Positions 1-40,615 of a DNA stretch of 40,615 bases are shown piece after piece. Made by a program: the position numbers and the translations under genes. Where the stretch lies: positions 1 through 40,615 of the IMG/VR virus record IMGVR_UViG_3300014656_000051, one strand, 5' to 3'. Each line of letters starts with the position of its first letter. The stretch's first letter is position 1. The notes below the pieces were generated by a model. The model made no database searches, was not told the DNA's origin, and worked only from the letters and a program-made list of their open reading frames with translations. Source of the DNA: a virus. Taxonomy: Duplodnaviria; Caudoviricetes.

Positions 1-139
1 CGATAGCCCGAAAAAGGCCGTTTGCGGGACGTGCTTTTTTCGGCACACTGGAAGCATGTGTACCTTCGGTGAGAGGTGGTTCTATGTGAAGATCGATAGA
101 CCCGCCTGCCGCGCCTATGTTCCACTAGGGAGGCAGTGA
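1..139 (+). CDS. 3' end of a small Cys-rich hypothetical protein (partial)
   Basis: Frame 2 is open from the window edge (DSPKKAVCGTCFF...C...ACRAY...RQ*); TGA at 137-139 lies just before the next ATG. Confidence 0.45.
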   Translation, partial: DSPKKAVCGTCFFRHTGSMCTFGERWFYVKIDRPACRAYVPLGRQ

Positions 140-140
140 T

Positions 141-731
141 ATGCTGTTAGAACAGCCGAAAGTGTATCCGGCAGCCACGATGACGCCCGCCGATGCGCCG
201 GTAGACCCAGCGGAGGGCTACGAACTTGTTCGGAACCTGATTTTTGATCAGGTCCATAAGTTCAGCCGCCGTTACGGTGGTGATTTTGACGAGCTTGTTG
301 GTGAGGCAAACCTGGCTTTTGTGAAAGGCCACAATCAGTTTATCACCGGTATGCGGCCAAGCGGGAAACCGTTCGACACCACCTATGCTACTGAGATTCG
401 CCGGTGGGTGTGGTTCGAGCTGTTTGACGCTATGAGAACGCGCCTGCAACGCCAAGCACGCGCGCAGATGATTTCTGTTGGTGATATGGATTATCCAGTA
501 CAGAGCTTCGAATTCGATGTCACCGATTGGGCTGCTGGGTTGAGTTCTGACGCCAGTTATGTGGTAGAGCTTTTGCTCGACCCGCCGGAGGATGTAGAAG
601 AGATCATCATGGCGAAGGGCGGTGAGCCCCGAAACTTCCGTTCTACGGTGCGTGCTTACCTGGTCGCCTCTGGATGGAGTGCCAGGCGAATCAGCGAAGC
701 GTTCGCAGAGATAAAGGAGGCCCTCGGATGA
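141..731 (+). CDS. Sigma-70 region-2-like protein (putative phage sigma/transcription factor)
   Basis: DFDELVGEANLAFVK...FDTTYATEIRRWVWFELFDAMR resembles the sigma region 2 pattern DL.QEa.l.l.ka...FD....F.TYA...i....d.lR; GGGAGG RBS upstream. Confidence 0.5.
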   Translation: MLLEQPKVYPAATMTPADAPVDPAEGYELVRNLIFDQVHKFSRRYGGDFDELVGEANLAFVKGHNQFITGMRPSGKPFDTTYATEIRRWVWFELFDAMRTRLQRQARAQMISVGDMDYPVQSFEFDVTDWAAGLSSDASYVVELLLDPPEDVEEIIMAKGGEPRNFRSTVRAYLVASGWSARRISEAFAEIKEALG

Positions 732-958
732 AGATCAAATTTTACCGGCGAAGTGGAGAACGTGTGTCGCAGGCGCTGGTCGAACGGGCGAAGAGGAAGC
801 ACGAGGAGAATTTGCGGGAGGGTATAAACGGTCTCGGGCTGGCGATGAAACCGAAACCCGAGGAGGCCGACGCTATTTCTAGGTTGTCCTTGATGGAGTG
901 GTGTCTGTTGACCGATCTGTACACCTACTGCGAGAAGAGGTCGAAGAATGCCAGCTAA
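728..958 (+). CDS. Hypothetical protein (76 aa, MKIKFYRR...)
   Basis: ATGA overlap with the upstream stop; AAGGAGG RBS at about 714-720. Confidence 0.6.
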   Translation: MKIKFYRRSGERVSQALVERAKRKHEENLREGINGLGLAMKPKPEEADAISRLSLMEWCLLTDLYTYCEKRSKNAS

Positions 959-2336
959 GGCTTATCAGTACCAGAAGGAAGGCGTGCTGGACGTCGAGGA
1001 TTTCCTCGACGCTGGTGGTGGTGCGTTGCTGGCCGATGATATGGGGTTGGGTAAAACTCTCCAGGCTTTGTGGCTCCTTTGCCGACAGAGGTTAGGCGGG
1101 ATGTTCCCGGCTCTCGTGGTATGTCCAGCATCTGTGAAGTATATGTGGGAACATGAGGCGCTAGAACATGTGCGCCTCCGTGCCCAGGTACTCGAGGGAC
1201 GTACCCCACCGGCTGGCAGGCTTGGTCTGATCCCGAAATTGATGATTATTAACCCGGACATCCTGATGTCGTGGCTACCGTACCTTTGCCGCATCAATCT
1301 TCAGACACTGGTCCTGGACGAATGTCAGTACTTTACAAACCCGAGGGCAAAGCGGACTAAGGCCGCTATCGACCTGGCCCGGCGTGTTCCATACCGGGTA
1401 GCCTTGAGCGGAACCCCACTGACGAACCGTCCAGCAGAACTTTTCCCCACGCTGCATATGCTCCGGCCTGATGTGTTTCGGTCATTTTACTCGTATGCCC
1501 ACAGGTTTTGTAATCCGCGCCGGACGCCGTGGGGCTGGGATTACAAGGGGGCGGAGAACATCCCGCAGCTACATGCCCTCCTCAAGCGGACGTGTATGGT
1601 GCGTCGTCTTAAGGAGGATGTGTTGAAAGATCTCCCGGCGAAGGTGCGCCGGGTTGTGCCCATGGACCTTGTCGACAGGAATGAATATGCCCACGCTAGT
1701 GCCGATTTCGTGGGGTGGCTTCGGAAGAACTATGACAAGTCGCGTTTGACTAGCGCCCTGCGGGCCGCTGCCGTGACGCGTATTGGCTACCTTTTGCGGC
1801 TGGCTGCTCGGCTGAAGGCACGGAACGTCGTGGAGTGGGCCAACGAATTCCTCTCCGAATACCCGGACGAGAAGCTTGTGTTGTTCGCGGTTCATCAGAA
1901 GATGATCGGTGTGCTCCAGCGCCGGGTAAAGGCGAAGCATATTACTGTGGACGGTAACGTTGTGGGTCGCCGGAGGAAGCTGGCCGTCGACCAGTTTCGG
2001 AAGGACAAACAGACCCGTCTATTTATAGGAAACATCAAGGCCGCTGGTACTGGTGTTGATGGGCTCCAGGAAGTGTGTTCCACGGCGGCATTCTGTGAAC
2101 TATGGTGGCGGCCCGGTGACCACATCCAGGCGGAGGACCGTATCCATCGTATCGGTCAGGATGGTGTGGCCTGGGTGAACTACCTAGTGGCGGGCGGTAC
2201 TATTGAGGAAGATCTATGCCGTATCATCCAGACCAAACAGGAGGTTATACGGGCTACGCTGGATGGTCAGATCTATGACGGGGATATGGATGTGTTCAAC
2301 CAGCTAATTGAGGTGCTAGAGAATGGAAGTGAATAA
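948..2336 (+). CDS. SNF2/HARP-like SF2 helicase
   Basis: LLADDMGLGKT (Walker A), VVCPASV, LDECQ (Walker B), LSGTPLTNRPAEL, QAEDRIHRIGQ (motif VI). Confidence 0.93.
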   Translation: MPAKAYQYQKEGVLDVEDFLDAGGGALLADDMGLGKTLQALWLLCRQRLGGMFPALVVCPASVKYMWEHEALEHVRLRAQVLEGRTPPAGRLGLIPKLMIINPDILMSWLPYLCRINLQTLVLDECQYFTNPRAKRTKAAIDLARRVPYRVALSGTPLTNRPAELFPTLHMLRPDVFRSFYSYAHRFCNPRRTPWGWDYKGAENIPQLHALLKRTCMVRRLKEDVLKDLPAKVRRVVPMDLVDRNEYAHASADFVGWLRKNYDKSRLTSALRAAAVTRIGYLLRLAARLKARNVVEWANEFLSEYPDEKLVLFAVHQKMIGVLQRRVKAKHITVDGNVVGRRRKLAVDQFRKDKQTRLFIGNIKAAGTGVDGLQEVCSTAAFCELWWRPGDHIQAEDRIHRIGQDGVAWVNYLVAGGTIEEDLCRIIQTKQEVIRATLDGQIYDGDMDVFNQLIEVLENGSE

Positions 2337-2502
2337 GCGTCATCATATGACGGGTGTGCATGTTCGGAATGTACCGGTTGTTACGAAAGCGATGTTCAAG
2401 TCGTACTGTGCCTCTCGGGGCTATACCATGCAGGCGGCGGTCATCGCGCTGCTTCGGAGGGCTGTCAATGAGAACATGGCGCTCCCTGAAGCGAGGAAAT
2501 GA
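2323..2502 (+). CDS. Ribbon-helix-helix (Arc/FitA-like) DNA-binding protein, 59 aa
   Basis: Translated by hand, below the ORF-track cutoff: MEVNKRHHMTGVHVRNVPVVTKAMFKSYCASRGYTMQAAVIALLRRAV...; beta-strand then two helices; GAGGTG RBS. Confidence 0.6.
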   Translation: MEVNKRHHMTGVHVRNVPVVTKAMFKSYCASRGYTMQAAVIALLRRAVNENMALPEARK

Positions 2503-2522
2503 TCTAAGAACAGGAGAGAGCC

Positions 2523-3575
2523 ATGCCTAAAATATGCTATATCCCCGAACGCCGGTTTTCCCTGCCCTGGCGTGAGATGATTGATATTGCAAATGCCGTG
2601 CTCGAGGAATATCAAAGGCAGGGGTTCGAACTGACTCTGCGCCAGTTGTATTATCAGTTTGTGGCTCGCAACCTCTTCCCGGAGAACCGGAAGTGGGTAC
2701 AAGAAAACGGCCGTTGGGTGAGAGGTGAGGACGGTACAAAGAACTCCGATCCTAACTATGGTTGGCTTGGTCAGATTGTCAACGATGCCAGGTTGGCCGG
2801 GCTTATCGACTGGAACCACCTCGTCGACCGCACGCGCTACCTCAGAACCATCACCCATTTCGACGATGCTCAGGATGCCCTTGTGCAGCTTGCCAGGTGG
2901 TATCATGTTGATATGTGGGAGCGGCAGAAAGTGCGGCCGGAGGTGTGGGTTGAAAAGGATGCCCTCGTAGGTGTGGTAGCGAAATCATGTGAGCCGCTGG
3001 ACGTTCCATACTTTTCCTGCCGTGGTTATACCTCGCAAAGCGAAATGTGGCGGGCCGCCCAGAGGCTGTTGCACTGGCACAATGCCGGATATGACACCCT
3101 CATTATTCACCTTGGCGACCACGACCCCAGTGGTATTGACATGAGCCGGGACATTTTCGACCGCATCGAAATGTTCATGGGCGGCACCGAATTTACTCGT
3201 ATTGCCCTTAACATGGACCAGGTGGAAAGGTATAAACCCCCGCCTAATCCTGCGAAGGTGACGGACAGCCGGTGTAGTGCTTATGTTGAGGAATATGGCG
3301 ATGAGAGCTGGGAACTAGATGCGCTGGAGCCCGCCGTAATAAACGACCTTATTACTGAGGTGGTGGAGGCCCGGAGGAACGACGATGTCTACGAGGAGGA
3401 CTGTGCTCGGAGGGCGGGAGTAAAGGCCCGGCTTACCAAGCTTGGGGCTGGGTGGGGTAGTAACGCCAATCTGCCACCGGACGAGCTGGCCCGTCGGTTG
3501 TGTGAGAAAATACACGAGCTCGATGTTAGGGAATCTCTCGAGGAATGGCTGAACGAAGAAAGTGAGGAGGAATGA
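2523..3575 (+). CDS. Topoisomerase VI subunit A/Spo11-like wHTH-TOPRIM protein
   Basis: LTLRQLYYQ (wHTH with candidate catalytic Tyr), EVWVEKDAL (TOPRIM Glu), HLGDHDPSG (DxD), WELDALEP; AGGAGAG RBS. Confidence 0.75.
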   Translation: MPKICYIPERRFSLPWREMIDIANAVLEEYQRQGFELTLRQLYYQFVARNLFPENRKWVQENGRWVRGEDGTKNSDPNYGWLGQIVNDARLAGLIDWNHLVDRTRYLRTITHFDDAQDALVQLARWYHVDMWERQKVRPEVWVEKDALVGVVAKSCEPLDVPYFSCRGYTSQSEMWRAAQRLLHWHNAGYDTLIIHLGDHDPSGIDMSRDIFDRIEMFMGGTEFTRIALNMDQVERYKPPPNPAKVTDSRCSAYVEEYGDESWELDALEPAVINDLITEVVEARRNDDVYEEDCARRAGVKARLTKLGAGWGSNANLPPDELARRLCEKIHELDVRESLEEWLNEESEEE

Positions 3576-3772
3576 GATGGGAAAACGCTTTCCATTGTGA
3601 GGCACAAATGAAGCGTAAGCATCTCGATGCAACGGCGAAACGTGTCGAGGAAGTGTGTGCTGTGGAGGATTGTGTGTGTGACAGATGTGGTAGCACAGAC
3701 AGAGTAGCAGAGGGTACGACAAGGAAGACATGTGGGTTGAAGCTCTGTCTAAGATGTGTGCAAGAGTACTAA
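3572..3772 (+). CDS. Small Zn-finger protein
   Basis: CDRC...CLRC motifs; ATGA coupling; GAGGAGG upstream. Confidence 0.55.
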   Translation: MRWENAFHCEAQMKRKHLDATAKRVEEVCAVEDCVCDRCGSTDRVAEGTTRKTCGLKLCLRCVQEY

Positions 3773-3794
3773 CAAGAGTATCAATAGGAAGAAT

Positions 3795-4667
3795 ATGCCT
3801 AAAATATGTGACGTCCTCATAGAACACAACATCCCTCATGCTGGGGCGGAACACAAGCACGGCCGTCCTGGCTGGGTGCAGGTGGACTGCCCATGGTGTG
3901 GCTCGAACACCAGCAAGTTTCATCTTGGCATCTCGCTCAGCACGGGCGCATCGTCGTGCTGGCGCTGTGGACGAAAGAACACCGCCCGTGTTCTAGCTAT
4001 GCTCACAGGCGCATCACAGCGGGCGATGCGCGAACGGATAGACAGCGCTGCCTATGAGACCCCGACTGTACGCAGAACCGGCCGTCTCGTGCTACCAGCG
4101 GGTCGAACGCCTTTACTACCGGGCCACCATACCTATCTGGCCGCTCGCGGTTTAGACGCCGCCCAGGTGGTTGATTTGTGGGGCGTGGAAGGTCTAGGTC
4201 AGACCGCCCGGTTGCCGTGGCGGCTGTTTATCCCGATACACCATCACGGGGAGATTGTCTCGTGGACGACGCGTTCTATCCAGCCCGGAGCGCGGCTGCG
4301 GTATATTAGCGCTAGCGCGGGGGAAGAATCTGTGCCGCACAAATCGATCCTTTACGGGACGGACTACGCCCGGCACGCTATTATCATTCATGAGGGGCCG
4401 ATTGATGTGTGGGCTACCGGCCCCGGTGCCGTGGCCACTTGCGGCACGGCATACACGGAGGCTCAGCTCAAGGCGATGTCTCGCTATGCTATCCGGGTCG
4501 TGTGTTTTGATGCCGGGGCCGAGGCCCAAGCGAGGGCTCGGGGTTTAGCGGATGTGCTGTCTGTTTACTCGGGCATGACCTACAATGTTCAACTTGAGAC
4601 CGGTGAGGATGCGGCGGCGGCGGACCCAGCAGAGGTGGCGGAACTTCGCAGAACTTTTTTGGAATAA
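3795..4667 (+). CDS. DnaG-like primase (Zn-binding domain plus TOPRIM)
   Basis: CPWC...CWRC Zn ribbon, YLAARG, LFIPI, IHEGPIDVW, VCFDA; start inferred at MPKIC (AGGAAG RBS). Confidence 0.75.
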   Translation: MPKICDVLIEHNIPHAGAEHKHGRPGWVQVDCPWCGSNTSKFHLGISLSTGASSCWRCGRKNTARVLAMLTGASQRAMRERIDSAAYETPTVRRTGRLVLPAGRTPLLPGHHTYLAARGLDAAQVVDLWGVEGLGQTARLPWRLFIPIHHHGEIVSWTTRSIQPGARLRYISASAGEESVPHKSILYGTDYARHAIIIHEGPIDVWATGPGAVATCGTAYTEAQLKAMSRYAIRVVCFDAGAEAQARARGLADVLSVYSGMTYNVQLETGEDAAAADPAEVAELRRTFLE

Positions 4668-4691
4668 TCGCAAAATATTTGAAGAAACCCC

Positions 4692-4720
4692 TTGACTTTT
4701 CGGTTTCGTTGTGTTAAAAT
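4692..4720 (+). promoter_or_regulatory. Sigma70-type promoter for the small early ORF cluster
   Basis: TTGACT-17 nt-TAAAAT with extended TG, in an AT-rich intergenic gap. Confidence 0.8.
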
Positions 4721-4765
4721 AATAATGTAACGAACAGTTGAACCCGAACCAAGGAGGACAGGAAG

Positions 4766-4960
4766 ATGACAAGACGGGAAATTGAGCAGAAGCTGGCAGG
4801 CCTCTGGGACGAGATGGGTGAATGCGAGGCCGTTGAGTATGAGGACGGTGTCACCCAAGGCGAGCTCGAAGAGGCCGAGCACAGGCTGAACGAACTGATG
4901 CGCGAGTCAGAGCGGCTCGACGCGCAGTTGCTTGTGCTTACCGCAGAGGAGACAGAATGA
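4766..4960 (+). CDS. Acidic coiled-coil hypothetical protein
   Basis: AAGGAGG RBS; first ORF after the promoter. Confidence 0.7.
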   Translation: MTRREIEQKLAGLWDEMGECEAVEYEDGVTQGELEEAEHRLNELMRESERLDAQLLVLTAEETE

Positions 4961-5124
4961 TGCAGACGGTATGGATGGTAAGCAGCGGCGGCGAGGAAAT
5001 GCGTGGTTACGCGAGCAACCGCGCCTATGAGAATGAAGAAGGGCTGCGTGAAGTGCATGTGCGTGTGAGGGTGCGCGGTACACGCACCCTCACCTGCTAC
5101 GCTATCGAGTTCGAGGTTCTTTGA
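4957..5124 (+). CDS. Hypothetical protein (55 aa, MMQTVWMV...)
   Basis: ATGA overlap, GAGGAG RBS; translated by hand. Confidence 0.55.
   Translation: MMQTVWMVSSGGEEMRGYASNRAYENEEGLREVHVRVRVRGTRTLTCYAIEFEVL
5065..5093. repeat. Perfect 11-bp inverted repeat (7-nt loop)
   Basis: GTGAGGGTGCG-cggtaca-CGCACCCTCAC. Confidence 0.8.
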
Positions 5125-5152
5125 CTGAGGCCGACACTGAGGAGACCGAACG

Positions 5153-5374
5153 ATGGGACAGACGGTTGCGGAACTACTCGAGCAGGTGAAGAAGAAACGG
5201 GCGAGGGAGGAGTTGACGGACAGCATCCGGTGGGAGGAAAAACCGAAGGACGCGCCGCGTTGGTGGCGTATCAAGACGCTCGGCGATAAGATGCCCTGGC
5301 GAAACAGCCATGTCAGGGCGTTGGGGGACTTCACGCAGCACGTTTGGGAGACACGACATGAACTACGATCCTGA
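5153..5374 (+). CDS. Hypothetical protein
   Basis: GAGGAG RBS; ORF in a tightly packed cluster. Confidence 0.6.
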   Translation: MGQTVAELLEQVKKKRAREELTDSIRWEEKPKDAPRWWRIKTLGDKMPWRNSHVRALGDFTQHVWETRHELRS

Positions 5375-5567
5375 AAACGACAAGTGGTTGAGGCTCTGGC
5401 TCGACCAGGCCCGTTCGTACCTCGTAGCGGCCGTCACCCACCGTAAGGCTGGAGACATCGACAATGCCAACCTGGCGTATTACGAACTGGCTACCCTGGG
5501 AAACCTCATCAAACAGTCGGCGGACATGCAAACTTGTGTGTTGCCAGGACCACCGGAGGAGCTATGA
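5358..5567 (+). CDS. Hypothetical protein (MNYDPEND...)
   Basis: GGGAG RBS; overlaps its neighbours. Confidence 0.6.
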   Translation: MNYDPENDKWLRLWLDQARSYLVAAVTHRKAGDIDNANLAYYELATLGNLIKQSADMQTCVLPGPPEEL

Positions 5568-5830
5568 CAGCGAAGGAGTATGTGGCGGAGACCAAGAGCC
5601 GGATTGCCTATGCGCCGAGGAAGGCCGAGCACCATCCTAACCTGGTTGGATGGCGTGTTTTGTGTGATGATTCCGAGGTTGTCCTTTGTGCGGGCTGTGC
5701 TGCGCGGATCTTAGCGCGTGGGTTTCTGCTCAACGGGTCACCTGGGATGGTGCCCATGGCCGTGTGGTTAGATGATCCCTACGACCTGTGTGGCCCGTGT
5801 GTGTGTTGTGAAGGAGGGTGCCAGACATGA
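5564..5830 (+). CDS. Cys-rich hypothetical protein (MTAKEY...)
   Basis: GGAGGAG RBS, ATGA overlap, CAGC and CVCC motifs. Confidence 0.6.
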   Translation: MTAKEYVAETKSRIAYAPRKAEHHPNLVGWRVLCDDSEVVLCAGCAARILARGFLLNGSPGMVPMAVWLDDPYDLCGPCVCCEGGCQT

Positions 5831-6000
5831 CCAAGCACGAGAAGCGGAGGCAGCTCAAGCGGAAGCGGGAGAAGAGGCGGGAGGCCAAAATCAGGAAGGT
5901 GGCACTGAGCGAGGCCGACAAGTCCTGGCGCAGGGCCAAGTACCTGCTGAAGATTGGCGAGTTCTCGGAGAAAGGAAAGAAACATGAAGAAGGATCTTGA
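5827..6000 (+). CDS. Highly basic small protein
   Basis: GAAGGAGG RBS, ATGA overlap, K/R-rich. Confidence 0.55.
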   Translation: MTKHEKRRQLKRKREKRREAKIRKVALSEADKSWRRAKYLLKIGEFSEKGKKHEEGS

Positions 6001-6139
6001 GAAGTTGGACGTGGCACGGGCACGGGTAGGCGAAGTGTTTGATTCAGATTCGATAGACAACACCCTCAAAGCGATCCGCGACATGCTTGTGGAGCTCGCG
6101 GAGCGTGTAAAAACACTGGAAAAAGACCTCTGTGGGTAA
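5984..6139 (+). CDS. Small coiled-coil protein (MKKDLEKL...)
   Basis: AAAGGAAAG upstream; heptad pattern. Confidence 0.55.
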   Translation: MKKDLEKLDVARARVGEVFDSDSIDNTLKAIRDMLVELAERVKTLEKDLCG

Positions 6140-6162
6140 CCGCGTTCGTCCAGAAGGTAGCC

Positions 6163-6309
6163 ATGTCCATCGAGTTAGAAGAAGAACCCGAATTTGTGAT
6201 TATGCCCTGCCCGATGTGTGGAGCGGAGACCGATCCTCGCGCGCCTTGGTTTGGAGAATACTGGTATAAATGCCGACAGTGTGGTTGGGATTGGACCGGG
6301 AAGCCGTAA
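6163..6309 (+). CDS. Zn-ribbon protein (48 aa)
   Basis: Translated by hand: MSIELEEEPEFVIMPCPMCG...YKCRQCGWDW; AAGGTAG RBS. Confidence 0.6.
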   Translation: MSIELEEEPEFVIMPCPMCGAETDPRAPWFGEYWYKCRQCGWDWTGKP

Positions 6310-6337
6310 TTGCGTTTTTCACTGTTACAAAGTATGC

Positions 6338-6366
6338 TTGCGAGTAGGTGGGAAAAGCGGTATAAT
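6338..6366 (+). promoter_or_regulatory. Sigma70-type promoter upstream of the terminase genes
   Basis: TTGCGA-17 nt-TATAAT, followed by a GAGGAGG RBS. Confidence 0.8.
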
Positions 6367-6386
6367 AGGCCTCGAGGAGGCCCAAC

Positions 6387-7157
6387 ATGCCCATCAGTAA
6401 GTTCGAGAACACAATGTATGTCACGGCCTATGAACTCGCCCGTGACGGTCTCCCAGATAAGCAGATTGCGCAGGCCCTGGGGGTGGCCCAAAACACCCTC
6501 GTCGCATGGTGCAGGTACCGCCCCGCCCTGGCCGACGCCCTGGCCCGAGGACGCCGCCACAGGGACCCTGGAAACGAGCTGACTTTCCACCAGTACATCT
6601 ATGACCATCTCTCGCCCAACCTTAAAGATCTGTGGGACGAGATTAACGAGTGTGAGGAGCTTGAAAACGGCATGGAGCGTATGGAGGCCCTGTTCAAGTA
6701 TCACGGAAAACGTGCCCGTCAGCATCTGTTCGTGTACTCCCTCACGCAATCAATGTTCAATATCAGCCAGAGCCTTCGCAAGCTCGGTATCCCACGGAAG
6801 ACCTATGAGGGCTGGTGTGCTAACGACCCGGAATTTCACGAACTGATGGACGAGATCCACTGGCACAAAAAGAACTTCTTCGAACAGGCTTTTATCGGCC
6901 GAGTAGCCTGTGGGGATACTGCCGCCGTTATCCATGCGGTGAAAACGAAATGCAGGGACCGGGGCTACAGCGAAAAGATCGAAATCGAGCATACCGGCAC
7001 CCTACAGCATGAGCACACCATACGCATTGTGGACCTAGACCTCGACCTTGAGACCAGGAAGAAGGTGCTTGATGCCCTGCGGGCGAAGCAGCAGGCGCTT
7101 GATGCCCTACGGGCCAAACAGCAGGGAGCGTTGGTTGACCTATGTCAGGGGCCATAA
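6387..7157 (+). CDS. terS: Terminase small subunit (HTH-containing)
   Basis: N-terminal HTH (GLPDKQIAQALGVAQNTL), a second HTH-like segment and GDTAAVI..KTK.RDRGYSEK; directly upstream of terL. Confidence 0.7.
   Translation: MPISKFENTMYVTAYELARDGLPDKQIAQALGVAQNTLVAWCRYRPALADALARGRRHRDPGNELTFHQYIYDHLSPNLKDLWDEINECEELENGMERMEALFKYHGKRARQHLFVYSLTQSMFNISQSLRKLGIPRKTYEGWCANDPEFHELMDEIHWHKKNFFEQAFIGRVACGDTAAVIHAVKTKCRDRGYSEKIEIEHTGTLQHEHTIRIVDLDLDLETRKKVLDALRAKQQALDALRAKQQGALVDLCQGP
7068..7127 (+). repeat. 30-nt tandem duplication (LDALRAKQQA/LDALRAKQQG)
   Basis: Two near-identical 30-nt units seen directly. Confidence 0.85.
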
Positions 7158-8650
7158 CACCGCACAGTGCCGTTCCAGGGGCTAATATCACTGTGAATGA
7201 GGCCGAGCTGGTCCGGTCCATCTGCCACGAAAGTTTCTATGCTTTCCTTCAGGAGTTCTGGTACGTCGTAGTCCCCGAAAAACCGGTTTGGAACTGGCAC
7301 ATCGAATATCTTTGCAACACTTTCCAGAAGGGCGCAGAAAGAGTGTTCCGAGGAGAACCAAAACTACACGACACCATCGTGAACATCCCGCCCGGTACGA
7401 CCAAATCGACCATCCTAAGCATCATGGCCCCGGCATGGCTCCACGCCCGCCGCCCGGACATCCGTGTCCTTGCCGCCTCCCACACACAGAACCTCACGTT
7501 TGAATTAGGAAGGAAATGTCGTATGGTGGAGGAAAGCGAACTCTACCGAAAAGTCTTCCCTGAGGTAAAGCCCAGCCACGACCAATGGACAAAAAGCCTG
7601 TTCATGAACGATGCCGGGGGAGGCCGAATGGCTTGCACTGTAGGAGGAATGTCTCCCGTAGGATTCCACGCCCATTTCATCATCGTTGACGACCCCCTCG
7701 ATCCTCAGCAAGCCAGCCGTGTATCTGAGGTGGAGCTTGGTATGGCAAACAACTTCATGTCAGAAGTGCTTCCTACCCGTAAGGTAGACAAAGACGTGAC
7801 GATCACCTGGCTTATTATGCAGCGCCTGCATCAGAACGATCCTAGTGGATTCCTCCTGAGCAAGTCGAAGGAGAACATCCGCCACATCTGCTTGCCTGCA
7901 GAACGTAGCCCCAAGGTCAAGCCGGTACGTCTCCGCCGCAGGTATACCGAGGATGGCCTCCTTGACCCTGTCCGGCTTTCAAGGAGTATTCTTGATGAAG
8001 CCAAGATTGACCTTGGGGAGTACGGTTATGCCGGACAATATCAACAGCATCCAGTGCCCCGAGGTGGGGGTATGTTCAAGACAGAAAGGATAGAGATAGA
8101 CGTCCCGCCGCCGCTCACATCTAAGCATTGGGTCGGGCTTTGTAGGTTTTGGGACAAGGCAGGCACAGCAGGAGGTGGGGCTTACACCGTTGGTTTCCTA
8201 ATGGGACGATGGCGGCCTGCTGGAGCCCCTAAAGACGGCTCGGATGATAATTGGTGGATCCTGGACGTTGTTCGCGAACAGCTCGATAGCGGTGAGCGCG
8301 AGAGACTGATAAAGGCCGTAACACACCGGGATGGAAAGCGCGTAATTGTTGGCTTGGAACAGGAGCCTGGGTCGGGCGGTAAGGAGAGCGCTCAAGCAAC
8401 CGTGAAGCGTCTGGCTGGGTATCGGGTTCGGGTGGTGCCTGCCGTGGGGAGCAAGGAAGAACGGGCCGACGAGTGGAGCACCCAGGTCAATATGGGGGTG
8501 TTTAAGATGAGGGAAGCCCAGTGGAACATCACTCTAGTCGATGAGATGCGGTATTTTCCATTCTCAGCCTACAAGGACCAGGTGGATGCAGGTGCTGGTG
8601 CTTTTACCATCCTGGCGAACCTCTCTAGGCGTGTGGGCGGTGTCACATAG
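7142..8650 (+). CDS. terL: Terminase large subunit
   Basis: NIPPGTTKS (Walker A variant), IVDDPLDP, IMQRLH.ND, YAGQYQQHP, RFWDKA, KDQVDA nuclease motifs. Confidence 0.93.
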   Translation: MSGAITPHSAVPGANITVNEAELVRSICHESFYAFLQEFWYVVVPEKPVWNWHIEYLCNTFQKGAERVFRGEPKLHDTIVNIPPGTTKSTILSIMAPAWLHARRPDIRVLAASHTQNLTFELGRKCRMVEESELYRKVFPEVKPSHDQWTKSLFMNDAGGGRMACTVGGMSPVGFHAHFIIVDDPLDPQQASRVSEVELGMANNFMSEVLPTRKVDKDVTITWLIMQRLHQNDPSGFLLSKSKENIRHICLPAERSPKVKPVRLRRRYTEDGLLDPVRLSRSILDEAKIDLGEYGYAGQYQQHPVPRGGGMFKTERIEIDVPPPLTSKHWVGLCRFWDKAGTAGGGAYTVGFLMGRWRPAGAPKDGSDDNWWILDVVREQLDSGERERLIKAVTHRDGKRVIVGLEQEPGSGGKESAQATVKRLAGYRVRVVPAVGSKEERADEWSTQVNMGVFKMREAQWNITLVDEMRYFPFSAYKDQVDAGAGAFTILANLSRRVGGVT

Positions 8651-8678
8651 ATACTCGTGCCATCGAGGAGGCAGGCCG

Positions 8679-8825
8679 GTGAAGATCGTCCTAAAAACGA
8701 TACTGAGGTGCGGTGTGTCACGACAGCGGGATATAGCTGTGGGTACAGCGGCACGGGCCGTGCTAAGAGCGGAGGAAGTGTATGAGGAAACGAAGGGGTT
8801 GAGGCACTTGCGCGGTGTGTTATAA
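8679..8825 (+). CDS. Hypothetical protein (48 aa, GTG start)
   Basis: GAGGAGG RBS before the GTG. Confidence 0.4.
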   Translation: MKIVLKTILRCGVSRQRDIAVGTAARAVLRAEEVYEETKGLRHLRGVL

Positions 8826-8826
8826 T
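8799..8826 (+). promoter_or_regulatory. Extended -10 promoter
   Basis: TTGAGG-16 nt-TATAAT with TGn extension; GAGGAG RBS downstream. Confidence 0.6.
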
Positions 8827-8845
8827 GTGAGAGAGGAGACCGGAG

Positions 8846-9013
8846 ATGTTGGAGTTGGTTTTGGTTTGGCAGATCTTCACGCTGTTGGTCGTTGTCAGGG
8901 CGGCTCACCTCGTCCTGCGAGAGCTTGCGGATATTCGTAGGGCTATTGAAACGCAACGCTGTGTGTGTCTAATCCACCGACATAACACCCACGGGGAGCC
9001 TGGAAGAAAGTGA
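8846..9013 (+). CDS. Small membrane protein (55 aa)
   Basis: Translated by hand: MLELVLVWQIFTLLVVVRAAHLVL... (hydrophobic N-terminus). Confidence 0.5.
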   Translation: MLELVLVWQIFTLLVVVRAAHLVLRELADIRRAIETQRCVCLIHRHNTHGEPGRK

Positions 9014-9014
9014 C

Positions 9015-9488
9015 ATGGTGATCAGGCTGGACATTGACCCGTCTCATGCCATATGCGACCGGCATAAAGAGCTCTTCCAGCAGCATTGGCCTGTTGGATA
9101 CCTTGAGTTTGTTAGTCTGGCCGTGCAGCATTTCTTGAAGAAGCCGGAGGTGGCTGAGCGTGTGCAGCGCTTGCGTGATGAAACACCAGCTCTAAGACAG
9201 AGGGGAGGCCCTGTCGACGAGGCTAGTATAATCACATACCTGCTCACGCAGAAGTTGGCACACGAGCCGTTGTGTTGTCAACTTCTACCCGAGACGTTGT
9301 ATGACATCCTCATAGAGGTGGATAAACATAAGGCAGTGTGGGCGAGCCATTGTTGTGTCCTGTGTGGTCTGATGGCTCCTTGTATTGGTCGCCCTAAGAT
9401 CCCTCTAAACGGTGACATATCACCACTGTCTGGTCACTATGAACACGTCTGCCTGGCCTGTGTGTGCGGGGTGTTTCCTAATCGATAG
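9015..9488 (+). CDS. Hypothetical protein with C-terminal Cys pairs
   Basis: CCVLC...HVCLAC; fills the gap before the portal. Confidence 0.55.
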   Translation: MVIRLDIDPSHAICDRHKELFQQHWPVGYLEFVSLAVQHFLKKPEVAERVQRLRDETPALRQRGGPVDEASIITYLLTQKLAHEPLCCQLLPETLYDILIEVDKHKAVWASHCCVLCGLMAPCIGRPKIPLNGDISPLSGHYEHVCLACVCGVFPNR

Positions 9489-9513
9489 AAGACTACTTTT
9501 CAGGAGAAAGCAC

Positions 9514-11049
9514 ATGGCACTAAAAGTCGATGCAACCAATGATGAGATGGTGCTAAACACCATCCTCCGTAGCCCCGAACTTGTATTCAATATGATGACC
9601 CAGCGCTCCGACCTGCTCCAAAAGCTTTTCGACCCTCGCAGGGACATCGACGACGAATGTGGCTACCCCAAGACCATCACGGAGGAACAATATCGGCGTA
9701 TGTACGACCGGGAACTGGGACGCCGGGTGGTTGACGTCTACCCGCAGGAGACATGGAAGAAGTTTCCCCGCATCTACGAGGACCCGGATGCAGAGCAAGA
9801 AACGGACTTCGAACGATCCCTAGACGCCATGGAAAGACGTCTCCACTTACTTCACTATATGCAGCGGGCGGACGAATTAAGTGGTGTGGGCCACTATGGC
9901 GTCGTTCTATGGGGCCTTGATGACGGGAAGAACCTCAGTGAGCCAGTCGATGGGTGGGAGAGCTGGGAGGAAACCACGGGTAAGCCATATGAGGGCAAGC
10001 CGCCCGAACGCCGGGTGATGTATATCCGAGTGCTGGACGAGTCGCTCGTGGCTATTGCATCCTACGAGACAGATCTCTCAAACCCGCGTTATGGCCTCCC
10101 CCAGACGTACAACGTTTCCCTGGCAGATCCTCGGCGCTTCGAGAGCGGCGCTGCGGTATCTCCACCGAACATATCGCAGGCCCGAGTACATTGGACGCGC
10201 ATTACTCACATCGCGGACAACCGGAAAACATCCGAGGTCCTTGGCACGCCCCGTATGGAACCGGTGTGGAACCGTCTCTATGACCTCCGGAAGGTGCTTG
10301 GCGGCAGCGGCGAGATGTATTGGCGCGGCGGCTTCCCCGGCGTATCCCTGGAGACGCAACCGGGCCTTGAGAACGCCGAGCTCGACGAGGACGCCACCCG
10401 TACAATGATGTTCAACTACATGAACGGGCTGCAACGCTATATCAGTCTCGTCGGGATGAGCGCGAAATCCCTGGCACCGCAGATTGCTGACCCCACGTCC
10501 TCGTTCGAGGTGCAGGTGAAGGCTATCTGCGTGGTGCTCGGCGTTCCGTTCCGAGTGTTCATGGGGATTGAGGAAGGTGTTGTGTCCGGTGACCAGGCCA
10601 CTAAAGCCTGGGAAGGCCGCCTCCAGAACCGGCAGAAACGATACGTGACACCGATGATTATCGACCCCATCCTGCAGCGCCTTGTTAACTATGGCACGCT
10701 GGCCCCCACCGCCGAGCCCCAGGGATGGACCGTCGACTGGCCGGACCTCACATCACCGAACGAGCAGGACAAAGCCGATGTGGCCGCCAAGAAGACGGAA
10801 GCCTTTGCGAAGTACGTGGCCGGTGGTGTGGATACCCTGATCCCGCCGATGGAGTTCCTGACGTTGATTTGTGGTCTGGACAAAGACACGGCAGAGACAA
10901 TCATTGAAGCCGCCATCGAGCATATCGAGGGGATCGAGCATGAAGGGGAGGTGGTACCAGCCCGGTTGCCGAGACCACCTGAACTGGCCGGGGGCGAGAT
11001 CCCAGAGGAAGAAAAGGCCCTCGCTAAGGAAGAAGGAGAAAAGGTATGA
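9514..11049 (+). CDS. Portal protein (DUF1073-like)
   Basis: Position after terL; RRVVDVYPQETW, YGLPQTY, RVHWTRI, GVPFRVFMG, VDWPDL; AGGAG RBS before the ATG at 9514. Confidence 0.85.
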   Translation: MALKVDATNDEMVLNTILRSPELVFNMMTQRSDLLQKLFDPRRDIDDECGYPKTITEEQYRRMYDRELGRRVVDVYPQETWKKFPRIYEDPDAEQETDFERSLDAMERRLHLLHYMQRADELSGVGHYGVVLWGLDDGKNLSEPVDGWESWEETTGKPYEGKPPERRVMYIRVLDESLVAIASYETDLSNPRYGLPQTYNVSLADPRRFESGAAVSPPNISQARVHWTRITHIADNRKTSEVLGTPRMEPVWNRLYDLRKVLGGSGEMYWRGGFPGVSLETQPGLENAELDEDATRTMMFNYMNGLQRYISLVGMSAKSLAPQIADPTSSFEVQVKAICVVLGVPFRVFMGIEEGVVSGDQATKAWEGRLQNRQKRYVTPMIIDPILQRLVNYGTLAPTAEPQGWTVDWPDLTSPNEQDKADVAAKKTEAFAKYVAGGVDTLIPPMEFLTLICGLDKDTAETIIEAAIEHIEGIEHEGEVVPARLPRPPELAGGEIPEEEKALAKEEGEKV

Positions 11050-11228
11050 GGTTGTTGGATAAGCTCGAAAACGTCTCCCAACACCAGAACACTCGATGGA
11101 GTGTTGCGGATTACGTTTTCGTGGGTGCTATGATAGCCCTGCTCCTGACCTGGTTGTGGTGCTATGTCACGTCAATAAATGTGTGTATGGATGTTCTGTA
11201 TCACATAGCGCCGGAGATAGTGAGGTGA
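11046..11228 (+). CDS. Small single-TM membrane protein (holin/antiholin candidate)
   Basis: Hydrophobic YVFVGAMIALLLTWLWCYV; lies just upstream of the endolysin. Confidence 0.5.
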   Translation: MRLLDKLENVSQHQNTRWSVADYVFVGAMIALLLTWLWCYVTSINVCMDVLYHIAPEIVR

Positions 11229-11253
11229 GCGTGATAACGGCTATACCGACCTC

Positions 11254-11319
11254 AACGGGTGTGGGCTAGGCTGACGGGCCGAATAGCGGGGTCTTCCCTG
11301 CCGCTTGCCCACACCCGTT
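11254..11319 (+). promoter_or_regulatory. Structured intergenic RNA element upstream of the endolysin
   Basis: 13-bp perfect stem AACGGGTGTGGGC/GCCCACACCCGTT enclosing two small hairpins, followed by TTGTT. Confidence 0.55.
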
Positions 11320-11341
11320 TTGTTGATGAGGGAGAGATGCT

Positions 11342-11866
11342 ATGAACGGCGAGAACTTCCGGAAAGCCTTAGAAAAACTCCTGACCATCGAAGGCGGTCC
11401 ATCGAACCATGCTTGGGACCCCGGTGGCGACACCGCGTTTGGGATCTCGAAGGTGCATTGGCCGCAGTATTGGGAGGACGGGCCGCCGACCCGCAGGACG
11501 GCCGAGCTGTTCTACATGGAGGAGTTCTGGAAACCGCTGTGCCTGAGCGAAATTGACTACCAGCCGCTCCGTGTGGAGATGCTAGAAGCGGCCGTCAACT
11601 GTGGCCTAGCAAATGGAGCTAAGTTTGCGCAGCGTGCATACAATCTCCTGAGGCCCCGTAGCTGGACAGAGCTGATTGTGGATGGGGTTGTTGGTCCACG
11701 AACGCGGGGCGCTCTGAACCGCCTGGTTGAGCACTATCCGGATGCCCTCATGGCCGGGTGCAACTACTTCCAGGCAGAGTACTATGTTGATACGCGGGAG
11801 GAACTTCGGAGTAATGCTATCCGGGGCTGGTTTACCAAGCGCCTCGTATGGACGGTACATCACTAG
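11342..11866 (+). CDS. Endolysin, glycoside hydrolase family 108 with PG-binding segment
   Basis: IEGG....DPGGDTAFGIS, AVNCG, DGVVGPRT, GWFTKR. Confidence 0.88.
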   Translation: MNGENFRKALEKLLTIEGGPSNHAWDPGGDTAFGISKVHWPQYWEDGPPTRRTAELFYMEEFWKPLCLSEIDYQPLRVEMLEAAVNCGLANGAKFAQRAYNLLRPRSWTELIVDGVVGPRTRGALNRLVEHYPDALMAGCNYFQAEYYVDTREELRSNAIRGWFTKRLVWTVHH

Positions 11867-11883
11867 ACTCTTGGAGGAACATC

Positions 11884-12144
11884 ATGGCTAGGAAGCTTCC
11901 GCGTGTAGGCCAACTTGTACGGGTCACCTGGGTCGATAGCAGAGGCTACGAGAACGGGTGGGTGCAGCGGGATGACATGGACGGTGACGTGATAGAGCTG
12001 ATGAGCGTGGGATGGGTCTGGCATGTTGCGAAGGATCGAATGACGCTGGCCCCACACATGGACGTTGAACAGACACAGGCTTGTGGCACGCTATCTATTC
12101 CATGGTGTGCCGTGCGGGAAGTGCTTGTGATGCGAATGGAATAA
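11884..12144 (+). CDS. Conserved-looking small phage protein
   Basis: LVRVTWVDS...GW...SVGWV...IPWCAV pattern; GGAGG RBS. Confidence 0.65.
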   Translation: MARKLPRVGQLVRVTWVDSRGYENGWVQRDDMDGDVIELMSVGWVWHVAKDRMTLAPHMDVEQTQACGTLSIPWCAVREVLVMRME

Positions 12145-12164
12145 TGAACTGAGAGGTTTGAATA

Positions 12165-15100
12165 ATGGCCGTTGTTTTCCAGGAACCCCTCGTTATCAAT
12201 GCTAAGAAGCGAACGAAGGTCCAGAACCCCATCAGGATGGACCCTACCAGAACGACGATGCTGCGACGACAGCTTACTGCTGAGATGGCCCGGCGCTTCT
12301 CGGCACTTCGCCGAGCAATCGTTCAGTTGGTGGATGTTGAGGACGCATTTGGTCTCAGGGCCGATGCTAAGGCTGCAAAAAAGCACGCAGGGGCGGTGCA
12401 GGTTGCCACGAGTCGCACGATCCCTCTAGAGGCTATACTTAACACCGCCCTCGTCACGAATACCCGCTGGCGTTTCGAGACTGACGACGTAAAGCTTGAT
12501 GCTTACCGAGGATGGCTGAAAGAACAAACGAAGGCGGGTATCCTCGAGGTGAGCGGACCGAACCAGAAGACCCCGTGGCTCGAACCCTACATCGGAAGCG
12601 CCTACAAGAAGGGGATGATGCGGGCTTACACCGACGCCCACGCGGCGGACATCGTTGCTGCCGGGAAAAGCTTCGAGTTCATCGAGGGTGGCAAGAAGGC
12701 CTTTCTGGACATGTCGTTCAACTCGCCCACCGCTCAGGGCAAGCTCCGGATGCTTAGCACCCGCGCCTATAGCCAGCTTGAAGGTGTTACCGCTGCGATG
12801 GACCAGGAAATGAGCCGTATCCTGGCCCAGGGGATTGCCCAAGGGAAGGGGGCGGAGGCTCTCGCCCGTGAGCTCAGTAATAGTGTGAGCGGGATCGAGA
12901 GGAAGCGTGCCCGTGTCATTGCCCGTACCGAGTTGGTTCATGCTCACGCCGAAGGCCAGCTCGATTCCTTCGAGGCCATGAACATTGACGAGGTCGGCGT
13001 CATGGCCGAATGGAGTACGGCCACCGATAGCGTCGTCTGCGAACTGTGTGCCCCGCTCGAGGGCGTCATCCTAACGGTGAAGGAAGCACGGGGGATGATT
13101 CCTCGGCACCCGAACTGTGTGGCAGGGGATATGCGGATATTAGCTCCCGGTGCGTTGGCAATGCTCAAAACACATTACACCGGTGAGATAATCAAGCTTG
13201 TCACAGTAGGGGGCCGTCATATCACCGTCACTCCGGCACACGTACTGCTCACGAAATATGGTTTCGCCCGCGCGGAAGCGGTCTACGACGGTCTTGATCT
13301 TGTGGTAGATACGGGGTTCCACGGAAGGGGTAAGGCACCAGATTATAAACACGACGTAGCCCGTGTTGCGGATGAATTCGTAGCGGCTACGAAAACGCTC
13401 GGCGTGCCAACCGTATGCGTGCCAACCGCCCCCGAATACCTCCACAATGAAGGGCGTTTCTGTGATGAGAAGATCGACATTGTATTTGCCGATGGCATAT
13501 TGGGGCGTAGTGGGAAGACCCACGGACGTGAGCCCGGCTTGTACAACACGCTCCCATTCTGTGAGGGAGGGTTTAGCCGCTTTGCCTTGAGCACGCTTGC
13601 ACAAATCTTCTTCAGTACGGCGCATACCTCGGACAGCAGCATGGGCCGCTGCCGTGATGCGTTGGCGTTCCTTCTTGGATGTGTTTTGAAAGCGAAGCAA
13701 GTTCGCCTCGGTGCCATTTCGAGTACGGAATCCAATGGTGCGCAGGCGGTTTTGAACAACGCTCCTGGTAATATTAAGCTCCTTTGCGATTGCCTTGACC
13801 GACACCCCGTTCTGAAAAAGCTTAACAATCTTGGTAACATCGACTTGGACGCGGTTTTGGCGGGTGGCGTTCCAGGGATCGAAACCCGCCTTGTCGAAGT
13901 GGGCCTTGATTGTATCCCACTTGACCCCATAGTGTTTGGCGATACGGTTCAAGGACCATCTTTGCCTCACGTGCAATTCGATAAGATCTCCTGTGTCAGG
14001 AAGTTTCATGTCTCCTCCTTTCCGGTGTATGATGTACAGACAATAAGCACAGTATATAGCATCGGCGGTATAATTGCAAGTAATTGCCGGTGTGCTTGGA
14101 TCCCGGCGAATGTGGGGGAACACATTGGGGGCACAACAAAGACCACCTGGGCCGGGCCGGAGCAGGGCCTCGCGCCGCCTGGTACAAAACCCACTGGCAA
14201 GACTACTGGACAGGTCTGGCATAAGGACGAAGCGGCTGCCCGGTTGCGCCAAAGCATCAAGGCAGAGCACCCGAAGCTGAGTGCTACTGCCGCTCGTAAG
14301 GCCAGCCGGTGGGCCGGGGCGGATATGACTACTGTGAGCGGGAAGCTGAAACCGGGTAGTAAGGCTTGGATCTCGGCGAAGGCCGCTGCCAAAGCAGAAA
14401 AGGCCAAGGCATCTATTGCAGCGGTTAAGGTAGCCAGGAAGAAGAAGGCCGTTGCGGCTACCGCCCATTCCCTCGCCGTGAAGATCGGGATGACAAAGAA
14501 GAAATATGGCATCACGGACGAGATGATTTTCTACCCTGGGGGTGGTAAGGAACCAGACTTCCTTATTGAAGGCGCGGAAGCGTGGGTAAAAGCGCAGGGG
14601 TTGAAAGTGTCGGATATAGAATGGTTGTCCTTTAGTAAAGCCGCGAAGGCTAGGAAGGTACTAGAGCCCACAAAACCCACTCTCCAGGCGCAGGCCGAAG
14701 TCCTAAGCGAAATGGTGGCTGCCAAGAAGGCGACGAAGGCTCTCACCGATGACGCGGCAAAGGCTGTGAAGGCCTGGTCCGGCACCGGCCCTGTGGCAGA
14801 GGTGCTAGACCATGCGGACTATAGGCTTGTGCCGGGCTGGGAGCAGCTACCGGCTGGGAGTGTCAAGCGCCAAAGCTACGGCGTCGTCCTCTTCGACGAT
14901 CAGGGCCGTGTGCTCCTGCGCGAGCCCACCGACCACTTCGGTGGAACGCACTGGACCTTTGCGAAGGGCGGTGGGTGGCCACCGGGCTCGACCGCCCTCA
15001 AGGAACTGGGCGAGGAGACCGGGTACATAGCCACCATCCACGACATCCTACCGGGCAAATTCAAGGGCACGCAGACACAGACCAACTACTTCCTAGGAAA

Positions 15101-18100
15101 GTCCTCTGGCTTCGACCCTGGCCTCATGGACCTGGAGACAGCCGGTACGAAATGGATGACCTATGACGAAGCCCTAGCCGCTATTGCGCAGAGCAAGAGC
15201 GCGACGGTGGTGGCACGGGATACGGCGGTGTTGCAGGCCGCCTACAAACATCTTTCGGGAGGTGATCCGAAGCTGTTCGCTGGTGTGGTAAGTAGCGGTA
15301 AGGACAGCCTAGATGCTGCGAAGGCGGTAGCGGCAAAGGCGGCCCATTCCCACAGAGTCAAGCTGGACATGGCCCAGAAACATTTCGCCAAACCGAAGTT
15401 CGGCGGCGGTGTGGTGGATGCGGACTGGGTCAACCCAGGGACCAAGCAAAAGCTCAACGTTGACGGGCTGAACAAGGTGTTGTCCGAGAAAGGGTGGCAC
15501 CTAACGACGCTCCCGAAGGACGTGTCCACAGACCTCCTCGGCGTCGCTGATGATGTGGTAACGCAGAAGGCCATCATAGACGGGTTGAAGAAGGCCCCGA
15601 AGACTGTGCCCAAACCACCCGCTGCCAAACCGACACCTAAACCACACCCGGCCTTGGTCTCGGCTGACGAGTTTACTGGAGACCTCCACGACGATGTCGC
15701 TGAAGCGTTATCTAAAGGCCATCTTCATCCAGACGATGTTGATTATTTGGACCTAAGTGACACGCTTATGGAGTGGGCCGAGGAAAAAAAGCTAGCCCCT
15801 GGCTGGCTAGACGACTTCGACCATGAAATGTTAGCCGAGCATTTCAATATGTTCAAGAAGGCTCATCCGAACCTGTATGGTAAAATCGATGACATACCCG
15901 CCCCGCGTTTCCCATCTGGTGAGGAAATAGAAGATATAATGGGGTGGACCAGGCCTCGAGCGGCTTTGCCAGCAACGGTATGGGACGAGAAGGACTTCTT
16001 CAAGAGCGGCAAACTGAAGAAGGGCGCTATCTATGACAAGCTGAAGGGGCACGGGCTCAGCGACACGCAGGCAGCCGATCTCACCGACAAGTTCATCGCC
16101 ACCTCCCCTAAGACATATGCGCTGCCCGGACAAGCGGCGGAAGCCTTTGACGAATTCCTCGAAGAGCCGCTTGTGCTTGCCAAGATGGGAAAACTACCGG
16201 GGGCACCGCCTACGGCTCCAATCCTTACCGAGACGATTGAGGTGCCCCTCGAGCGCGATTTGAAGAAGGTGGCAAACCTTCCCGGTTCCACTAAGCCCTG
16301 GAAGGCCAAGGACAAGGCGGGCAAACACTGGGTCGTGAAGGATGTGAGCGGGAGCAAAATAGATCCAGACCACCTCCGTAGCGAGGGCCTGGCAGATGAA
16401 CTGTACAGGCGGCTGGGGATTGCGGTGCCGAAGGGGAAAATTATCAATGCTCCTGGCGGCCCGATGAAAATCACCGAGTTCCTGGAGGGTGGCCAGACGC
16501 TTGCCGAATGGAAGGTGGGCAAGAGCGTTGTCAAGATCAAGGAGATGTATGCGCAAATCCGGAAGGGGGCTGTAGCAGATGCGTTGTTTGCCAACCACGA
16601 CGTCGGCGGGCTGAGCTTCGACAACATCATGGTCGTTGGGGGCAAGGCTTACCGCATTGACAACGGCGGCGCTTTGCTCTACCGGGCGCAGGGCGGGATG
16701 AAGAGAACGTGGAAGAATAAGGTGACAGATCTGGCTACTATGCGGGATCCCAAACACAACGAGGTCACCGCTGCCATCTTTGAGGACCTCACCGACGACG
16801 AGATCCATCAGCAGATCCGGTATATCGTGGCGCACAAACAGGATGTGCTCGCAGCTATTGTAGATGATGGCCTTCGCGGTACTATGGCGGCCCGTATTGA
16901 CGACCTGGCCTCCCGGCTGCCCTCTAGACCGGCCGTCAGGCGACCCAGGGCCGTGCCTGTGGGCAAACGCCGGGCCGAGTACGGTAACACCCCCGACGCT
17001 GCCCCACGGGCCAAGGCGGCCAAAAGCAACGGGGTCAACCTAGCGGGTGATAAGAACGACATCGAAGACGATAACATCCTTGTGTGGGAACAGCTCGGGC
17101 GTGACAATAAACCCCAAACTCGTGTACAGCTCAAGGTGACCCATGAGGGTAGCGAGAAGGTAAAAGCAACCTTGGGGGATGAGTTGGAACGGGCGCAACG
17201 GGCGGCGGCTCCTACGGTCACGAACCCGAATGTTCACCCCGATGACGCCTACTGGGATGTGGTGTTGGCTGGAGCGAAAACTGTTAGCATACACGCGGGT
17301 GATGGGAAGTTCAATACCACAATCTTGGACAAGTTTGCCAAGGCCAAGGAGCAGGTTGTCAAGAAGCTGAAGACGGCTACCGGCGACAAAAAGAAAATGC
17401 TCAAGCACTATGCGGTCGCTATTGACGAGATCGAGACGGCAAAGAGGACTGGAAAGACGCTGCCGAAAGGGTTGTTGTCTCAGTATGTTCACAAACCTAA
17501 GCCCAAGGCGGCCGTGCCCCAACCCAGGCGACGTGACATGCGGGTCCGTCGGGATAGCGGAATAGACTTCCCTACTGCTGACTTCAAGAACGGCACTGGC
17601 CGCGTGAATACTGGACACAATAATTTCAGCAGCGAGGCGTACATCATCGATATGGGCGATGCGGCTGAGGGGGTGGAGGTAAAGTTCCTCCCGAACGATG
17701 GTGGGTTTAATCAGGCGAAGGGCCGGGCGATGCATGGAACTATCAGCATTACTGTGGATGGTGAGGTAACCCAGGAACGCATCGACGATGCTCTGAGTAT
17801 CCTAAAGAATCTCGGGCTTGATATAGCACCACCCCCTCCGGCCTTCGAGGAGGCGCTCTACATTCACCGGGGCGTGTACCTGCGGGGCAAGCATACAAGT
17901 AGTGGTTATAAGACTATCTGGGAGAACAAGAGCATCACTGACGAGGAAAAAGTGACACAACTCAAGAAGTGGGTGAAGAAGAATATGCAGGTGGACCTTG
18001 ATAAGGTGGCACAATATGACCCAGCCGGTGTAGCTTCGAACGCGGACGGCAGTGGTTTCCGCCATTGGATGCGGTGGGACCTGAGCGAAGACGACGTCCG

Positions 18101-18671
18101 CAGGGAGATGTCCGATTACACTATTCAACACACGACGAAAGGCCTCTCAGAAAGCCCCACGGGGGCTGTATCGAAGACGCTTGCGAATATTCTGGACAGC
18201 GGCGGTGAGTTTACAAGCACAACCGGCCGTATTCGGAAGGGTGTTAGTGTAGGCCTAACAGGCGGTGCTTCGAGCAGCAGTGACATCAATTCTGGTGGCG
18301 GTAGCTACTTCTTTACACGTATTAAGAAGGTGGCTAGCGTGCAGGCGCATGGGTTCTTCTTCCGGCCGAGCCTGCTGGCTAGACAGGACCCGATCAGCTA
18401 TAGCAGTGACACATTCGGTAGTATTAGCGCTCTTCACAAGAGAGCCTCGACTATTGAGCAATTCAAAGCCTATGCCAGGAATTCTGGCAACGAGACCATC
18501 TTTAAGGAAGGTCTTAGTTTGGCCGACCTTGATTATATACGCATACGGCCCGATGAGCGCGCGAGTGTGCTAAAGGTGTTCAAGGACCGGGGAATTACGA
18601 CTCTGCCTGATGGGAGGCCAGTCGAGGACATTGTGATTACGACAAAGGCACCTAAGAAGAGGAACCTGTAA
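12165..18671 (+). CDS. Giant MuF (SPP1 gp7-like) head protein with intein and C-terminal NUDIX, kinase-like and putative ADP-ribosyltransferase domains
   Basis: DPTRTT.LRR, RARVIARTE, WSTATD.VC..C..LEG, IPRHPN|CRC (MuF); Nudix-like KELGEETG; DALFANHD..DNIM..RIDNGG; H-T...SGG...GGSYFFTR...NE. Confidence 0.85.
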   Translation: MAVVFQEPLVINAKKRTKVQNPIRMDPTRTTMLRRQLTAEMARRFSALRRAIVQLVDVEDAFGLRADAKAAKKHAGAVQVATSRTIPLEAILNTALVTNTRWRFETDDVKLDAYRGWLKEQTKAGILEVSGPNQKTPWLEPYIGSAYKKGMMRAYTDAHAADIVAAGKSFEFIEGGKKAFLDMSFNSPTAQGKLRMLSTRAYSQLEGVTAAMDQEMSRILAQGIAQGKGAEALARELSNSVSGIERKRARVIARTELVHAHAEGQLDSFEAMNIDEVGVMAEWSTATDSVVCELCAPLEGVILTVKEARGMIPRHPNCVAGDMRILAPGALAMLKTHYTGEIIKLVTVGGRHITVTPAHVLLTKYGFARAEAVYDGLDLVVDTGFHGRGKAPDYKHDVARVADEFVAATKTLGVPTVCVPTAPEYLHNEGRFCDEKIDIVFADGILGRSGKTHGREPGLYNTLPFCEGGFSRFALSTLAQIFFSTAHTSDSSMGRCRDALAFLLGCVLKAKQVRLGAISSTESNGAQAVLNNAPGNIKLLCDCLDRHPVLKKLNNLGNIDLDAVLAGGVPGIETRLVEVGLDCIPLDPIVFGDTVQGPSLPHVQFDKISCVRKFHVSSFPVYDVQTISTVYSIGGIIASNCRCAWIPANVGEHIGGTTKTTWAGPEQGLAPPGTKPTGKTTGQVWHKDEAAARLRQSIKAEHPKLSATAARKASRWAGADMTTVSGKLKPGSKAWISAKAAAKAEKAKASIAAVKVARKKKAVAATAHSLAVKIGMTKKKYGITDEMIFYPGGGKEPDFLIEGAEAWVKAQGLKVSDIEWLSFSKAAKARKVLEPTKPTLQAQAEVLSEMVAAKKATKALTDDAAKAVKAWSGTGPVAEVLDHADYRLVPGWEQLPAGSVKRQSYGVVLFDDQGRVLLREPTDHFGGTHWTFAKGGGWPPGSTALKELGEETGYIATIHDILPGKFKGTQTQTNYFLGKSSGFDPGLMDLETAGTKWMTYDEALAAIAQSKSATVVARDTAVLQAAYKHLSGGDPKLFAGVVSSGKDSLDAAKAVAAKAAHSHRVKLDMAQKHFAKPKFGGGVVDADWVNPGTKQKLNVDGLNKVLSEKGWHLTTLPKDVSTDLLGVADDVVTQKAIIDGLKKAPKTVPKPPAAKPTPKPHPALVSADEFTGDLHDDVAEALSKGHLHPDDVDYLDLSDTLMEWAEEKKLAPGWLDDFDHEMLAEHFNMFKKAHPNLYGKIDDIPAPRFPSGEEIEDIMGWTRPRAALPATVWDEKDFFKSGKLKKGAIYDKLKGHGLSDTQAADLTDKFIATSPKTYALPGQAAEAFDEFLEEPLVLAKMGKLPGAPPTAPILTETIEVPLERDLKKVANLPGSTKPWKAKDKAGKHWVVKDVSGSKIDPDHLRSEGLADELYRRLGIAVPKGKIINAPGGPMKITEFLEGGQTLAEWKVGKSVVKIKEMYAQIRKGAVADALFANHDVGGLSFDNIMVVGGKAYRIDNGGALLYRAQGGMKRTWKNKVTDLATMRDPKHNEVTAAIFEDLTDDEIHQQIRYIVAHKQDVLAAIVDDGLRGTMAARIDDLASRLPSRPAVRRPRAVPVGKRRAEYGNTPDAAPRAKAAKSNGVNLAGDKNDIEDDNILVWEQLGRDNKPQTRVQLKVTHEGSEKVKATLGDELERAQRAAAPTVTNPNVHPDDAYWDVVLAGAKTVSIHAGDGKFNTTILDKFAKAKEQVVKKLKTATGDKKKMLKHYAVAIDEIETAKRTGKTLPKGLLSQYVHKPKPKAAVPQPRRRDMRVRRDSGIDFPTADFKNGTGRVNTGHNNFSSEAYIIDMGDAAEGVEVKFLPNDGGFNQAKGRAMHGTISITVDGEVTQERIDDALSILKNLGLDIAPPPPAFEEALYIHRGVYLRGKHTSSGYKTIWENKSITDEEKVTQLKKWVKKNMQVDLDKVAQYDPAGVASNADGSGFRHWMRWDLSEDDVRREMSDYTIQHTTKGLSESPTGAVSKTLANILDSGGEFTSTTGRIRKGVSVGLTGGASSSSDINSGGGSYFFTRIKKVASVQAHGFFFRPSLLARQDPISYSSDTFGSISALHKRASTIEQFKAYARNSGNETIFKEGLSLADLDYIRIRPDERASVLKVFKDRGITTLPDGRPVEDIVITTKAPKKRNL
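13140..14009 (-). CDS. Antisense-encoded HTH plus Vsr/DUF559-like (PD-(D/E)xK) putative homing endonuclease, 289 aa
   Basis: Two HTH-like segments (WSLNRIAKHYGVKWDTIKAHF; GVSVKAIAKELNITRSVVQNRL), then TEWE...L...G...QYAIGKYNVDLL....FIVEVFGGGWH....RYEFIRNTGYVVFIIW; AAAGGAGG SD 4 nt before the ATG. Confidence 0.85.
   Translation of the reverse strand: MKLPDTGDLIELHVRQRWSLNRIAKHYGVKWDTIKAHFDKAGFDPWNATRQNRVQVDVTKIVKLFQNGVSVKAIAKELNITRSVVQNRLRTIGFRTRNGTEANLLRFQNTSKKERQRITAAAHAAVRGMRRTEEDLCKRAQGKAAKPSLTEWERVVQAGLTSVGLPTTPQYAIGKYNVDLLITETPFIVEVFGGGWHAYGWHAERFRSRYEFIRNTGYVVFIIWCLTPSVEPRIYHKIKTVVDRFRAGETIFREQYVCRSDGDMTAPYCDKLDYLTGVMCFEHCQRTGS
14051..14079 (-). promoter_or_regulatory. Antisense sigma70 promoter for the intein-nested endonuclease
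   Basis: Minus strand reads TTGCAA (14079-14074), 17 nt, TATACT (14056-14051); SD at 14021-14014. Confidence 0.78.
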
Positions 18672-19036
18672 TGACCGTGAAAGAAAGACTAACCGAACTG
18701 ATCGCCAAAGGCGGTGTGATCTCACTTATGTCTCCCGATATTGAGCTCACGCTGGCCGGGGCATTATGGCGTGAGGACGAGGAAGGCACCTACCTGCGCT
18801 GGTGCGCTATCTTCCCAGAGCACCAGGGGCATATACATCATCTATATTATGACAAGGCGGTGCTGGATAACGACGGCCGGGACATCCTGTTCTACCGAGG
18901 GGGCGAGTTGGTGGCGGGGGTGGTTCCTTACATCGAAAGTAATCTTCCTGCCGATGATGTACATGAGGCGCTTGCCCGGTGGAAAGACGCGGTGGCGCAG
19001 GATATGTATTTCGACGAGTTCCTCGCGGAAGCGTAG
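18671..19036 (+). CDS. Acidic 121-aa protein, candidate immunity/antitoxin for the MuF effector
   Basis: TAATG translational coupling to the MuF stop; small and acidic; function inferred from position only. Confidence 0.55.
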   Translation: MTVKERLTELIAKGGVISLMSPDIELTLAGALWREDEEGTYLRWCAIFPEHQGHIHHLYYDKAVLDNDGRDILFYRGGELVAGVVPYIESNLPADDVHEALARWKDAVAQDMYFDEFLAEA

Positions 19037-19038
19037 AC

Positions 19039-19434
19039 ATGTGGCTCGCTACCAAACACGGTTTCTACTCAATCGTCTGTGCCCATGGGCCGGACGGCAA
19101 ACCGCATCCGGAACTCATGATGATCCGGGCGCGGAAGCATTCCCACCTAGTAAACCTCCAAAGGTTCCACGACGATCTTGGTCTTATTCGGAAATCAGAG
19201 GGCACGGATTATCCATATCGTATTTTCGCTGGCCGGGACGTTGTGTTGTCAATGGTGGCTCGTCTAGCGGCGGAGATCTACTATGATAACTTCAAGGGGG
19301 TGGTGACTATTACTATGCCAAAAGACGCCGCTTATAAGAAGTTCCTTCACTCTGTGTGGGGCCTTGGTTTGAGGTTGACACCGGCTCGGGTGTGCCGGGC
19401 GTCCTTCTTTTGCTATCCGGACGAGGTTGTGTAA
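19039..19434 (+). CDS. Conserved hypothetical phage protein (MW..T..GFYS...IRAR...DYPYR...YDNFK type)
   Basis: Recognisable motif pattern; starts 2 nt after the previous stop. Confidence 0.7.
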   Translation: MWLATKHGFYSIVCAHGPDGKPHPELMMIRARKHSHLVNLQRFHDDLGLIRKSEGTDYPYRIFAGRDVVLSMVARLAAEIYYDNFKGVVTITMPKDAAYKKFLHSVWGLGLRLTPARVCRASFFCYPDEVV

Positions 19435-19456
19435 AACTCCTTCCCGATAATTCCCC

Positions 19457-19485
19457 TTGCGTTCTGACGTTCCTTTCGCTATACT
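19457..19485 (+). promoter_or_regulatory. Sigma70-type promoter
   Basis: TTGCGT-17 nt-TATACT. Confidence 0.75.
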
Positions 19486-19532
19486 ATGGTCGTTCGATAC
19501 GTTGGTCATAGCATAGCTTGAGGAGACTAGAG

Positions 19533-19724
19533 ATGGCAGACCGTAAGCGAGGTTCCGGCAAGCTGGACCCGAGATTCAATACCAAGCGCACTAAGGGCGC
19601 GCACCCCAACGCGCCCCGAACCGCCACCATGCCACAGGCGTCCTCCCCTGTGGCGGCATCTCCCCCGAAGACGGAGGCTTCCGAGGAGGCCTCCGTCCCA
19701 AAAAAGTCCAAGGCCAAGTCCTGA
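19533..19724 (+). CDS. Small basic, low-complexity protein (63 aa)
   Basis: GAGGAG RBS; first ORF after the promoter. Confidence 0.6.
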   Translation: MADRKRGSGKLDPRFNTKRTKGAHPNAPRTATMPQASSPVAASPPKTEASEEASVPKKSKAKS

Positions 19725-19752
19725 GGCTAGGCTTTTTCGGTAGGTCGGAAGC

Positions 19753-19845
19753 ATGAAAGACCTTCTGAAACGCATCGGGAAGTTTAAGTGGTTTTCTGTC
19801 CGATTCAAGATGCCACGGCAACGTAAACGGAGGAAGCGGCGATGA
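19753..19845 (+). CDS. 30-aa highly cationic peptide
   Basis: MKDLLKRIGKFKWFSVRFKMPRQRKRRKRR*; ATGA-coupled to the next gene; RBS weak. Confidence 0.4.
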   Translation: MKDLLKRIGKFKWFSVRFKMPRQRKRRKRR

Positions 19846-20324
19846 ATATTTTGACAAAGCTCCTGGAGAGCCCAATGGTGCTGAACCTGGCTCTATCTTC
19901 GCTGGCGGCAGTGTGGGCGTGGATTAAGGCCAGCGATTGGTGGCAGGCTCGTGTGACCGGGAAGAAGGCGGAAGCGCTGGAGTGTCTCGAGCTTGGAGCC
20001 GAAAAAGCTTATGAGGCTTATGTGCGGGGCATCCAGGCCGGAAGAGAAGACGGAACGTTGACGGATGACGAGCGTGCCGAGGCCCGTCAGCTAGCAATCG
20101 ACGCGGCGGTGCGCTATGGGAAAGAGCGGGGCCTGGATTTGTTGGCCCTGCTGGGGTCGACTGCGGTGGACGCGATGATTGGGCTTGTGGTCAATAAGGC
20201 CAAGCGAGCGGCTGCCGAGGCTCGTGCAGCAAAAAGGGCGGAACGTCATCCATACCTGAACGACTTCTCGGAATGGGCAGCTATGGCAAAGAAGACCCTA
20301 GCTGAAAAGGACGCTGTGGGGTAA
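19842..20324 (+). CDS. Holin-like membrane protein (LL-H-like architecture)
   Basis: One N-terminal TM segment, then a helical domain with AYEAYV...DGTLTDDERAEARQLA. Confidence 0.5.
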   Translation: MNILTKLLESPMVLNLALSSLAAVWAWIKASDWWQARVTGKKAEALECLELGAEKAYEAYVRGIQAGREDGTLTDDERAEARQLAIDAAVRYGKERGLDLLALLGSTAVDAMIGLVVNKAKRAAAEARAAKRAERHPYLNDFSEWAAMAKKTLAEKDAVG

Positions 20325-20333
20325 AGATTTCCC

Positions 20334-20361
20334 TTGCTTCTGGTCAAAGATGTGCTATACT
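20334..20361 (+). promoter_or_regulatory. Sigma70-type promoter for the head genes
   Basis: TTGCTT-16 nt-TATACT with extended TG; AGGAG RBS downstream. Confidence 0.7.
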
Positions 20362-20381
20362 AAACATGACAGGAGAACGAG

Positions 20382-21863
20382 ATGTTCACGACGCTGACGT
20401 TCAATTTGGCCAACGCGGCCATCCGGCAGGAACGCCTCCACGACCGTGACTATACAGTTGCACCGCTAGCGATGTTGACAGAAGGCGTCCACAGAGGTTC
20501 TGGTGGGCCGCTCCTGTATCAGGAAGTCGAGTGCAAGAGGGCGGTGCCCGCCTGGAACATGAAGCCCATCGTAGTGTACCACCCGCAAATCAACGGCCAG
20601 GGTGTGAGTGCATGTGATCCTGATATCCTCGAGCGCCAGCAAATCGGGATGTTGATGAACACACGATGGGATGGGAAGCTTCGTGCGGAGGCTTGGATTG
20701 ATCAGAAAAGGGCTAGGGCCGTGGATAGCCGGGTGCTAGACGCGCTTGAAGCGAACAAGATGATGGAGGTGAGCACGGGGTTGTTCACCGACAATGTGGG
20801 TGAGCCCGGCGAGTGGAACGGCGAGGCGTATGACGCTATTGCGACTAACCACCAGCCCGATCACTTGGCCCTCCTGCCGGACAAGGTTGGGGCTTGTAGT
20901 ATCGCGGACGGTGCGGGATTGCTTATGCTTAACGAGACGGCCAAAGCCGAAGGGCTTGATCTCACCGGCCTATTCGCACGCCAACTGGACATTGTGCGGC
21001 GCATGGTGGGGAATGCGATGTCGCACTCGAACATCCATTCCGCCCTGCACAAGGCGCTCGTAGAGAAGCTTGGTCAAGGAATTGGTAAGGACCCCCCGTC
21101 CGTGTGGATTGTGGATGTGTACGATAGCTTCTTCGTCTACGAACACGAGGACGAAAAGAGGCTGTTTAAGCTCGGCTTTTCTTCGAGCGACACTGGGGTT
21201 GAGATCACCGGGGAGCCCGAAGAGGTGCTCCGCGTGACGGAATACCGCACCGTCGGGGGTGCGTTCGTAGGAAATAGTGTGGACAAAGAGGGCGAGACGC
21301 CCAGTGTAGCGAACGAAAGGAGAAACAAGATGGAGAAGGACAAGCTGATAGAAGCCCTCATCGCGAACGCGCGGACGAAGTGGAGCGAAGAGGATCGCGA
21401 GGCTCTGACGGCCCTTGAGGCGGCGGTGTTAGAGAAGATATTGCCCACCGAAGAAGAGGCCGAGGCCGAGCAGAACGAGGCCGGGGAGAAACCTGCACTC
21501 GAGGAAAAGCCCGCTCCCGAGGAAAAGCCCGTGACGATGGAACAGTATGTACGGAACGCTCCTCTGGAATTCCGTGATGTGCTTACGAGCGGCTTGGCGG
21601 CTCACCGTGAGCAAAAGGACGGTCTGATTGCCAAGATCACGGCGAACAAGGCCAACCAGTTCTCGAAGGAGTTTCTTGCCACGAAAGGCATGCAGGAGCT
21701 CCGGGGCCTTGCGGCCCTGGCCGAGGCTAACGCGCCGCAGGCCAATGAGAGCAATATAATCCCCATGTTTGCGGGGGCATCGACCCTTGCTGGACCGGTC
21801 CAGAACGTTGAGGACGAACAACCCTTGACGCCTCCCGTGATGAGTTTTGGTACTGAAGGCTAA
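20382..21863 (+). CDS. Prohead protease/scaffold (DUF2213-like)
   Basis: WNMKPIVVYHP, EVSTGL, PDHLALLP...GACS...GAG; acidic scaffold-like C-terminal half. Confidence 0.8.
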   Translation: MFTTLTFNLANAAIRQERLHDRDYTVAPLAMLTEGVHRGSGGPLLYQEVECKRAVPAWNMKPIVVYHPQINGQGVSACDPDILERQQIGMLMNTRWDGKLRAEAWIDQKRARAVDSRVLDALEANKMMEVSTGLFTDNVGEPGEWNGEAYDAIATNHQPDHLALLPDKVGACSIADGAGLLMLNETAKAEGLDLTGLFARQLDIVRRMVGNAMSHSNIHSALHKALVEKLGQGIGKDPPSVWIVDVYDSFFVYEHEDEKRLFKLGFSSSDTGVEITGEPEEVLRVTEYRTVGGAFVGNSVDKEGETPSVANERRNKMEKDKLIEALIANARTKWSEEDREALTALEAAVLEKILPTEEEAEAEQNEAGEKPALEEKPAPEEKPVTMEQYVRNAPLEFRDVLTSGLAAHREQKDGLIAKITANKANQFSKEFLATKGMQELRGLAALAEANAPQANESNIIPMFAGASTLAGPVQNVEDEQPLTPPVMSFGTEG

Positions 21864-21883
21864 CGACAAAAGGAGAAAAGACG

Positions 21884-22858
21884 ATGGCCGATAACTTGAA
21901 TACAATCGTGCTTCGCGGCAAGGGCCACCATGACGAAGGCGAGGCGGATGCCGCTATTAGCCCAGGCGAGGCGGTACGGTTGGCAGCCGATGGTTGCTGG
22001 GACCCCGAAACGCTGGCAGCGGACGTTGCTGCTGGACGGGGTATCGTTCTGGCGAAGGAGAATGCGCTGGAAGGCCAGACTGTTGACGACGCCTATGCAG
22101 ACGGGGATATCCTCTTCCTGTATTACCCGATCCCGGGAGACGTGGTACATGTGCTCGTGAAGCTGGGTGAGGACATCGACGTCGGGGACTACCTGGACGT
22201 CGAGGGTTCCGGCAGCGGAAAGTTCATTGAGGTCAGTTCGGCGGCGACGGCAGAGTACAAGCTTTCGTTGACTAGCGCCAAGGTCTGGGATGCGATGGCA
22301 ACGGACCTACCGGCAGCCGCAGCGAACGACGATATGGGCCTGATTACCGGCACACCCGGCACGGACGCCCCGACCCTTCAGGGCGTGGACTTTGGTGGTG
22401 CCGCGACCGACGAGAAGTGTGCGTTCGAGTTTGTGCTCCCGCCTGAGTACCGTGCGGGCTCTGCGATTACCCTTCGCTGCAAAGCGGGCATGCTGACGAC
22501 CGTTGCCGATGAAAACACTACGGCAGTCTCGCTCGACGCCGAGGTCTGGGTCGATGCTGGTACTGGCCTTGTGGGTAGTGACATATGTGCTACGGCGGCC
22601 CAAGCATGCAACAGTTTGACCATGGCTAACCTGGACTTTACTATCACACCGACCGGCCTTGAGCCTGGCAACCGGCTGATCATCAACCTGACTTTGGCTG
22701 GTGACGACGCTGGTAACTTGGGAGTGATGATCCCAGAGATCCAAAACGTTGCGCTCCTGGTCGGGAACGCGGCGGTTGGGCGACTGATGGCCCTGGAAGA
22801 TTCCGGTGGTGCTCTGGCAGCGGCAGCGCTGCTTAGGTGCCGTGTCATGGGTCTGTAA
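21884..22858 (+). CDS. Head decoration (cement) protein with a large inserted domain
   Basis: Position between protease and MCP; AISPGEAV...DDAYADGD...PGDVV..LV..GEDIDVGDYL and C-terminal ALED...LLRCRV. Confidence 0.65.
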   Translation: MADNLNTIVLRGKGHHDEGEADAAISPGEAVRLAADGCWDPETLAADVAAGRGIVLAKENALEGQTVDDAYADGDILFLYYPIPGDVVHVLVKLGEDIDVGDYLDVEGSGSGKFIEVSSAATAEYKLSLTSAKVWDAMATDLPAAAANDDMGLITGTPGTDAPTLQGVDFGGAATDEKCAFEFVLPPEYRAGSAITLRCKAGMLTTVADENTTAVSLDAEVWVDAGTGLVGSDICATAAQACNSLTMANLDFTITPTGLEPGNRLIINLTLAGDDAGNLGVMIPEIQNVALLVGNAAVGRLMALEDSGGALAAAALLRCRVMGL

Positions 22859-22907
22859 CCGAGGTTTGGCAGCATAGTGCTACTGAACGAATGGAAGGAG
22901 AATAGGA

Positions 22908-23972
22908 ATGAACTTCATCCTGAACGGCCAGGCTCAGGGCAATGTTGCAAGCGTCCTGATGGCCAACAATTTTGACGCGAACGCCCTTCGCCCCTATCAG
23001 GGCAGGGACGGGCGGAGCTACATCACGGTGAACACGGGCCGGGTGGACAAGGACGGGAAACCGATCTATCAGGCTCTTGTGACCAATGCCGTGGCGACCC
23101 TGCGGAAGGATGACTGGGTCCAGCTCGACACGGCCATCATCAAGGCCGCCAAGCCGCGCTTGACTGCAGTTGCTGACTTGCGTGCTGCGGGGCTTCAGTA
23201 TGTGATCCCGAACGGACTCGGGAAGACTGTGCTCGAGCACGAGGCAATGAGTGACATTGGCGATGCGAGTATCAGCATGGACGGTCTCCGCGAAGGTGAC
23301 AGTGACCGCCCGCAGTTCGAGCTGACCGCGCTGCCCTTGCCGATTGTCCATAAGGACTTTCAGTTCAGTGCCCGTCAGGTCATGGCGAGCCGCAACGGTG
23401 GAAGCCCCCTGGACACGACCAACGCTGAGTTGGCCGGACGCAAGGTCGCAGAAGAGGTCGAAAAGCTGCTCCTCGGTGAGGTCAATACCTACACCTACGG
23501 AGGCGGAACGGTGTACGGCTACACGAACTTCACCGACCGGCTTACCCACACCTTGACCGCGCCCGCAAGCGACAACCACGCGACGACCGTGGCTCAGGTG
23601 CTTGCTATGCGGAAGAAGAGCATCGACGCGGGCTATTACGGCCCGTGGGCCTTGTACTATTCTCCTGGCTGGAGTGTGTACATGGACGAGGATTACAGCA
23701 CGTCCAAAGGCGACAATACGATGCGCCAGCGCCTGGCCGCTATCGACGGAATTACGGCGGTGAAACAGGCCGACTACCTCAGCGATACTACGTTGCTGCT
23801 CGTGCAAATGACCTCGGACGTGGCTCGTATGGTTATCGGCATGGATCTCACAACGGTCCAGTGGGAGAGCCACGGTGGAATGCAGCTTAACTTCAAGGTT
23901 ATGTGCATTATGGTGCCGCAGCTCCGCTCCGATTACAACGACGCGACGGGCATTGTTCACGGCTCTGTGTAA
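22908..23972 (+). CDS. Major capsid protein (HK97 fold, Linocin-M18/encapsulin-like)
   Basis: 354 aa; LPLPIVHKDF...R...ASR..G.PLD, KVAEEVE, YGYTN, F KVM.IMVPQLR; AAGGAG RBS. Confidence 0.85.
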   Translation: MNFILNGQAQGNVASVLMANNFDANALRPYQGRDGRSYITVNTGRVDKDGKPIYQALVTNAVATLRKDDWVQLDTAIIKAAKPRLTAVADLRAAGLQYVIPNGLGKTVLEHEAMSDIGDASISMDGLREGDSDRPQFELTALPLPIVHKDFQFSARQVMASRNGGSPLDTTNAELAGRKVAEEVEKLLLGEVNTYTYGGGTVYGYTNFTDRLTHTLTAPASDNHATTVAQVLAMRKKSIDAGYYGPWALYYSPGWSVYMDEDYSTSKGDNTMRQRLAAIDGITAVKQADYLSDTTLLLVQMTSDVARMVIGMDLTTVQWESHGGMQLNFKVMCIMVPQLRSDYNDATGIVHGSV

Positions 23973-23998
23973 TACGGGCCTGTGACCTAATGTTCTGT

Positions 23999-24030
23999 GC
24001 TCCAGGCGGCCGCCCTTGGCCGCCTGGAGC
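23999..24030 (+). terminator. GC-rich hairpin after the MCP (terminator/stabiliser)
   Basis: 13-bp perfect stem GCTCCAGGCGGCC/GGCCGCCTGGAGC; weak U-tract. Confidence 0.6.
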
Positions 24031-24056
24031 CTTAACCAACACAGGAGACCATCGTC

Positions 24057-24485
24057 ATGCTAACATACAAGAACATGGGCGGCTTACACACGTTGCTGGA
24101 CGGGACGACTGTTCCGAAGGGCGGCGTGTTTCAGTCGGATGACCCGGACCTTTGCAAGAAGTTTCGCGGTAAGTTTGAGCGCGTAATCGAGGAACCGGCC
24201 CCAGCCCCGGCCCCCGTAGTTCAGAGCGTCGATACCCCCGAAGAGAAGAAGACCGCCGTGCAGAAAGCGGCGGAGACCGGGGCCACCGATGTTCTGCCCG
24301 AGGGAACCACAGACGTAACGGGAGAGTTCCCCTCTGCCCAGGAAGCCGACATGCGTGTGTTGAAAGACAAGCGCGGTTGGTACGTCTACGACGATGGCGG
24401 GAAAGAGCCCGCGAACGAGAAGCCCCTCAAGAGGAAGGCCGTCGATTGTTTCATCGAGGAGCTCCTTGCCGACGAAGGTGAGTAG
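24057..24485 (+). CDS. Hypothetical virion-module protein
   Basis: AGGAG RBS; PAPAPAP linker; follows the MCP. Confidence 0.7.
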   Translation: MLTYKNMGGLHTLLDGTTVPKGGVFQSDDPDLCKKFRGKFERVIEEPAPAPAPVVQSVDTPEEKKTAVQKAAETGATDVLPEGTTDVTGEFPSAQEADMRVLKDKRGWYVYDDGGKEPANEKPLKRKAVDCFIEELLADEGE

Positions 24486-24500
24486 TGGAGATGCCCAGAT

Positions 24501-24935
24501 ATGCGGACTACAAAGGACAACATCGAGGGCATCATTGAGCTCGATCCCGAGATAGTTCCAGACGATGCTGCGATGCTCCCTTACATCACGGTCGCGAACG
24601 AGCTTGTGACCGAGTGCTGCACCGGGGACGCTGGACCGGATGACGAGTATAACGATGACCGGCTCGAGCTAATCGAGCGTTGGCTAGCAGCCCACTTCTA
24701 TACCGTTCGAGACCCCCGTATGGTCAGTGAACGTGCTGGGTCTGTAAGCGGTACCGCACAATCCAAGGTTGACCTCGGATTCGATACCTCGCATTACGGC
24801 CAGATTGCAATGCGTCTTGACACAAACGGCGGCCTAGCCAAGTTGAACCAACAGACCAAGAAGGGTGCGCCGGTGGTATCCGGGGCATGGATGGGAACGC
24901 ACCCGGATGACATTCCGGAACAGGATGTGTACTAA
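24501..24935 (+). CDS. Head-tail adaptor
   Basis: IERWLAAHF, T.YGQ.A..LD motifs; position. Confidence 0.7.
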   Translation: MRTTKDNIEGIIELDPEIVPDDAAMLPYITVANELVTECCTGDAGPDDEYNDDRLELIERWLAAHFYTVRDPRMVSERAGSVSGTAQSKVDLGFDTSHYGQIAMRLDTNGGLAKLNQQTKKGAPVVSGAWMGTHPDDIPEQDVY

Positions 24936-24946
24936 GGAGTAATGCC

Positions 24947-25279
24947 ATGGCCACATTGACGGCACAGACAATCAGCCGATCAGGGCTCAAGGCTGTATAT
25001 AGTGTGGCGGCTTCCGGGGGCGACGAGTTCGCAAACACCGGAAGTGAATTCATCCACGTCAAGAACGACGACGGAAGTTCGCACACGGTCACCATCGAAA
25101 CGGTGGCCACTGTGGATGGCCTGGCAGTGGCCGACCGCGACCTCGCGGTCCCAGCGGGCGAAGACCGCATGATAGGACCGTTCCCAACTGGCACCTACAA
25201 TGACTCCGATGGTAAGGCACAGCTTACCTACGACGCCGTAACGAGTGTAACTATCGCTGTGCTGAAGCCCGGTTCATAA
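24947..25279 (+). CDS. Small beta-rich virion protein
   Basis: AAGGAG RBS; GDEFANTG.EFIHVKN...VPAGEDRMIGPF. Confidence 0.65.
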   Translation: MATLTAQTISRSGLKAVYSVAASGGDEFANTGSEFIHVKNDDGSSHTVTIETVATVDGLAVADRDLAVPAGEDRMIGPFPTGTYNDSDGKAQLTYDAVTSVTIAVLKPGS

Positions 25280-25289
25280 GGAACATGTT

Positions 25290-25673
25290 GTGGGCATCAT
25301 CTCGAGGATGCGGAAACAGAACGCTGTTTACTGGCCGCCTGCGGTGCCGGATGACTTCGGACGGCCGGGCTACGGTTCTCTCGTGGAACTGACCTTGGCA
25401 GATGATGTGAACAGCCGTGTTCGATGGGAGGACAAGGCCGAGCAATTCCTCGACGCCCAGGGCACCACCCAGATTTCGAACGCGGTGGTGTTTGTGCCGG
25501 TGCTCTTGGATGGCAGCGAGGTCGTGGTAGGTGGTTTCCTGTGGCTGGGTGACCGTGCCGACCTGACGGACGAGGCCGACCCGAGGAATAATGAGGGGGC
25601 CTTCGAAGTGCGGCGGGTTGACAAACTGCCGAACCTCAAGGCTACCGAGTTTTTGAGGACTGCATACCTATGA
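25290..25673 (+). CDS. Head closure/stopper protein
   Basis: GTG start; AVYW....DDFG.P...RWED; position. Confidence 0.65.
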   Translation: MGIISRMRKQNAVYWPPAVPDDFGRPGYGSLVELTLADDVNSRVRWEDKAEQFLDAQGTTQISNAVVFVPVLLDGSEVVVGGFLWLGDRADLTDEADPRNNEGAFEVRRVDKLPNLKATEFLRTAYL

Positions 25674-26017
25674 GCGTGCAAGGTGTGAAAGAGATTCAGC
25701 GGGCGTTGCAGGCCCACAAACGGGGGGCTGAGAAGGCCTTCCGTAGGAATCTGTATCGGGCTGGTCTTTTCCTCCAGCGCGAGAGCCAGAAGATCGTTCC
25801 TATTGACAAGAACATACTCCGCGCTTCGGCAAACACCAGACCGGAGGGAACCGGGTTTGATGTAGAGGTTGTCGTGAGCTACGGAACGGATTATGCTCTG
25901 TACGTTCACGAGAACCTTGAAGCCCGGCACAAGCCCGGCAGGTGTGCCAAGTTCCTAGAAAAACCACTCCGTGAGAAGCGAGACCGTATCAAAGCCATCG
26001 CGGGAGGGGCAGAATGA
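25670..26017 (+). CDS. Neck/tail completion protein (HK97 gp10-like)
   Basis: VPID...LRAS, YALYVHE, AKFLEKP. Confidence 0.75.
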   Translation: MSVQGVKEIQRALQAHKRGAEKAFRRNLYRAGLFLQRESQKIVPIDKNILRASANTRPEGTGFDVEVVVSYGTDYALYVHENLEARHKPGRCAKFLEKPLREKRDRIKAIAGGAE

Positions 26018-26460
26018 GCCACGACAACACACCGGCCGAAATACTCCGTGCCAGCCTCGTGGCCGGTGGTGTCGGAGTGCTGCGTTCGAAGAACTCGACC
26101 GGGGCCTGGCCTATTTTCGTCGGTCACATTCCGAGCGAGCCTGACGACGCGGTCTGTGTGTATGACACGGCCGGTATACGAGAGGGCAGGATGCAGGGTA
26201 CGGGTGAAAGCGTCGGAAAGCCAGGTTTTCAGGTCATGGTGCGCGGTGCAGACCACACTACGGCCTATGCCCGGATGAAGTTAGTGGCGTCTCACCTGGA
26301 CAGTCTGCTACGGGAAAGGGTTGCAATCGACGGGGATTCGTATACAATACAAGCGGTGAAACAGACAGGCACTATACTGGCCCTCGGACAGGAGCCTGAT
26401 GGACAAAGGCGGAATCTATTCACCTTGAACGGAACCATCACATACGTGCAGAATACGTAA
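26014..26460 (+). CDS. Tail terminator protein
   Basis: PDDAVCVYDT.G, PGFQVMVRG, LGQ...R..FTLN; precedes the tube gene. Confidence 0.72.
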   Translation: MSHDNTPAEILRASLVAGGVGVLRSKNSTGAWPIFVGHIPSEPDDAVCVYDTAGIREGRMQGTGESVGKPGFQVMVRGADHTTAYARMKLVASHLDSLLRERVAIDGDSYTIQAVKQTGTILALGQEPDGQRRNLFTLNGTITYVQNT

Positions 26461-26472
26461 AGGAGAAGTGTT

Positions 26473-26919
26473 ATGGCCCGATTGGATGACGGCTACCAGA
26501 CCCTGATCAGCTTTGCTGCTGACCCCACCGTTTTGTTCTACGAAAAAACGGTCACGCCTCCTGGTGTGGAAGGGGGTGGTGCTATCGAGACCACGCAGAT
26601 GGACAACACGGCATGGAGAACGTTTTCCCCGAAGAGCTTGCTGACGCTCACAAATGCTGGGATCACTGTGGCCTACGACCCGGCGTGCTACGACGAGATC
26701 ATCGCTCTGGTGAACGTCAACACGGTGATTACCATCACGTTCCCGGACGCCAGCACCCTCGCATTCAATGGCTACCTGGACAAGTTCACGCCGAACGTGT
26801 GTGCTGAGGGTGAACAGCCGACGGCGGAGATTGACGTCGTCTGCACCAATATCAATGCGGGCGGCACGGAAGAGGGCATCGACAACGCGGCTATTGGCTA
26901 CACAGCACCGCCAGTGTAA
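26473..26919 (+). CDS. Tail tube protein, copy 1
   Basis: TPPGVEGG.IETT...WRTF.PK.L...YDP...ITFPD...F.GYL..F.P; position. Confidence 0.75.
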   Translation: MARLDDGYQTLISFAADPTVLFYEKTVTPPGVEGGGAIETTQMDNTAWRTFSPKSLLTLTNAGITVAYDPACYDEIIALVNVNTVITITFPDASTLAFNGYLDKFTPNVCAEGEQPTAEIDVVCTNINAGGTEEGIDNAAIGYTAPPV

Positions 26920-26980
26920 AGGCGTGGCTACCTCCAGACGCAATGGAAGGTAGGATACTACTTGGAGAAGGAGCAACGAA

Positions 26981-27388
26981 ATGGCACGAATGGATGACGG
27001 TTATGCGACTACAATCAACGTTGGTGGCACGCTCTTCTATGAGAAAGTGGTTACGCCCCCTGGTGTGGACGGTGGCGGTCCGATTGACATCACGTTGATG
27101 GCGAACACCAAGTGGCGGACGTTTGCGGCCAAGGCGCTGATGACGCTAGCAAACGCTTCGGCGACCGTGGCCTACGACCCGGCGTGCTACGACGAGATCA
27201 TCGACCTCGTGAACGTGAACGGTTCCATCGTTGTAACGTTCCCGGATACACACACGCTGACATTCTACGGTTGGTTGAACTCGTTCATCCCGAACGAGTG
27301 CGCCGAGGGCGGGGTGCCGACGGCGGAGATCGAGATCATAGCGAGCAACCAGAACGCTGGTGTAGAGACGGCCCCGGTCTATGCGTAG
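26981..27388 (+). CDS. Tail tube protein, copy 2 (paralog)
   Basis: Co-linear with copy 1; own AAGGAG RBS. Confidence 0.75.
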   Translation: MARMDDGYATTINVGGTLFYEKVVTPPGVDGGGPIDITLMANTKWRTFAAKALMTLANASATVAYDPACYDEIIDLVNVNGSIVVTFPDTHTLTFYGWLNSFIPNECAEGGVPTAEIEIIASNQNAGVETAPVYA

Positions 27389-27507
27389 AAATCGGCCACG
27401 GTTGCCCACTACAGCAAAACTACAGGCCCTCCCGTGTATAGGGGCCAGGTAGCCCAACAAACGCGACAGGGGCTATTGTGGCCCCTTGGAGAAAAGGAGA
27501 CCAAACA

Positions 27508-27870
27508 ATGAGTACGACAAAATCACTGGAATTCGTATTGGAGTTTCAAGAGCGCCCCGTGACTATCGGGAGCGAGCGGTACCTGCTCGTCGAACTTGAT
27601 GGGAAGGGCCGTGACACGTACTTGAACAACCTGGGCGGGCGAATGCGCCACGGCCCGGACGGCAAGCCAAGTGGGGTAAAGGACTTCGAAGGTCTTCAGG
27701 CATTCCTCGTCGCTGCCTGTCTCAGAAAGATAGAAGCAGACGGCGAGCTGAGAGCCGTAAGCGGTGAGACCATCCAGGCCTGGCCTGCGAAAGTTGTCAG
27801 TGGCCTGTTCGACGCGGCGAAGGAACTTTCCGCCCTCGATGAAGAAGAGGAAGAGGGAAAAAACGACTAA
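27508..27870 (+). CDS. Tail assembly chaperone (gpG-like)
   Basis: Between tube and tape measure; ends in EGKND with a slippery site; AAGGAG RBS. Confidence 0.78.
   Translation: MSTTKSLEFVLEFQERPVTIGSERYLLVELDGKGRDTYLNNLGGRMRHGPDGKPSGVKDFEGLQAFLVAACLRKIEADGELRAVSGETIQAWPAKVVSGLFDAAKELSALDEEEEEGKND
27855..27861 (+). other. -1 programmed frameshift site G GGA AAA
   Basis: XXXYYYZ heptamer in the correct phase; the -1 frame reads KRLTGERLIWFELADRLGMSV... into ORF 27915-28226. Confidence 0.8.
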
Positions 27871-28226
27871 CGGGCGAGCGGCTGATTTGGTTTGAACTTG
27901 CCGACCGCCTTGGAATGAGTGTGCAGCGATGTATGAGCGAGACAACCTCCCGCGAGTTCGTAGAGTGGCAGGAGTATCTCGACCTGGACCGGGACACACC
28001 ACAGCGCGAAGATTATTATCTAGCGCAGATAGCGGCGGAGGTTCGTCGTGGGATGGTGAAGGCCCCTGCGAGAGTCCACCTCAAACACTTTCTTCTCAAG
28101 TTCTCAAGGAAAGACGAGGAAGAAAAACCCCTCACGGAGGACCAGATAAAACGGCGGGCGGCTAATAGCAAGGCGCGTTGGTCGGCGCTCCTGCGCTTTA
28201 AATCCAAACAGCAAAGGACTAATTGA
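27855..28226 (+). CDS. gpT-like frameshift extension of the tail chaperone
   Basis: LA..LGMSV......SREFVEW..Y pattern; open in the -1 frame. Confidence 0.75.
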   Translation, partial: GKKRLTGERLIWFELADRLGMSVQRCMSETTSREFVEWQEYLDLDRDTPQREDYYLAQIAAEVRRGMVKAPARVHLKHFLLKFSRKDEEEKPLTEDQIKRRAANSKARWSALLRFKSKQQRTN

Positions 28227-31200
28227 TGGCCGGGACAGCGACAGAGCTTGAGCGCCTGGTTGTGCGTTTGGTTGGGGAAGGCTCTGGCTACGATAAAGTC
28301 CTCAAGGACGCTGTTGTCAAGACCGAAAAGGCTGCCAAGAGCATTGGAGCCCTCACCGAGAAGGAGATGGCTGCCCATAATAGGGCTATGCAAGAGGCTG
28401 CCCGGATTACCGAGGCCGTCGCCACCCCGACCCAGCGCTACGCCAAAGAGCTTGAAACCCTCGAACACCTCTACAAGGAAGGCCACATCAGCCAGGAGAC
28501 CTATAACCGGGCGCTCAAGCAAACTACGGCCGCTCTCCCGAGTGTTCAGAAGGCCCAGGCTGCCCACAACGAAGAGCTTCGCAAGGCAAAAGCCATCACG
28601 GATAATGCCAGGACCCCTACAGAGCAATATCGCCAGAAGCTCGCCGAGGTCGAACGGTTGTACCGGAAAGGTTTGCTCTCCGGGACCACATATCACCGTA
28701 CCCTTCAGAGCCTCAACAAGGAGTTTACGAAAGGCAGCTTCGCCGTAGGGGCCTTCGGAAAGAAACTGACATCTGCTGGCCGGTCTATGCGCATGTTCGG
28801 CATGATGGCGACGGCGGCTGTTACCCTCCCGGTGGTGGGGATGATAGCCGCATACGGTAAGTTCGACAGCGAAATGACGAAGTCGACTGCCATCATGGGA
28901 CACATGACGGCCGGTCTTCGAAAAGGGATGGAGGAGACTGCAGAAAGCATCTCCCGCAATTCTGTAACCGCTGCGACGGAGCTGGCTAAGGCGTACTTTT
29001 ACCTGGCATCGGCCGGTATGGATGCACAGCAGTCGATAGCGGCTTTACCGGTCGTCGAAAAGTTTGCGGTGGCCGGTGCGTTCGATATGGCACAGGCCAC
29101 GGACCTGCTGACAGACGCTCAGTCTGCTCTGGGCCTCTCGTCGAAAGATGCCCAGCAAAACATGGCCGGTATGCTCAAGGTGTCTGACGCACTCGTAAAG
29201 GCCAATACATTGGCCAATGCCACGGTCGAACAGTTCAGTTCTGCCCTAACAAACGAGGCCGGTGCCGCTATCAAGCAGTTTAACCTGGGCCTGGAAGAGG
29301 GGGTGGCTATCCTAGCCACCTATGCCGACCAGGGACTAAAGGCCAATTCAGCGGGTTCGATGTTTGCTCGTATGATCCGGTTGCTTGTCAAGAGCATCAA
29401 GGACAATCAAGAGGTATTCGACAGGCTGAATATCAACACAGAGGAGTTCGCCACTACCGGTAAAAACGTGACCGAGGTTATCAGAGGAATTACCGAAGCC
29501 ACAGCGGGTATGGGCCCTGTCCAAAAGGCAGCTACCCTAGAGATGTTGGGGTTCGAAGCACGTATCCAACAAGCCATCCTGCCGTTGTTGGGATTGACTG
29601 ATAAGATTAGGGGGTATGAGCAAGAGCTGATGAAAGCCGGGGGCATTACACAAGACGTTGCGGACAAACAACTGGCTTCGTTCTCCTCGCAGATGAAGAT
29701 ATTGTGGAACCAGATCAAGGGAGTCGGGCGAGAGATTGGGTCCTATCTAGCCCCACACGTGAAGACCCTGGGCAAGGCAGTTTCTTCTAGCCTGGAATGG
29801 TGGCGCGGACTCAATGAGCAGACCAGGGAAGCGGTCGCATTGATGACTGGTCTTGCGGCCATCGTAGGCCCGCTCACGTTTGGGATAGGTGGCCTGACAA
29901 TCGCAGTAGGTGCGCTGACTACCGCTTTTGGTGCGCTTGGTATGGCTGGCTTCGCGTCGATTCTTGCAGTTTCTAAGTGGCTTGTTGTACTCGGCGTCTT
30001 CGCGGGTGCCACGGCCCTAGCTACTGAGGCGCTCTTCAAGGTGAAGGGTGGTTTCCTCGACTTCGTGAATTCTGTTCGAGTAGACGGGATGACGATAGGG
30101 ACACGGATGAGGATTCTTACGTCCTACATCTGGGAGCTGTGGGATACGTGTGTGTCAAAACTCAAGATCGCGTGGGACAGTTTTGCGTATAGCGCAGAGG
30201 AAGCCTGTGCCAAGGTCTACCGTGCCACCCTCCGCATGGCTAAGGGGGTTGCTTATACCGCTTCCTTGTTGCCCGGTGTCGGGAAGGAAAACGTCGAGTT
30301 CTACCAGAACCTTATCGACGAAAGTCTTGATAAGTCCGAGAAGCGGTGGAAAGAGTACCATGACGAAGTGGAGCGCCTGGAACGCGAGGGTGCGAAGAAC
30401 GCGGAAAATTGGGCGAAGGTGCGTCACCAGAACTTCGTCGACGACATGAAGGCCGCTCAAGAAGATGCTGTTGCAACGTTACATGAGCTCGCCGCTGCGG
30501 ACTTGGAGGAGATTTCTTCGGGATATGACGCTGCGGCTGCGGCCGCGACTGCGAAAGAGTGGGAAAAAGTCAATGCCGACATGGAAGCGCTGCTCGAAGA
30601 GGAGAAGCGGCTTGAAGGGGCCGCCAAGTCCCTCACCGAGGAAATGCGGACGCCCCTAGAGATCTTCGAGGACCAGGTCGCGAAGCTTAACGAGTTATGG
30701 GATGCTGGATTGATTGGGGTTGAGACGTACAACCGGGCCATCATGCAATACCGTAACCAGCTCGAACAAACGTTCAATAAGCTAGGGGAGCTACCGGACA
30801 GCGAGAAGGACGCGTGGAACACAAACCGGCTTGACAAGTACAACAAAGGGCTTCGTGATCAGTTTCGCCTGCTCAAGAAGCTGACGGGCAAAGCACAGAC
30901 CGGCAAGATGCAGTTCATGGCGTTCGGTGCGCCGAAACCGAAGGCCAGTCACAATATCTGGGACCTGAGCAAATTGACACCGCCCGGCGCGCCGACGTTT
31001 GGTGTACCAAGCTTCGGTGTGCCTACACTGCCCCACCCAGGTGGCGAGGAAATGTTGGGCGGCTTCGTTCAGCGGATGCAGGTCATGTTAGGGCGCATTG
31101 CACGCGGGCCGTCAATGCGGGAGCAAGAGCTTCTGTCCGGGCGGCTTGGCAGAATGGGCGACACATATGGCGAGGAAGGTTTGGCTGGTTCCCTCCATCG

Positions 31201-31390
31201 TGGTGGTGTCCGTTGGGATGCACAGCGTGGTCTACCGCGTTTCACAGGTGCCCCGGAGAACCAGTGGCGAGATGACAATGTTCAATGGGGGACTAACGTG
31301 AAACGCCCGGACGACTGGAACGAGGCAATCCAGTACCTGCGTCAGATAGCTCAGAACACGGGCCACGGCACGCCCGCATTGGCGGTATGA
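28226..31390 (+). CDS. Tape measure protein (TP901-like core)
   Basis: About 1055 aa, Ala-rich helical; ELAKAYFYLASAG, LPVVEKFA.AG..D...ATD, ANTLANATVEQ. Confidence 0.9.
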   Translation: MAGTATELERLVVRLVGEGSGYDKVLKDAVVKTEKAAKSIGALTEKEMAAHNRAMQEAARITEAVATPTQRYAKELETLEHLYKEGHISQETYNRALKQTTAALPSVQKAQAAHNEELRKAKAITDNARTPTEQYRQKLAEVERLYRKGLLSGTTYHRTLQSLNKEFTKGSFAVGAFGKKLTSAGRSMRMFGMMATAAVTLPVVGMIAAYGKFDSEMTKSTAIMGHMTAGLRKGMEETAESISRNSVTAATELAKAYFYLASAGMDAQQSIAALPVVEKFAVAGAFDMAQATDLLTDAQSALGLSSKDAQQNMAGMLKVSDALVKANTLANATVEQFSSALTNEAGAAIKQFNLGLEEGVAILATYADQGLKANSAGSMFARMIRLLVKSIKDNQEVFDRLNINTEEFATTGKNVTEVIRGITEATAGMGPVQKAATLEMLGFEARIQQAILPLLGLTDKIRGYEQELMKAGGITQDVADKQLASFSSQMKILWNQIKGVGREIGSYLAPHVKTLGKAVSSSLEWWRGLNEQTREAVALMTGLAAIVGPLTFGIGGLTIAVGALTTAFGALGMAGFASILAVSKWLVVLGVFAGATALATEALFKVKGGFLDFVNSVRVDGMTIGTRMRILTSYIWELWDTCVSKLKIAWDSFAYSAEEACAKVYRATLRMAKGVAYTASLLPGVGKENVEFYQNLIDESLDKSEKRWKEYHDEVERLEREGAKNAENWAKVRHQNFVDDMKAAQEDAVATLHELAAADLEEISSGYDAAAAAATAKEWEKVNADMEALLEEEKRLEGAAKSLTEEMRTPLEIFEDQVAKLNELWDAGLIGVETYNRAIMQYRNQLEQTFNKLGELPDSEKDAWNTNRLDKYNKGLRDQFRLLKKLTGKAQTGKMQFMAFGAPKPKASHNIWDLSKLTPPGAPTFGVPSFGVPTLPHPGGEEMLGGFVQRMQVMLGRIARGPSMREQELLSGRLGRMGDTYGEEGLAGSLHRGGVRWDAQRGLPRFTGAPENQWRDDNVQWGTNVKRPDDWNEAIQYLRQIAQNTGHGTPALAV

Positions 31391-31391
31391 G

Positions 31392-32228
31392 ATGGCTGCA
31401 AGCGTTCATGTAGATCCAACTGGCTTCGGCGATATGGAAGCTACCTCGCGTGCCGGGGCGCTAAACTATCTCAAGCGCTACCTGCTGGTCGAGGGCCTTG
31501 AGCAAACAGACCAGGACAAGATAACCGAGGTGTTGAATGCTATTGACGCTGCTGGATACTCTGCCTGGCATTCGTACACTCCAAGCACCTCGGCGTTGAA
31601 TAACCTGGTCTGCGCCTCGCAACACATCCGCATCATGGCCAGTGAGGGGAAACCGACGAGCGCGCTTGTGACGTTAGAGTATTCCGCGCGTGGTGAGGCG
31701 GATGTGGACCGCTTGATCAGCGTCGACGGTTCGCTAAGACAGATTACGTCGCAAAAGGACGGGAACGGCCTGGACCTTTCCGTATCATATACGTTCCCCG
31801 AGGGGTATCCCTATAATCCAGCGCTTGCCGGTCGCACGCATACGCAAGGCGCGGAAATCAACGTCTTATTCCCCAATATGGTTATCCGTGGTGTTCGGTA
31901 TCTACAGCGGACAAACCCACTGATAACTATAGCCAGATGTCTTGATTGCGTGAACTCGAAGACGTGGCTTGGTGCGGCTCCTGGAACGGTGCTTTGCACG
32001 AACGTCCAGGCTCGGATGCATGACTACCACACCAGCCCACGCACCTGGAAGTTCGTGTTCGAGTTCTTGTACGATGGAAGCGAAGGCGGTCACCAGCCCG
32101 ACGTGGTGTTCCGTGACCCCAACACCGGTCTTCCGCCCGATGACCTCATCCCGGGCGTCGGTTACTATACGGCGACGTGGTATCCTTCCGTTGATTTTGG
32201 CCAAGAAAGCATGTTTCCCAGTGTGTAG
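31392..32228 (+). CDS. Tail tip/distal tail protein
   Basis: Directly follows the tape measure; VNSKTWLG..PGTVLC motif. Confidence 0.6.
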   Translation: MAASVHVDPTGFGDMEATSRAGALNYLKRYLLVEGLEQTDQDKITEVLNAIDAAGYSAWHSYTPSTSALNNLVCASQHIRIMASEGKPTSALVTLEYSARGEADVDRLISVDGSLRQITSQKDGNGLDLSVSYTFPEGYPYNPALAGRTHTQGAEINVLFPNMVIRGVRYLQRTNPLITIARCLDCVNSKTWLGAAPGTVLCTNVQARMHDYHTSPRTWKFVFEFLYDGSEGGHQPDVVFRDPNTGLPPDDLIPGVGYYTATWYPSVDFGQESMFPSV

Positions 32229-32241
32229 GAGATGACCGGCT

Positions 32242-32796
32242 ATGCCAGGCATAGGAGAAATGCGAGGCATTCAACCTGGTCAGCCGATACCCGCTGCGTG
32301 GCTCAATCAGATTGTTCGTAGAGTGCTTCGCAGTATATCCGGGGGTCGGGGGATCCGCGTTGACCCTATGGAGGGTCGCCTTGTCATCACGAACACGCTG
32401 ATGCCAGCTCACCGGCCCATATCAACGGGCTTTGTGCAGGTTGTCAGCGTTTCCAATGATTACTTGACGTGCGTGTGGGTTGACCCGCCGACGAGCACGA
32501 CGGGGGATACGGTGTATGTGGCGAAACCGTTTGCACTGATGGTGTCTCCGTTCGATGGTGAGACCGTTCTTTATAACAACGGACAAAGTGTTTCCTATTC
32601 CTATGTGACCGAGCGTCAGCGCGGAGCAACATCGGGCGCGCACGAGGAAATACAAAGCGTAACGCCCGACTACTTCGTCGGTGAAGAGTTGCGTGTGGTT
32701 TCTGGGGAAACCGGAGCGCTTGACTTTTATGGGGCCTGGCTCGTGTGGCAGGATCTTAACACGGCGGGCCGTCACTGGGCGGCGGAGCCTACCTAA
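32242..32796 (+). CDS. Tail protein
   Basis: PGQPIPAAWLNQI, VAKP..L, WQDLNTAGRHW; AGGAG RBS. Confidence 0.6.
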   Translation: MPGIGEMRGIQPGQPIPAAWLNQIVRRVLRSISGGRGIRVDPMEGRLVITNTLMPAHRPISTGFVQVVSVSNDYLTCVWVDPPTSTTGDTVYVAKPFALMVSPFDGETVLYNNGQSVSYSYVTERQRGATSGAHEEIQSVTPDYFVGEELRVVSGETGALDFYGAWLVWQDLNTAGRHWAAEPT

Positions 32797-33971
32797 TGAG
32801 CACATTAACACAGGCACCGAGCAGAGGACACACTATATCTGGCACGACTCAGGGGTATATCCGTTCATCATGCCAGGCGCGAGATGGTGGTGTAGGAGCT
32901 GGTCCTGGTCCTGCTCCACCGGCAAATATCTGGAAGTTAAACAGTAGTGGGGTGGTGCAATGGGACCAGATTACCTCAGGTGCACCTTCACTACCCCCTA
33001 ACCCGTTTGCACGAATCGTTGTCAACGACACATATATGTACTGTATTGGAATGGGGGCACATTACTGGAACCCAGCAGCCAGATGTGTTATCAAACGATT
33101 TGATGCAGCAACTGGCGAATTAAATATGTCTGGTCCTCCAATAATCAGGACGGTGCAGTGGAATCTACAAATGGATTATTATGGCAACGTGTACAACAGT
33201 GAGAGTTGTGCTAGCTATACTGATGGACGTGTACAGAAACGAGATGCTGATCTACAGTTGCTTTGGACGGCGGAGCACGAGAATGGGGCTCAAATCAAAC
33301 AACGACGGGGGATACATATCCCACGAGACGTTTCCTCCGACTCTATTCTTTGTAACGGACCCGCTGACATAGAAGCTCCAGATGGATATTACCTCCACTT
33401 GGTAAACACCACATCTGGAGTTGTGACACATAAATCTACAGCACCATATGGTTACTGGATTACTGCTTACGAACACTGTAAGTATAACGGGGGTTCGTAC
33501 ATGGTACATAGCTTTATGGGGCGTGAGGTTGTTCTACCGCCTACAGACCCCTGGCCCGAGGTGTGGCGTTGGGGCGGGATTCCTCAATATCCCGGTCTAT
33601 ACGAAAAGAGGTATTTCCTCGATGGTGTTCTGTATTGTTATCACAGGGAAAATCTCGTTGGTGATTGGCAATGGGGTCCGGTAACCATTGAGACAGGGAT
33701 TGGGCAAAAGATTTTCTTACCGGAGACCGGTGTTCCATACCCATCGTCATCCTATTTGTGGTACTCGATGACAGAGGACGGTGTGTGGAAAATTAAACAG
33801 TACACAAACGCGACAAATCCCGAACTGCGGTGGACTTGGACTGGTGGGACACACTATTATTATCCAGACCAGGCCGCTGGTTCGTATTATGTAGAATGTG
33901 ATGCTGCCAACAATCTCTACATCATAGGACAGCCGAGCAACACTTGGGCAGCCGAGGCGGAGACCCCCTAA
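32796..33971 (+). CDS. Aromatic-rich, beta-propeller-like tail/receptor-binding candidate
   Basis: TAATG coupling; WKLNSSGVVQW, DYYGNVY, DAANNLYIIG; visibly more AT-rich than its neighbours. Confidence 0.55.
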   Translation: MSTLTQAPSRGHTISGTTQGYIRSSCQARDGGVGAGPGPAPPANIWKLNSSGVVQWDQITSGAPSLPPNPFARIVVNDTYMYCIGMGAHYWNPAARCVIKRFDAATGELNMSGPPIIRTVQWNLQMDYYGNVYNSESCASYTDGRVQKRDADLQLLWTAEHENGAQIKQRRGIHIPRDVSSDSILCNGPADIEAPDGYYLHLVNTTSGVVTHKSTAPYGYWITAYEHCKYNGGSYMVHSFMGREVVLPPTDPWPEVWRWGGIPQYPGLYEKRYFLDGVLYCYHRENLVGDWQWGPVTIETGIGQKIFLPETGVPYPSSSYLWYSMTEDGVWKIKQYTNATNPELRWTWTGGTHYYYPDQAAGSYYVECDAANNLYIIGQPSNTWAAEAETP

Positions 33972-34504
33972 TGCCCATCACGGTCACATCGATAGAGCGC
34001 ATCGCTGACGGATGCTTCGAATTCACGGTCGACCCGTCCACCTATTACGACGTGTGGCTCCAGGGCGAGAAGCTGGCTTCACACGTCGCATCGACCACGA
34101 CAACGTACACCTACGACGGGTGGACAGACGACGAAGAACCGCCGCCCCTTGAGTTCGTGGATTACCAGGGCACCCCCGACAGCAAGACATACAGCCCGCG
34201 CGGGATCTTGCAGTGGTGGGGCGAATCGACCGCGGCCTACTACTCCGTAGAGCAATACGTGGACTCCGCGTGGACCGAGCGGACGCAGATCCCCGAAGAC
34301 GGCCAGGGATATTACCAATACGAAACGGACGCACAGACGGACGGTAGCACGGCTCAGTACCGCGTGACGCCCTATGACTCCGAAGGCTACGCGGGCGAGC
34401 CGCTGGCGTTCACGATCTCCATCGTGTGCTATCCCGCGCCGCCCGCGATCAACGTGACTTATGACGCCGTAGACGGCGAGCTTGACGTGACAGAAAGAAC
34501 GTAA
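33971..34504 (+). CDS. Tail protein with FN3-like domain
   Basis: LQW......YSVEQY...W.....Y.YRVTPYD..G. Confidence 0.55.
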   Translation: MPITVTSIERIADGCFEFTVDPSTYYDVWLQGEKLASHVASTTTTYTYDGWTDDEEPPPLEFVDYQGTPDSKTYSPRGILQWWGESTAAYYSVEQYVDSAWTERTQIPEDGQGYYQYETDAQTDGSTAQYRVTPYDSEGYAGEPLAFTISIVCYPAPPAINVTYDAVDGELDVTERT

Positions 34505-36705
34505 TGCCGGAGCTGCACACAAAAGCCGACAGCATTGTGCTTGTACACACGGGCGCGGATGCTACCAACGGGACACAGGCCGATCCCGCGGCATGTCTTG
34601 GCGGGTATCGGTCGGTCAGCATCACGGGCGAGTACGGTGCGCTGATAGACCTGTCCCCCACCTATGAGCGATTGACTACGATCCGTATCGAGCGCCTGAT
34701 ATGTGGGGCTGAACCCACGGCCACGTTGACAATCACGGCGGAGTCTACGGGCTCTCTGTCTTTCGAGGATGGCGACGCGGTAGAGATTGCAGACGGCGAA
34801 ACCAAACTTCTCGAAGGTTCAGACGATGACTGGGCAGTTGTTGTCACTCGCGTAGGCACTGCCGACTTAGTTGGCGGGCTTCAGTTCACGGCGGTCCCCG
34901 TGTTTAACGATGCCGTGGCCGGTCCGAATGTTGCAGATGCAGATCGCGTGACCGGCCAGGACCTATACTGTGGATTGATGTTGCGCAACGAAAACGCGTT
35001 GAGCCTAACGAGCGTGCGGCTCTACGCGGTTTACAATCTGCTCGGCACGGCGGCAATCACGAGCAGCGCGCAACTCGGCGCCAGCGGAGCTGGCACCATC
35101 GGCGGTGCTGCTTCATGTTTTTCGGATTGGCCTGAGAGCGGCTGGGCTCACGTCAAGACGACAGGCGGAACGAGCCGCGAGGCCGTATACTACACCAGCC
35201 GGACAAACACGGTATTGACTGTCCCAGCCGCGGGGCGGGGGATGTTGGGCACGAGCGCGAGCGCCGGGGCAGCGAATGATGTGGCGAACGCTATCCCCGG
35301 CTGGTGTGCGGGCAAAGAGGCCCCCGGCGCAGACGGCGCCATCCAAACGATTGCAAATCCCGAGACAGCACCGACGGGGTTTAGCTGGACAACATCGGCG
35401 TTTCATGTCGAGATCGGAACGCTTACGGCTGGCGCGTCATATGGTGTTTGGTTTCATCGAGAGATTCCAGCAGGGGCCACGGTATCGATAGAACAGATGA
35501 GCGTCCTGCGTATCCAATTCACGTGCGATGGGATAACCTATCTACGCCGTTTCGACAGCTTATTCCGGCTTGCCGACACGACCATCGAAGGCTATGAGCT
35601 TTACGTCGGTGAGGACGAGGAGCCGGACCTGACGGCTGCGCCTAACGCAACGAATGCAACCCTGCCATTTTCGCATGGGATTACACCACCGGTATCCGGC
35701 GAGACAGAGTTCCGGGCCGTGGTGCGTTATCGAAACGCCTACGATCTCGTCAGCCCGAACACATATTCACGGTCCAGAACGGTGGATGATAATGGTGACG
35801 AGGTGCCGCAGCCACCGACCGCCCCAACGTTCTCGATAGAGACCGGGCCTGGTGGGATTGTCAAAATCCTGGCTTACTACAATCCTGGAGACGACGAAAC
35901 GGTCGCTGACACATGGCGCATCTATGCTGAGGAGGGAGCAGACCCAGTGCCCGGTGTGGACACACCGACCGAGGTATCGATGGAAGCCGACGCTGTGATA
36001 GGTTCACCGGTGTTCGCTTTGCACTATGACTCGTCTCAATATGGCCACAATGTCGAGGTGCGTGTGCTGGTCACGGCCTACCGAACAAGTGATAGCGCGG
36101 AATCTAGCAATACTACAGCCGAGACAGTTACGACTGATACGAGACAGCCGGACATTGCGCGTCAGCGGGCGTGGCACATCGGGACCGTGGCGCGGCAGGT
36201 GTGGGGGCCGCCGACTGTAGACGAGACCACAACCTACGACGAGACGGAGAACGTCTACGCCCGCCACTATCCTGGCTACACGGACTTCTACGTTGACAGT
36301 ACGTTGGTCTGGCGGCTCAAGTACGACTCGGCGGGACCTGCCGAGAACAACGGGCTGTGGACAACGCTGGCGTTTCAACAAGCGGCGATTTCCGGCGCGG
36401 CGTCAAGCACGCCGGTGGACGTGCTGAGCGCAACGGAACTCTACATTGCCGTGGCGGACGTGCGGCGGTTAAAAATTGACCTGACTGCCGGTACTATGTC
36501 CTGTGCCGGGATAAGCCAAAACCAGGATCGGCTCGTGACGGACTATGACAGCGCGCCGTTCTGTGAACGCGAATGGCACACGCTGTTCCAGGTATGGGAC
36601 AAGGCCACGTGGCATTATGTGACGGTAGCGAGCCTGGACAGGGAAGGCCGATTGACAATGGCGATTCCGATTCGACAGCGGACGATTGTAGGAGATTTTG
36701 AGTGA
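34504..36705 (+). CDS. Large tail/baseplate protein
   Basis: 733 aa; DP..CLGGYRS, GVWFHR.IPAG, FN3-like segments. Confidence 0.6.
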   Translation: MPELHTKADSIVLVHTGADATNGTQADPAACLGGYRSVSITGEYGALIDLSPTYERLTTIRIERLICGAEPTATLTITAESTGSLSFEDGDAVEIADGETKLLEGSDDDWAVVVTRVGTADLVGGLQFTAVPVFNDAVAGPNVADADRVTGQDLYCGLMLRNENALSLTSVRLYAVYNLLGTAAITSSAQLGASGAGTIGGAASCFSDWPESGWAHVKTTGGTSREAVYYTSRTNTVLTVPAAGRGMLGTSASAGAANDVANAIPGWCAGKEAPGADGAIQTIANPETAPTGFSWTTSAFHVEIGTLTAGASYGVWFHREIPAGATVSIEQMSVLRIQFTCDGITYLRRFDSLFRLADTTIEGYELYVGEDEEPDLTAAPNATNATLPFSHGITPPVSGETEFRAVVRYRNAYDLVSPNTYSRSRTVDDNGDEVPQPPTAPTFSIETGPGGIVKILAYYNPGDDETVADTWRIYAEEGADPVPGVDTPTEVSMEADAVIGSPVFALHYDSSQYGHNVEVRVLVTAYRTSDSAESSNTTAETVTTDTRQPDIARQRAWHIGTVARQVWGPPTVDETTTYDETENVYARHYPGYTDFYVDSTLVWRLKYDSAGPAENNGLWTTLAFQQAAISGAASSTPVDVLSATELYIAVADVRRLKIDLTAGTMSCAGISQNQDRLVTDYDSAPFCEREWHTLFQVWDKATWHYVTVASLDREGRLTMAIPIRQRTIVGDFE

Positions 36706-39176
36706 TGCGATACCTAGTGGCAGTCTTGATGCTGGCAAGCGCGGCGGCTCTTGCACAGGCGCAGAAGAATGAGTTTGCCTATGAGACGATCATCCTAGAC
36801 GATGTGAAGCTCACCCTTGGAACAAGCGGCGACTTCTCCGCGTTGTATGACGAGGCCGTGAACAACCGGCTTGAGATCGTAGACAGCGACGACAACCTTG
36901 TGTTGCATGTCACGGATGCGGGGTCTACTATTGCTGTAGTCTTAATCGGAAGCTTGTCCGCCACGACGCTAAGTACGAGCAGCGCATTTACGGCTGGCGA
37001 AGGAGCAGACACCGTACACAGGCTCGGACGTTGGAAGATTGGGTACAACGGCTCGGACGCGGACATGGCGGCTATTGCGCACGAAGACCGGATGAATTCC
37101 TCAGACTACGCGCTGTTGCAGAATGCGTGGGGCGAGACGATCTTGAATTCACGCGCGGGGCAAGTACTGCATTTGAGGATTGGGGACAGCACGACGGCAG
37201 CGCTCACGCTGGATGCTGACGGGGTAGACATCACGGACGCGCTGGACGTGGCCGGGGCGATTGCAGCGAACGGCGCGGCGATCACGACGGACGACACTAC
37301 GTTTGCGCTTGTGAACACCACGGCGACGACGGTGAACTTCGCGGGCGGTGCGACGACGACGGTGAACATCGGCAACGCGGCAGGCACTATAGCTATCGCC
37401 GGAGCTGCTACGGTAGGCGGCAGCCTTGCGGCCAACGGCGCGGCGATCACAACGAACGACACCACGTTTGGCCTGCTTGATGCTACGGCGACGACAATTA
37501 ACTTCGGGGGGGCAGCTACCACCATAGATATCGGTGCCGCGACCGGCACCACGACGGTGAAGAACAACCTGATGGTGGACGGGACGCTCACATCGTCGGG
37601 ATCATATAGTCCCGGCGTGATAGACCTCGGTGATGGGAATGGTACGATCCTGTTTGGCGCTGATGATGATATTCAGGTAGGGTACGACGAGGCGGGCGAA
37701 GACCGGCTTGAATGGGACGACGGCACGTACCTGCTTATGAGCCTGAAAAACAACGCTAACGTGGGGGACCTGACCTTGACGGGCGCGGCGGCCATTGCAG
37801 GTCTGCTCACGGCAGATAGCGCACAGTTCGGCGGCGGGTACGGGAACTCAGGATCTACGTTCTCGACAACTGGCACGGGCCAGTTCAACGGGGCTGTTAC
37901 ATCGTCGAGCGCGGTGACGGGCGCTACGGGGGTTATCGCGGGGGTCGCAGACACCACGCAAGGTGTTTTTACCGCTTACGCAAACGCCACGACGGCCGGG
38001 GGCAAAGCCATCATCCATGTTGGGCCAAACCTGGACACGCAAACAGACACATGGGTACTTACGACAGACACTACGACAGGCGATCTTGAGCTCAGCGGCG
38101 TGGGCGGTACGAGCGCGCTTGGCGAGATCCTGATCGTAGACGAGACGACGGGCCTAACGACGTTCCCGCATGCAGTGAATGTGACAGGGTCCTATCTCGC
38201 AGTAGGGGGTACGATCTCTGTCACGGGGGCGGCCACGGTTGGAGGCGCGATAGCATCGGGGGCAGATGACACCACGGCAGGATCGTTGGCCGCATATGGA
38301 AACGCGACCACGAGCGGGGGAAAGGTGTACATCTACAATGCGGCGGGGGAAGATCATGCGGACTATGAGTATTTCGTGTTTGAGGCAATCGGAAATAGCT
38401 TGACGTTTGGGCCGAACTCGGATACAGACGTGGTGAAACTGAGCACGGCAGGGGGGCTGGTGCTAGATGGTTCGCTGACAATAAGCGGCGACATAATCTA
38501 TGATAGTGGGTTGGCGGCGGCAATTACGTTCGACGGATCGCAGAACGTGTCGATGCCCGGCGACCTTGCGGTGAACGGCGACAACCTGAACTGTGACGGC
38601 GACCTGACGATCACGCCTGCGGGCGGGGACCTAAACGTTGTGGGTGAGTTGAATGCAACCCTGAACCAGAATGCGCAGACCCAAAACATTTTCACTAACA
38701 CAACAAACGGAACCACGGCTCGAAACTCCATTCTCCTTGTATGCGGGAACGTCAATGGATTTTTGCAGGCAGTACCGAGCAGTCACACAACGGGCGTCCC
38801 CGCTTGGGCAGACTCGTTTGTGGTTGGGTCGGATAGTGATGTTTTCATCGGCCCCTACACGGCGGATGATGTATGGATCCAGACTGGTGGTGTCGGCACC
38901 AAGAGGATCGGGGTAACGGGCGCGGGCGTAACCAATATTGGTGATGCGGGCACAACAAACTATGCATCGTTTTCGGTGACGGGCGACTTGAGTTTCGCTG
39001 GTTCGGCCGGGCTCTATCCACGGACATTGGCGCAGACTACTGAGCCAGCGGCGGGTACGGGTGCGACGCAGATTGACAGCGGCGAGGTCGTGGTCTGGGT
39101 TGACACGGATGACTCAAATGCAGTGTTTTTGGTGTACAATTATAGCGGAACGGTTGTGACGGTGGCCTTGACATAA
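36702..39176 (+). CDS. Gly/Thr/Ala-rich fibre/adhesin-like protein with an N-terminal signal peptide
   Basis: MRYLVAVLMLASAAALA-QA; internal repeats with beta-rich fibre-like composition. Confidence 0.65.
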   Translation: MMRYLVAVLMLASAAALAQAQKNEFAYETIILDDVKLTLGTSGDFSALYDEAVNNRLEIVDSDDNLVLHVTDAGSTIAVVLIGSLSATTLSTSSAFTAGEGADTVHRLGRWKIGYNGSDADMAAIAHEDRMNSSDYALLQNAWGETILNSRAGQVLHLRIGDSTTAALTLDADGVDITDALDVAGAIAANGAAITTDDTTFALVNTTATTVNFAGGATTTVNIGNAAGTIAIAGAATVGGSLAANGAAITTNDTTFGLLDATATTINFGGAATTIDIGAATGTTTVKNNLMVDGTLTSSGSYSPGVIDLGDGNGTILFGADDDIQVGYDEAGEDRLEWDDGTYLLMSLKNNANVGDLTLTGAAAIAGLLTADSAQFGGGYGNSGSTFSTTGTGQFNGAVTSSSAVTGATGVIAGVADTTQGVFTAYANATTAGGKAIIHVGPNLDTQTDTWVLTTDTTTGDLELSGVGGTSALGEILIVDETTGLTTFPHAVNVTGSYLAVGGTISVTGAATVGGAIASGADDTTAGSLAAYGNATTSGGKVYIYNAAGEDHADYEYFVFEAIGNSLTFGPNSDTDVVKLSTAGGLVLDGSLTISGDIIYDSGLAAAITFDGSQNVSMPGDLAVNGDNLNCDGDLTITPAGGDLNVVGELNATLNQNAQTQNIFTNTTNGTTARNSILLVCGNVNGFLQAVPSSHTTGVPAWADSFVVGSDSDVFIGPYTADDVWIQTGGVGTKRIGVTGAGVTNIGDAGTTNYASFSVTGDLSFAGSAGLYPRTLAQTTEPAAGTGATQIDSGEVVVWVDTDDSNAVFLVYNYSGTVVTVALT
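37260..37560 (+). repeat. Two 55-aa (165-nt period) repeats in the fibre-like gene
   Basis: IAANGAAITTDDTTFALVNTTATTVNFAGGATTTVNIG vs LAANGAAITTNDTTFGLLDATATTINFGGAATTIDIG. Confidence 0.85.
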
Positions 39177-39189
39177 GGGAGATCAGGAC

Positions 39190-39456
39190 ATGAAGAAGAA
39201 ACGAATCGTAGCAGTAACAGCGGCGGTCCTTTTGGCCGCTGCGGTATGGGCACAGACGACGGCCCCGGCAGACATGACGCCGCGCCAAGCGCTTGCCGTG
39301 CTGGACCTAGCATCGGCAGCCTATGCGGGGACCCGAGCCGATCACGTACAGATCCAGACGGCAGTACGCACGCTTGCGCGGCTTGTGGCGGCGCATGAAG
39401 AATATGAGGCGGCGCACGCGCCTGCTGAGGAAACAATCGAGGAGATAGAAAAATGA
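39190..39456 (+). CDS. Secreted/membrane-anchored small helical protein (i-spanin candidate)
   Basis: MKKKRIVAVTAAVLLAAAVWA signal-like N-terminus. Confidence 0.6.
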   Translation: MKKKRIVAVTAAVLLAAAVWAQTTAPADMTPRQALAVLDLASAAYAGTRADHVQIQTAVRTLARLVAAHEEYEAAHAPAEETIEEIEK

Positions 39457-39869
39457 AACATGCGATCACGGTACTACTCATAGCTGCACTGCTACTCGCC
39501 GCGGGGTGTGCGACAACGCGCACCACGGCAGCGGGCGATACGGAAGTGTCCGAAGTGGACCTGCACGCGCTCGTGGCCGTGCTGAGCACAATTGAGCGAT
39601 CACGGGATGCGTTGCTCGAAGCCGCCGAGGACAAGGCCGACACGGCGTTTCAACAGCGGTTGACTTTGATGAACGCGCGGATCTTGATTGTCAAGGGGCT
39701 TATCGAAGAGTTGACGAACCTGGCGGCCAACGGCGCGGCAAACACGATGATCAGCTTCGGTGGGGAGGCCACCACCATAGATATCGGTGCATCACCGGAC
39801 CTTGTGGTGAATGGTGGTGACGTGGTTGTCACGGGAGACACACAACTAGAAGGAGAATTCCAACAATGA
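39453..39869 (+). CDS. Lipoprotein (o-spanin candidate) with a fibre-derived C-terminus
   Basis: Lipobox LLLAAG-C; coiled coil; ATGA coupling. Confidence 0.65.
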   Translation: MKHAITVLLIAALLLAAGCATTRTTAAGDTEVSEVDLHALVAVLSTIERSRDALLEAAEDKADTAFQQRLTLMNARILIVKGLIEELTNLAANGAANTMISFGGEATTIDIGASPDLVVNGGDVVVTGDTQLEGEFQQ

Positions 39870-40240
39870 GACACTGGAAAGAAATCGCCTGTACCGTAGT
39901 CGTGTGCATTACGCTCGCTCTTTTGGCGGCGGGCGTGAACGCCCAGGAGCCCATCGAACGACCTGTGCCATGCCCGGACCGGACGCGGCTACAGAACGGG
40001 TGGTCTGACACGGCCCGCGGACACGCACTCACGGACTATCTAGGAACGGTGCTCACGGCGACCGAATGGACCGGCCTATTCGCAGCCATGTACCCAGAGC
40101 CGCCCGATAATGAGCGGATCAACATGCTACAGCGGATCCTACGGGACGCCGAAGATGCTCACGAAACCGATATCGCAGACCGCGCGCGCGCGCGAATCGA
40201 GGCGCTTACGCCAGTCGAGGCAATCGAGATAGAAAGGTAA
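39866..40240 (+). CDS. Secreted protein
   Basis: MRHWKEIACTVVVCITLALLAAGVNA-QE signal peptide. Confidence 0.6.
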   Translation: MRHWKEIACTVVVCITLALLAAGVNAQEPIERPVPCPDRTRLQNGWSDTARGHALTDYLGTVLTATEWTGLFAAMYPEPPDNERINMLQRILRDAEDAHETDIADRARARIEALTPVEAIEIER

Positions 40241-40242
40241 AC

Positions 40243-40437
40243 ATGAGCAAGCATAATCTTATCGCGTGGGGAATTGGGGTTGCCGCAGGGCTCGCGATTG
40301 TCGGGCTTATAGTCGTGTGTGCGTTTGTCGTCGTCTATGGCGACGATATCCGGTTGGGTTGGGACGGGACATACCTTGAATGGACCGACCCTAGCTCTAA
40401 CGTAATGATGTATCTGGCCGATGGCATCGAGGATTAG
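40243..40437 (+). CDS. Small single-TM protein
   Basis: Long hydrophobic stretch; AAAGGT RBS. Confidence 0.6.
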   Translation: MSKHNLIAWGIGVAAGLAIVGLIVVCAFVVVYGDDIRLGWDGTYLEWTDPSSNVMMYLADGIED

Positions 40438-40450
40438 GAGGTAGACACAC

Positions 40451-40615
40451 GTGACGCCGAACGAAGTACAACGCATCGTGTCTGAGTCCGTCCGCGAAAT
40501 GGAATCGACGCGCGCCGCACTTGTTCGCCAGGCCTTAGAAGGCAATGAGCAGCGCCAGTATACCGATGTGTGTCAGAACCATTTTCGGCAAGCGGCAAAG
40601 GAACGGGCCGATGCG
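40451..40615 (+). CDS. 5' part of a hypothetical protein (runs off the window)
   Basis: AGGAGGT RBS then GTG; frame open to the window end. Confidence 0.5.
   Translation, partial: MTPNEVQRIVSESVREMESTRAALVRQALEGNEQRQYTDVCQNHFRQAAKERADA

Follow-up and report, generated by a model that had tools for sequence, protein, structure and literature searches.

Codons of a phage intein's C-terminal splicing region are predicted to double as promoter, ribosome-binding site, and start codon of a nested antisense nuclease gene

In canonical inteins, the homing nuclease is expressed as part of the host protein. Inteins with anti-sense VSR-like HENs were described in actinobacteriophages, and minor capsid proteins are listed among the hosts of non-canonical inteins (Gosselin, Arsenault, and Gogarten, bioRxiv 10.1101/2025.01.02.630785). 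In the main text of that report, the word "promoter" occurs 0 times and the expression of the antisense ORF is left open. For the endonucleases of phage T4, the available part of PMC2988022 gives promoters that are middle or late, never early, and that run in the direction of the host gene. The same source describes one antisense case, segD, for which no promoter was found, and promoters inside a coding sequence, namely the gene 32 promoters within segG.

The locus described here lies in a 40,615-nt stretch of viral DNA (IMG/VR record IMGVR_UViG_3300014656_000051), herein referred to as the window. This 40.6-kb tailed-phage contig codes for helicase, primase, terminase, portal, endolysin, MuF, head protease, and tape measure proteins, all on the plus strand. 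An uninterrupted intein in the MuF gene carries an antisense nuclease ORF with a Vsr-like predicted fold, which places this intein in the class of Gosselin et al., as defined in their main text. Homologues of this nuclease were also found in the MuF genes of Gordonia phages. Our main reading, to which we give a probability of roughly 0.85, is that the codons of the C-terminal splicing region would double as a housekeeping-sigma promoter, a ribosome-binding site, and a start codon for the nested antisense Vsr-like nuclease. The features are collected in Table 1.

Table 1. Positions of the host gene, the intein, the antisense ORF, and its predicted expression signals in the window
Feature	Position	Strand	Description
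MuF-like head morphogenesis gene	12165..18671	+	2168 aa; intein host; PF04233 1.2e-12, phrog_758 1.4e-31
NUDIX domain	aa 902-1012 of precursor	+	in long C-terminal part of MuF; PF00293 1.3e-8
Class-1-type intein	13116..14084	+	323 aa, Cys1 to Ser-Asn; insertion point HPN|CRC
Antisense ORF	13140..14009	-	289 aa; two HTH units and Vsr/I-Bth0305I-like nuclease domain
-35 box TTGCAA	14074..14079	-	over Ile-Ala-Ser codons of block G; L009 identical, L008 TTGTAA
-10 box TATACT	14051..14056	-	over Thr-Val-Tyr codons; L009 identical, L008 TATAGT
Predicted transcription start (A)	14044	-	7 nt past -10; inferred only, from spacing rule
Shine-Dalgarno region with AGGAGG	14013..14021	-	over Ser-Ser-Phe codons
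ATG start	14007..14009	-	complement of His codon (CAT) ahead of block F

The part of MuF that follows the intein (14085-18671, plus strand) comprises 1528 aa and is without a PHROG match. Near aa 1370-1500, we noted by eye a putative kinase-like stretch. With its NUDIX-containing C-terminal part, MuF looks like a protein carrying enzymatic or toxin-like cargo.

The intein belongs to class 1 by its sequence and predicted fold, and its splicing is putative. Among 35 aligned inteins, Cys1, the N-terminal nucleophile, is invariant, and the Thr-x-x-His of block B is present, with T39 nearly invariant and H42 invariant. The C-terminal end has the class 1 residues of blocks F/G, with Val-Tyr-Asp at 304-306, Asn323, and Cys+1; Asp306 is taken here to be position 4 of block F (F:4). 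The structural model, with pLDDT of about 90 at both ends and a low-confidence or disordered middle, is consistent with a HINT fold, and its best Foldseek matches are inteins (E 7.6e-6). The penultimate residue is Ser322 rather than His, which is common but not obligatory at this position in class 1. The roles of the class 1 residues were taken from the available part of PMC4031507, in which penultimate Ser is known for KlbA inteins. Among five close MuF relatives, one (L710, N-extein 75% identical) has an intein-free allele of the HPN|CRC site, and in two (L712, L713) a different intein occupies the same site; this is the pattern expected of a mobile element. In six other loci (L092, L096, L101, L287, L304, L325), the antisense-nuclease intein resides in hosts unlike MuF, that of L101 resembling by eye a dCMP deaminase, which suggests host-gene switching.

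The nuclease ORF is codon-for-codon antiparallel to the intein, and its final 44 codons overlap the N-terminal splicing region. Its C-terminus has a DUF559/MTES_1575-like profile match. The assignment to the Vsr-like family comes from fold searches, since a profile search of PDB sequences found 3r3p with no better than E 0.21. The top Foldseek match of the nuclease model is also 3r3p (E 7.9e-4), and the model was aligned with Vsr (1cw0: Z 11.5, rmsd 2.2, 113 aligned) and with I-Bth0305I (3r3p: Z 9.5, rmsd 2.7, 95 aligned). In 18 nuclease sequences, E153 and D179 are invariant and H197 is nearly invariant; their spacing of 26 and 18 compares with 26 and 17 for Glu170, Asp196, and His213 of I-Bth0305I, the residues being matched by spacing and not by superposition. 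A conserved Asp after H197, expected from Asp222 of I-Bth0305I and Asp97 of Vsr, was not found in these 18 sequences, which have a nearly invariant R209 instead. Judged by the model, the nuclease resembles the EDxHD family, yet it is not filed here as a strict member, and cleavage is predicted.

The nuclease frame is open for more than 150 codons upstream of 14009, through the C-extein (13140-14468, minus strand), an extension not kept in most relatives. The ATG at 14468, corresponding to an ORF of 442 aa, was rejected as the start: the nuclease profile and the homologues begin at the Met at 14009, and in most relatives the frame is interrupted by stops within blocks F/G. Another minus-strand ORF (13343-13930) is without a Pfam match at E 0.1. 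In L008, a close relative, an in-frame stop follows the first HTH of the nuclease (about column 275 of the alignment) and the boxes have slightly drifted, possibly an early stage of decay.

The sequence-only reading had reported TTGCAA-17-TATACT, a Shine-Dalgarno (SD) sequence, and an ATG on the minus strand over blocks F/G, and at 14079-14007 they were re-read exactly so. After TATACT, the minus strand reads GGAAAGGAGGAGAC, followed by ATG; the plus-strand codons 14001-14081 are KFHVSSFPVYDVQTISTVYSIGGIIAS, followed by Asn (14082-14084) and Cys+1. The hexamers match the sigma-70 consensus at 4/6 (-35) and 5/6 (-10) positions with a 17-nt spacer, and the T that opens the -35 box pairs with the initial A of the penultimate Ser codon, AGT. 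Transcription start was placed by the established spacing rule from the -10 box, and the SD duplex with the anti-SD motif is predicted at -12.1 kcal/mol.

A strict promoter rule (TTG, 16-18 nt, TAnnnT with at least 5/6) gave 8 matches in the 40.6 kb, 7 of them forming cassettes with an SD and ATG within 70 nt downstream; 40 order-2 Markov simulations contained 0.025 cassettes per genome (maximum 1). The intein promoter is the sole minus-strand match under this rule. The six further cassettes, all on the plus strand, are found at 4692, 6338, 8799, 19457, 20334, and 26321. One of them, TTGCGT-17-TATACT at 19457, had earlier been named as being of the same style as the intein promoter, and the site is real. 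Four of the plus-strand cassettes lead short ORFs of 64, 55, 63, and 9 codons, the 9-codon one being possibly a leader peptide or RNA. The same style also precedes the genes for the terminase small subunit and the head protease. Thus, TTGCAA-17-TATACT corresponds to the phage's ordinary promoter style, and the intein promoter need not be early. Generic scans were uninformative: 5 promoter sites were found in 8000-22000 (6.0 expected) and 20 terminator-like sites against 12.3 +/- 4.1 expected, and no terminator is claimed. A hairpin sequestering the ribosome-binding site, as in T4, is not claimed, the predicted leader fold being weak (-9.4 kcal/mol over about 75 nt, without a shuffle control).

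When the intein was recoded synonymously, a promoter this good together with a 6-nt SD had a P of 0.0009 with extein codon usage and 0.003 with uniform usage; for the promoter alone, P was 0.04-0.11. The lone site of the window is thus only modestly significant, and the weight is carried by the family data.

Nuclease searches gave 111 phage records, mostly of Salmonella, Pseudomonas, Gordonia, Klebsiella, and Escherichia phages, and 537 IMG/VR stretches; relatives include cultured E. coli and Gordonia phages. The fetched set comprised 80 IMG/VR stretches, 10 genome loci, and 18 record stretches. The antisense nuclease ORF is annotated in none of the 18 phage record stretches opened, and in Snoke (L006, MK931441) the annotated intein boundaries differ from the HPN|CRC-type site. 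Of 109 sequences examined, 108 have the nuclease in codon-for-codon antiparallel register with a long host ORF, and the remaining one gave no profile match; an intein C-terminus was located in 104 of them (82 distinct). In most relatives, the His codon of His-Val-Tyr-Asp/Asn-Leu-Gln/Glu provides the start codon on the opposite strand, where the block-F Asp/Asn-Leu-Gln/Glu codons read GGAGG. A nuclease-blind DNA pattern for this motif plus NCRC retrieved 120 loci, 119 with an antisense nuclease frame; 40 short loci among the 120 were traceable over only about 100 codons.

As controls, inteins with closed antisense frames were collected with codon-neutral patterns, loci with unclassified long antisense frames and those that were too short being excluded. 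Several inteins from the control search (L469, L495, L403, L420, L231, and a few others) have long antisense open frames of 150-340 codons without a nuclease-profile match, possibly other antisense genes. Collapse at 75% nucleotide identity reduced 269 antisense inteins to 137 representatives and 173 controls to 115. In two sets not selected for His, His precedes Val in 39/56 and 20/27 antisense inteins, compared with 6/115 controls.

The signals of translation are the most uniform ones. The block-F Leu is encoded by CTC, which spells GGAG on the antisense strand, in 86 of 107 antisense inteins (28 expected from extein usage) and in 3 of 39 controls; within the same block, CTC accounts for 127/150 codons of this Leu vs 16/191 for other Leu residues. 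The His at the start position is CAT, or ATG in antisense, in 92 of 113 inteins (47 expected). No excess was found for GAC at the block-F Asp (48/83, expected 50), for TTC at the block-F Phe (10/20, expected 13.5), or for yTG at the Leu at -3 (14/30, expected 12). An SD with a start codon is present in 39/61 Ser-ending and 37/66 His-ending antisense inteins vs 0/115 controls.

This uniformity would suit an alternative in which the translation signals alone are real: antisense RNA arising spuriously or by read-through would serve as the nuclease message, and the promoter-like hexamers would simply result from AT-rich codons of Ile, Tyr, Leu, and Ser. The P of the intein promoter taken alone would fit this alternative as well. 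Promoters were scored by counting matching positions in both hexamers and adding 2 when the -10 was extended, with a threshold of 9 or more; the score was chosen after the alignments had been seen and was applied equally to controls, nulls, and the sense strand. On the antisense strand, this threshold was reached by 39/61 Ser-ending (recoding null 6-8), 29/66 His-ending (null 4-7), and 6/9 other-ending inteins (null 2-3), and by 8/115 controls (null 4-6). A second test used 295 loci with enough flank, single-linkage clusters of the nucleases, and a null sampled from codons pooled over the region. Strong antisense promoters were found in 111 of 184 inteins clustered at 60% identity (null 24.9, maximum 38; sense strand 15) and in 74 of 126 clustered at 50% (null 19.3, maximum 31; sense strand 10). 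The remaining 73/184 (about 40%) are below the threshold, as the translation-only alternative would have it; failures are commoner in GC-rich contigs, of which 29/64 pass above 60% GC. Against that alternative, the excess survives the pooled-codon null, and neither the sense strand nor controls of similar amino acids show it. The boxes also pile up at fixed antisense offsets: in Ser-ending inteins, the window's included, the -10 peaks at offset 28 (18/61) and the -35 at offset 5 (22/61), 17 nt away, and for His-ending inteins the -10 maximum lies at offset 9 (25/66), often with an extended TG. Moreover, the annotated long genes nearby are all on the plus strand. We consider signals of translation alone unlikely.

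The promoter and SD signals are thus family-wide, written in synonymous codon choice, and confined to inteins with the antisense gene. The check proposed earlier asked whether inteins retaining the antisense ORF conserve the boxes at synonymous sites; they do (111/184 vs a null of 25, with 8/115 in controls), and the codon bias, absent from controls, supports the proposal of the sequence-only reading that the element would carry its own expression signals.

The signals could also date from the invasion of a mini-intein by a free-standing nuclease gene and persist as an unused relic through common descent. Such an invasion is proposed, and a pseudogene fate allowed, in the main text of Gosselin et al. 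(10.1101/2025.01.02.630785), and the nuclease of L008 is broken; the near-consensus boxes that L008 keeps despite its in-frame stop speak against our main reading. However, the signals lie within conserved splicing codons and not in inserted DNA. Nuclease identity among relatives is mostly 25-43%, so neutral synonymous sites should not stay fixed. In the pair of the window and L009, both hexamers are kept exactly while regional synonymous sites differ at 42%. In the same single pair, the middle of the intein evolves as nuclease, with omega 0.28 and 0.21 in the nuclease frame and about 0.5 in the intein frame, and blocks F/G evolve as intein (0.11 vs 1.3). The nuclease ORF is under purifying selection by these single-pair estimates (omega 0.21-0.28), and the SD has moved along with the start codon (see below). 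A relic is, on this evidence, very unlikely.

By geometry, a transcript from this promoter would be antisense to MuF, whose C-terminal part is long, and its chief role might be an antisense RNA restraining MuF and its cargo, the nuclease being secondary. The promoter is, however, always accompanied by an SD, a start codon, and a conserved ORF; it is also found in short MuF genes and in non-MuF hosts, and it is missing from control inteins. We regard such a chief role as extremely unlikely and retain the promoter of the nuclease as the main reading.

The promoter also bears on the penultimate residue of the intein. A TTG at offset 5 needs an A-initial penultimate codon, so a His codon cannot supply it. 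In a search neutral to Ser codons, penultimate Ser is AGY in 36/46 antisense inteins vs 9/42 Ser-ending controls (Fisher p 1.4e-7), a contrast against which the nuclease remnants in at least two of these controls work; this bias indicates that the promoter shapes the codon. The sequence-only reading had noted Ser in place of the usual His next to the -35 box. AGT does supply the first base of the box and the codon is AGY-biased, but a penultimate Ser is also seen in inteins lacking the antisense gene (42 controls). A FastTree of 135 nucleases implies at least 17 changes between His and Ser, compared with 37-45 in the ten label shuffles listed. Register A (-35 at offset 5) was found in 36/72 Ser-ending vs 6/55 His-ending inteins as raw counts; for independent pairs, only 7 lie on starred branches (median p 0.625).

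The position of the start codon varies as well. The usual SD at the D-L-Q codons is present in 58/82 inteins with His just before Val vs 7/35 where the start has moved (p 5e-7), and several shifted-start inteins, including that of the window, have a new SD at the right distance. The window represents this minority type: its start lies several codons downstream and its SD is over Ser-Ser-Phe, start and SD having moved together. Taken jointly, these data allow a tentative and rather doubtful reading in which the need for a nuclease promoter repeatedly rewrote the catalytic end of the intein, lineages switched registers, the nuclease represses itself, and the splicing site co-evolves with regulatory DNA of the opposite strand. 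Within it, a -35/-10 register (A-initial Ser, Lys, Arg) may alternate with a His-compatible, -10-only register, and the nuclease may repress itself through the C-extein half homing site that sits 5 bp upstream of the -35 box; the idea of autorepression comes only from this half-site and the T4 precedent.

As to mechanism, MuF mRNA cannot yield an antisense nuclease, nor can splicing release one, so the nuclease would need its own transcript. Its signals would have to travel in the homing DNA, in which the ORF is preceded by only about 75 nt, those of blocks F/G; hence they would be overprinted there. Host RNA polymerase would start a minus-strand transcript near 14044, and ribosomes would load at AGGAGG and translate the nuclease from the 14009 ATG. 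HPN|CRC alleles free of the intein would then be cleaved by the nuclease, and their repair would transfer intein, nuclease, and promoter as one unit. The putative nuclease transcript would converge on MuF mRNA. A search for RNA sequencing runs listed none, which bears on the transcript in neither direction. Even if expressed independently of the virion gene, the nuclease need not be made early, since T4 endonuclease promoters are never early in the available text of PMC2988022.

In our literature search, which covered the main text of Gosselin et al. and a minority of subscription papers, no report of promoters or SD sequences inside intein blocks F/G was found. The gene layout was already published in 2025; relative to the literature found, the new element is the predicted embedded expression signals for the antisense nuclease. 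They offer a concrete answer to how an antisense intein nuclease could be expressed, the question left open by Gosselin et al. The same stretch of about 75 nt would supply splicing-motif codons, a promoter, and a translation start, which would make the mobile unit self-sufficient in any host gene. With its built-in controls, the family provides a clean natural example of regulatory information overprinted on coding sequence.

Compared with the inteins of Gosselin et al., as presented in the main text, the window has the same full-length intein, the same antisense Vsr/EDxHD-like nuclease, and the same structural matches (1CW0 and 3R3P); the family reaches beyond their actinophages to Salmonella, Pseudomonas, Klebsiella, and Escherichia phages. 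With I-Bth0305I and the EDxHD family, as far as described in the available part of PMC3239194, the nuclease shares a Vsr-like catalytic domain behind an N-terminal DNA-binding region and the spacing of Glu, Asp, and His. I-Bth0305I sits in a group I intron, whereas the window's nuclease is antisense in an intein and is without the last Asp. The Vsr-like nucleases of fractured genes lie between split-intein halves and have promoter elements and hairpins in their own 5' untranslated region (PMC2677866, in part); in contrast, the signals of the window are overprinted on splicing codons. Like the intron-encoded and free-standing endonucleases of T4 (PMC2988022, in part), the window's nuclease would be a mobile enzyme that is encoded within a host gene and brings its own promoter and ribosome-binding site. 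Unlike the T4 promoters, the one predicted here resembles host-sigma sites, runs antisense, and is written in the codons for the catalytic end of a protein-splicing domain.
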